In this document: positions 1-64,000 of the stretch, piece by piece | Layout of the letters: every line of letters starts with the position of its first letter | How positions within the stretch are numbered: position 1 is the first letter of the stretch | From: Heteronotia binoei | Lineage: Eukaryota | Assembly: GCF_032191835.1 (NCBI RefSeq) | Contig: NC_083223.1 | Span: 84,072,001 to 84,136,000 of the forward strand | Length of the DNA: 64,000 bases | Direction: 5' to 3' | Notes under the pieces: model-generated | The model's input: the letters and a program-made list of their open reading frames with translations, nothing else | What the model was told of the DNA's origin: nothing | Databases searched by the model: none | Position numbers and translations under genes: made by a program

Positions 1-412
1 ATAGCTCCTGAACACATTGACTGTGTAATCAAGTCCTGAAATGTGATGAATGTACAGCTATATTATTCTCCTCCTTTTAAACTTAAATTCAGGAAACTTC
101 TACAGGGTGATGAAATACCACTAGGAACAAAAGAAACAATTCTGTATTTTTAAAATCAGTTTACCGACCTTCTATTGGCTTAGAAGCAATCAGGATTTAT
201 GACTCCACTAGTTTTGCTGGAAAAAAGCATAGAGATGTATAGGTCCTGTAATGCTTTCAGCCCAGTTATTTTTTGATAGATGTGAGATATTGGAAGTGCG
301 ATTTAATGGTGCTGAAATATTATGAAGTTTATGTGGGTGTCAGCACAGAGGCTCGAGCAGATTCAGATGGAGATATAGTTGCTCAGTAGTCATAGGAGAA
401 GAAAAGAGCAAG

Positions 413-668
413 ACCATTTTCGCACACAGCTTACCACGCAGTCACATTCCTGTTCTCTCCGCAGCGTCCATTGGATTTCCCACTATCTGCGCCGAAGTTA
501 CAGGAAATGCCGCAGCTTTTGCGTAGCAAACGTAAACTGCTAAAACCCAGTTAACGTTTGCTACACAAAAGCCACGGCACTTCCTGTAATTCAGATAGTG
601 GGAAATCCGACGGACGCTGCGGAGAGAACAGGAATGTGACCGCGTGGTAAGCTGTGTGTGAAAATGGT
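413..668. mobile_element. Foldback (palindromic) MITE
   Basis: About 120-bp arms roughly 90% complementary (accattttcgcacacagc... / ...gctgtgtgtgaaaatggt) around a short loop. Confidence 0.85.
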
Positions 669-672
669 ACAA

Positions 673-735
673 GAGTCCCATAGCACCTAAAAGACTAACA
701 AAATTTGTGGCAGTGTATGAGCTTTCGTGAGTTAC
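673..735. mobile_element. Penelope-like element terminal fragment
   Basis: gagtcccatagcacctaaaagactaacaaaatttgtggcag...gagctttcgtgag resembles reptile Penelope pseudo-LTR (from memory). Confidence 0.6.
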
Positions 736-1002
736 TACCAATTCATGAGTTACTACCTAAGTTACTACCAATTCCCACTTCTAGGAAGAATGGCCAATGG
801 CAAGAAATTAGGTTTGGGGAAGAAGCTGTGTGGGTGTTCTGGCATAACAAAGGAATTTAGTCACCTCTGTCTAAAGGCTTGGCTTGGGAGAAAGGATGCA
901 CCTAAAGTGAACTCAGATTCTCTGGAAAGTTTGTCTCTCACAGGGAGAAATAATATCACTCAAATTCAAGAAATATCTGGGGACTTTGGGAGTGGAGCAA
1001 GG

Positions 1003-3300
1003 CAGGCCCGTAGCTACAAGGGGGCCTGTGGGGGAACAGCCCCCTGACTTCTGGGTGAGGCCCCCTGACTGGAGGCCCCAACCAGTCCCCAGGGCCTCTG
1101 CCATAGCTCCGGGGGCTGCTGCTGGCCGCACGAGCAATTTGGCTGGCCAGGGGCAGAAGCAGCCTCCCCCTGGAGTTAAAGGGCCAGCAGATCAGCTGTT
1201 TTGCGGGCCCTTAAACTCCAGAGTGACAGGGAGGGTTGTGACCAGAGTGACAGGGAGGGAAAAGAAGGGACTTCTTTTCCCTCCCTGCTGCTCTTGCATC
1301 TGCCTCCCTCCCTCCCTCCCTCGCCATTAAAATAGCTGAGCCGGTGGAGCAGAAGCAGCTGCCCACCTCCCTGTGCCAGTTAAAGGGCCCGACAATCACC
1401 TGTTTCACGAGCCCTTTAAGTAGCGGGGGGGGGGGGCTGGGGCTGCATCTGCCTCCACTACACGCTATTTTAATGGCGGGGAAGGAAGGGAGGGTGGTGG
1501 CGAGGGGCAGGCAAGGAAGAGCTTCCCTTCCCTTCTCTCCCTGCTGCTTTTCCGGCCACCACCCTTCCTTCCTTCACAGCCACTTGCCCCTTCCCCTCCC
1601 ACCCAGCCCTGATTGCAGCAGCTTCTCCTCTTCTCTCCCCTTCCCCTCCCTCCCAGCTCCGATTGCAGTGGCTTCTTCTTGCCCCTTCCCCTTCCTCCCA
1701 GCCCCGATCGCAGTGGCTTCTCCTCGTCCCTTCTCCTCCCACCCAGCCCCAATCGCAACAACTTTTCCTTGTCCCTTCCCCTCCCACCCAGCCCTGATCG
1801 CAGTCACTTCTCCTGCCCCTTCCCCTCCCTTCCACCCCCGATCACCACTGCTTCTCCTCTCCCCTTCCCCTCCCACCCAGCCCTGATCGTAGCCACTTTT
1901 CTTGCCCCTTCCCCTACCACCCAGCCCCATCGCAGCGGCTTCTCCTTGCCTCTTCCCCTCCCTCCCAGCCCCGATCACAGCCACTTGCTTGCCTCGCAGC
2001 CTCGATCACAGCGGCTTCTCCTCACCTCTTTCTCTACCACCCAGCCCCGATCGCAGCCACTTCTCCTGCCCCTTCCCCTCCCTCCCTCCCAGCCCCATCG
2101 CAGTGGCTTCTCCTCATCCCTTCCCCTCCCACCCAGCCCCGATCGCAGCCGCTTCTCCTGCCCCTTCCCCTCCCTCCCAGCCCCATCGCAGCGGCTTCTC
2201 CTCGCCCCTTCCTCTCCCATCCAGCCCCATCGCCACAGCTTCTCCTCGCCTCTTCCTCTCCCACCCAGCCCCATCGCAGTGGCTTCTCGCTCCTTCCTCT
2301 CCCACCCAACCCCATCACCACTGCTTCTCCTCGCCCCTTCGCCTCCTACCCAGCCCCATCGCAGTGGCTTTTCCTCACCCCTTCCCCTCCCACCCAGCCC
2401 CATCGCAGCCACTTCTCCTGCCCCTTCCCCTCCCTCCCAGCCCTGATTGCCACTGCTTCTCCTCGCCCCTTCCCCTCCCACCCAGCCACTTCTCCTGCCC
2501 CTTCCCCTCCCTCCCAGCCCCAATCGCCACTGCTTCTCCTTGCCCCTTCTCCTCCCTCTCAACCCCAATCGCAGAGGCTTCTCCTCACCCCTTCCCCTCC
2601 CTCCCAGCCCCATTGCAGCGGCTTCTTCTTGCCTTTTCCCCTCCCACCCAGTCCCGATCGCAGCCACTTCTCCTGCCCCTTCCCCTCCCTCCCAGCTCTG
2701 ATCACCACTGCTTCTTCTCGCCCCTTTCCCCTCCCTCCCAGCCCCATTGCAGCGGCTTCTCCTTGCCTCTTCCCCTCCCACCCAGCCCTGATCACAGCCA
2801 CTTCTTCTGCCCCTTCCCCTCTCTCCCAGACCTGATCACCACTGCTTCTCCTCGCCCCTTTCCCTCCCACCCAGCCCCATTGCAGCAGCTTTTCCTCACC
2901 CCTTCCCCTCCCACCCAGACCCATCGCAGCCACTTCTCCTGCCCCTTCGCTTCCCTCCCAGCCCATCGCCACTGCTTCTCCTTGCCCCTTCCCCTCCCAC
3001 CCAGCCCCATCGCAGCGGTTTTTCCTCACCCCTTCCCCTCCCACCAAGCCCCATCGCTGCCTGCCTCTCCCCCCGCCTGTTCCTGCGAGTAGCCCCATGC
3101 CTGCTGCCTACTCGCAGGGCTACTCATGAGTAGGCGGCAGATCCGGTTACTCAGGCGGGGCGGAGCCGTACTGCCTAGCCAGAAGGGGGCCGACCCTGCC
3201 TGTCACTAGAGGAAAGGTTGTGTGGGGTGCTGTGGGGCATCAGTGCCCCCCCCCCAAATGTAAATGCCCCCCAACCCTCCAAATCCTGGCTACAGCCCTG
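1003..3300. mobile_element. Non-autonomous hAT element carrying a minisatellite
   Basis: 8-bp TSD GAGCAAGG (995-1002, 3301-3308); imperfect TIRs CAGGCCCGTAGCTA / TGGCTACAGCCCTG. Confidence 0.88.
1500..3080. repeat. C/T-rich minisatellite, about 44-bp unit, roughly 35 copies
   Basis: Unit like ccccttcccctccctcccagccccatcgcagcggcttctcctcg; source of the Pro-rich and Gly-rich ORFs in the track. Confidence 0.95.
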
Positions 3301-4364
3301 GAGCAAGGAGACATGGGGTGCAGCAAGGTTGTGACAAGCATAATTGAAGTCCAAAGGGAGTTCTGCCATCACATTTAAAGGGACCAATTGTTTTGCCTCA
3401 ATTGGAAATAATGGAGGATAGGGGCACCTTCTCATGAGGATCATAGAATTGGACCTCCTCATCCAATCTTTTTGAAATTTTGGGGATGTGTTGAGGAGAG
3501 ACACAAGATGCTATGCTGAAAATTTGGTGCCTCTATCTCAAGAAACAGCCTTCCTCAGAGCCCCAGATACCCACAAAACAATTTTCCATTATGGGAATTG
3601 GTCTCCGTAGGGAATAATGGAATGCTCAGCAGACATTTCCCTCCCTTGCTCCCACTTTCTGATTACTCTGAAGTGGGGGAGGACCTCCAAACTGGGGGAT
3701 CTCCTGCCCCCACCTGAGGATTGACAACCCTAGTCAGTAGGCTGGGCAGAAGAAGCTATGACACGTGGCAAAGATGTGGACCTTAGTGATTCTGTTTTTT
3801 TAAAAAAAGAACTTTATTTATACTTATACAACACATACACTACTAAGAAAATACAAATAACAAAGTAATGTCAGGGCATTGAATTAAGATACAAAATGAT
3901 AAAAAGCCAAAGTTAATGACAGAACATAAAATGCATCTCTGATAGCAATTAGGAGTGACATATATTAGAAAAATAGCAAATCACTGTAGACTACATAGTT
4001 AGGAACTACATTTTGCTACATGTAATTGTAGACTACAAATTACTGTAGACTACATAGTTAGGAACTACAAGTTTGGCATGAGGTAATGGTCTGTGATTTT
4101 GCACAGGAGAAAATATTCCCACACCTTGTTTTGCCAAGACAATAATAAAGGTAGGCTTGTGTCCCAGCTTTGCAGCAATTAGAATCCTATTACTGGCTAA
4201 CTGAGTTGTAATAAAAAGTTGTCAACTTTTGTTTCCAAAGTCTACAGGTAGCTTAGATAATAAAAGGATTTCTGGCTTGGCAGGAACCTTGACTCCTGTT
4301 AACATAAAAATGTGCTCTAAAATCAGCTGCCAAAATGAGAAAATGCAAGGGTAATACAACCAGC

Positions 4365-4661
4365 AGAGCCCTTTGGTGCAGAGTAATAAAGCTGCCGTAA
4401 TGCTATCCTAAGCTCTGCTCATGAACTGAGTTTGATTCTGGTGGAAGCTGGGTTCAGGTAGCCGGCTCAAGGTTGACTCAACCTTCCATCATTCTGAGGT
4501 CAGTAAAATGAGTACCCAGCTTGCTGGGGGGAAAGTGTAGATGACTGAGGAAGGCAATGGCAAACCACCCCGTAAAAAGTTTGCCGTGAAAACATTGTGA
4601 AAGCAACGTCACCCTAGAGTCGGAAATGACTGGTGCTTGCACAGGGGACTACCTTTACCTT
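4365..4661 (+). mobile_element. Sauria SINE
   Basis: ggttgactcaaccttccatc...ggaaggcaatggcaaaccacc body, (acctt)n tail, 13-bp TSD TAATACAACCAGC (4352-4364, 4662-4674). Confidence 0.9.
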
Positions 4662-6503
4662 TAATACAACCAGCTGTGCAAGAACCAATGACAAACATAT
4701 TAGTCTTTCCTTTTTCCTTTTTTTTTTGTGTGTGGTGAAGTCATGCAAGTTAAGCTGTGGAGTTTTGACACTGAGCTGAGTTTCCTAAAAGAGGGACTTT
4801 GGGGGTAACGGACATGATAGAGGCCTTCAGGACTGGAATGATGATCATGCTCTAAGAAGGCTGGGAGTAGGCTGGAACAGCAACTTCCACTGCTTCTGGC
4901 CCTAAGACAAGCCCTTTTTCCTTTGTTACCAATGACAGGTGTGTATGTGCGTTCGTGCGCGCGAGGGTCATTGCTGGTAGCTGGGCTGTCAGCTGCATGC
5001 ATTGTCCTTTTAGTTGCCTCCAACAGCCAGGTTGTGTGTGTCACTGTCAGCTGTACCCTTTGTCCCCAGAGGATACTGCCCCAAGACCTGAGGAACCAGT
5101 AATCGCAAAAGTTGTGGCCTGATTTTCTTTTTGTTTTAAACATTTAAATTGTTGCTTAAACTTACAAAATAAACCTTAAAACAAGAAAGATGTGGTTGTA
5201 TTTAGAATTTCTAATATCTCTGCTTTACCCTGTTTAATATTTCCAGTGAAAGCCCTTCAGATTCAAGAGGATGGAACCTGACCTTGTTACAGAGTTCACC
5301 CTCAAGATAGTGTCCTCCACCTATCATCTTGATTTTCTTTCTCCTCCTCTGGAAGAAGTGTGTGTGTTTGCATGGGTATGGCATCCCCTCTCATTTTTCT
5401 TTTTTTTTTTTAAGTGGATTTGGAAAACAGTACAATCAGTTCTAAGTGTTTTTAATTGTAATGCAACTTTTTCTGAATGATCCTTTCAATAATATTGTTT
5501 GCGCATTTCTTACAAGATTACATAAGAAATGCCCTAGCCTTGATAGAAAAGGTCATTTTTTCTTGATTATTTCTAAACTCAGCCCTCATGTATGTTGCTC
5601 CTATGTTTAAATAACTCAATTACATCACCATAATTTAAATTTTTGTGTAATGAGAAGAGAGATCAGGGACATTAACATCTTTGTTTTCACTTTTGCTGGT
5701 ACACTGTCAGAGGGTTTGTTTTTTTTGTTAAATATGAGAACAAATGTTACTTTAAGATGTTTCCATATCCTTTTAAACTTCATTTCATTTCTCACAATAC
5801 CATTTCTATCATTTTTAAAAAAGTGATATGGAACTATCTTAAAAAGGATATGTGGACCATTTTCCATTTATTATGGATTTTATTTTTTTAAGCTTTCTAC
5901 TTTGGATCTTATAGGACTATATGACTCGATGAACCTTGGACACTTGTTTCTGACAAAGATAGAAGATCTTTTGCAAATTTGTTGTGTGCTGAATTTTTGT
6001 TTTGTTTTTGTTCTGCACAATCAAAAATCAATTTCTTTTCTGTTCTTCCCTTTTATTTGTTTTATAGTCAATGTTGTAGTAATCTCCACTGGTTTTAAAA
6101 CTTACAAATTTAAAACTTTGAAATCACTTTTGAAGTATATGTTCTATACTCTACAAAATGTATGAGTGCTGGACATAAATGATCAAATTATCTTGCATTT
6201 GATGTGCCAAAATAAGTTTTCTATGACTAAAAACTGGTTCTGGCAAAAATAATCTAACAAGATTAATTGTTAATCCCTGATTTCAGTGCCAAAACAAAGG
6301 CTAGTCGTTTACTTGCTTTCCATTTGGGAAGGCCAAACAAACAGACAAAAACTCTGGGACTATTTGAAGGATCAGTATACCACAGTTATTTAATAATTTT
6401 GTGGTCTGCGCTAATCTTGAACACAACCAAAACTTGCTATCTATTTCCATTCACAAAGTAAATTTTAGGGCAAGAAGTAATCTTTAATAGTATCATAGTA
6501 GTT

Positions 6504-6577
6504 GAGAGCCAGTTTGGTGTAGTGGTTAAGTGTACGGACTCTTAGCTGGGAGAACCAGATTTGATCCCCCACCTCCA
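6504..6577 (+). mobile_element. tRNA-derived SINE head, target of the Gypsy insertion
   Basis: gagagccagtttggtgtagtggttaag...gatttgatcccc (A/B-box-like); same family as 22320-22598. Confidence 0.75.
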
Positions 6578-7170
6578 TGTCACGGCTGGGGCCGGGTCAG
6601 GCAAAGTCCAGAGGCAGTCCGAGGTCTGTAGCCAGTAAGCAGGAGGGTCCGAGGCGCCAAATCCGAATCACTGTAGAAGTATCGCAGGTCTGAGGTCCAG
6701 AAGCCGAGGTCAGGGAGTCCAGAAGTCCAAAGCCAAAGTCAGGGAGTCAGGAACCAAAGTCAAGCCGGAGTGGATGCTAGAATGTCAGGGAGATGACTAG
6801 TTGCTTCCACAAAGCTTCCTCCCAAAGCCCACAGCTATATAGCCCTCTGCTGGCTGTTGCCCGTTTGGGCTAATTGCTGGCTCAGGGAGGCAGCCAGGAT
6901 CCTGTTACCACTCAAGCATCCTTGCTCTTAGAAGGGCCAGAATCCTCTCAGAACTCAGGGCTCAGGGAGCGTCTTGCTTGTGAGCGTGCCGCCCTCCTCC
7001 GATCCCTGAGGTCCTGCCGGAGGCGGTCACGCACACGAGCCACCCGAGAGGGCGAGGCAGGGGGGCTGGGATCTTCTCCAGCAGGAGGCAGGGGCACTGG
7101 TGCAGGTGGCAGGGGCACAGTTTCCTCATCAGACTCAACTTCCTCTGAAGGGTCCCCAGCACCCATGACA
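6578..7170 (-). repeat. 3' LTR of the Gypsy element
   Basis: Copy of 11502-12094; substitutions in ggccgg/ggcctg, gcccgt/gcctgt and gagcgt/gagcat. Confidence 0.97.
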
Positions 7171-10100
7171 CTATCCCCCCCCCCAGGGCCCCCCTCCGTC
7201 GAGGGACCTGGAAGGTCGGGGTGGTCGTTGTGGAACTGGTGCACCAAGTCCGGGGCATGAAGATTGTCCTCGGGCTCCCAAGACCGGTCTTCTGGGCCGT
7301 ATCCCTCCCAGTCCACCAGGTACTGGAGGCCTCCACGATGGTACCGGGAGTCCAGGATCTGGCGCACCTCATATTCTTCCTCGTCATCCACCAACACTGG
7401 TGGTGGCGGCGGTGGGGAAGGAGTCCGAGCTGGGTCAGGGGGTGCAGCCGGAACAAGGAGGGAGCGATGAAACACGGGGTGAATGCGGAGGTGGGGTGGC
7501 AACTGGAGCCTGAAGGCGACGGGGTTTATTTGTTCAACGACGGGGTAGGGTCCAATGAACCGTGCATCCAGCTTGTGAGACCGACCAGGCCGGCGCAGGT
7601 AGCGAGTTGAGAGCCACACCTGATCCCCCGGCTGCACTGGAGGGCCTTCTTGCCTCTTTCGGTCCGCAGCCCGTTTATATGCCTCCTTGGCTTGCTGTAG
7701 CTGCTCTCGGAGCAAGTCTTGGCTGGCACGGAGTTCTTGCAGGTAGGCATCGACGGCGGGGACATTCGTGGGTGGTAGCATCGCTGGGAAGAACCGAGGG
7801 TGGTACCCGTAGGTTGCAGCAAACGGGGTCATTTGGGTGGATGAATGGACCGCGTTGTTGTATGCAAACTCCGCTAGGGGCAATAGAGTGGTCCAGTCAT
7901 CCTGCTGGTAACAGGTGTAACAGCGGAGATATTGCTCTAGCGTGGCATTGGTGCGCTCTGTCTGGCCATCTGTCTGTGGGTGGTAGGCCGAGGACAGGTG
8001 CACTCGAGTACCCAGGCTGGAATGGAGGGCTTGCCAGAACCGAGAGGAGAACTGAGGGCCCCGATCGGAGATCAGATGGGCTGGGAGTCCATGCAGACGA
8101 AAGATGTGTTGCAGGTAAAGCTGGGCCGTCTCCTGAGCTGTGGGGAGTTTCGGGCACGGAACAAAGTGGGCCATCTTGGTAAATAGGTCGACGACCACCC
8201 AGATACAAGTCTGACCCTTGGAGCGTGGAAGTTCCGTGATGAAGTCCATCGAGATGGTATCCCAGGGTCCTGAAGATGTGGGCAAGGGCTGCAGCAACCC
8301 TGAGGGTTTGGCTGGGATGTCTTTGGCCCGTCGGCAGACGTCACAGGAGCTGACATAGCGGGCAACATCAGCGCGAACTCGTGGCCACCAGAATTCCCTT
8401 GTCAGCAAGTGGGTGGTCTTATGCTGTCCAAAGTGCCCGGCGGGTAACGAGTCGTGGGTCAGGCGTAGCACTTCTGCCCGCAAGGGCCCGGGCGGCACAT
8501 AGAGGCGTTCGCGGTGTAGCAAGAGGCCGCCTCGAGTCGTGAACTCCCCTGTTGGGTCATCTTGGAGAGCCTGGAGGTGTTGCTGGACCCAGGGATCATT
8601 GGCCTGGCTAGCCCGAATGTCCTCCACGAGTGCTGGTGAAGTGGAGGTGGCTGCAAATACTGAGGGCGGCAGGATAGGAGCAGCGGGCGCGGTCTCAGTT
8701 GAGGCAGGGGCGTATTCCGGTTTCCGGGAGAGCGCGTCTGCTTTCCGGTTCTGGGTATGGGGGATGTAGGAGATCCGGAAGTCGAAGCGAGAGAAGAATA
8801 GGGACCACCGGATCTGGCGCTGGTTGAGACGGCGGGTGGTCTGGAGGTGTTCCAAGTTCCGGTGATCGGTGAGCACTTGAACAGGGTGGCGAGCCCCTTC
8901 GAGGTAATGTCGCCAAACCTCAAACGCCGCCTTGATCGCGAGCAACTCCCTCTCCCAGATGGTATAGTTCCTCTCTGCAGCAGTGAGCTGCCGCGAGTAA
9001 TAGGCGCAGGGCTGTAGTGGCTGGGACGGCTCCTCGCGCTGGGACAGCACTGCTCCCAGGGCCACGTTGGAGGCATCAGCTTCCACCGTAAAGGGAAGCT
9101 GGGGGTCGGGGTATCTCAGGAGTGGCCCGGTGGCAAAGCGAGTCTTCAGGGTGGAGAAGGCGTTATCGGCCTCTGGGGACCAGTGGGAGGGTTCTTTGGG
9201 GCGGAGTAGTTGAGTCAGGGGTGTGGTCAGGGATGCGTAGGCCGGGATGAATTGCCGATAGTAGTTGGCAAAACCGAGGAACCGCTGCAGGTCTTTGCGA
9301 TTCTGAGGAGCCTGCCAGGTCAGGACCGCTTCTACTTTTTTCGGGTCCATGAGGATCCCCTGCGGTGACACGATGTGCCCAAGGAACTCGACGGAGCGCA
9401 GGTCGAAGTCGCACTTCTCCAGCTTGGCGTAGAGACCATGGGCTCGTAGGCGCTGCAGGACCTGGCGGACGTGCTCGGCGTGCTGCGCAGGATTGCGGGA
9501 GTAAATTAGGATGTCGTCCAGGTATATGATCGCGAAGCGGTCGAGCAGGTCCCGGAATATGTCATTCATGAACCTCTGGAAGACAGCGGGGGCATTGGTC
9601 AGTCCGAAGGGCATTACCAGGTGCTCGTACTGCCCGTATCGGGTCCCAAACGCGGTCTTCCATTTGTCTCCGGGCCGTATGCGCACCAAATTGTACGCTC
9701 CACGGAGGTCCAGCTTGGTGTAGATTTGGGCCCCCTTTAGGCGATCCAAGAGTTCAGGGATCAGTGGTAGAGGGTACCGGTCGCGGATGGTGATCTTGTT
9801 CAGGGCCCGGTAGTCATTGCACAGCCGGAGCTCCCCACTTTTCTTCTTCACGAAGAGCACTGGAGCAGATAGGGGAGAGGTTGAGGGTCGGATGAATCCG
9901 CGTTTCAGGTTCTTGTCCAGGAAGTCTCGCAGAGCTGCCAACTCCGGCTCCGACATTGGGTACAGACGCCCCACCGGGAGTGGTGCCCCAGGTACCAAAT
10001 CAATGGCACAGTCGTAGGGCCGGTGAGGGGGAAGCTGATCAGCTCCTGTCTCTTCAAAGACATCAGCAAAGTCCACATACTTCTGAGGGAGCTGAGGACC

Positions 10101-10634
10101 ACCACTCGGGATGCCAGCTGCTAGAGTGGTGGGAGGAGTCAGATGGGGGCATGGGTCTCGGAAGCGTAGTTCCTGCTGGGCCCAGTCCACGATGGGGTTG
10201 TGCAGCTTCAGCCAGGAAAGGCCTAGAATCAGCGGGAAGCGAGGCATGCGGGCGACATCAAACCGCAGCTGTTCTTGGTGCTGCTGGACGTGGAAGGTGA
10301 TGGGACAGGTCTCCTGGGTGACGGGGCCAGAACGGAGGAGGCGCCCGTCAATAGCCTCCACCAGCGACGGAATCCCTTTTGTCTGCACAGGGATCTGGTG
10401 CTGCTTCACAAAGGCGGCATCTATAAAACAGTGGGCCGCTCCCGAGTCCAGCATGGCATACACGAACAGCCAGCGTTCGTCAGGCAGACGGAGTTTGACT
10501 GGTAGCAGGAATGGCCCTGGGGTATCAGCCCGCTGTTCGGAGGACCCAGCTAGTCGCCCCAGGCTGGGGGGTCCACTTACGCCTGGGGCTGCCCTTTTGG
10601 CGGCGGTGGCAGCGAAGGTCCAGGTATCCGATGC
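6948..10634 (-). CDS. pol: Pol (protease-RT-RNase H-integrase-chromodomain), in the -1 frame relative to gag
   Basis: Protease LDSGA; [10 protein letters not shown]; RNase H EADAS...ERELLAI; integrase HHCC (H-x6-H...C-x2-C) and D,D,E core; GPY/F motif; chromodomain [11 protein letters not shown]...[17 protein letters not shown]. The frame stays open upstream of the listed ORF start (10463) back to a TAA at 10637-10635. Confidence 0.97.
7171..7197 (-). promoter_or_regulatory. Polypurine tract
   Basis: Minus strand GGAGGGGGGCCCTGGGGGGGGGGGGATAG directly abuts the 3' LTR. Confidence 0.85.
10542..10601 (-). promoter_or_regulatory. Putative -1 ribosomal frameshift signal (heptamer plus H-type pseudoknot)
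   Basis: G_CCA_AAA (10601-10595), 5-nt spacer, stem 1 GCCCCAGGC/GCCTGGGGC (10589-10581 with 10564-10556), stem 2 GGACCC/GGGTCC (10574-10569 with 10547-10542). Confidence 0.75.
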
Positions 10635-11467
10635 TTAGCAGGGCAGCCAGAGGCATAGTGGCCTGCCGTGCCGCAGTAGAGGCACAGATTCTGCGTGCGG
10701 CGTCTGGTCTTTTCCTCTGGGGTCAGGCGGGGTCGAGCAGCTCCAAGCTGCATAGGCTCGTCCTTGGTGCTGGTACTAGCTGGGGACGGGCGAGGAGCCA
10801 GGTAGCACGGCGCAGGGAGCTGGCGCCCTCTGGTCTTGGCTTGGCGGCGACTTTCCAGGCGGCCATCGATGCGGAGGCAGAGGGTGATAAGTTCTTGGAG
10901 CGTGGGTGGCTGCTCCACCCTGGCCAGTTCATCCAGGACCTCCTCTGCCAACCCCTCAGTAAACTGGTCCATCTGGGCAGCCTCATTCCACGCCAAGTCC
11001 TGGGTCAGGAGCTTGAATTCAGTGGCATATTGAGCCACCGAGGAGTTGCCTTGTTTCAGTGCCCTGATCTTCCGGTTAGCTGTGGCTGCTTGGACTGGGT
11101 TTGAGAAAGCAGCAGACAGGTGGGCCTCAAACCCCTGGTAATCAGTCAGTAGGGGAGAGGACGCGACCAGTAAGGGTGTGGCCCATTTGGCCGCCTGCCC
11201 CTTTAACAGACCGATGACGAAACACACCTTGGTTTTGTCATTGAGGAAGTCCCGTGCTCTCAGTTCAAAGTACAGCCGACACTGTGCTAGGAAGGCAGGA
11301 AATTCTTCCACGGCACCCCCAAATCTGTCAGGTGGGGGAACTGGGCACTTGGCTGGAGCACTGGCCGCAGGTTGTTGCTGCAAGTGCACTACTGCCTGTG
11401 TTAGCTGCTGTACCTGGGCTTGGAGCGCAGCCAGTAGTTCTGTGGTTTCACTTGCTTCAGCATCCAT
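10577..11467 (-). CDS. gag: Gag (retrotransposon gag/capsid domain plus CCHC zinc knuckle), 296 aa
   Basis: N-terminal coiled coil, PPDRFGG...FLAQC...[17 protein letters not shown] capsid motif as in PEG10/RTL proteins, and [14 protein letters not shown] knuckle. Confidence 0.96.
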
Positions 11468-11489
11468 CCTGTGGAGTGGGTGTTTGTCG

Positions 11490-11501
11490 GTGGAAGCAAT
11501 C
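11490..11501 (-). promoter_or_regulatory. Non-tRNA primer-binding site (self-priming type)
   Basis: GA-TTGCTTCCAC follows the 5' LTR; no TGG start; complementary over 10 nt to GTGGAAGCAA at 11734-11725 in the LTR. Confidence 0.8.
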
Positions 11502-12094
11502 TGTCACGGCTGGGGCCTGGTCAGGCAAAGTCCAGAGGCAGTCCGAGGTCTGTAGCCAGTAAGCAGGAGGGTCCGAGGCGCCAAATCCGAATCACTGTAG
11601 AAGTATCGCAGGTCTGAGGTCCAGAAGCCGAGGTCAGGGAGTCCAGAAGTCCAAAGCCAAAGTCAGGGAGTCAGGAACCAAAGTCAAGCCGGAGTGGATG
11701 CTAGAATGTCAGGGAGATGACTAGTTGCTTCCACAAAGCTTCCTCCCAAAGCCCACAGCTATATAGCCCTCTGCTGGCTGTTGCCTGTTTGGGCTAATTG
11801 CTGGCTCAGGGAGGCAGCCAGGATCCTGTTACCACTCAAGCATCCTTGCTCTTAGAAGGGCCAGAATCCTCTCAGAACTCAGGGCTCAGGGAGCATCTTG
11901 CTTGTGAGCGTGCCGCCCTCCTCCGATCCCTGAGGTCCTGCCGGAGGCGGTCACGCACACGAGCCACCCGAGAGGGCGAGGCAGGGGGGCTGGGATCTTC
12001 TCCAGCAGGAGGCAGGGGCACTGGTGCAGGTGGCAGGGGCACAGTTTCCTCATCAGACTCAACTTCCTCTGAAGGGTCCCCAGCACCCATGACA
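11502..12094 (-). repeat. 5' LTR of the Gypsy element
   Basis: 593 bp; TATATA at 11765-11760; inferred TSS near 11734; begins TGTC-ATG with a 72-aa ORF (11872-12090). Confidence 0.97.
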
Positions 12095-12156
12095 CTCCAC
12101 CCCTTAGGTATCTTGCGAGTTCATTATCATCCATTGGAGACATACCTCTTGGCTGA

Positions 12157-12594
12157 TGTAACTAGCCTTAGCACAAGTCCAGAAGGCCAGTATGCTGCTT
12201 TCGTGACTCCTGTTGGGCAGTAAAATGTACTGGGTTCAAAGCATAAGGCCACTCAAGGGATAGTGAGTTCAGGTCTTTATTCAGTGATTCAGCATAGTGA
12301 GATAGGAAAAGAATGGTCCTGCTTATATGCATGCAAACCTCCCCACCCAAAAACCCATTACCATCATCCCATTACACACAATTATAGGTTAACAGCTGGC
12401 CTAATGATCCCTGATGGACCTCCTTCCTGAATACCATTACCATAATCACATTTCACACAAGTATAGGTTAATATCTGGCCTAACGATCCCTGATGGGCCT
12501 CCTTCCTGAATCCAGGTGGCTATTGTTTTAGGGACCCCAGCTCAGCCAAGTCTCTGCTGGCCCTAAGGTCAAATTCCAATTCCAATACGTAACA
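12157..12594 (-). mobile_element. Probable solo LTR with an internal ~78-bp tandem duplication
   Basis: TG...CA ends; flanks GGCTGA/GGCAGA (5/6); minus-strand ATATAAG then AATAAAG; duplicated block about 12355-12431 and 12434-12511. Confidence 0.55.
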
Positions 12595-13326
12595 GGCAGA
12601 AAGATGAGATCTAAATATTGTAAATAAATTAATTCAGGGGAGTGTTTTACAGTGTGCTGCCACCTGAGAAAAGCTGTTTCCCTAAAGGCCTTCTGGATGG
12701 GTCTTAAGCCTGGGCTTTTTCTAGAGAGGCTATCAGTTGGACCATTGAGTAAAGTGGGAATGCAGGCAATGTGTTGTTTGTGGCACTGTTGATGATTGTA
12801 GTGATTATATTGATTTAAAATTATACATTTAAAATATTTATATTATTTATTGTATTGTTTTGTTTTGTAAATGGTTTTGGAAACTTTTTAAATTGAAAAG
12901 TGGACAATTTATGAGATCTGGGGATTGGTCCTTAAACGGAAACCTCAACATTAGCTTTTGAATTTAAGTTTGCCAAGTCCAATAGTTGTGCTGGCAGGGG
13001 AGGGATTTCCCAGGAATTGGGAGAAGTGTGTTGCAATGTGCCTATGTAAACCAGAAGTGATATAGGGATGTCAGGGACATGGGGGGGAATGCACTGTTTT
13101 TTGGGCAAAAATCTATGGTAGATTATGTTTCAAATCATAATGGTCAAAACCAGAGCATTATGTTTCAAATCACAAATCAAAACCAGAGCATCACCCCACA
13201 ATGTCCCCGGCATGCCTACGTAACTTTTGGTTTTCATAGGCACATCATGATGATGACCAGGTGTGATGGGTGGGGGGGAGTGCCTAAAACAGGGAAACCC
13301 ATGCTTGTGAATGGTTTCTCACCTTC

Positions 13327-15594
13327 TTGGAAAGGAGTGACAAATGTCACCCCCATCTTTAAAAAAGGGTTCCAGAGGAGATCCGGGAAATTACAGGCCA
13401 GTCAGCCTGACTTCAATACCGGGAAAGTTGGTAGAAAGCATTATCAAGGACAGAATGAGTAGCCACATTGATGAACACAAGTTATTGAGGAATACTCAGC
13501 ATGGGTTCTGTAAGGGAAGATCTTGCCTCACTAACCTGTTACAGTTCTTTGAGGGGGTGAACAAGCATGTGGACAAAGGGGACCCAATAGATGTTGTTTA
13601 CCTTGACTTCCAGAAAGCTTTTGATAAAGTTCCTCATCAAAGGCTCCTTAGTAAGCTCAAGAGTCATGGAGTAAAACGACAAGTCCTCTTGTGGATCAAA
13701 AACTGGCTAATTAATAGGAAGCAGAGAGTGAGTATAAATGGGCAGTCTTCACAGTGGAGGACGATAAGCAGTGGGGTGCCGCAGGGCTCAGTACTGGGTC
13801 CCATGCTCTTTAACTTGTTCATTAATGATCTGGAGTTGGGAGTAAGCAATGAAGTGGCCAAGTTTGCAGATGACACTAAATTGTTTAGGGTGGTGAGAAC
13901 CAGAGAGAATTGTGAGGCACTCCAAAGGGATCTGTTGAAGCTGGGTGAGTGAGCGTCAGCATGGCAGATGAGGTTCAATGTGGCCAAGTGTAAAGTAATG
14001 CACATTGGGGCCAAGAATCCCAGCTACAAATACAAGGTTTTTTTTAATTTAAAAACAAAATTTTATTAATACGCAACATATTGTTACTATACTCTAAAAA
14101 ACCCATAAAAACATTACGTTATAAGAACAATACATTGCACTTTTCATCCCTCCATCTCTCCCCCTTTTCTTGACCCCCACCGGTGTTACTTAAAATTATA
14201 AACAAAAAAAAATACAAGGTAATTTTATCAAATCAAGAATCTTCGTTTTAAAGTTCTGTAACTATAGTTAAAAAAGACAAAGAGAAATATTAAAAAACAA
14301 GGGATAGAAGTAAAGTCTATAAGTCCATCCTTACTTTTTCTCCTTGCATCTTTTATTCTGGAAAGTTATTTTTTTTAAAAAAAATTTTTTAGCCCATTAT
14401 TCCATCACCATTCAGCTGTTATCAAAAATCACAAAATATCCCTTTACCTTCCAGCATTTTTCAACATATTTTTGAAATTTCTCCCATTCTTTTCTACATT
14501 TCTCCATATCATAGTCTTTTAAAATTCTTGTAAGTTTGTCCATGTCACTCCAAGAAATAGTTTTTACAACCCAATCCCATTTTTCTGGTATTTTATCTTG
14601 CTTCCATAACTGCGCATATAATGTCCTTGCTGCTGAAAGCAGATACCACACCAACGTTCTGTCTTGCTTCGGCAAACTTTCCATTTGTAATCCAACAAAA
14701 AAGAGTCTGGAGACCTCTTAATGTCATTCCCTAAGATTTTTACATTTCTTGTTGAATCATTTGCTTAAATTGCTTTGCCTTTTCACATGTTTACCACATA
14801 TGGTAGAAAGCTGATGGGTTGTGAACTGGCAGAGACTGACCAAGAGAGAGATCTTGGGGTCGTGGTAGATAACTCACTGAAAATGTCAAGACAGTGTGCA
14901 ATTGCAATAAAAAAGGCCAACGCCATGCTGGGAATTATTAGGAAGGGAATTGAAAACAAATCAGCCAGTATCATAATGCCCCTGTATAAATCGATGGTGC
15001 GGACTCATTTGGAATACTGTGTACAATTCTGGTCACCGCACCTCAAAAAGGATATTATAGCATTGGAAAAAGTGCAGAAAAGGGCAGCTAGAATGATTAA
15101 AGGTTTGGAACACTTTCCCTATGAAGAAAGGTTAAAACGCTTGGGGCTCTTTAGCTTGGAGAAACATCGACTGCGGGGTGACATGATAGAGGTTTACAAG
15201 ATTATGCATGGGATGGAGAAAATAGAGAAAGAAGTACTTTTCTCCCTTTCTCACAATACAAGAACTCATGGGCATTCAATGAAATTGCTGAGCAGTCAGG
15301 TTAAAATGAATAAAAGGAAGTACTTCTTCACCCAAAGGGTGATTGACATGTGGAATTCACTGCCACAGGAGGTGGTGGCGGCTACAGGCATAGCCAGCTT
15401 TAGATAAAAATATGCAGCAGAGGTCCATCAGTGGCTATTAGCTACAGTATATATATATGTGTATGCGTGTGTATGTGTGTGTGTGTGTGTATATATGTAT
15501 ATATACACACATATATTGGCCACTGTGTGACACAGAGTGTTGGACTGGGTGGGCCATTGGCCTGATCCAACATGGCTTCTCTTATGTTCTTATG
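13327..15594 (+). mobile_element. CR1 LINE (5'-truncated, decayed), interrupted by an L1 fragment
   Basis: RT motifs [37 protein letters not shown]; premature TGA at 13950-13952; ORF resumes near 14811; CR1-type 3' end ttatgttcttatg. Confidence 0.93.
14038..14810 (-). mobile_element. L1-clade LINE 3' fragment inserted antisense into the CR1
   Basis: Minus-strand TFYHMW-TC and LLSAARTLYAQLWK...W L1 ORF2 C-terminal motifs; A-rich tail at the low-coordinate end; CR1 sequence is contiguous across it (tacaag|ctgatgg). Confidence 0.85.
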
Positions 15595-15595
15595 A

Positions 15596-15943
15596 GTGCC
15601 TCAAGGATCTGTCCTGGGACCTGTTTTGTTCAACGTCTTTATAAAGGATTTGGATGAAGGAATAGAGGGAATGCTTATTAAATTTACAGATGGTACTAAA
15701 TTGGGAGAGGTAGCAAATATGGCAGAAGATATATGATGATCTTGACAGACTGGAAAACTGGGCTAAAACAAATAAAATGAATTTTAACAGGGATAAATGT
15801 AAAGTTCTGCAATCAAGTAAGAAAAATCAAATACATCATTATAGGATGGGGAGAGTTGTCTTGGCAGTAGTTTGTGTGAAGAAAATCTAGAGGTCTTAGT
15901 GGACAATATACTGAACATGAGTCAGCAGTGTGATGTGGTAGTA
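15596..15943 (+). mobile_element. Older CR1 RT fragment
   Basis: [37 protein letters not shown]-like translation with frameshifts. Confidence 0.8.
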
Positions 15944-18900
15944 ACTCTACTTGAATTCAAGTAGCAACCCAAGTTGAATTGTGTAACTGTGGATCTTGTG
16001 AATTGTGTAACTAGAGAGGTACTAGTATATGTATGAGATTAGCACATTCTTGGAAACAATTGACATTGCCTGACAAATAAGAATGGTTCTTCAAGATGCA
16101 GGAATTGTTGTCAATATTCAAAATAACAGCAATTTACAATTAAAAAAATTAGATTACAGAAATTGGCAACAATTGGCTATATTTAAAAACAATTAAACTG
16201 TTAGGAATAATTGTAACTATGTATGTTATCTTCCTACATTTTTTTAAAAAAATTGTGAACTGAATGTGTTATTTGCTCTGTGTACTAGTTCTGATTACCT
16301 ATTGTTACATTTTAATAAAAATTTTAAAAAGAAAAAAAAATCTATAAACCAGCAAATTAGCCAACTACATCCACTTAGCAGGCAAACTAATTAGTTAATA
16401 ATAATACCAATAAGACATTAATTGATAATAATGAATACTAATGGTAACTGCTGGGGAAAGTTTCACCTGCAAAATTTTTACTTGTGATGTTGATATCAAA
16501 GGCGCAGAAGTCCTGCCAGAGACTTACCACACTTTTTCTTTGGTCCAGGCAGTTTTAATGAAAACAGACAAAAATAGCATTTTTATATTAAAAGTCAGTT
16601 CTTGTATCAACTAAAGTGTTTCTGATAGTTTGAAATACTTGCATTTTCAGTATGCCTTATTCCGCTTGAACATAACAAGACCATGAAGATGTGTGTCCTG
16701 AAGTAACTTATCAGGTGGAAACGGCAGCTGTGGAATGTAATGTTGTCCTGTACTTTGGGCTCAAGTTACCACATTTTAAAGAATGATAAGAGATAAAGGT
16801 ACACCTGTAGAGAAGTTGAGAAACTGGAAGCACTTAATAACTGCTATTCAAACTGCACATCAATGATAGCAGTCCATATTTTCTGACCAAACACAGTCAT
16901 ATATAAATAAAACCTTTCTTATTACATCCTAGTGAGAGACTTTCCAGTCACTATTAGATCAAAGTAGCCAGCAATGTGCTGGTGAGATTATGAATCTCTG
17001 CATTACCATTCTGCCAAATAAGATATAAATTGTAGGTGGGATCCAAAGGACCACGAGAAGAACTCTGCTTTCAGAACGAATTTTACCGCCTGTTTGTCTT
17101 CAGCAGTTCTGCCCTTCACATTCCACTCAAAAAAACTGCTCTTCAGTGTGGGATATAGCAATGGCTCTGGAAATTACAGATTCCATCCTTCTGTGAGTTG
17201 AGCTATCTCCTGCTCACATGAGCATCTTGGGGGTTAACACTATATTTTAATTAATATTTGGTTATCCAACATGTGAAGGGGAGTTATGCTGATTCTACGT
17301 AAAGGGGAGCAGAGCTGTTGTGCCTTTGACTGCTGTGCAAAAGAGGGTTGTTGAGGTTTTTTTGGCAAGCCCACTTTATTTATGTCTAAAGAGCTATTGA
17401 AGATACAGGAGCCCAAGGGCTGGCCCATAGCCCAAGGAGCACAAATGCCCACTTGTAGGGCTGCAAACCGGCCTGAAGAAAAATGTCATGCCCTTTAATA
17501 GTGGGATAATATGTGGAAATGAGCAGCTGAGGCTTTTCATGGCATGGAAGTAAAGAATATCACCTGGTAAATTATAACCTCCTAAACCTCTGTTCCTTTT
17601 CTTTAATGGTATGGCTTTATTGGCTATAGCCTTAAGTCTAACCACATTAATATAGCTTTTAATCTCCCCTTTCCCTTCTGAGACCATCCTAATTTTAAAA
17701 AAGGGGTTTTTAAACTTTTATTTTATGCTGGATTACTAAAAGAGAAGAGGTCAAGAATTTAGATAAACCTCTATTGAAAGGAATTTCCCCCCTGTTAGGC
17801 CATTGGTGACCTCTGCCTACTACAGGCAGCATGATGGTGGGGGGTGGCACTTTGCCCACATCCCTGTCTTTTGTCTACCCTATCTGTCCCTTGTCATTTG
17901 GCTAGCTGCTATCTTTTTCTCCTTTATTTCTGCCATAACTAGACAGAGATTCAGCTGAGAAAGAACTGTTCAATTCCTAACAATCCGAACTGGGCAGAAC
18001 TTTCCTGAGATAGCTGAGTCCCTCTCCAGTTATAACTATCCAGAGCTCTCTCATTGGGTGAAAATGGGGAGTGGGGCTCTCATCTTGTTGCCAATGTTCT
18101 GATCCAAGGTGCACTCCGGTGGTGCTATCTTGACCTGAGTACATACAGGAGGAGAATCTTCTCTTCCATACCAGCAATCTGCTGCCTTGTATCTCTCCAT
18201 GACACTGTGGGACATGGTGTGCTGGCTTGGGCCAGCCCTTTCTGCTTGCACAGTCATTTGTATGTTATTAGTTGAATAATGGTTGCCATTTTTATTTTTT
18301 TTGGCCAAGGCACCTTTTATAGCTGCATAACTGAAAAATTCCTCTCTAACTGTTGAGGTTTTGCTTGTCACACAATTGTTAAAGGTTCTGGAGCCTTGAC
18401 TGACTAAAAAAAAAGGCCACTCATGTACCAAGGAATAATAATTATTTAAAACTATTTATTCTTATTCCAACTTTTATTTATTTTTCACTTTCCTTCCTAA
18501 TGGAGACTAGGGCATCCCCGCTTGGTAAGGAAAGGAGTGGGATATAAGTTGAATGGGAAACAGGCAGAAAGAAAAAAAAAACATTGTATCCCTTTAACAG
18601 AGAAATAAAGTGTGGAAATGGGCAGCTGAAGCTTTTAATGGCATGGAGGTAAATAACATCACCTGGTAAATAACAGCTCTTTAAGCCTCTGTTAAAGGAA
18701 CAGGACATTCCCCCCCCCCCCCAGGCAATTGGCAATCCTGCCTGCTGTGACGTGCGCAAGGTCACCCAGAAGCCTTTCATGGCTGTCTAAAGATTCAGAC
18801 TTGGTTGTCCCAGGTTCTGGTTGCCCCAACCCTAACTGCTACACCATGATGGTTTTCAGGATTTTACTCCATCTTGAATTGCTGAACAAATGGATAGTTC

Positions 18901-19291
18901 TTAGTTTGAAGCTTTCACAGCTGATGTCATAACCATCTTTAATTAAAAAACTTGGGCTTTAAGTCATTGACAGATGGATAGTTATTGGCTTGGATGGCCC
19001 TGACTAAAACATGTGGATTTACCATTTTCTATGTCAGGCAGCTCTTTCAAATGAAATCCAAATTTGCCTTTCAGAATGGAAATTGATAAGGGTCGTATGG
19101 CAGAGAGGAAATGCTGGGAAAAGGCGTGCTAATAATGCTGTAACATTGAGGCTGCCAGATTTCTTGCTCTTATGCCTATAACAGCTTCCTGAGTTGCAGA
19201 ACTTATGCAGCTGAAACATTTGCTTTGCCTCCCTTCTTAATTTCTGCCTCTCAGGCTGCTGTAAAGACTAGAAGTTACTGTGAAATTATGA

Positions 19292-19632
19292 TTGTTGTTG
19301 TTCAGTCGCACAGTCGAGTCTGATTCTGCGGCCCCACGGACCAAGTCATGCCAGGCCCTCCACCATCCTCCGAAGTCTGCTCAAATTTGTGTTACTTACT
19401 TCAGTTATGCTGTCCAGCCATCTCATCTTTTGCCATCCCCTTCTTCTTTTGCCTTCTGTCTTTCCCAGCATCAGGATCTTCTCCAGTGTGTGCTTCCTTC
19501 TCATTTGGTGGCCAAAGTATTTGAGCTTCCGCATCTGACCTTCCAGGGAACAGTCGGGGTTGATTTCCCTTAGGATTGACTGATTTGATCTTCTTGCAGT
19601 CCAAGGGACTCTCAAGTCTCTTCTCCAGCACC
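19292..19632 (-). mobile_element. BovB (RTE) 3' fragment
   Basis: WCWRRDLRVPWTARRSNQSILREINPDCSLEG...KLKYFGH...GKTEGKRRRG...MRWLDSI; (caa)n tail. Confidence 0.9.
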
Positions 19633-20280
19633 AACTGGAATTTCTGTTTCTATTCAACTTTTGAAGGGAGAAAGCCCAATAATAAAAGATTATAATTTCT
19701 GTTTTCCTCTGATGAATATACCATATGGATCGGCTAGAGATTCTTGATTTGTCCAGGTAAATGTCCATACTGACTGGCAGCAGTTGAGTAAAATATCTGG
19801 TGGGTTCCCCCCCGCCCCAGCCTTTCAATTTGAGATCATCATAAATAGACAGACAGTGGCTTGAACTTGTGATTGGTGCATACAAAATACATACTTTACC
19901 ATAAAGCTATGGTCCATTCCTATAAGCAGCTATGGATGAAGGGTCTTACTTAAAGACACACATTGCATCCATTCTGAGTCCCAAAGCTGAGTTCCTACAT
20001 ATAGTTACTAGTGAGTAAATACCAATTAAATTAATGATCGTTATCTCTGAGTGAGCACAGTTAAGACAGAGTAAGAAATTGTTATACTGTACTACTCTAG
20101 ATCTAGTAAGTGCAAATCTATTCAGGAAATTTAATTCATAGGATTAAAATACAGTTATAATAATTAACTCCATATGCCAAACAAATGAGATTTCTATGTT
20201 TTCATCATGTACATTTTCCATTGTGAGAGCGGTTACACACAATTTTGTTTAGCAGGATCTTGCTTGCATAAACAAAGTTT

Positions 20281-20412
20281 GAGTCCAATGGCAGGTTTAA
20301 GACCAGCAAGCACATGAAAGCTTATACCTTGAATAAAATCTTGTTGGTCTTAAGGGTGCCACTGAACTCAAACTTTGTTCTGCTGCTTCAGTCCAACAGG
20401 GTTACCCAACTG
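20281..20412. mobile_element. Penelope-like terminal fragment
   Basis: gaaagcttataccttgaataaaatcttgttggtcttaagggtgccact motif. Confidence 0.6.
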
Positions 20413-20951
20413 TATCTTGCGTGCATAAAGAAATGCTTATATTGCCATCTAGTGTTTAAATTATTTAAAGACAGAGTACATAAGGAATGACTGCAATATG
20501 CCGTTAGTGGCTTTTACATCTCTCAACAGGATCCCTCCTTATTTCCTGCCTTGCTTTTGCTGGCAACTGGCAGCTTTTTTGCTTGTTCTTCCAGTAATTA
20601 TTTTTATTTTGCTAATCTATTTCCACTTTTTTAGCTACTATCCTGCTAATTTGTTCAATGAAAATGAAATAGAATAAATAGAAACAAAGAAATGAAAAAA
20701 AAAATTCTTGTACATTTCCCTCATTTTCCCTTCCATCCTTACCAGAAATCCGAGCTTAATTTTGTTCCTTTATATTGAGCAAATCTAGCTGCATCCTGGA
20801 AAGCTCTCTCTTTTCTGCCCCATAAACCTTTCGGAACCAATCCCCCCTTCCTCCTTGCTATCTCTTCTATACCACACTTCTTCCAAGGGGATCAGAACAG
20901 CATATATGATTCTCCTTTCCTCATATTTATTCTACAGCTATGAGGTAGCTG

Positions 20952-20994
<43 letters not shown>

Positions 20995-21295
20995 CTTTTA
21001 CCTAAGGCCAGTGAGCTTCATAGTTGAGTATGGATTTGACCCTGGGATGATCTGGTTTAGTCTGCCACTGTAACAGATATACCATGCTGCTTCCCTCATC
21101 TGTCCCCATGGGAAAGGACTACATAAAGTACAGTCCCTCTTTCTGCCATTTTTCTCCACTATGCTTGCACATTAATGCTCACAGTGCGTTGTTTAGAATG
21201 GGAGGTTGATGAGAATCTCCAGAGAAGCTATGAACTTTCCCTGTGATCTAAAAATATAGATGGTAGATAGTAGGTAACATAGGTGATGTGAAAGA

Positions 21296-21773
21296 TAGGG
21301 ATGGACATGAACCAGAACAAATGTGATTGTATTGATTTATGGCCAAGCCACAAACTGAATCAAACTGGGAGGTTTGTTTGCAAACCGAACCAATTCATGG
21401 TTCCTGGCCTTGCCAGCCCTGTTGAAAAGGACCACAGTCCCTTTAAATGGGGTTTGCAAAAAGCCTGAAAAACATTAAACTTTGAAAGGATTGCACAAGA
21501 AAGCCCCAGGCAGCTGAGTGGCAGGGAGCACTCTGCTCCCCACCCCTCTGCTAATTTTGTGGCTTTCACAGGGAACCAAGAGTTTAGAGGGACTTGGAGT
21601 CCTTTTAAACCCCCCGCATTCTGCTCTGTCCACAAACTGCCATGAATCACCACAAACTGCTTTAAAAGTTTGTGGAATTTCATGACAGTAGACCCATCAC
21701 AAACTTTGGTTTGTGAACCATGAATAGGGCACAATTCTTGATGGATTTTGCATCATGGTTCAGTTTGTCCCTA
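21296..21773. mobile_element. MITE with TAGGGA...TGAACC termini
   Basis: Imperfect TIRs tagggatggacatgaacc / ggttcagtttgtcccta. Confidence 0.5.
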
Positions 21774-22319
21774 GTGAAAGACCTCTGCCTGAAACTCTGT
21801 AGAGCTGCTGCCTGTTTGAGTAGAAAATACTGACCTTGATTGGCCAATGGTCTGATTTAGTGTAAGGCAGCTTCATGTGTTCCCCTGGTTCCTGGCCCAT
21901 AAGTTACCCAGTCTTTCTGAACTGTGTAATGAGTTTTTATATACCTATTTGTCACATTCACACTTCATATTTTTAGATATTTTTAGAGTGTACACCCAAC
22001 CAACCCAATCTCAGTGTACACCCAACCAACAGAATATGTGAAGCAGCCTATAGAGTCTGCAATGAAATTTAGCAATTCATTGCGAACAATGAGTTTGAAG
22101 CCACCTGAAACAGTGTCCCTGGCAGTTTTCAGAACTGGCTTTAGTTTTTCAGCTATTGACCAAGTTGCTGGTCAGACCATGGCCCAAAAGGTGCACAAGA
22201 TCCTCCAAGAATGGTGGGGTAGGAATGGATAAGAATAGAGGGTGAAGCTGGGATATACAAGCAATACTCTTGTGTGCTCTTTATAATTTTCTGCTCTTTA
22301 TTGATCTGGGCTAGACATG

Positions 22320-22598
22320 AGAAGAAGAACATGACGATACTGGATTTATATCCCGCTCTCCACTTCAAATCTCAGAGTCTCTGAGCAGTCACGATCTCCT
22401 TTAACTTCCTCCCCGACAGCAGACACACTGTGAGGTGGGTTGGGCTGAGAGAGCTCTCCCAAAAGCTGCCCTTTCAAGGAAAACTCTGCAATAGCTATAG
22501 CTGACCCAAGGCCATTCCAGCAGCTGCAAGTGGGGAAACAAACCCAGTTCTCCCAGATAAGAGTCTGCACACTTAAACACTACACCAAACTGGCTCTC
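22320..22598 (-). mobile_element. tRNA-derived SINE
   Basis: Reverse complement begins gagagccagtttggtgtagtgtttaag; (ctt)n tail. Confidence 0.8.
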
Positions 22599-24639
22599 AA
22601 ATATCTATCTGTCTGCCTGTCTATCTATCTCACTGAAAATGCAGGGTGCAATTTGTTTAAAAAAGTGTTCTTTTCTATCACAGAAACTACTGAATTAAAT
22701 AATAATAAAATGGAGCATTCTGTTTAAAGAAACTGGCAAATACTGACAACCTGTTAGCCTTCTAAAATAGTACAATTGCCAATAATGTGTTTAAAAATGT
22801 GTCTGTTTTCTCTCAAGTTGAACATTTCATATGATTGCACTGGTGAATTCTTTGCCATTTAAAAGAGCAGTACTTCAAGCAGCTTTGCATCTGCACTGTG
22901 GCACCATTCAGCATGGCAGGTGCTGGATAGTCACTGCTGCTGCATGCTCCCAATTTATTGCCAGGCTTGCCTATAGGAAGATCACCAAGGGAAGGCCATA
23001 CATCATTTAAGACAAGCTACATTTTAAATGCAGGTGCTGTTTTTGTGCCTGTGCTGTCCATGGTAGTAACCAATTGGTGGCAGTTACTGTGTTGCTATAT
23101 GCTCTGAACTTACTGGAATGCACTTCAGTTCCCAGGCTGCAGTGCAAGAATCCAGAAAGTATTTGTGATATAATTTAGAACACTTGATCACCATAAAACT
23201 GCTTAGCTTCAGGGGTCATGAAGGGAAAATGGTCCAGACAGAAGGGAGAAGCAGCAGGAAACTTGAAAATACATGTGTAAAACTTTTGTGATACAGTTTG
23301 AACATCTGAAAAATGATTCATTGCTTCCCTCCAGTCTGTAGTCTTATGGGGACTTTGATGGTGAAATTTGCAAATGAAGGGCATATGTGCTTCTCAAGTC
23401 CAGTGAGCTAGTATGATGCTATGTGGTGATACTGTTGATTTTTTTTCACAATTGTAATACAGAATGGTAACTCAAGTTGGTATGTTTTCTGATAGTTTTT
23501 CACATTTGTATATTTGGAAAAAGAATGCTTCTTTCCTGGTATTCTGTTGTGATGTACTCTAACTTTTGGATAGCCTGTGGTACTAACATTTTTGAATAAG
23601 CTGTTGAAAAACACTTTACCATGGCAAGGTCTTTGTTTAAAAGGTCTTTTAAAAACAAACATATATTGCCCCGAACACTGGTTGTTGCGGTGTTTTTGAC
23701 AACTCTATTCCTTTTATCCAAGCCAGTGTTTTAGATTGTCTGAGTCCACTCAAGGGCTTTGTGTGGGCAGGAACAAAGAGAAGGGAAGTTGTTGTCCTTG
23801 CAGGTCTTACACAGAGAAAGAGACAGACTTACTGAACTATGCTGCTGTCTCCTTATTCTGCTGCCTAGCATTAAGTTGCTTGTATAGTGCTTTTAACAGA
23901 TCAGTCCCTGAAAAGTCCATTGTTGCAGATGGGGGTTACAGTTTTTTGCAAGGTATCAGCATGCAGTTTAGGCTCAATTAACTCCTAGAAAGGGAGCACA
24001 TGGTGCTTGAGGTGTGCCAAATAAGCAGCATGGAATGTCTAGCTAAGCAGCACTGTTCGCATGCATGACGCCTTTGCTTCCTGCAGGGCCAGATGTAGCT
24101 AGTATTTTGCCATTTCTTTCTTCAAACAGCAGTGCTCAGGGGGAGATAAACTTTACTTAACCTAATTAATTTTAATCACAGCTTTCTAATCTCACACTGT
24201 GTAAAGAACTACAAATTGGAATGCATTAATAGAGGCTATGTCTTGCGTGGCAAGATCACTCTGAATTGTGCATTTACATTTTCTACATGAGTTTGCAATG
24301 ATCATTAGAATAAAAAAGCACTTATGTCCCTTCTAAATTACGGAAAATTTGAAGAAACAGATTGGGACTGGTCCCATTTGTTGCACTAAATGACTTGAAA
24401 ATAGCTTACATTTCAAAGAACTGAATGACTCTCATTGAACAGCCCACTCTGGAAAATGATTTCCAGTTGTCTAGAGTTAATGTGCTCCTAGGCATTCTTG
24501 TTGTTTAAACAATTTTTAACACTGATTGCACCCTCAAGGTTTTCTGCCTGCTATATTGCAGAATCCCTGCAATAATAATGACAATACTTAAGCATTTATA
24601 TAGCATTTTAGAGTATTCAAAGTACTTGGGAGTTGGGAA

Positions 24640-25550
24640 GGTGTAGGAAGGAATAGTGCTACTGGAGGTTCTCATGACGTTGGAGTAACATAAGAATTCA
24701 AGTCTTACCCCAAGCCTCTGTATGTAAATATATTTGGAGATTCTTCAGATTCCTGTCTCCCCTCTGTTGAAATGTAAATCATGATCTTCAGTCTTTTTCT
24801 TATGTTCTTTTGCAAAGCATCAGTATGTTGACTACCCTCCAGAAGAATGGGCAAATAATAATTTGGGACATGATAATGGAGATGACACTTTGGGCTATAA
24901 TCAGTTGACTGCATTTTGGAACAATTGTTCATGGAAGAGGAGTCCCTACATTTAATGAGGGAATGGTGCCCAGGATAGGACATGAGTTAGTAAGTGTTCT
25001 TTAAATGATTGCAGATGGTAACTAGAACATAAGGGAAAGGTTGTCTAGAAAGTCTATTCTGGGCCACATTTATTTTCAAAGGAGGAAACCTCAAAGGAAT
25101 GCTAATGAGAAGTCAAGTGGGTCAAATGAAGAAGCTTGAAAGTTAGTGATAATTAAAGTGCATCTAAAATGTATATCACAAATTAATAAATGTACAAGAC
25201 CCAAAAGGATGCCAAAGTGGTTAAATTGCAGTACTGAGGAAGTAATAAAAAGAGAGAACTCCTTTTTTAAAAAAAGGAATAACAAATGTGGAGAGCAAAA
25301 AGAAAAAGAAAGAGCACAAACTCTGGCAAAATATACAAAGAAAAAAACGAGACCTCATTGCTACAAAGATTGTCAAAATTATTTTTCTTCTACACCATAA
25401 GTAAAAAACTAAATATAACTGAAACCTAAAAATAAGGAGTCAATTGGATGACAAAATTTTAAAAACAATTTAATGGTGGATGGAGAATCTGATTTGTCTG
25501 TGTTGGCCTTCACTTCTAAAGATGGACAGATTCTGATTTTTTTTAAGGGT
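24640..25550 (+). mobile_element. Old degenerate CR1 ORF2 fragment (endonuclease-RT linker)
   Basis: RPKRMPKWL...SFFKK-like CR1 linker motif; many stops. Confidence 0.55.
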
Positions 25551-27057
25551 AAGGCATCTGACAGTGCAATCTCAGACAAAGTTATGTTCATCTAACCCCA
25601 TTGACTTCTGCAGATTCAGTTGGTTTTATTGGTTTTCATTTTCCTTAATGATGGTTGTGTTGTTCTTATTTAGCATGCTGCTTTGAGACCTTATTTCTGA
25701 GAGCTGGCATAGAAACAACTGTAATTAATTTAATCCTTCTGAACATTTTGAGAAACTGCATGGTAGAACCTTTGGTGTAATTCATCATGGCTCTCTTCTA
25801 GGGAGTTGTGTGAGTTGGAAGGTGGTCATAGTGGAAGATTTTGTCTCTCCACTTTTTCCTTCCCACAGCACCCATCTGCAACCTGTGAAAAGGCACTGGA
25901 AGGCATTAGTGGGACTAATCTATTACTGGAGTCAATAGTAAAGAGGATGAATTGGGCAAAATCCCCCTACCAATGTACTTTTTACCAAATTTTCGATTGC
26001 CACTAGAGCACTTATGGAACCCAACCCTAATATTTAAATGATGCAATATAAATACAAATTTAAGCTGAGACCTTCTTGGTTTCTACATAATTATTCTATC
26101 TCTCAATAAAGATTTGCTCCAAATAGAAGCTTTGATTAGGTTCCCAATTAGCTTTAATTTGGTTTGGCTGGTGACTTTTGTTGTGCACATCTGCAAATCT
26201 GAATGTCCTTGGCCAATAAAAGACATACAGCCAAAGTCCAGGAGAAGGAGGGAAAAAAACATTTATTGCAATATCCACAGAGCAGAGCCAAGCCAAAGCC
26301 TGCATACTAAACTGCCCTAACTTCTTTCAAAATGGTCATAATCTTATATACTCTTAATGACATGTTGGCCTGTGTTGGCATATACACAATACTAATTGGC
26401 TGCCATATCCAGCTTAATTTCATTGCGAGAACCAACTATACACTACGGATATATTTTGCCAGTTTGGCACCCATTAATTGGCTACAATCTGTGACATAAC
26501 AAAAATTCAATACACTTGCATCTGTCTTGATTGGTCAAATCCCTTATTTCTGTTGTTGCTTAGAAATACAGTAGAAATGTAGTAAGGCATAGTGCAAGGT
26601 AATAGATAAGACTGGTATGTTGATAACTCCTCAGTCTTTGTCCTCTTCTCAGTCAGGCCTAGCTGTGTGTTAATCCTTAAGGATATTACTTAAGCATGCT
26701 TGTGGACTTTCCAACTAAAGCTGTGTCCCACACTTTCATTATATTCATATCAGACTCTGTTTCTTTGAGGATTGTAATATTACAAAGCGTCCGGTGACCA
26801 CATGTATTAGGCTAAACTTAGCTGTCTCTTGGAATAAACCATCATAGTTCCATTTCTTCTCTTACTGCTCTATAATTCCTATTATCAAAAATTTCTTCTT
26901 AAAACTGAAGATTTAACTGAATGTTTCTAAACAGTATATACGATCTGAAACTGCATTTTTCGTACAATCAAGCCCCTGGCAGACATGTAGCCAACAGAGG
27001 AATCACAATATTTAATGGACACTTTGTAGACAGTCAACACATTGATTAGACAGGGAG

Positions 27058-27134
27058 TACCATCCTGTCGATCTCTGAAGAAGTCCTCGGGTTCTCCACA
27101 AGGAAGAACAAGGACTGGTTTGACGAGAACAATC
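27058..27134 (+). repeat. Exact 77-bp copy of RTE internal sequence 27739-27815
   Basis: taccatcctgtcg...gacgagaacaatc is identical at both sites; it lies 34 bp upstream of the left TSD. Confidence 0.95.
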
Positions 27135-27180
27135 TCCTGATAATAATAATAATGATTACCTGAGTATTATATGGTGACAT

Positions 27181-30038
27181 ATTATATGCTGATCTACGCA
27201 ACCTTGTACGGAAGACCCCTACAGAGGACAAGGTGATCATCCTTGGCGACTTCAATGCCAGAGTAGGTAAAGACTCGGAAGCCTGGAAAGGAGTACTTGG
27301 CAAACACGGCATTGGCAACTGCAATGATAACGGGCGCCTCCTGCTAGAATTCTGCACGGAGCATCAGCTCACCATCACCAACACTATCTTTCAGCAGAAG
27401 AACAGCCTGAAAACAACCTGGATGCACCCACGGTCCAAGCACTGGCACCTTATCGACTACATTCTGGTGCACCAGAGAGACCTTCGAGATGTCTTACACA
27501 CCCGAGTAATGCCCAGTGCAGAATGTCATACGGATCATCGTCTTGTACGCTGCAATCTCCGTCTTCACTTTAAACCCACACCCAGGAGAGGAGGTATCCC
27601 TCGGAGGAAGCTTCAGGTTGGCAGCCTTCAGTCAGCCGAAGTTAAAGCTGCCTTCCAGGCAAAACTCCAGTCAAGAATTGAGGACCCCAGTTGCCCCACA
27701 GACCCTTCTCCAGAAGCACTCTGGGAACACCTAAAAACTACCATCCTGTCGATCTCTGAAGAAGTCCTCGGGTTCTCCACAAGGAAGAACAAGGACTGGT
27801 TTGACGAGAACAATCAAGAGATCCAAGAATTACTAGCAAAAAAGAGATCTGCCTACCAAGCACACCTTGCTCAGCCCTCCTGTCCCGGGAAAAAAGCAAT
27901 CTTTTGCGCTGCATGTAGCAACCTCCAGCGCAAGCTTCGAGACATTCAGAACGAGTGGTGGACCAAGCTTGCAGAGAGAACCCAGCTGTGTGCAGACACT
28001 GGTGATTTAAGAGGGTTCTACGAAGCCCTGAAGACAGTATATGGCCCAACATATCAGGCTCAGAGTCCCTTGCGTAGTGCAGACGGCCAAGTGCTCCTCA
28101 CAGACAAGGCATCCATACTGAACCGGTGGTCGGAGTATTTTCAGGTTCTCTTCAGTGCCAACCGCGTAGTTCAAGATTCAGCAATCCACCTCACCCCACT
28201 TCAACCAGTGAAAACAGAGTTGGATGAGATCCCCACCCTAGAAGAGACTGTTAAAGCCATCAAGCAACTGAAAAGTGGCAAGGCAGCGGGAGTTGATGGA
28301 ATCCCACCAGAGATCTGGAAGCATGGGGGCACAGTACTACATAGCACACTTCACAAAGTACTTGTCACCTGCTGGGAACAAGGCAAACTACCACAGGACT
28401 TTCGCGATGCAATCATCATCACTCTACACAAGAACAAAGGGGAAAAGTCAGACTGCTCCAACTACCGGGGGATAACCCTGCTCTCCATCGCAGGCAAAAT
28501 CCTTGCCAGAATACTCCTGAACAGACTGGTGCCCACCATTGCAGAAGAACTCCTCCCAGAGAGCCAGTGCGGCTTCAGAGCTAACAGGAGCACCACCGAC
28601 ATGGTATTTGTTCTCAGGCAGCTCCAAGAGAAATGCAGGGAACAGAACAAGGGTCTATATGTGACTTTTGTCGACCTTACCAAAGCTTTTGATACTGTTA
28701 GCAGGAAAGGCCTGTGGCAAATCTTGGAACGTTTAGGATGTCCCCCAAGGTTCCTCAGCATGAACATCCAGCTACATGAAGACCAGCGAGGCCAAGTCAG
28801 ACACTGCAACGACCTCTCGGAGCCCTTCCCAATAGGCACAGGTGTAAAGCAAGGCTGCGTTCTCGCGCCAACTCTCTTTACGATCTTCTTTAGCATGATG
28901 CTTCAAAGAGCCACAGTAGATCTAGATGATGATGATGGTGTCTACATCCGCTATCGCACCGATGGCAGCCTGTTCAACCTGAGGCGACTAAAGGCTCACT
29001 CCAAAACAATGGAAAAACTTATCCGCGAGCTACTGTTTGCTGATGATGCTGCACTCGTCTCCCACTCGATATCAGCTCTGCAGCATATGACGTCCTGCTT
29101 TGCAGAGGCTGCCAAGCTATTCGGCCTGGAAGTTAGTCTGAAGAAGACAAAAGTTCTCCACCAGCCTGCACCCCAGGAAGATTATCACCCTCCCTGCATC
29201 ACTGTGGGTGAATCAGTTCTGAAGACAGTCCAGCAGTTCAGCTACCTGGGGTGCATCATCTCCTCAGAAGCCAAGATCGACAAGGAGATTGACAACAGGC
29301 TGGCAAAGGCAAACCGTGCATATGGCCGACTGCACAAAAGAGTGTGGAGCAACAAGCATCTGAAAAAAGGCATAAAGATCAATGTTTACAAAGCGGTTGT
29401 GATGACAACCCTCATCTACGGCTCCGAATCGTGGGTTTTATACCGTCATCACCTGCGACTCCTTGAGCGCTTTCATCAGCGCTGCCTTCGCACCATCCTC
29501 AACATCCACTGGAGTGACTTTGTGACCAACACTGAAGTCCTCAAGAGGGCAGAGGTTACAAGCATCGAGGCACTGCTGTTGAAGATGCAGCTGCGCTGGG
29601 CAGGGCATATTTCTAGGATGGAAAACCACCGCCTTCCCAAGATTGCTCTGTATGGTGAACTTTCCACCGGCCATCGAAATAGAGGGGCACCAAAGAAGAG
29701 GTACAAGGACTCCTTGAAGAAATCTCTTGGCACCTGTCGCATCAACCATCACCAGTGGTCTGACCTAGCCTCAGATCGCAAAGCATGGAGGCACACCATC
29801 CACCAGGCTGTCTCTTCCTTTGAGAACGCACGCATAGCTGGTCTTGAGGACAAAAGGAGATTGAGGAAGAATCGCACTGCTACAGCACCAACCCCAAATC
29901 AGACTTTTCCCTGCAGCCACTGTGGCCGGATCTGCCTGTCCCACATTGGTCTTGTCAGCCACCAGCGAGCCTGCAGCAGACGTGGACTACTGCACCCTTC
30001 TTAAATCTTCATTCGCGAAGTCAAGCCGAGAGAGAGAG
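27181..30038 (+). mobile_element. RTE-clade LINE, 5'-truncated, young
   Basis: 12-bp TSD ATATGGTGACAT (27169-27180, 30039-30050); (GA)n tail; short 3' UTR. Confidence 0.95.
27182..30004 (+). CDS. RTE ORF (partial AP endonuclease, RT and C-terminal Cys/His motif), stop-free
   Basis: IILGDFNARVG, TWMHPRSKHWHLIDY, TDHRLV; RT motifs FVDLTKAFDTV, GVKQG, LFADD, FSYLG; FPCSHC...H...C at the C-terminus. The frame is open 17 codons upstream of the listed start. Confidence 0.93.
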   Translation, partial: LYADLRNLVRKTPTEDKVIILGDFNARVGKDSEAWKGVLGKHGIGNCNDNGRLLLEFCTEHQLTITNTIFQQKNSLKTTWMHPRSKHWHLIDYILVHQRDLRDVLHTRVMPSAECHTDHRLVRCNLRLHFKPTPRRGGIPRRKLQVGSLQSAEVKAAFQAKLQSRIEDPSCPTDPSPEALWEHLKTTILSISEEVLGFSTRKNKDWFDENNQEIQELLAKKRSAYQAHLAQPSCPGKKAIFCAACSNLQRKLRDIQNEWWTKLAERTQLCADTGDLRGFYEALKTVYGPTYQAQSPLRSADGQVLLTDKASILNRWSEYFQVLFSANRVVQDSAIHLTPLQPVKTELDEIPTLEETVKAIKQLKSGKAAGVDGIPPEIWKHGGTVLHSTLHKVLVTCWEQGKLPQDFRDAIIITLHKNKGEKSDCSNYRGITLLSIAGKILARILLNRLVPTIAEELLPESQCGFRANRSTTDMVFVLRQLQEKCREQNKGLYVTFVDLTKAFDTVSRKGLWQILERLGCPPRFLSMNIQLHEDQRGQVRHCNDLSEPFPIGTGVKQGCVLAPTLFTIFFSMMLQRATVDLDDDDGVYIRYRTDGSLFNLRRLKAHSKTMEKLIRELLFADDAALVSHSISALQHMTSCFAEAAKLFGLEVSLKKTKVLHQPAPQEDYHPPCITVGESVLKTVQQFSYLGCIISSEAKIDKEIDNRLAKANRAYGRLHKRVWSNKHLKKGIKINVYKAVVMTTLIYGSESWVLYRHHLRLLERFHQRCLRTILNIHWSDFVTNTEVLKRAEVTSIEALLLKMQLRWAGHISRMENHRLPKIALYGELSTGHRNRGAPKKRYKDSLKKSLGTCRINHHQWSDLASDRKAWRHTIHQAVSSFENARIAGLEDKRRLRKNRTATAPTPNQTFPCSHCGRICLSHIGLVSHQRACSRRGLLHPS

Positions 30039-30856
30039 ATATGGTGACATGTTCAAGATTGTGTAAGGCAGAGCTTTTTAGTGCCAGTGACCCTCCTAAA
30101 AGGGAATGGTTGTATCAAGAGTAGCAATGCTAAAGGAAGGGGTGCCAATAATCCACCAGTTAAGAAAAAGGGAAACTTGGGTTGCCACAATTTCTGGGTG
30201 GAAGGGAAATGGAGGGCCACAAAGTGATAAAAGGTAAACCTGGAAAAAAATACTAAGAAGATATGGGAACAGCATATTTTACTTATATTTAGCAACGACA
30301 ACATTTTGAGTTAGCAGTATAAGAATGCACTGTACGTTCAATTATTTCTCTCGAGAAGAGAGCTGAAGTTCCCCATCCCCAATAGAAGTTTCTAGATTTT
30401 CTGCTGAAAAACTAGTATCCTAAAAAAGACAACCTGTGATGAAGTTGAAAATGGCGGTGCAGGAGAATGGCCACCAATTAGGATTGGGCCCTAACAGCAT
30501 TTTAAAATCACATTAAAATGGTGACTGGTGAAATATTTCCTGCCTGAGTTGGTAGGAAACCAACATTGCCTCAATGTGGGGGAGAAGTGGGCCTTAGTGG
30601 GATCACTACAGTTGGAAAAATGTCGCAGTCATACCACAGTGCTTTAAACTCAGCACATTTTATCAAAGTGGCATTGATCACAGAACCCTTATTTTAACAT
30701 ATCTAAATATTTGGGGTAAAGTTTGTTTTTTGGGGTTTTTTTTGCTGTCTATGGGAGGAACATATTCCATTTATATTTAGCAGAAACAAAATTTAAACTT
30801 TCAGTTACCAGTTTAAGAATGTGCTGTACATTCAACTATATATAGATAGTACTATA

Positions 30857-30990
30857 AGAGCCAGCCTGATGTAGAGGTTAAGAGAGGTGGACTCTAATCT
30901 GGAGAACTGGGTTTGATTCTCCACTCTTCCACATAAAGCCAGCTGGGTGACCTTTGGTCAGTCACAGCTCTCAGAGCTCTCTCAGCTCCC
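30857..30990 (+). mobile_element. tRNA-derived/MIR-like SINE, partial
   Basis: agagccagcctgatgtagaggttaag...gggtttgattctcc...gggtgacctttggtcagtcac. Confidence 0.75.
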
Positions 30991-33900
30991 CCCCCCCCCC
31001 AATAAGACTAACTTGCCAACTAGTGGTACATCATGCTAAAAGAGTTTGAACTGCCAGACAATCTTTGGCTTCCCTGGCTATACCATACACAATGCCATAT
31101 GATAATTATAATTAGTACTATAGGAATGGTTAAGTAACTTTGGAGGGTTGGGAGGAAAGGTAAGGAAGGAGAGAAATAAAATAGGTAAAGTTTTCATGTC
31201 TGCCATGTTCACAAAGAGCTTCTGTATGCCATCCTCTTCCATTTTATATGCCCAAGTGATCCAAAGCTATCAATCTGCTTTCTTTATAGTAATGTGATGT
31301 TCTCTGCCCAGATCTTCAGAATTTGTTTGCCACCATGTTAACATTGATTTTTGTGCTCATTGGGAAACTGCTAGTTTTAACAAATTAATACTTGTTCCAG
31401 GTTTAATTTGTGATTTCTGTCATTTCTCTAGATGGCAAGTGTATTCTAATCTGGTATCCTCAGGATAAACCTGTGTAATTCAGCAGCATACATAACCTGT
31501 ATTGCATATGTAAAGTACTAAAAATATACAATTAAATAACATTTGCCATAGATGAAGCCTTTTGGATTACAACATCAAATACCTAAGCCACTGATTAAGT
31601 AAATGCTAACCAGTAATGATCAGCAAATATCATTGGGTTCTCAGATAGGGCAAGAGATTCACTAGCCTAACTGTATAACTCCTCAATTCTATATATTATA
31701 ATTAATAAACTTCAGACCTTACTATTTGGGAAAGCCCTTAAAGCCAAATAAGTCAAGTGAAAAACAGAGAAAAGAAAAAAAATGCAAATAATGGATCAGT
31801 CTATTTTCATGTGAAAACAACAACTGCAGTGTTTCACAGCAAGTGTGTTATGTTAAACTTTTGACACGTATGTGGGAGCAGCAGCAGCTGCTGCTTCTCT
31901 CTCTCCCGGCCAAAGGCAATAAGACTAGACACTTGTTACTGTTATCCCTGTTACAGGAAAACCATTTGGACACTCACATAGACACTTTCTCAGCAAAGAG
32001 ATGATGTTATGTTGGCCTGACTCCCAGACCGTCAGGTTCTGACTTCATTCTTTCCCCCCATTTCTTAGCTCTAATATATGTTTGCTAGTGGAAAGACATC
32101 TGTATTAGTATTGTGTGAATACAGTTCTCAACCCACTTAGAATGGAATAGTGTCATCGGCAGCAATAGCTAGATAATGCAACATTCACTCTGGCTTTATT
32201 AATGAAATGGAACTGGCTTTATTAATGAAATGGAACTGTTAACTTCACAGCCCAGTCTCCAAACTTCTCACCAAGGCACACTTAAGAGTTTACTTTCCAT
32301 CAACATGTATCTTTCTAGTTTTCCTGGTGGTGTTCTGGAATAATTAGATCAGGACACCATTTAATATTTGGAGAGAGAAAACAGGACAGACAGCAACAGC
32401 CAGGATTAAGTGTCCATTTTTGTTCTATCCAAGATTAAATTGCAGAATAGCAGTCCATTTGAAGAACATTTGTTGTGGGTTACTGCATTACATGATAAAA
32501 GTAGGAGTCAAGTAGTACCTTTAAGACCAGTGAGGCTTATTCAGAATGTAAGCTTTCGTATGTATGCATACTTCTTCAGACAAAGGGATAGGGGTACAGT
32601 GAGCTGAAATTCATATAGCTGGTGGGTTAAGAGTGTAAGAATTTAGATTGAGCAGTAATCTTAAAAAAAGGATTGGTGCTTTTGACATGTGTGTCTCATA
32701 CACAAGCCCATTTCAATAATAATGTATTAGCATACAGCATCAGCATGCAGGCTGGAAACCTAGGATTCATCCCATGGGTAAATATATGCTATTAAACAGG
32801 AGTCCTCTAAAACATTAAACAGTGGTTCTTCTGACTATCAAATCCTTATGCTGTAAACTATGTCATTTGTTACTTAAGCTATTGCTGGACTCCTCTTTAA
32901 TTTTTCTGTGGCAGACGAGCAAGGATACCCCACAGAAATCTACCTTCTGGGATACACAGGGCTAGCCTGCATACAACATAATGGCAGGATGCTATTTTTT
33001 GAGTTACAGCTTGAATTTTCTCTCTCCAATCTCCATTTCAGTTTTAGTGCAAGACCATCCACAACTGTCACTAGATAGTCACTGGGAAACAAAAATAGCT
33101 ATTTGTGTGCTTGTGTGACCCTCTTCCCATTCTTTATATATATTCTAATTTGAAGTATGATGAAAGGTAGCTACTGGTAGACACAATGCAGGGCCCTCTA
33201 TTTTTACCACTGTTTGCAGTAAGAGTTTACTGTCCTAAACCTTATTTTATATTTTATTTAATAATAAAAATAAAGTAAACTTTAGCTACCTACATTTCCC
33301 TTGCCCATATTTTTCTTACGGCAAAATCACTTATTCCTGCCCACCAATCAGCTGCAATAACAAGTGATAATTTGACACAGTCATGTCTTTCACATCACTG
33401 TACTTTTCAGTACAGGGCTTTGGCAGAGTAATCAAGGGATAAGTCGCTGGGTTATAGGATATCATCCAGTGGAAAACATACCTATAGGATTTAAGTCACA
33501 AAGCTTGATTACAGATCCAGACTACCTTAAAATTCTGGAAGCCTATCCTGAATAAGATGTGATGGTCTTCCATAAAGGCAATTTCTTAACCTTCAGCTGT
33601 TGCACTATGCTGTCATTTAAAGCACAGGTGTTGACAGAATCTTGTATAAAAATGGCATCTTGGTCATGTTTGCACTCCTCTTATCTGCTTAATTTATAGA
33701 CAAAAATAAATTCTTAGTACTGTTCTTGGGGCACAGCCAACACAGTTCCCAGTGCGATTTGTTGCTTTAGTGTATCACCACTAAATGAACGACACAGCAC
33801 ATGGTTAGAATTGATGTCAGAAGTTGAAATAGCAACATAGATTGTTGACAGTTTTGCTGGGTATCTTTTGAGCTAACAAGCCTCATTTTTACCTTGTGTT

Positions 33901-34542
33901 ACTTTCCCACACTATTGATGAATATGGTTCTTACATTATTATTTGGCCAGGCAGACGATAGCCAACCCAGTTTCCAACTTTGTCAGAAGCAACATTTCAG
34001 CATGTTCTTTCCTATGTAGTTCACATTTTTAATGCGAAAAAGAAAAAGAAAAAAAAAAGAATGAGAAAATCTAGTTGTATTTCTATTCTCTCACCCGTCC
34101 AGACCCTGTTTATATCATTGAGCTAAGTACAATTTCAGCAATGCAGTGAAAACTACAAAACCAGAGGCATGCAATGCTCCAGCTTAAAAAGCATTCACAT
34201 GACACTGGCAGAGCTGTGTTGTGGCTTTGCTGTATGCACATGGGATGGCAAATGCGATTTAAAAGCACAAAAGAGATGTGCAGACCCTCCTCTGACCACC
34301 TTTCTTTCTGCGCTGCCTTCCGATGAACGTCTCTCCTGTGAGACTTGCTTCTGCTAGTGGATCCTGGCAGGCTAAGAAAAGATATGCAGGAACAAGAGCA
34401 ATGGGCAGGTTCAGCATATCATACTCTTGTCACCCTTTCACACTTTTGTCTACATCAGGTGTGTCCAACCTTTTGGCTTCCCTGGGCCATATTGGAAGAA
34501 GAAGAAATGTCTTTGGCCGCAGATAAAATACACAAACACTAA

Positions 34543-35207
34543 AAACAGGTTGCTTACCTGTAACTGATGATCTTCGAGTGGTCATCTGTGCAGTCACACA
34601 CATGGGTCTTGCCACAGGCAACGGATCCGTACCTCGGAGTTCTAATAGCTCGCCTATAGCGCTTTTTGGCGCGCTTCCCTCCCGCTCTGGGGAGCAGGCA
34701 CCGACTGTGCATGCCTGGAGCGAGGGGGAGGCGCCATTCCCACTCAGTTTCTTCCAGCCGCCACTGACACTCAGTAGAGGTAAGTATAAAGCAGAGGAGG
34801 CCAGCAGCGGGGAAGGCTGGGTGGGCGTGTGTGACTGCACAGATGACCACTCGAAGATCATCAGTTACAGGTAAGCAACCTGTTTATCTTCTTCGTGGTC
34901 TCTGTGCAGTCCCACACATGGGTGATTAGCCAGCTAAATGGTCCTGGAGGAGGGTGCTGGTCAAAAAGAGGAAAGGAATAAGAGGATTTAAAGAATTTAA
35001 AGAAGAATACGATACCGACAGGAACAGACGAACTAGAGAGGAGCGCAACAAGGTAGGTGTTGTCCGGGCAGCGGAAAGGAAGCGCGCCAGAGCAGGAGGG
35101 AAGCGCGCCAAAAAAAGCTATAGGCGAGCTATTAGAACTCCGAGGTATGGATCCGTTGCCTGCGGCAAGACCCATGTGTGGGACTGCACAGAGACCACGA
35201 AGAAGAT
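34543..35207 (-). mobile_element. Non-autonomous DIRS1-type (tyrosine-recombinase retrotransposon) mini-element, 665 bp
   Basis: ITRs (about 34596-34690 vs 35087-35180, about 95% identical); ICR 34827-34923 made of perfect complements of both termini (59 bp and 38 bp) joined end to end; terminal extension on one ITR; no TSD; no RT or YR ORF. Confidence 0.88.
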
Positions 35208-35278
35208 TGATAGTTGATGATAAGCTAAAAAATGTCCATGCATAATTTCCGTAATATCTGCCACCACATATAAGCAGA

Positions 35279-35719
35279 AGGGGGGGGATCAATAAAAAAA
35301 TCATTCCATCCCTCCCAGAAACACAGGGCCTTAATGTCCTTTCTGCTTCCAAGTTTTGCTGCAGATGGCCCAGAGCTGAAGCAGGAACCATGCCACATAG
35401 GCCCCACAAGGCCCAGACCAGACCACAGTGAAACACAAAGGGGGGGGGGGGTCAGTAAAAAAAAAAATATCCTATCCCTCCCAGAAACACAAGGCCTTAA
35501 TGTCCTTTCTGCTTCCAAGTTTTGCTGCAGATGGCCCAGAGCTGAAGCAGGAACCATGCCACATAGGCCCCACAAGGCCCAGACCAGACCACAGTGAAAC
35601 ACAAAGGGGGGGGGGGTCAGTAAAAAAAAAAATCCTATCCCTCCCAGAAACACAAGGCCTTAATGTCCTTTCTGCTTCCAAGTTCTGCTGCAGATGGCTC
35701 AGAGCTGAAACAGGAACCA
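35279..35719. repeat. Tandem repeat, 163-166-bp unit, about 2.7 copies
   Basis: atccctcccagaaacac recurs at 35308, 35474 and 35637; the copies are nearly identical apart from G/A homopolymer lengths. Confidence 0.93.
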
Positions 35720-38079
35720 GGCCAGGCAATGCACTAAGCCAGGAGTAGGACTGGGAAAGATCCAGCCTGGGGTAAGCAGCAGACAGCAGCAGACTACCAG
35801 GCTCCCTCAGTCATCCACCCCAACAATAAAAGAAAAATAACCCTTAACATCAGAAAATGTGCCAATATGGTGCCTGCCAGAAGCAAACAAGAACCAGGCT
35901 GGACTGCAGCAAGCCCCACCACAAGCCCAGACAACTATAGTGACCTCCACAATAACCTCCACAAGATCACCCCCCCCTCCGCTCTCACTCTCTTACCTGG
36001 TGTCCAGAGAGGCTTACTGCAGGCTGCACACAGAATAGGAACACTGAAAATGTGGAACAGGCTCTGCTGGCTGGCAAATAAGAGAGGCTCAACTAGGTTG
36101 CAATGCCATCACTACTGCTAGTAGAATGTATTTGGCGGGCCTCAATGTCAATGTTGTGTAAAGCCCGCCTACTCTTAAAACTGCCCATTTGAGAGCCTGA
36201 TCCACTATGACAGCACTTTACACCAACAAATGGGGATATATCCAGGAGAAAATGGGGGGGGGGGGGTCAACCACTCCGCCTTCCTCATCATGAGTGGTTG
36301 TTATAAGGGAGCCCTACGCTGAATCTTTCCCTCCCAGCCAGCATAGCCCACCTACTGCTCAAACTCCTCCTTCCCCGTTCTCAGGAAGATGCTTTCTGAT
36401 TCTTGTTTCCTTTAAGAATGATCATTGAGAAATGGAGAGCAGAGCCGTGAAGGAACTTAAGTTTCAAGCACAACAAGCAAATAACCTTTAAATGTCCTTT
36501 GCTTTCCAGAGAAAATAGTTTGTTTGGTTTCCTTTGCCTGATCCCAAATTCTGTAGCTGCATGCTCCTCTCTGCACTATGTTTGTTTCTTTCGCATAGGT
36601 AAGAATGGTCTCCTTACACAAAGTATTTATGAGTACTTTGGTTAGCAGAAACAAAAGGAGGAGCAAACTGCTCATTTGAAGGTGTGAGGCAGTCTGTGAG
36701 GGACTCGGGCTTTTCTCCTCCTCCTTCCTGATTTGTCATTCTCCCAGCCCAATTTAATCCAGCATTGTCTGCTTAGCACCAACAGTGATACAAATGCAGG
36801 GTTCAGAGGGGGCTGCGGGAACTGAGGCTGCAGAGGGGGTAACTATGGTGTTGGGTGGAAGAGACATTTGTTTTGCTCTGTTCCAAACCATGCCTCTAAA
36901 TTTCCAACAGAGGAAGGGAAATCATTGCTCCCTCTGCATGCCCTCTCTCAGGGGCTTGGAGTAGAGGAGAGGGGAGGGAGTAGGCAATTTTTTTTTCACA
37001 CCAGCCCCTGCTTCCCAATGGAAGCTTGCTTTTTGTTGACATACACAGGCTGGCTTTTAAAGCTGTCCTGAGAGCAGAAGACTCTCAGGAGCAAGAAAAA
37101 AAAGGGGTGGGTGGGTGGTTTCCTTTGATTTGTTTTTAAAGCAGGACTTTTTTCCCTACATGCTTTTTAAAAATCCTCTCTCTCCAGAGACTTTGGGGGG
37201 ACACCACCTGTTTCTGTGTGTTTCTTTTCCAGTCCCAGCTACAGAGAAGGGTAAGGGGATTCTGGAACTCCCACATTGAAGAGATGGAGGGCGGATGCAA
37301 CAGAATCCACCTGAGGCAGTGGAGCATCTCCATTTTGGGGACAGCAAGCCCAGCTCCACCACACACACCCCACCTCCAACCCTCACAGAGAGGCCAGCAG
37401 CCCCGACAGGGAAAACTCCCACCCCACCCGCCTACCCAGGAGCTTGGGAGGCTGGCTCTGCTACTTCCCAACTTTTCCAGAGATGGGCCCACAGCCACCC
37501 GATACCTCCAGAGCACAGCCTAGGTCTCTTTGTCCTGGGTGGGAGATCCAGAGGGGACAGAGCAAGAAGAGCTGGAGAGCGCCCAGGAGCAAAGGAAGAG
37601 CACTCACACACACATGCTCTGAATCAGCTCTGGCGCTCTCTCTGGTGGCAGGAGAAAAATGCAACCAGATGTAGCCTCAGTCTCAGGATTTGCTGCCACT
37701 GCAGCACCCAGTTCCAGGTGCTGTTTTAAGAAAGTTTATGAGTTCGTGTTGGGGCCACATTCAAATCAATCCTGGGCCAAAGGTTGGACAAGCTTGGTCT
37801 ACATGTATGTGCTCTACATTTACCCCTGCTGAGCTCAAGAATATTAAGCACAACTTGCCAGCTAAGCCTTCCAGAATTCCAACTTCAGCAGACTGCAAAT
37901 CTCCTTAAACTCTAATGCTGTCTTGTGCTGGCAATAGAGTCACTCTGGTAAGTGAGCAATCATACCCTTAACCAATCCTGACCCTCTCCATGTCTTATGA
38001 CACAGCACAGTTCCTTCTGTACTGTTGAGTAAAATAATTTATGCCATTACCTGGAAAGTGTTATACCTGCAGTTACCTA

Positions 38080-40992
38080 CAAAATGTAGTAATTAACATT
38101 TATTCCACAGCACACTGGAACAGGATTGCCATTGGTTCTTGGATTTAACTTTTCACATGCATAGGCTGCAATGACATGTTAGCACTCTTCACACTGCTCT
38201 GCATTCTCATGGTAGAACCGGCTGAGAAATGTGGGTGTACCACATCCCATCTGGCTAATCTGACAGATGTATGCAAATAGCAGTGCTTTAGATAACTTGT
38301 GCTATTCCTAATACTATAGTTATTTTCCCTGCCAATTACATTTCGCTATAAATATGTGTGCCCTTAAGTTGATCCCAGTATCAATTTCAGCTAACTAATC
38401 AAATTATCTGCTAAGGTTTCAGGAATTATAGCCCTCTCTTTATTTAAACAAAATGAGATGGCTTTTAACTCTCAGAACTTGCCAAGAATAGATTTATTTC
38501 AAAGTTGAAAAGACTGTTTTCAGAACACAGACCTTTAGCTTCGATAAACGTTGTGCACAAGTCAGCAAAATCCAAGACGTTTAAAAAAAAAGGCAAGGGT
38601 CAAATTTGGAGATTAATGCAAGGGAGTTCTCAACACTCTGGAATGGCTCCTGAACAAGCTAGCTTATAAGGCCGTATTTCACATGAAAGACCATTCATGC
38701 ACAGTGGCTCGCCATAGCAACTGGAAATCACCATGTTTCTTCCATGCCTTTGCAAATGTTTTGCAGTGGTTCATGCAGACAAATGGATTTTTTTTGGGGG
38801 GGGGAAGGGAGAAGAATGCAACCATTCCACCTGGCTAGTTACATGGAATAGCTGTATCAGTTTTAAGAAGTATCTAAACGGGTGGCTGTTTTTGCAATAT
38901 GATCCTGAAAAAATGGGCAAGTCTATCGACTCAACGGCTTTAACATATATTTTGATGAGTCAGCTATCTTTTAGGAAAAGGTTGTTTTTCAATAACTTGA
39001 AACTTTTGCAAGTACTTAAAAACATATGACCATACAAAGGCTGCAATCCTGTACACTCTTCCCTAGGAGTAAACCAAACTGAACACAGTCTTAAGTTTGT
39101 CAGTACAGGCTTCTTATCTCAGGTAGCACTGAAAGCATATTGTATGTTATCAAATACACTCAGTATGACAATTCACACCACTAGTCAGTGCTAAAAAAAA
39201 ATCATTATTTCTTCCCACAGAATTATGGAAATGGAAGAGAAGTGTGGAATTGCATGTATTCCTTTCAGACTTTTTAAACCATGGATATTGGGGTTTTTAA
39301 AAGAATTTACATAAATGAGCCTATGTGGTAAAACCATGATGGAGACATATCTTTCCCATCTGTACTATCTCAAGATTTATCTCAATGTTTCCAAGCACTT
39401 ACACAATACATACATTCCCTGCTTTGTTATTGTATTCCTGCATCTGCAAGCATTCTATGCATTTTTCAAGCATGGCAGCCATTTTATTCTGTGATTCCAA
39501 AGCAGCAAACCTTGAATGTATGTAGAAAACCAAATCTGAAGTAGTTTGAAAAGCACATTCAGAGATCATAATAAGGAGGCCTGTTATTCTCAGTAAAGTA
39601 ACCCCATGGGGCAGATGTAAGCACAGTCATGCCTGAGGACACTCTTTGGATTGTAAGCCACATTCTTGTGAAAAAAAAATGACAGCAGAAGAACTAACTA
39701 GTATTCATAATGTATTTTCTGTGGCTCACTATCAGATTTTAATTTTGGAGAAAAACCCTAACAATATCCTCATTTCTTCCAAAAAAGATACCGTTAAACC
39801 ACAACCCAGGCAAATTTCTTTACATCTTCCAATTACAGTGGGAGAGAACAGAGAAAGGGTCTTTCTACCAGCAGCTATTCTCTACTCCCTCCTGCATATG
39901 CTGTACTATACACCTAAAATGCTGGTTGCTACAGCAACTGAGACTGGATAGGTGTACAGCAGGACTGGGGAGAAAAGTGTCTGGAGCTATATTCTCTCTC
40001 CTTTAATGCCATGAGATTTCAAAGAATATATCTGTGTTACATGGTGGGAACTGTAAGACACAGAGAGGCCATTTTTAAAAACAATCTCTTGTATGTAAGA
40101 GCCCTAATTGCTTCATCAATCTTTAGGGCCAGTCTGCTCACATGACCTGAATAAATGTTTACCATATTATCCCCATTTCCTTGCACCTCAAAATGAAAAA
40201 AATGCAGGGTTTTTTTTAAAAAGAAGGAATACGAAGTTACAAGAATTTTAGTCCATGCACAAAATTATCCAACATAATAGCACAGAGCCAGCATGGTGTA
40301 GTAGTTAGTGTCAGACTAGGATTTGGGAAAGTGAGGTTCGGAACCCTGCTGGGTGACCTTGGACCTAACATACCTCACAGGGTTGTTTTGAGGGAGAAAA
40401 TGGAGAAGTACGTAAGGCACCTTGAGTCCCCATTGGGAAGAAAGGTGGGATATAAATGAAGTAAATCAGCTTAGATTTCCATTTATTTCGATGTGGAAGA
40501 AGAATCTATTCAAAAGGGGAAATGTTGTTCAGACATGATCACTTCTTGCTTGTGGAATTCCCCTCCCTCCCGACCAAATCTTGCCAATGGCCTGACATAG
40601 AAGAAAAACAAACAAGAACTTTCTAAAAAACTGGAAGATTTCTACATTGCTCTTATTGCATTAACACCAAAGGATCTTACAATGTAGCAGCGACTTAAGT
40701 CACTTTTTTAAGGCTAGCCATCACACAAGGGCATGCAAACAGCCAGAGTTCATTGCGTTTTGCTTTATATTTAGTGCTGCTGATCATTCAGGTTTCTGCT
40801 TTCACCCTTCTCAAACAACTCAATGTTCAACCAAATAAAAAGGATATTGAACTGATGCTGGAAGAGCAGCAGATAAGTACACATTCAGCCCACACCAATA
40901 AGGAAACACTCAGGAATTGTCGTATTATAGGATATTTTTAAAAAAAGAAAAAAGTTTTCTGTGCATCATTGCCAATTTGAAGTCCCACTGAA
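38080..40992 (-). other. MAP3K7: Probable MAP3K7 3' UTR
   Basis: AT-rich sequence after the stop, with one SINE insertion; minus-strand AATAAA at 38439-38444 and 38099-38104. The true end cannot be determined from sequence alone. Confidence 0.5.
40284..40461 (+). mobile_element. MIR-like SINE in the MAP3K7 3' UTR region
   Basis: agagccagcatggtgtagtag...gggtgaccttgg...cctcacagggttgtt core. Confidence 0.7.
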
Positions 40993-41217
<225 letters not shown>

Positions 41218-41514
41218 TTACATATCTGACAAACAGCTAGAAGCAATCTTTTAATAATTACTCATTAATGTAATGCACCATGCTTCAGCAAGACATGAAG
41301 AGAACATCAGGAAACCTTGCACTGACTAGGGGATCATAGCAGCCAATGAATAGTGACCTTCTAGCTGGCAGATCCATATTCTTATCTCTATCCCCCACAA
41401 TTATCTACTCTTTCTCTCCTTATGGAAGTCCCCATAGCCCCACTCTTCTCAGCTTCCTTCTTTCCTTCCGTATCAATGACTTCACCTTTTATTTGTCTCC
41501 CATCTTCAACTATA

Positions 41515-41730
41515 CTTGTTATAGCTGATATATAATTGATATCTCGCCTTTCTCCACAATAGGAACTCAAAGCAGTTTACACTATCCTCTCCTCCATTTA
41601 ATTTTCACAACCATCCTATAGGGTAGGTTATGCTTAGAATATGTGACTGGTTCAAAGTCACCCAGTGAGCTTCTACAGCAGAGTCTCTCTGATCCTAGTC
41701 AGAAACTCTAACCACTCACCACAATGGCTT
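41515..41730 (-). mobile_element. MIR-like SINE in MAP3K7 intron 16
   Basis: Reverse complement of the same tRNA/core SINE family. Confidence 0.65.
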
Positions 41731-42252
41731 TTAAGCTGCTATTAAACAACAGTGAGCAGCTAGGACTGGGTGAGTCATGCAAGTTGACAGGTGATTTGCT
41801 GCAGCTTGGTCCTCTCTCAAAAGCTAAAACAGGCTCTGCCCCTTCGCTCTGCACCTTTTCTTGATGGAAACCAAAGCTTGAAGGCTGGCAGTACTATTGT
41901 GGTTGCTTAGTATTGGCTACTGAAGGCATTTGTTTCTGAAAGGTATAGGCACTGCTTTCTTCATTTTGTGGGGTTTTAACCTGCAATTTCTATTCATGAG
42001 ATTTCATATTCTTCTGCAAACCTGAGGCTTTTCTCAGATTTGTAGAAAGCTCTGCCTTCTGTCCATGGCCCCAATCTAAGTATCCACAGATGGGGCCATG
42101 TTGAGATTAGATACACTGATATTAATCAGTCATCATGGACTCCAGAAGGGCAATCACTTCTTCATGAAGTTACAGCTGTATGTCAAGCTTTACTGGACAA
42201 AGATTATACCAGTCATAAGGCTACCCCCACTTATGAGAACACATTTTACTTA

Positions 42253-42381
<129 letters not shown>

Positions 42382-42948
42382 TCAGACACGTTAGAAACAA
42401 ATAATGGGATATTTCAAGCATGCAGGTTGTCAAATTTTGCCTGAAGTGGTTTTATATCAGTTTTCCAAAACTGATTATCCTATGCCCTGGAAAACCATGA
42501 TATCATACCAACATTTGCCTGTCTTGCTAAAAGAAAATCTTTGTCACAAAGAATGAATTTCACTCATAGTATATTGAGATGTATAAATAAAAATAATCTG
42601 CAGAACAACTATATGCTGGCAAACAAACAGCAATAAGGACCCTTCATTCCTGAGCGAAGTGTTTCAGGATGGGCATCTTGACTCCCCCAGGCCACAGGAG
42701 TATTAAAGCAAAGGCATTGGTAGTTGGCTATTTCATCGGTGCTAAACAAGGGCCCCCAAATAAGATGCACTTCTGAAGACATCCAGATGAACTACCACTT
42801 GATTGTCTAAGCTGCTGTATCAGAACTGCTAATCATAGCATCAGATTAATAGAATCAGATATAAATATTGGGGACTACAGTTTCTACATCTTGTCCTTAC
42901 ATCAAACAGGGTCAACCAAGCATCTTTCCCCCCCTCAAGGAAAAAAAA

Positions 42949-43198
42949 AGGAAAGGTCCCCTGTGCAAGCACCAGTCGTTTCCGACTCTGGGGTGATGTC
43001 CCTTTCACAACATTTTCACGGCAGACTTTTTACGGGGTGGTTTGCCATTGCCCTCCCCAGTCTGGGTACTCATTTTACTGACCTCGGAAGGATGGAAGGC
43101 TGAGTCAACCTTGGGCCGGCTACCTGAATCCAGCTTCCGCTGGAATCAAACTCAGGTCGTGAGCAGAGGGTTCAGACCACAGTACTGCAGTACTGCTG
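42949..43198 (-). mobile_element. Sauria SINE in MAP3K7 intron 15
   Basis: Reverse complement of the Sauria SINE body, with an internal deletion. Confidence 0.85.
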
Positions 43199-43254
43199 AT
43201 CCTCAAACACAGTCATAAAAAGAGGCAAGTATAACAAACCAATAGCTCCCTTCA

Positions 43255-43398
<144 letters not shown>

Positions 43399-44220
43399 TC
43401 AACTATTCAAAGTGATCTTAAACATGCTGAATCTTTGCAAGAGCCCACTTTAACAATGATTTCATTAAGAGGTTGTAAAGGATACTTTGAGATGATTAAG
43501 TTTTGTGTGGCATTTGCTTACTTCTTCCTGTATATACATGGAAAAACCTAATGGCCTACATCAACTGGTCATGCAATAAAGCAGTTTATCACTGATCAAC
43601 CACACAGAACAGCTAAGTACTGGAAATGTAACCAAGTCAGGTTCATTGTGTGAAGGGTCTCTGTATTTTTATTCCAGTAGATGTCTGAATTGAATTTTAA
43701 TATCTGAAATAGCCAAAATGCTGATTTGCTTTTTAAAGAAATAACTTTTAAGATGGTTAACAACTAACTTGATATTGTGTTGTATTGTTATTCTATGCTA
43801 TCCCAAAAACTCTATGGAGTCAGGCAGAAGGATATTAACCTCTAATGAATTAAGCAAAACAATATTTGTTGGCCTATGACAATAACCTGTGTGCTACCGG
43901 TGTAAGTTGTTCCCCCAGGTTAGTCTGTTTCAATGTCTAATTTTCCAAACCTATTTACAAAATATTATCTTATTATTACAGAACACTGTATACAAGGACA
44001 GACTCCTAGGGTGGGTTACTGTTGTATGAAAAAACATAGGAAGGCCCATGGAGTGGACTGGACTTCATTCTGGTCAGTTTCTACCTATAAAACTTAAGTA
44101 ACTTTTTCATATTGCACTGGTAGTCTCATAAATTCTACCCTCTGCTCTAGGTCGATATCAGCAATTGTTTCAGTGAGAAGTCTTGCCCCTTTAAGTCTTA
44201 AGGTCGTACAAAGATATCCA

Positions 44221-44403
44221 TCCTATCTGTCATGTACACACTGCTTACTATTCTAGATTAAAATATTTTACAAAGCATCTTTTGCATGGAACCTTTACTC
44301 CAAGTACTTGCTTTGTAACAAAACTGACATTCCAAAGTCTAATACCATGAGATTTGTAAAATATGTTGTACATGGTAATACATGTACAACAAGGTAAAGG
44401 TGA
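44221..44403 (+). repeat. 183-bp exact direct repeat, copy 1 (MAP3K7 intron 14)
   Basis: Identical to 45655-45837 base by base as read. Confidence 0.95.
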
Positions 44404-44438
44404 CTGCCATCCCCCACCACTGTGTGCCCATTTTATTA

Positions 44439-44837
<399 letters not shown>

Positions 44838-45654
44838 TTAAACCAGCTGTTATTTGGATGATGCCACAGCTATCTCCCCACCCCCAAACAGGAAAATATT
44901 TTTGAGCACTTTTTAAATTGTTCTGCTATAGTCATTTACTATTAACTATTCTATAAAAGTTGTTACTCCCAAATGTTTGAAATTAACATTATCTCAAATT
45001 GTTTGAAATCAAGCAACGGTACCAGCTGCTTTTAACAATCTGACTGAAGTGACAGTCTAGTTTGATCACGACCATTTTTCTTGTGGGCTTGAAGTTAACG
45101 TGGTGATTTTCAAATGATACAGCAGGAATGTCAACTGGGAGATGTTCTTAAGTCTGTATTGAATCATGAAAGCAGAACTTTGGTAAAAATTGTTACTTTA
45201 GTACAGGGCTTTTTTTTTGTAGAAAAAGTCCAGCAGAAACTCATTAGGCCACACCCCCTGATGCCACGCCAGCTGGAACTGCGTTCCTGTGCATTCCCGC
45301 TAAAAAAAGCCCCACTTTAGTAGATTTATATTGTCTGCAGTGGCAAAAATCTATCAGAAATCAGTCTAGGTTCCTACAGTTCCAGACCAGCATTGCTTCA
45401 GATATAACACAGGAAAAAAAGTAAGATCAACATCAAAGAAACCTGCACAGATAATTTCATATTACAAAACAATTGTGTGCTTGAAACAAAATTATGACAT
45501 CACAAAATAAATCAGAGTAAAATGCACATGCACAGCTGCTAGTGTGGCACTACAGATTGGGATGCTTCCTCTGCTATTCCAGCCCCTGCTGCCCAAAGCA
45601 TAATGACTAATGAGAGATTTCTGACTTCTTCCTTATGTTGAAAAATGGATAGAC

Positions 45655-45837
45655 TCCTATCTGTCATGTACACACTGCTTACTATTCTAGATTAAAATAT
45701 TTTACAAAGCATCTTTTGCATGGAACCTTTACTCCAAGTACTTGCTTTGTAACAAAACTGACATTCCAAAGTCTAATACCATGAGATTTGTAAAATATGT
45801 TGTACATGGTAATACATGTACAACAAGGTAAAGGTGA
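45655..45837 (+). repeat. 183-bp exact direct repeat, copy 2 (MAP3K7 intron 13)
   Basis: Identical to 44221-44403. Confidence 0.95.
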
Positions 45838-46480
45838 AAAATGTGGAGCAATACTACAGAGAAAGACTTGCAGACCTGCTCTCTACATCCCACAGTTCCT
45901 TTTTATAGACTAAAAGAGTGTATCCAGATTATACACTGACAAGTGTGTAAGGAAATGCCCCTAATTTCCAGAACACCGTAGTCACCCGTCTGGTTGCCAG
46001 AGTGCCTGGAGACAGAGCTCTCACACATCTGCCAGAAGGACGTGGGTTTGCCTACCAGACTGGAAAGGACTTATGAGTACTAACAGCCACAACGCTAAAG
46101 CAGCGCTCCATGTCTCTGGAAGAGCGCCAGCAAGGAGAATGGATGGTTTTCAGTCGCTTCGGGCGAACGCCATCTCTGTCTTGGAGTGGAAGAAAGTGCG
46201 CTGTTAGGAGCTATCCAGGCCATGCGGTTTTCAGCCTTGACCATACAATCCACTTTGGGAGGCTAATACCTGCTATCTTCCAGCAGTGCCAAGACTCCAT
46301 TTTAGCACAATGGGAAGCACACGTACGCAACAGATGTTACCCACCCATGGAGCCATCAAGCTTATCCAGGTGTGGACCCTGCCGAACCACCAAAGCATTT
46401 GTCCAACAGAACCCAGGACAAAGACTGGTGGCAAGAAGAACACTGAAGAAGAAGACCATCTTCAACCAGAGCAAACCAGG

Positions 46481-47147
46481 TGTTACCTAGGTAGTAATTT
46501 GGCCATCTATTGTCGCCTTTTTAGATAAGTATAATAATCTTAAGCACCCCTCCACCCAGTAATTTCTCCCATTCCTCTCCCCAAGTGTCAGTCTGGAGCC
46601 TCCCCCTTGACCCATGGTTACCTGTTCAGCCAATCAGGTAACCCAGGCCCAAGCTTGTTCATTGGGCACCCAATTAGGTGCCACCAATTAACCTGCTATT
46701 GGCTACTGCAGAAGTCTGGCCCTTATGGTCATTGCAGAGCCTCCCCTTTTTCCTCCCCCATACCTCCCATCTTCTGAGGGTCCAAGGTAGTCTATTTAAC
46801 CTCTGACGCACCTCAACTCAGGTGTGAATCTAGCCGTACCCTATCTCCGCTGTCTAGATCCATCCCCGATCTTGGCCAGTTGAGGGTCCCATTTTCCCTG
46901 TCCTCTTTCGTCGCCATTGGAGCCTTCCTTGAAGACTACGATAGGTAATTATTACCCTGTTTGTCTATCCATGTGTTGTCTCTATCTCTCTCTCTATTTT
47001 TCTTAGGACTGTAGGAATGATTTTATGAGTATTTTATCTTGTATGTAAGCCTATATTTTCTGGAATAAATTTTAATTGTTTTACTTAGAGTCCCTAATAT
47101 TTTAAGCATTAATTTCTGGATGTGGAATCCTGTATACACAGGTAAAA
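46481..47147 (+). mobile_element. LTR-like remnant in MAP3K7 intron 13
   Basis: Begins TGTTACCT and ends AGGTAAAA (7/8 inverted match); CCAAT, TATA-like and AATAAA in order; no TSD or PPT found. Confidence 0.35.
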
Positions 47148-47333
47148 GATCCTGATTAAGCCAGGTGCCCACCTGACAATTCCCCATCCTCATTTTGAGG
47201 GCATTTTGGCTTACAAGTGGGTGCCTGCAGGGATTTGTTGGAAGCATCTCATTTACTCCTACCATTTCTTTTTTCCCTTTCCTGAAAGCCCCCAGAGCAT
47301 CTCCTCTTTTCTTTCTTCCTCCTGTCTTTCGAG

Positions 47334-47636
47334 GGTTGCCAACCCTCAGGTAGGACCTGAAGAATCGCAATGGATCCTGGAATCATAGTGGATCTCCCAA
47401 CTGTAGCAATCAGTTTCCTACCTTAGTGTAGTGAGTTCCAGGTTGGGAAATTCCAGATTTGGGGTAGAGCCATGTGTATTGGGGCGGAGGGGGGGGCGGT
47501 TTGGGAAGGGAAGCAACCTCAGCAGGGTATAATGCTCCAGAGCAGCAATGTTCTTAAGATAAATGGATTTCTGTCATCTAGAAAGCAGTTATAATTCCAG
47601 TTGATCTCTATGCCCCTGGGAAGTTGGCAACCCTAG
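47334..47636. mobile_element. MITE with AGGGTTGCCAA termini
   Basis: agggttgccaac...gttggcaaccct inverted termini; related fragments near 3730 and 18725. Confidence 0.7.
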
Positions 47637-48499
47637 CTGTTGCCAAGCCTGGATTTACCAACCCCCAGGTGGAACCTGGAATTTTCCCAGAATTGCAACT
47701 GAACTCCAGACAACACAGATCTGTCCCCTGTAGAAGAAGGATGGTACTAAACTATGTTTGGGATATGACACTCTTCCAGGTGGTCAGAGGCCTTTTTGAA
47801 TCTGGCTATGGTATAACATCTGGCTGAGGCCTCTCCCTTCCCCAAATCCTGCCCTCCTCGGACTCCACCACAAAATTCCCAACCTAGAGCTGGAAACCCT
47901 ACCTGGCCTGGCCATGGCCCCAAAAAATCCTCCCTCAAAGGACAAAATAGGCCTGGAGAGGACCCTGCACCCTTGCCCTGCCTTTTACTGACAGAACAAA
48001 GCATGGAATACTGAAGTTGCCTAGCAACAGCCTCTGAAGGAATCCACTGCTTGAAGCTACAGGTGCTTTATCATTTTAGGTTTTTTAAACCCCCTCCAAT
48101 GTGTGTGTTTGTATGTATGTATGCATGCAAGCATGTGTGTGTGTGTGTGTGTGTATCTATATATCTCCACATTTTCCTGCAAACCTAGGCTATTCATGTT
48201 TGTAGAAAAATCTGTCTTGCCTGTTCACAGCTACACTCACAGATTAAATATCCTCAAATTTAGCCGACTTGGCTGTAAGTATACAGGTTTATGACTGCGT
48301 GCAGTCCCCTGGAAAAATGAAGGTGGTTTATCACTAATGCAAAGAAAAGCTATCCATTGAATCAGATGGCCTTACTCTTCCCTGTCCCTATATTGTTTGA
48401 AGGTGAAGAACCATGTACACCATCCAGAGCACCTTGGAGGAAGATGGGACAAAATACACTAGATTGATATACATACAGTCAGAAGCCTTACTCCAGGCA

Positions 48500-48960
48500 C
48501 AGCATTGTGCCTGTACAGTGTATGGAAATGGCACTGTTGAATCTAGCCTGCAAGAGGAGGTAGACTACTCGGTAGCTTGCTGTGACCATTTCACTCAGCA
48601 CTTTGCAGATAAAACCTTTCACATCCATTCCAACTTGAATTCTATATTAGCAATGATGGCGTCAGCTGGGAACAGGTTGCTGAGACTGAATAAGTTGAGG
48701 AGTATCTCAAACAACTGAACAGACTGTGGATATAGTCAGGATCCTTGGAGGTTTTAAGCTTACCACTTCCTTGTGTGACTTTTGCCCTTCCAGGCTTCAA
48801 GTGTGTGTATGGGTAGTTTACTGGGTTTGAGAGGTAGGTGAGGCCTTTGTGTGGGTATGTGGGGGGGGGGAATAGTTGCCTTAAGTGTGAAATAGGCATC
48901 CACTTCTAAAGAAGCCAATCCTGGACCTAGGAGATTGCAAAAACTATTGACCAGTCTCAA
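48500..48960 (+). mobile_element. L2 LINE ORF2 fragment
   Basis: CCDHFTQHFADK-like L2 motif; degenerate. Confidence 0.55.
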
Positions 48961-49085
48961 ATATCCCATTCTTAAGCAAGAAATGGATGGTAGCTGGACA
49001 ACTTCAAGCTTTTTTGTATTAAGCCAATTGTTTAGATCCTTTTCAATCTGGTTTTAGGCCTGAAACAATCCTGGTCATCCTGCTG

Positions 49086-50221
49086 CAGGGCTGGATTAAC
49101 AATTAGGCAAATAAGGCACTTGCTTATGGGCCCCCATGCCTCTATGGGCCCTGGGCCAGCTTTCCCCCCACCCCAGTTTCCCCCTGCGGCTAGTTTGCCT
49201 CTTCCTCCGTTGGCCCCTTTCCCTCAGTTTACGTGCCTCGCTTCCTCCCCATAGCTTTCCCCTTCATCCATCCACTCTCCCTGTCGCTTAGTCTGCTTCC
49301 CTCTTCACCGGACCCCTCCCCATTGTTTCCCCGTAGCCAGAAATTTCTGGGTGGGGGGGCCCAGGACATAAAATTTTGGGTGGGGGTGTGTGGAGGCTTG
49401 GTTACTTTTTCCAGCGGCCAACTGCCTGGCCCCAGCTCACTTGCTCTTACGCTCTTGAGGGTGGGAAGAGCCTGGGGGGAGCAGCAGCAGTGAAAATGGG
49501 GCCACGGAGAGAGAAGGGGAAGCAGGGAAGAACCCGGGGAGAGCGGCAGCGGAGAAAATGGGGCTGTGGGGAGACCGGGGGAGAAGCAGGGAAGAGCCTG
49601 GGGAGAGTAGCAGTGGGGAAAATGGGGCAGCAGGGAGAATTGGGGAGGCAGGGAACAGGCCGGGGAGAGCGGCAGTGGCGAAAACGGGGCTGCGGAGAGA
49701 CCAGGGGAGGCAGGAATGGGGTGGGAAGAGCTTGGGGAGATCGGCGGTGCGAAAATAGGGGAATGCCTTTTTAGCCACCAGTTCCTGCCAGCTGACACAG
49801 GAGCCCCATGGTGCAGTGTTAAAGCTGCAGTACTGCAATCCTATGCTCTGCTCATGACCTGAGTTTGATCCCTGGCAGAAGCTGGGTTTTCAGGTTGCCG
49901 GCTTGAGGTTGACTCAGCCTTCCATCCTTCTGAGGTCCGTAAAATGAGTACTCAGCTTGCTGGGAGGAAAGTGTAGATGACTGGGGAAGGCAATGGCAAA
50001 CCACTCCATAAAAAGTCTGCCGTGAAAACGTTGTGAAAGCAACGTCACCCCAGAGTTGGAAACTACTGGTGCTTGCACAGGAGACCTTTCCTTCCTTTTC
50101 CTGCCAGCTGCAGAAGGAGGTGCAGGCAGTTGGGCGGGTGCTCCAATTTGGAGATAATTTGTGAGGGGGCCCCCAAGATTTCGACTGCCTAGGGGCCTCC
50201 ACAGGGTTTAATCTGGCCCTG
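49086..50221. mobile_element. Non-autonomous hAT element with a short purine-rich repeat and a nested Sauria SINE
   Basis: TIRs CAGGGCTGGATTAA / TTAATCTGGCCCTG; TSD TCCTGCTG vs CCCTGCTG (7/8). Confidence 0.8.
49795..50097 (+). mobile_element. Sauria SINE nested in the hAT element
   Basis: Same body as 4365-4661; 13-bp TSD TTCCTGCCAGCTG (49782-49794, 50098-50110). Confidence 0.9.
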
Positions 50222-50419
50222 CCCTGCTGGAAATGGACAGGAGTGTGACTGTTGATTCTCCTTGCCCTCTCAATGGCTTTCCATACAATCAATCAAGGCA
50301 TCCTTCTGGACCACCTTTCCAGGTTGGGGTTGGGAGGCATGGTTTGCAGTGGTTTTGGTCCCATCTGGAAAGTAGGTTTCAAAAGTTGGTACTGGGAGGC
50401 TGCTCAGCCCCTTAGCCTG

Positions 50420-50880
50420 TGATTACACTATGCTCTTTAACATCCACATGAAAGTGCTGGTCAAGGCCATCATGACATTAGGGCTGGGCTATCATCAATA
50501 TGCAGATGGCATAAGGTATATCTTGTGCTTTAGAAACCCTGAACAGGTACCTTTAGAAACCCTGAACAGGTACCTAGAGACAGTTTTGTAATGGATGTGA
50601 GCTAATAAACTAAGCTTAATCCTAACAAGATGGAAGTGCTACTGATGAGTGGGAGGTCTTACTTGGAATTTAAGGTGTCAACCATTCTGGATGGTATTAC
50701 ACTTCCCTTGAAGAAAGAGGTCTGCGGGTGGCTTTGCATCTGGTCCTACTGCTGAATAAGTAGATGGCAGCTGTGGCCAGAAGTGCTGTTTATCGGCTTT
50801 TACTGGTTAGCCAGCTGCTGACTTCTCTAGGCCGAAAAGATCTGGTCATTGTGATGCATGCCCTGTTTACATCTAGATTA
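50420..50880 (+). mobile_element. L2 LINE RT fragment with a 23-bp tandem duplication (50528-50573)
   Basis: HQYAD, KLNPNK-EV, DLVIVMHALFTSRL motifs; ctttagaaaccctgaacaggtac twice. Confidence 0.7.
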
Positions 50881-51404
50881 CAGAATCATAGAGTTGGGAG
50901 GGGCCTTGGGTCATCTAGTCCAACCCCCTGCACAATCATGCAACCCTTCCTACCCTCCTTCTTATGATCTGCCTAAGTTCACAGAATCAGTATTGCTGTC
51001 AGATGGTCATATAGCCTCTGTTTAAAAACCTCCAAAGGAGAGTCCACCATCTTCCATTAAATTCTGTGGGGAGTACTATCATCTTTGTGGGTAAACTTCA
51101 AACACACGGAACTTCACACAGCATTCCACTGCACTTCCTGCACTGAATGCATTAGTACTGGTGAATGCTCCACTGTAGATATGGAGAGGGAGTGCCAGGT
51201 GAGTGTATGGATGACAATGGATTAACAAGAAAAGTACTCAGGGCAGTCTGGAAAAGAACCTTTTTCACTGAGCACTGACTATTGCTACTGCTACCAATTA
51301 AATCACTATCCCCATGTCCATCCAAAAGAATGGACAATCAAGTGGAGATACTCACAAAGGTAGAACTGTTCTCTTTGTGTCATGGAGATCTCAAATAGGG
51401 TCTA

Positions 51405-51971
51405 CAGGGTGTCAAACATGCAGCCCAGGGGCTGAATCAGGCCCCAAGCAACTGGCTGTCATCTGCTTCCTTCTCCTCTCTCTTGCTTCCTTCTCCAAAA
51501 CAGCTTGCTTTGCAAGGCTTGCTCAATCACACAGGAGCTACAGAGCAAAGTCTCTATTTTCTCCATTGGCTGAGGCTCCTCCCTTGGGGAGGAAGAGCTT
51601 GCTTCGCCAGGCTCTCTCAATTGCACAGCAGAGTTACTGAGCCAAGCCTGTTTTCCTTCTATGGCTGAAGCTCCTCCTCTTCCTGGTCCCCTGGGAAGAA
51701 CCCAGAGCTTCCTTTGCCCAGCTCCCTGAATCCCATGAAAGAGATACAAAGAAAACACCTTTAAGACCAATGAGGGCTAACGTTTTAAACGTTTTATTTT
51801 AAGGGTTTTTTTAAAAAAAATCTGTGTTTGTCTGTGTTCTTTATGAAGTTTATAACTCTCCTACCTAATCTTAAATAGGTACACACCCAGCCCGTCCCGA
51901 CATGGCTCGGCTTAACAAGGTCTCATTTATGCCAGATCCAGCCCTCAAAACAAATCAGTTTGACACCCCTG
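51405..51971. mobile_element. hAT-Charlie-like MITE
   Basis: Termini CAGGGTGTCAAAC / GTTTGACACCCCTG; GTCTA flanks both ends (partial TSD). Confidence 0.7.
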
Positions 51972-52814
51972 GTCTACAACAACCACAATAACCACTTGGA
52001 AACCAGTTCTTCCTATGCGGTAGATGGTGTTGCCCACCTATGCCCCTACACCTTTTTTTAAAGTGCAATATAGATAGGTATATCTACATGTGTGACACTT
52101 CAAGCATGAAAATGGCAAAGCTATGTATGTTAATTTTTATACCTGTTAAAGACACCCCTATATGGTCACAATTCTTTCCACAATAGATACTGCAGTAGTG
52201 TGCATAATTTTCAACTAATTCTCAACTACCCTTCCCCAATTACTTATGCCATCCATCCAGATTTATCTTTCCTCCTCCAGCTCAGGCAGCTTACATAGTT
52301 CTCCCCCTTTCAGCATCATCCAAATAAACCTCTGAGGTAGGTTAGGCAGACCAGTTCTAGGCATGCTATGAGTTCCAGAGCCAAGTGGGGATTTGACTCT
52401 GAGTCTCTCTAGTCCTAGTTCAACATTATAACCACTATAATGTATTTGCTGTCTCCTTGAGATCTCTTCAGATGGAAAGGGGGCAATGGGTTTTCTATCA
52501 AACACACAAACAGTGCTGAGAATCTGCATACTTTGCTACTAGGTCACTAATAAGTCACAGTTTTCCTTAGCACTCACCCAGGTCAATAGTGGAATGATAA
52601 ACGGAACACTGTTGCCCTTCTGAAGGAAAGATGTGAGGAAACAAAGAGTTTTTCTGGAAAAATAACCCAAAATAGCAATCAGCTAAATTGACAGGCATGG
52701 ATAGGTGTTATGAAGGAGGCTATGTAGTTTCAAACTGGATTTTGAAAAGGAATAGGCACTAGAGATCATATGGCAAATTTACATTAGTTACTGGAGCATA
52801 CAAGAGAATTTCAG

Positions 52815-53895
52815 AAGAAAATCAGCTTGCATTTCATAGATTACAGCAAAGCTTTTGACTTTGAGGATCATGGAAAGTTATGGTTGGTTTTAAAATAAAT
52901 GGGTGTGCCACAACATCTGATTGTTTTGATGCACAACCTGTACTCTGGATTAAGAGCCTTCTGTTAGGACAAAATATAGAGAAACATAATGGTTTCCAGT
53001 TGGCAAGGTTCAGGCAAGGGTGTATTTTATCTCCCTATCTCTTCAATCTGTATGGAGAACTTATCATAAGGAAAGCTGGATTTAGGTGAAAGTGGCGTGA
53101 AAACTGGTGGAAGGAACATTAACAATTTGAGAAATGCAGATGATGCCATATTACTGGCAGAAAATAGTGAAGGCCTGAAACGATGAAGGTTAAAGCAGAA
53201 AGCACAAAAGCAAGACTATACCTGAATATCAAGATGACAAATACAATGACTACTGGGGAATTACGCAACTTTAAGGTGGACAATGAAGACCCTGAAATTG
53301 TTCAAAATTCTCTAATCCTTGGCTCCATCATCAGCCAAAAGGGAGACATCAACCAAGAAACCAGAAGATTTGAGACTGGGGAAGGCAGCCATGAAGGAGC
53401 TAGAAAAGATTCTTTAGTGTAAGGATGTGTCACTAGTGACCAAGATCAAGGTAATTCATGCCATAATGTTTCCCATTACTATGTAGGAGTGTGAAAGTTG
53501 GGCAATGATGAAAGCTGACAGAGAAAGGTGATTCATTTGAAATGTGGTGCTGCAGGGGAGTTTTATGGATACTGTGGACTGCCAAAAAGACAAATCTGGG
53601 TTCTAGATCAAAGTAAACTTGAACTCTCCTGGGAAACTAAAATGACTAAACTGAGGCTATCATACACTTTGGTCATATTATGAGAAGACTGGAAAAGACA
53701 ATACTATGAAAAGTTGAAGGCAGCTTGAAAAGAGGAAGACCCAACATGAGATGGACTGACTCAATCAAGGAAGCTGCAGCCCTCCATTTGCAAGACCTGA
53801 GCAAGTCTATTATGATAGCACATCTTGGAGGTTATTAATGCATAAGGTCACCATAAGTCAGAAGCAACTTAATAGCACTTAACACACACACACAC
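52815..53895 (+). mobile_element. BovB (RTE) RT/3' fragment, decayed
   Basis: FIDYSKAFD, RQGCILSPYLFNLY, GRNINNLR-ADD motifs with frameshifts; (ca)n tail. Confidence 0.88.
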
Positions 53896-54199
53896 AAACA
53901 CAACTTCTAGTTTATTCTCAGTAAAATTGTCCATAAAGCAGAATGGCTTGTTGGGTTTACTCAGGGTAGGCCCAATACAGCCATTCAGCAAAATACAATA
54001 AATAGATGGGCATGTTTCAAATTCAGAAGCTGACATCATAAAAAGGATGAAACTAGTACATTTTGAAAATTAAATATTAATGTCCACTATCAAAAACTGA
54101 TCACTCCTCTGAACCTCACTCAGTCAGGATAGTTTCAAGAATTGGTCACAATGTTTTAGTGCCCATGAGATGAATTTTGCCGCTGTTTCTAAAGTCCTC

Positions 54200-54430
54200 T
54201 TGTCAGACATCAAAAGGAGGTTTAAATAGATGAGAATTCACAGAATGGGCTGGATAGGTAGCCATAAGCAGACCTAACATGATTGCTCTGCATACATTAC
54301 ATACATGTGTAACGGGTTCAACAACCTGAACTCCACAGGGACATAACCTCTGCTCATGTGGGATTCCCTGAAATCTACCATTTAGCTTTGCTAAATGGAG
54401 TGTGTTAAAATGAGCTAAGGAGAACAATTT
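54200..54430 (-). mobile_element. Non-LTR retrotransposon C-terminal Cys/His fragment (clade uncertain)
   Basis: GRFQGIPHEQRLCPCG...VE.V.HV.C motif. Confidence 0.6.
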
Positions 54431-57120
54431 ACATAAAGCCAGAACTGTAAGATAGGATAAAGATGTACTTTAGGAAAACAGAACTGAAGACACAAAATCC
54501 AAATAAACAGGTAGGCAAATTAACTTGGCATTGGAAAGGAGCATTTGCCAGTCCAGCTCCTATTGCAGAGGCCTTGTTTAATCCCAGCTCCAATAAACAG
54601 GTCATAGAGAACCCTATTTCAGCAAGTTTCTTGTTTATACCCTGGCTCCAAGGTCAGACTGAAGCCAGCTCACCATAGTAGAAGGAAGTCAGATTGAGAC
54701 AGCAAAAGTCAGAACTTGACTGAAAACTGCTGTGCAATCCACATGTTAAGATGGATTGATGCATACATCAACTACATGAATGAGGCCATGTGCCAGCCAC
54801 TCTGGTTGACTACTGCACTGCACATGTCTTGTTCTTCCCAGCTTCTTTTCCTGAAGGCCTGCAACCAGAGACTAAACAAAGAACTGAACACGGGGTAATA
54901 TGCCTATGCCGATCTTGTGGATTTTATACTGTGCAGTAATGCACTCTTTAATATAGATTTATACCATATAGGAATATGGTATGTTACTGGCCGGACTTCT
55001 GAAATACTACCAAATGTACAGTCCATTCCTTTTCTTTCTATATGTAAAGCCCTGCTTTGTGGAATAGGTGAAGTAGACAGTTTAAGATTCTTCTACTGCT
55101 GCCTTTCCCTTTCCATCTAAATTTACTGTTGCCAGAACACCCAAACTGTAGGATTTGCCTTGGAGATATATCCATCTTCCATAGGTTGGATCTAAATTCA
55201 TACCTCTTTTTCCATTACACTGGTGCTTCCCAGCAAACCAATATCCAGTTCATGATATTGACTCATCTGACCCAGGGATCAGTCTTTCTTAACCCTCTTC
55301 TTCAAAACATCTCATGGCAGAAAACACAAACTTACTTGTGCACATCATTCTATGGACTCTTGTGGCACCAAAGTGGGGTTTGTTTCCTATAAGTTTTACT
55401 TTTAACCTTTAAAATCACTAGGGCTATGGAGATGGTGGACTGTCTTCAGTCTTCCTTCCTTGTTAAGTCCCAATCAAAATATTTCCCTTCAATGAAACTG
55501 TTTGCAGGCTGCGCTTGGATTGCCAGAAGGTTTGAAGAATTATCTGAACAGAGCTACAGAACGAATGCAGATGTCAGTTGCTATTCTCCTGTGCATTGGT
55601 CTAAAGGACATTTTGATACCCAGTGGGCTTTTCCTGGAAACCTGTTTATGGACTGTGTTTGTAGGAATGAATCTGTGATAGCTGAGCTACTGTTGCATGT
55701 TGATTGGTGCCTTCCACTCCTGGTAATAAGCAGCATGTGTGACTGGTGGGTGGCAACAGAGTTGCTAAGGACTCTGTGGAGTTATGTTTGTTCCTCTTTG
55801 ATTCTTGCCTCTACAGCAATTACTATGCTTTACACTTTGTTGCTGAAAGAGTTAAGGAATCAGCCTCTTAGTATTGGGAGGAGTTAACTCTTACCTCCCC
55901 AAAATTAGAATGTAAGAATTACCTGAAGGACAAAGGAAAGCATTTGATTTAATTCTCTAGTCTTTGCTGATCTGATTCAAAAGCAGTACTACAAAATGTT
56001 GGTTCCAAAGGTCACACTCAGGAAAAAGAGCCTCCAAGCACATGTACTTGGGTGCTACTATTCAGTATCTGACATTAGACATACACTCATTTTCTTTTTA
56101 AAAAGATCTGCCAATTAAAAGTTTATTTTATGCTAACAAGTAGAATTTTGAGGCAAAAGTCAGTGATATCCAAATTATTTTACAGAGAGACAAAATTAAG
56201 GAGCATAGTTTTTCTCCTTGCAACATTTCACCTAGCAACCATAATCTGAATGCTGATGTTATGTCTTTTATGTATCTGTACTTCTGAAAAATACCACTTT
56301 AGATAGTGAAGTGAACATATCGATAATTGCAAATGAGAGTCTATGTATCTTCGCAGCTATATTTCCTAAACACAACTTTTGAAAAAATGGTCAGATTCAG
56401 AAAAGATTAATAGTAAGGAATAAAGCTGGTAATTAACCACTAAAGAAACAAAAAAAAAAATTAAGGTAAACTTTGGTTATCATCATATGGCTGGTTTGAG
56501 GTTAGATACTGGCAGCCACATGACTGCATGTGTAACTGACATCTAATAAATATTTCAAAAGGGTTATGTTAATGAAATTTACAGCCTGTTGTCATGCATA
56601 TTCAATTGGAATTAATTTCTAGCAAACTCAATTTTATTTATTTACATTATCTGTAAATTATTTGTGATATTTATCACTGACATTCAACGTGTGTTATACA
56701 ATGTAAAACAATGCAATCAACCGGATGATATATCTAATAAGCAATGAATAAAACCAGAACTGCAGATATTTGATATAAAGCTAGAACTGCTCCCAGATAA
56801 GCATGCAAGGGGCTGTAGGTTATGAAAATGACAAAATAATAAAAAAGCAAAAGCAAAACAGCAAACAATCATGATACAATGCTGAGATTTTTCTTGCTAA
56901 TGCAATATAGAGCTATGAAAGAAAACATTCAATTTCCCATCACACTTCCACAGATATTTCATGTATCTGGATTAGGAATGTTCAAGCACTTTACATTTTA
57001 TGGTACCCTATTTGAGTAGTTGGTACATCATGCAATCTACTTAGAAAGCTAAGAGTATCAATTAATGATGAAAACGTTGCTTAGAACATTTTATGAGTTA
57101 CAAAAAGGAGAAATTCTTAC

Positions 57121-57188
57121 CTGGTTGGATTCTGTTCCAGCAACGCTAAGGTCCTGAATGGATCTGCGCCTCTGTTGTCCGTTGCCCG
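57121..57188 (-). CDS. MAP3K7: MAP3K7 exon 13 equivalent
   Basis: 68 nt, tgtcag|...|gtaag; encodes (A)[22 protein letters not shown] (human [22 protein letters not shown]). Confidence 0.93.
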
Positions 57189-60100
57189 CTGACAAGGGAA
57201 GGGGAAAAAAATGCTGAAATGCAGTCAAACAAAGTAAGAAGGGTGCGACAGTTGTAGAAACAGCTTGGAATTTGTACGGATCCAGAGAAAGGGAGAGAGA
57301 GAGAAAGAGAGTTTGTATATGGGCAGGAGGGGGACAGCAGAGGGACAGCTGCAAAGTTTTAAGTAAAAAAAAAAAACCCACGCTGGCATGTCAACAGAAA
57401 GCGTATCCTAATACAATAACCACTCCTACACCATGAATAGCTTCTGCACTTTCCTTCACCATCTTCTGTCACATGCGCTTAATGCTTGGGGGCTGGCACT
57501 GATGACGACATCTATTTCAAGGAGGTTACGTTATGGGGATTTCTAGAGAAGGCTGCTAAGATAGGATACTGCTACTCTGTTCTTTATACTGATCCAGCAA
57601 TTTCTTGTTCTTTATACTGATCAACAAAATTAGTAATCAGCAGTACCATTTTTAAAAAGCCTTTCCTCTCTGTCTGTCACAGCAAACCCAGCTCCCAAAT
57701 AGTATTCAAGCAGTAATTTTCCTAATTTGTTGTAGAGGATCAAATAGACTTATCTGTCCCATTCTAACAAGAATTTTTTCTCTCAAGTTTAAAAATGATC
57801 AACCATTGATGAGATACATAAGAATAAAACACACATCTGTAAATGTTGCAGGTCAGTCAATCAAGAAACTTCCTACAAAAGACAACATGTTCGGTGTGTA
57901 TAATTCCTTAAAGTATTCTGTCACTACAAGGACTTTAAAAAAAAAATACTGGTTCTGGGAAGTCTGCTAAACTATCCAAGGGGAAACACCAACAAGTTAG
58001 GATTAACAGCTGACAAAATACTCAGAATTCTTGGTCTCTGAAGATTGCATTACATAGCTTAAAAAAATAAAAATAAAACCCAAGACCAGCAGTAGCACTT
58101 ACAGCAAGCACTCCAACAATGACAAGCACATGCATAAACTTCCCGGAGTCCCTCAGTTCATCATTCTGTGTTTGCACCCTGCACCTTCCTTTTGTTGAAT
58201 GCCTCAAATTCAGCTTAGAGTTTTTCAAGGCTTAGCAAAAGTGATCAACTGTTTTTACAGCATCAAGTCATTCTATTTTGTTCATATATTCAATGCAGTA
58301 GAAGTGAAAAAAGCTACGCAGTAAAAGGAGTGAATGGTCTTCTTGAACCAATTCTTCTGAACACTGTTTTGATAAACGTCATGGACTTGATCCAGCACAG
58401 TATTTCCATGAATGCAAAGTGCGACCTTCTCAGCTCTCCCACTCACTGCAGCCTGAAAATGCCATGTGAAATCCTACTCCTGAAGGAGACAGGGCCCCCC
58501 AAAGAATAAGTCTTTAGGGGGCATTTTGGGTTCTCACCAAAAAGTGGGGCTGGGCTCTTTGCATCCATAAAAATCATCATGCTGGATCCAACCCATTATC
58601 TTTCCTGGAGTTAAGCTATCAGAAGTAGTGTGTTCATTGACATTTTTACCAGTTTCTCATACATGTATTTATTAAGTTTTAAAAAGTACTTAAGGTAAAT
58701 AAGCAACTTTAAAGTTTTAAAAAGTAAACAACATTTGAGAAAATATTGAATTCTTTAGCTTGATTGCAAACTTCAACCAGACTCCCAAAGTATTGTTGCT
58801 GGAGGCAGGTTTTCAGGGACACAGTGGGCTGCAGCAGTAGCGGGGAAGTGTCCCAATTCAGTTCCTCTCTGCAAACTTTCCTCATGTTACTCTGGATCTA
58901 AGCCTCAGATTTGTGGCTGATATTTTGACATGCAACATGATTCAGAATTTCTGGCAATTCAAGATTTATTTACAAAGAACTGAGAGAGGCAAGTTCTCAG
59001 CTCCTAAAATCTCCCACAATGGTCTTGAAGAACTGTACAAATGATCTTTCAGTTGCTCTCAATACATGTAAAGCAATATGCAGCATAAGCTGTAAAGAAA
59101 CAGCATTATCTGTGAATCATCAAGATTTTTCATTGAATGCAATAATTTAGTGGTTCAAATCACAGCGACATCTATACTGCTGAATTTGCTCCCGGACTAG
59201 CAATTCAGAAAGGCCCTCAAGATGATCTACCCATGGCTGATATAACAATTATATACACATTTCATTCAACAGTTCTATTCTAAAATTAGCTCAGCTGAAA
59301 TAAACTTGCAAAAAATATCTGGAATACTCATTCTGATTTCAGATTAGCAACATTTGTGAATCTAAAGAACTCAGCACATGCATGGCCGAAATACTATATC
59401 ATGGTCATCTAAAAAGTTAAAACGATCAGTGTGGGATAGAGCTAAACATGAATTATTTCTCCCCCCACCCCATTCAGGAAGGTTATGCTCTGTAGCACTG
59501 CGGAGATCAAAATTTTTAAATTCAGAAACCTTCAAACCAGCAACACAAGGCAAAAGCAAGCTGTTAGGCTAACACATTTTTAGTGCTGTTCATTCTTGCA
59601 GGCATTTAGCAAGCAACTCAAATGCAGCCAAAGAAGCAGAATAAATACTTGTTGCTCCTGTATTAACATAGATACATGACTAGGAATCTGGCCATGGAAG
59701 TATACACTGTAAATGTTTTTTTTTTAAATACTATATTTTTAAAAAGTGCTTTAAAGGAAAAACATGGTATTTATATACTGGAGAATATCCTGCTGCACAA
59801 CTGATAACTAGTATGTACACATTTTCATAAAGTTCTAGTGATTGTGAAATACTGGGTAAAAACAGAGGAGAGGCAAATGCAAATAATCAAAATCATTGAC
59901 TCAAAAATGTGATGTGACACAAAGATCTTCACCACCGGAAAAATATAAAACAAGAATTAAATTAAACTGGAGTTCAGCAGCCTTCTAACATAAACCATGG
60001 CATTTTCAGGAAATATACTCCTAAAAAGTACTGACAGTTTCATAGGCGCTTCTTAGAAGGGTTTCAGAAGTTCTTAGATTGGCATCAGTCTGGAGTTTTT

Positions 60101-62750
60101 ATAGAGTCTGTTTTTATATTTGATGATTTTGTCTTCTAGTCAAGGTTTTAGATCTAGTGGTTTTATTTGTTTTAGCTTCTGTTACACAATTTGAGCCACA
60201 AATTGTTGAGTCCATAAATATTTAAAACAAATATGTCACACAAGGAAGCCAGAGAATAAGCTGCAATGAAATCAATGAGACCTATCTAAGCATCCTATTG
60301 AGATCAGATCTACCTCACTTTTTATGAACTGTGCCAAAGGGTAAGAAAAATCAGAAGTCACTTATGGAGGATCTTATTCTTGACACTCTTCAGAGCCTAG
60401 CAGTAGTACTGAATAAAGGCAAAGGTTCTTAAATCTTCTTATAAAATCTATCACAGTGGTAAATTGCTAATTAACATTCTTTTTAGATATATACAGAAAA
60501 TAAAAGCACTAGATCATCCAAGAAGTCCATGAAAAAAGGCATAACATGAGAACCGCCTGAAGCAACAATTTAAAGACACATAGAAACCTGCAACGGAATC
60601 TGAGTCTGTTGCTCTCAGGAATACTTCCCTTGTTATGTGAAGAAACATGAGATGGCTTTCTTATTTTTCTACGCTTTAACCAGTTAAAATGGAATGTGGA
60701 AACAGTTATACTAAGGGGTTACTTCCAAGGTAAAGACATGAACACTGCCAAAAGGCCATGTGAGGAATTTCATGCATGAGGCAGAATTTATGAGTTTTCA
60801 CTTTAAAAAATAATCCCTGTCTTGCTAGAAAAACTGCTCCTAAAATTCCAGAAATGGCATAAACACAAAACAAGAAAACCTCATGAGAAAGGAAGGAATC
60901 ACAAGTGTAAATTCTGGTGTGATCTCACACAAGACTTGTGAGTATCTGAAGTGGCATTTGGATTGTGGCCTAAGAGTTACAACATCATCCAAACCCATAA
61001 ATGGTCACAGGCCTTTTTTTAGCAGAACTTCAGCTGTTCAAATGTGTGCTCAACTCTGATGACTCAATACCGCCCAAGTCTAAGAACTTCATATTTTATT
61101 AGCATGCATCTGATGAGGTTGGCAAGAAATTATTACTAGCCAAAAGGTTTTCATTAGAACTGCTTTGGATGATAAGATAATAATTTTGTTCCTATAGATT
61201 TATCTATTCCATAGATCGCTTTTAATTGCACCACACATCAACTACGACATAATCTTAAAAAATGAGTTCGTATGACTTCTGGTTACTTCTAAATACCAAT
61301 AAATATTTAACCCACTTCTAAAATTTTAAACGGAAATTAATGCACTACCATTTGTGCACCATATAAAAACAACTGATACCCAGTGTAATATGTTAAGTAT
61401 TAAAATAACTACCAGTGCAGAGTTTCTATTACTATATGATTTTGTAATACAATCTGAGTAGCCTCTATTCATTACGTGACCTGGGAATTGTTTTGTACAA
61501 ACTCACAAACACAGCCAACACAATGAAATTCTCTGCTGTATGCACTTGTATATATTGGAAATATTAAGAGGGATACTATCTTGTTTTCCTACAGTGTATA
61601 AATTGTACTACATTGAGACTGGTAAACCAAGCCCTTTTAATCCCTCACCTTAGAAAAAGCTTTTAGCCATGCTAGGCCAGAAGTTAAAATGTCTGTCTCT
61701 TTCTCCAGGGCATTAGTCCAATGGCTAACCCAGCAGCAATACCCCCAAGGTCCTAGTGAGCATGCTGTACTTCCAACAGGGCTGTCAAACTCCCAGATCC
61801 CAGCCTTGATAAACCTACTTTCATTTATTCTCATGAACAGTGGAGAACTATGGCAAGATGCCTGTTTATGCCTGGGAAAGCCTTATTTTACAGACTTGAA
61901 CACATCAAGTACAATAGATAACTTGCCTTGCGCTTTATGCACATCTGAAATAGGATCAAATAATTTTTGCATCTCTAAGTATTTGCAAATCCCTACTCTC
62001 AGTTTGATCTGTAGTGTAAATATTATTTTAAATAAACTTGTTCAAGCCTAACAATATGCTCCTGGGAGTAACCCCACTGAATAGACTTCAGTAGGATTCT
62101 GAGTAGACTTGCTTAGGATTGCGCTGTTAGTTTAGTTTACAAAATGTGCGCTATTACTACAGCACTCTTAAAGTGTTCAATAATTTCCTTTCAAAATCAC
62201 AAAATATTTAATTCTAATTAAAACATCCAGTTGTCAGATGCATTGCTATAATTCCTCTTTAGTCAATCCTGACAACTGTCATAGAACTAGTTAAAAACCT
62301 AGATATTAAATTTTTTTGTTGCATTTATGCTAACCATATTTTTACCTGGAGGGACTTGACAGTTGGAAGTAACTGAATCAATATATCAAACTTTTAGTAT
62401 CTGCAAACTAGATATTTAGTTTAAATAGTATTTGCATACACGAACTTCCTCAGCAAATGTAAAAACTGCATACACAGACTTGCTTTTCTTTAGGGAAAAA
62501 ACTTCTGCAGTAAGACAACAATGCTACTTTCACATGAAAAGACTGAACTAGTATTTTCTACACTGAAAAAGAAGCCAGTCTTACTAGATGCTTCTGTTTG
62601 TTAGGATTCTGGAGATCTGGAACAAAACATTTTCTCATTCTTCCAACAAGCCAATGCCAAATAGCAAAATTATTTCATCAACAGGAGCAAGAAGTATTTA
62701 AACATCTGATCATTATTCCAGCATGGACCCACTTAGTCGGTCTGTGATAC

Positions 62751-62831
62751 CTGGTATGATGATCTGTGGGACATCCAGAATGGTGCCAAATGAAGCAGTT
62801 TTACGATGGCCTCGTTTGGGTTTGGAAAAGG
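62751..62831 (-). CDS. MAP3K7: MAP3K7/TAK1 exon equivalent to human alternative (cassette) exon 12
   Basis: 81 nt between ttttcag| and |gtatc; encodes (A)[26 protein letters not shown], matching the TAK1 exon-12 peptide [27 protein letters not shown]; phase 1/1. Confidence 0.96.
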
Positions 62832-62859
62832 CTGAAAAAACACACACACATACAATACA

Positions 62860-62956
62860 CATGCAAACAACTACAACAGCAACGCAGAAATTATTCAGAA
62901 CTGCACTTCTTAACTTCATTTGGTTAAACCACAGTACATGCAAAACAAGTCATGCA
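62860..62956 (-). promoter_or_regulatory. Three UGCAUG (RBFOX) splicing elements upstream of MAP3K7 exon 12
   Basis: Plus-strand catgca at 62860-62865, 62937-62942 and 62951-62956 (TGCATG on the transcript), within about 125 nt of the 3' splice site. Confidence 0.75.
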
Positions 62957-64000
62957 GAATATACTGCAGAGCTCTCCATTCACGCTTAAAACAGTAAAGC
63001 ATTCGTTAAAAGCTACACAGAAAAATAGTTTCAACAGTGTTAACACAGCACAACATACCGTAATTAGTTACAGTTAGAAGCCAAAATATAAACCAAGAAG
63101 TACAACAGCAACAGAGGAGACAAACCCTGCTTTCACTGTATATTAGTATATGCATGTTAACAAGATGTATACCCAATGCTGTGGTCTGCCTGTTCGCCAA
63201 AAAGCCTTATTCCCAAAATGAAATAGACACAGTATTTCGTGAACTTCATGAATTTTTGATGCTGATATTTTAACATTACCATATCCCAAGATTTCCTCCC
63301 CTCTGCTGTTGATTGAAACTGAGTTTTGTTACCATTTTGAGAAAAAGCCAGATCGACCAATCTCCAGCACACAGTCACACAGATTAAGATTAAAAAGTAG
63401 CATACAGCTATTTGACAGAAATGCATTAGATAATAATATAAGGAAGAGAATGGTAACTCAACAAGAACAAATTAAAACTTCTTGGTAGGAGCAGTTTTGT
63501 GAATACTTTATGCAGCATATATTTCTGTTTTAGGACAATGATTTCAATATGGTTTGAAAATTGTCCAGTACGCTGCAGGGATTTGTTTTAACCAACTCCA
63601 ATATAACCCACTAAAAAAATTATTTCTGGCATATGATGTTGGATTGGAAGAGTGAATGGAACACAGGAAACTGGCCAAAGCAGATTTAAGATGTTGTTTT
63701 AGCGAGCTTACTTTAAAAGCCTATTCTCAACTACTTGCATAACAGTGTACAAGTAGCATTTGGTGTTCTGGTAATCTAGTAATAGAAGGAACAAATCTAT
63801 CCTTAAATATATCATGTATTCTAGTCCCAACAGCTTTTCATTTACTCAGCCCATAATACACGGTGCTGTTAAAGAAACCAATGTTTGCAAATCTACCATA
63901 GTTTCTCCGTCATAGTTACTGAACTATCTTTAACAGAAATGGTTTTTTAAAAAACAGATTTCTGTACTTAACATTTTCATTATTCTTCCTTAACCAGAAG

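What the first reader, a model, noticed from the sequence alone, without database searches (positions are those of the whole stretch)
34543..35207. 665-bp coding-free mini-DIRS that keeps every replication and circularisation signal
Seen: two ITRs; an ICR (34827-34923) made of a perfect 59-bp complement of one terminus (34543-34601) joined directly to a perfect 38-bp complement of the other (35170-35207); a ~24-nt extension on one ITR; no ORFs. The ICR seam (...GAAGAAGAT|AAACAGG...) predicts both ends exactly. Independently, removing 34543-35207 restores the host hAT arm (cactaa|tgatag) with no TSD. Established: DIRS1 elements use ITR-ICR pairing to make a circular intermediate that a tyrosine recombinase integrates without TSD. 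Inference: this is a minimal element mobilised in trans, a MITE/TRIM analogue of DIRS, and the unmutated ICR-terminus matches suggest a recent insertion. Non-autonomous DIRS are known in fish, but I do not know of a description of one this minimal in squamates.
Basis: partly seen in the sequence, partly recalled or inferred. Interest (0 to 1): 0.75.

Follow-up and report, generated by a model that had tools for sequence, protein, structure and literature searches.

The report
Non-coding 665-bp DIRS retrotransposon remnant
A 665-base piece of a DIRS-type jumping gene has lost all its genes but keeps every repeat it would need to be copied and pasted by a helper element. Whether it ever moved in this short form could not be tested here.

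Summary
34543-35207 has imperfect inverted terminal repeats (120/117 nt, 92.5%). It also has a 97-nt internal complementary region (ICR, 34827-34923) that is exactly rc(34543-34601)+rc(35170-35207). One end has a 28-nt extension. There is no target-site duplication and nothing coding or RNA-family-like.

The sizes match published Anolis DIRS1-like elements: extension 28 (26-28), divergent ITR 27 (26), ICR 38-59 (39-60, 40-58), junction AAA. By that match the canonical sense strand is the window's minus strand.

The element sits 87 bp inside a 3.3-kb hAT transposon with TIRs and an 8-bp TSD.

Three points are not shown:
- that it is one copy of a trans-mobilised family rather than a one-off deletion;
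- that an autonomous partner shares its ends;
- that the empty site exists.

I sent nothing from those places to any search tool afterwards.

"Recent insertion" is only weakly supported. The ITR arms differ at 5 of 83 positions, four of them at CpG. A CpG-aware model gives P=0.07 for a clean ICR.

Other first-stage notes report two more miniature DIRS elsewhere in this genome; they are unchecked.

Verdict: a real non-autonomous DIRS derivative, a new member of a known kind.

The parts
35087..35207 (-). Left terminus in canonical (minus-strand) orientation, the left ITR. The outer 27 nt (35181-35207) are the 'divergent ITR'; the rest is the 'conserved ITR'.
   Evidence: Gapped ITR alignment 34571-34690 vs 35087-35203, 92.5%. 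The outermost 38 nt are perfectly complementary to 34886-34923.
34924..35086 (-). 163-nt segment between the left ITR and the ICR. It is the presumed 5' leader and the place where about 5 kb of gag-pol-YR should sit, so the deletion junction probably lies here. Its inner ITR edge carries a 21-nt tandem duplication (35070-35110).
   Evidence: No ATG on the sense strand, and 75% purine on the + strand at 34950-35030. Direct repeat D2. No Pfam hit for its ORFs. The position of the junction is an inference.
34886..34923 (-). Left ICR (38 nt), complementary to the element's canonical 5' end 35170-35207.
   Evidence: 100% complementary over 38 nt (I3).
34827..34885 (-). Right ICR (59 nt), complementary to the canonical 3' end 34543-34601 including the 28-nt extension. 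The seam with the left ICR is the circle junction GAAGAT|AAACAGG, of the junction-triplet-AAA type.
   Evidence: 100% complementary over 59 nt. Seam and junction read directly. Sizes compared with Table 3 of PMC3266345.
34691..34826 (-). 136-nt spacer between the ICR and the right ITR.
   Evidence: No similarity to the other spacer and no repeat elsewhere in the window. No coding or RNA-family signal.
34571..34690 (-). Right ITR in canonical orientation.
   Evidence: A four-way conserved core, TCTGTGCAGTC[A/C]CACAC, is present in both ITRs and both ICR halves (D1, D3, I5).
34543..34570 (-). Right extension (rE, 28 nt). It is complementary only to the ICR and holds a hairpin of 6 bp with a 5-nt loop (34545-34561), 2 nt from the element's end.
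   Evidence: It lies outside the ITR alignment but inside the ICR match. The hairpin appears in both minimum-free-energy folds.
34456..37796 (.). Host element: a 3.3-kb non-autonomous hAT-type DNA transposon into which the mini-DIRS is inserted, 87 bp from its left end.
   Evidence: Terminal inverted repeat 34451-34473 / 37779-37801 (I4). 8-bp TSD at 34448-34455 = 37797-37804. An internal 166-bp tandem repeat lies at 35280-35724.

Best explanation
34543-35207 is an internally deleted, non-coding derivative of a DIRS1-like tyrosine-recombinase retrotransposon, of the architectural type described in Anolis. It lies in reverse orientation in the window. It keeps the complete set of repeats that DIRS replication uses: both ITRs, the 28-nt right extension, and a two-part ICR that is the exact complement of the joined ends. 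Shown here: the repeats, their exact geometry, the absence of genes, the absence of a TSD, and the insertion inside a hAT. Inferred from the published DIRS-1 model and experiments: (1) an RNA is made from the element that lacks the outermost parts of both termini; (2) reverse transcriptase from an autonomous DIRS, supplied in trans, copies it; (3) in the single-stranded cDNA the ICR pairs with both ends, so up to 38 nt at one end and 59 nt at the other can be rebuilt, and the ends are held side by side at GAAGAT|AAACAGG; (4) the resulting circle is recombined into the chromosome by the helper's tyrosine recombinase, leaving no duplication. The rE hairpin is a candidate snap-back primer. Whether this copy travelled as a 665-bp unit (about 50% in my estimate) or lost its interior once, during reverse transcription or after insertion, is not settled. 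The confidence given below is for the identity and anatomy, not for trans-mobilisation.
For: The 59+38 ICR identity and sharp borders are exact, and the terminal motifs are unique in the window with 0 expected by chance. ITRs are 92.5% complementary. The single strand folds far better than shuffles: z=-24 as DNA, z=-21 as RNA. Architecture against Table 3 of PMC3266345, AcDIRS1 / AcDIRS2 versus here: rE 26 / 28 vs 28; divergent ITR 26 / 26 vs 27; ICR 40-58 / 39-60 vs 38-59; junction AAG / AAA vs AAA. The four-way conserved core of at least 10 nt described there is also present. The ICR topology is the same as in DIRS-1, which has 33+55 (PMC7192593). The ICR was shown to be essential for DIRS-1 retrotransposition, and its RT acts in trans on a truncated element (PMC7192593). 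There are no genes and no TSD. CpG observed/expected is 0.69 in the element against 0.28 in the window, so it is younger than its surroundings.
Against: I could fetch no homologous full-length DIRS, so descent from a DIRS rests on architecture alone, not on sequence homology to a coding element. The conserved ITR is shorter (about 93 nt) than in AcDIRS1/2 (136-140) and is not strictly complementary (5 of 83 mismatches). The 5' flanking triplet (TCA in sense orientation) does not match the junction triplet, so the published 3-bp homology rule is only half met. In the Dictyostelium assay the truncated element gave cDNA, but a full transposition cycle was not demonstrated.
Confidence: 0.85

Rival explanations
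1. It is one copy of a propagating family of miniature non-autonomous DIRS. The 665-bp unit itself is transcribed, reverse-transcribed and integrated repeatedly by proteins of an autonomous DIRS, as a DIRS counterpart of TRIM elements or mini-Ty1.
For: All known cis signals are kept and about 5 kb of coding sequence is removed, the pattern expected of a unit selected for mobilisability. RT acts in trans in DIRS-1. Non-autonomous DIRS exist elsewhere. Two other first-stage notes report miniature DIRS of 570 bp and 265 bp elsewhere in this genome; these are unchecked leads. RNA contigs of two metatranscriptome runs hold 17-21% of the sampled words of 34143-35279; which part they hold is unknown.
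Against: No second copy was seen in the window, in protein-handle searches, or in metagenome, genome or viral collections. None of these covers the source genome, so this is absence of a test, not of copies.
Confidence: 0.45
2. It is a one-off. A full-length DIRS copy lost its interior once, either by RT template switching while this copy was made or by a genomic deletion after insertion. The mini form never transposed.
For: It is a single copy in 64 kb. The ITR arms have already diverged (5/83; 4 of 9 CpG positions), so there has been time for a deletion. Genomes rich in DIRS hold many damaged copies: 775 detected sequences in Anolis, and 'deleted copies' are discussed (PMC3266345). The scan read very many windows, so a rare lucky deletion can be picked up by selection.
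Against: A random deletion must fall between the left ITR and the ICR and spare both within about 160 nt. That is a small share of possible deletions. Reports of other miniature DIRS in the same genome fit a recurrent class better, if they hold.
Confidence: 0.4
3. It is cargo of the hAT. The 665-bp unit was captured or inserted once in an ancestor of this hAT family and has since been spread, if at all, by hAT transposase rather than by DIRS proteins.
For: It lies 87 bp inside a non-autonomous hAT with intact TIRs and TSD. A first-stage note calls that hAT a composite 'pack' element.
Against: This does not explain the element's own origin, which still needs a DIRS integration. CpG o/e is 0.69 in the element against 0.28 in the window, which suggests it is younger than typical surrounding DNA. 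The age of the hAT itself was not measured.
Confidence: 0.1
4. It is not DIRS-derived at all: a foldback or palindromic rearrangement that mimics ITR/ICR geometry by chance.
For: No sequence homology to a coding DIRS was shown. The ICR is exactly centred (284+97+284 nt), which is odd.
Against: Two adjacent perfect complements of exactly the two ends, a one-sided extension, and sizes within 1-2 nt of published Anolis DIRS are not what a simple palindrome gives. The two spacers share no complementarity.
Confidence: 0.03

Closest known systems
AcDIRS1 / AcDIRS2, DIRS1-like retrotransposons of Anolis carolinensis (Piednoel et al. 2011, PMC3266345, Table 3)
   Same: ITRs with a divergent outer part (26 nt; here 27) and a conserved inner part. 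A right extension only (26-28 nt; here 28). A two-part ICR of 40-58 / 39-60 nt (here 38-59). Junction triplet AAA in AcDIRS2. No TSD.
   Different: Those are 5.9-6.0 kb and encode gag, RT-RH-MT and YR; this is 665 bp with no genes. The conserved ITR is about 93 nt here against 136-140. Sequence identity to them was not tested because no sequence was available.
DIRS-1 of Dictyostelium discoideum (PMC7192593)
   Same: The ICR is the complement of the left end followed by the complement of the right end (33+55 there, 38+59 here in sense orientation). There is a hairpin near the 3' end. The ICR is shown to be essential, and RT acts in trans.
   Different: It is a distant host with 4.8 kb, three ORFs and much longer LTR-like ITRs. 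Its truncated derivative was engineered, and a complete transposition cycle was not shown for it.
TOC1 of Chlamydomonas reinhardtii and zebrafish 'DIRS-N1' (PMC9940879; PMC5400779)
   Same: Both are non-autonomous members of the DIRS order that depend on proteins of other elements.
   Different: From my own knowledge TOC1 is several kb and of a different terminal type. For DIRS-N1 only the name was found in the library, not its structure. I found no published description of a sub-kilobase, ORF-free ITR-ICR-ITR unit, but the library excludes Repbase and most subscription journals.
mini-Ty1 / TRIM / LARD (non-autonomous LTR retrotransposon derivatives)
   Same: The logic is the same: only the terminal cis sequences are kept and the proteins come in trans. 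Mini-Ty1 needs 380 nt of the 5' end and 357 nt of the 3' end, as cited in PMC7192593.
   Different: Those use direct LTRs, a tRNA primer-binding site and a DDE integrase with a TSD. This uses inverted repeats plus an ICR and presumably a tyrosine recombinase, without a TSD.

Membership tests
DIRS1-like retrotransposons (ITR/ICR type) | Inverted terminal repeats, which may be imperfect | tested here: met
   34571-34690 vs 35087-35203, 92.5%
DIRS1-like retrotransposons (ITR/ICR type) | Two adjacent internal complementary regions, one complementary to the start and one to the end of the element | tested here: met
   34827-34923 = rc(34543-34601)+rc(35170-35207), 97/97
DIRS1-like retrotransposons (ITR/ICR type) | A terminal extension complementary only to the ICR (a right extension in animals) | tested here: met
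   The 28 nt at 34543-34570 lie outside the ITR alignment and inside the ICR match. This sets the canonical orientation to the minus strand.
DIRS1-like retrotransposons (ITR/ICR type) | Divergent and conserved ITR parts, with a core of at least 10 nt shared by both ITRs and both ICRs | tested here: met
   A 17-nt core with one variable base is present four times (D1, D3, I5). However, the conserved part is not strictly complementary (5/83).
DIRS1-like retrotransposons (ITR/ICR type) | No target-site duplication | tested here: met
   The flanks ...CACTAA and TGATAG... share nothing at the junction. The empty site itself was not seen.
DIRS1-like retrotransposons (ITR/ICR type) | The element begins and ends with a triplet complementary to the 3-bp circular junction | tested here: inconclusive
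   The junction can be read as AAA and the sense 3' end is TTT, but the 5' flanking triplet is TCA. Published consensus elements also show one deviant end: AcDIRS2 TTT/TGT.
DIRS1-like retrotransposons (ITR/ICR type) | Encodes gag, RT-RNase H-methyltransferase and a tyrosine recombinase | tested here: not met
   No ORF over 98 aa, and no Pfam or homologue hits. It can therefore only be a non-autonomous derivative, not an autonomous member.
DIRS1-like retrotransposons (ITR/ICR type) | Sequence homology of the termini to a coding DIRS family in the same genome | not testable with these tools
   The window holds no DIRS. The source genome is not in the searchable collections: one search gave no self hit, and searches found nothing real.
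Trans-mobilised non-autonomous TE family (TRIM/MITE-like) | Several copies at independent loci that share the same internal structure and ends | not testable with these tools
There is only one copy in the window.
Trans-mobilised non-autonomous TE family (TRIM/MITE-like) | An autonomous partner with matching terminal and ICR sequences | not testable with these tools
   As above.
hAT DNA transposon (the host element) | Terminal inverted repeats and an 8-bp target-site duplication | tested here: met
   I4. The 8-bp duplication is at 34448-34455 = 37797-37804. There is no transposase ORF inside, so it is non-autonomous.

The most novel reading that the evidence does not exclude
This genome carries an actively propagating class of sub-kilobase, gene-free DIRS units (ITR, about 160 nt, ICR, about 140 nt, ITR). 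They would be natural 'mini-DIRS' that define the minimal cis requirements of tyrosine-recombinase retrotransposition in a vertebrate, and a DIRS counterpart of TRIMs and MITEs not yet described in the literature I could search.
Probability: 0.4. Interest if true: 0.6.

Novelty: new member of a known kind. Interest (0 to 1): 0.35.

Why it matters
DIRS elements are the least understood retrotransposon order. How reverse transcription is primed, whether a circle is really made, and what the recombinase recognises are still open, and the only experimental system is Dictyostelium. A natural element stripped to 665 bp that keeps the ITRs, the extension and the ICR gives an upper bound on the cis sequences a vertebrate DIRS needs. 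It is also a ready-made donor for a helper/donor assay. If it proves multicopy, repeat annotators would need to look for ORF-free ITR-ICR-ITR units, which protein-based DIRS finders miss by design. If it is a lone deletion product, it is an ordinary decayed copy.

Tried and rejected
So there is no depth, no skipping reads and no RNA ends.
2. Spurious ORFs inside the element as handles to fetch other copies: no hits.
3. The neighbouring LINE ORF as a handle to fetch the same locus from other assemblies: the best hits are 80% identical and there is no self hit, so the source genome is not in that collection.
4. The 20-nt circle junction in JGI metagenomes gave five hits, all bare 20-22-nt chance matches on blastn. 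The same junction in IMG/VR gave none.
5. A 22-nt ITR core gave no hit in GTDB genomes or IMG/VR.
6. A DIRS protein in the window as a bridge to the autonomous partner: none exists. The RTs present are Ty3-type (6948-10463) and LINE-type (27233-30004, 13344-13952).
7. Rfam and tRNA scans found nothing meaningful.
8. The idea that the + strand TATAAA (34785) and GGTAAGT (34779) left of the ICR are a promoter and a splice donor: set aside, because the terminal architecture puts the sense strand on the other strand.
9. Reading the perfect ICR as proof of a very recent insertion: rejected after the CpG-aware comparison.
10. I recall from memory that MER30-type hAT consensus sequences read through CACTAA-TGATAG, but memory is not a test.

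Full report
OBSERVATION

I read 34300-35450 and ran repeat detection. A script then confirmed that the reverse complement of 34543-34601 (59 nt), followed directly by the reverse complement of 35170-35207 (38 nt), is identical to 34827-34923 at 97 of 97 positions.

Pairing cannot be extended by a single base at either border. Base 34542 and base 35208 would both mispair with the ICR. So the internal seam fixes the element's ends at 34543 and 35207.

The 28-30-nt terminal motifs occur only at their terminus and in the ICR within the 64-kb window, with none expected in 100 shuffles.

The ITRs are 111 nt at 93% without gaps. With two small gaps they are 120/117 nt at 92.5%: 34571-34690 against 35087-35203. 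This leaves 28 unpaired nt at 34543-34570 and 4 nt at 35204-35207.

Nothing inside looks coding:
- The longest ORFs are 98 aa.
- They have no Pfam match even at E<=1.
- They have no relatives in the word-indexed protein search.
- Rfam gives only far-sub-threshold noise, and there is no tRNA.

CONTEXT

The element is single-copy in the window. It lies 87 bp inside a 3.3-kb unit, 34456-37796, which has terminal inverted repeats (I4). An 8-bp duplication sits at 34448-34455 and 37797-37804. This is a non-autonomous hAT-type transposon, as another first-stage note on this window also says. It holds a 166-bp tandem repeat at 35280-35724.

The flanks of the 665-bp element share no base at the junction, so there is no TSD.

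The window contains no DIRS genes. Its reverse transcriptases are a Ty3/chromovirus (6948-11467) and two LINEs (27233-30004; 13344-13952).

WHAT IT IS

The geometry is the hallmark of ITR-type DIRS elements: inverted ends plus an internal segment complementary to the two ends placed side by side (PMC8969392; PMC7192593).

The match to published vertebrate elements is quantitative. Table 3 of Piednoel et al. (PMC3266345) gives these values for the two annotated Anolis carolinensis families:

| Feature | AcDIRS1 / AcDIRS2 | This element |
|---|---|---|
| Left extension | none / none | 4 unpaired nt at that end |
| Right extension | 26 / 28 nt | 28 nt |
| Divergent ITR | 26 / 26 nt | 27 nt (the last arm-to-arm mismatch in the ICR-templated part is at position 27) |
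| ICR | 40-58 / 39-60 nt | 38-59 nt |
| Junction triplet | AAG / AAA | can be read as AAA |

That paper also describes a core of at least 10 nt shared by both ITRs and both ICR halves. Here a 17-nt core occurs four times with one variable base (D1, D3, I5).

In animals only right extensions have been reported, and the second ICR half is always the longer one. The element therefore lies in reverse orientation: its canonical sense strand is the window's minus strand. I hold this at about 85%. It rests on architecture only. The ICR is exactly centred (284+97+284 nt), so its position gives no help.

In sense orientation the order is:
1. left ITR, 35207-35087
2. 163-nt segment without any ATG, 35086-34924
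3. ICR, 34923-34827
4. 136-nt spacer, 34826-34691
5. right ITR, 34690-34571
6. right extension, 34570-34543

The roughly 5 kb of gag, pol and recombinase genes of a full element should sit between the left ITR and the ICR. The deletion junction is therefore most likely inside the 163-nt segment. That is an inference.

HOW IT WOULD WORK

Established for DIRS-1 (PMC7192593):
- The transcript is shorter than the element.
- The ICR is essential for retrotransposition.
- The endogenous reverse transcriptase makes cDNA from a truncated element lacking gag and RT, so it acts in trans.
- Transformed cDNA can be integrated by endogenous proteins.

Applied here, as inference: an RNA from the mini element is copied by a helper's RT. 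In the single-stranded cDNA the ICR pairs with both termini and serves as template and splint. Up to 38 nt of one end and 59 nt of the other can be rebuilt, and the ends abut at GAAGAT|AAACAGG. The circle is then integrated by the helper's tyrosine recombinase without a TSD.

Folding supports the physical plausibility. The single strand folds with z=-24 (DNA) and z=-21 (RNA) relative to shuffles, with the ITR stem, an ICR hairpin and a separate small terminal hairpin. That small hairpin (6 bp, 5-nt loop, 34545-34561) lies in the right extension, 2 nt from the sense 3' end. [quoted passage not shown] This is a lead, not a finding.

The published rule says integration uses a triplet shared by the junction and the target. 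It is only half met here: the sense 3' end is TTT, but the 5' flanking triplet is TCA.

AGE

In intact elements the conserved ITR parts are strictly complementary. Here the 83 nt of ITR that the ICR does not template show 5 mismatches. Four of them fall at 4 of the 9 CpG positions.

If those arose after insertion, the element is not brand new. The ICR/termini contain only two CpG positions. The chance that they stayed clean at the same CpG and non-CpG rates is 0.07; a uniform rate gives 0.002.

Alternatively, the ITR differences were inherited from the master copy because both inner ITRs are transcribed. In that case only the ICR dates the insertion: 0 of 97, which bounds pairwise divergence at roughly 3%.

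CpG observed/expected is 0.69 in the element against 0.28 in the window, so it is younger than its surroundings. I conclude 'relatively young'. 'Recent' is not shown.

FAMILY OR ONE-OFF

- The sequencing-run index found no run with half of the stretch. The best holders were metatranscriptome contigs with 14-21% of the sampled words.
For the same reason I did not search for the empty hAT site.
- Using ORFs inside the element as protein handles found nothing.
- A neighbouring LINE ORF showed that the source genome is not in the protein collection: the best identity was 80% and there was no self hit.
- Exact-pattern scans gave only chance 20-mers in metagenomes and nothing in GTDB genomes or IMG/VR. 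None of these collections would be expected to hold a reptile genome.

Earlier first-stage notes on other pieces of this genome list a '~570-bp miniature non-coding DIRS with the complete ITR-ICR-ITR scaffold' and a '265-bp miniature DIRS', as well as intact DIRS. They are unchecked AI notes, and the index found no sequence look-alike to my element (that blank means nothing). If they hold, short DIRS derivatives recur in this genome, which favours a class over an accident.

My estimates are about 45% for a propagating mini family, about 40% for a one-off deletion (at reverse transcription or later), and about 10% for spread only as hAT cargo.

COMPARISON AND NOVELTY

Non-autonomous DIRS are known: TOC1 in Chlamydomonas (PMC9940879) and a zebrafish repeat named DIRS-N1 (PMC5400779). 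Full-text searches for miniature, mini, truncated or non-autonomous DIRS returned no description of a sub-kilobase gene-free ITR-ICR-ITR unit. The library lacks Repbase and most subscription journals, so this is weak evidence of novelty.

As it stands this is a new member of a known kind, a non-autonomous DIRS derivative. Its value is as a natural pointer to the minimal cis requirements. It would rise to a new variant if it is shown to be multicopy.

Noticed in passing
window 27233-30004 (+): A LINE ORF of 923 aa (endonuclease plus RT). Its closest database proteins are only 76-80% identical yet come from amphioxus, carp, medaka, shrimps, a mantis shrimp, a sea urchin and aquatic metagenome contigs. 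Such cross-phylum similarity suggests a horizontally spreading LINE clade.
   Followed up: no
window 6948-11467 (-): An apparently intact Ty3/chromovirus: a gag ORF (296 aa) and a pol ORF of 1171 aa with protease, RT, RNase H, integrase, SH3 and chromodomain. Other first-stage notes on this window concern it.
   Followed up: no
window 34456-37796: A 3.3-kb non-autonomous hAT with an 8-bp TSD (34448-34455 = 37797-37804). It hosts the mini-DIRS and a 166-bp tandem repeat of 2.7 copies at 35280-35724.
   Followed up: partly
window 34543-35207: The ICR is exactly centred: 284 nt, 97 nt, 284 nt, although the two spacers (136 and 163 nt) are unrelated in sequence. This may be coincidence; it is unexplained.
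   Followed up: partly
window 34950-35030 (+) and 34779-34790 (+): A tract that is 75% purine on the + strand between the ICR and the ITR at the window's right, and a GGTAAGT plus TATAAA pair just left of the ICR. Both are antisense under the orientation I assign. If the element's sense strand were the + strand they would look like a polypurine tract and a promoter or splice donor.
   Followed up: partly
window 13344-13952 (+): An RT fragment of CR1/L2-like LINE type, 28% identical to the RT of the other LINE in the window.
   Followed up: partly
window 35070-35110: A 21-nt tandem duplication (85% identical) of the inner edge of the ITR, so the opposite ITR's inner end can pair in two registers (D2, I4).
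   Followed up: no
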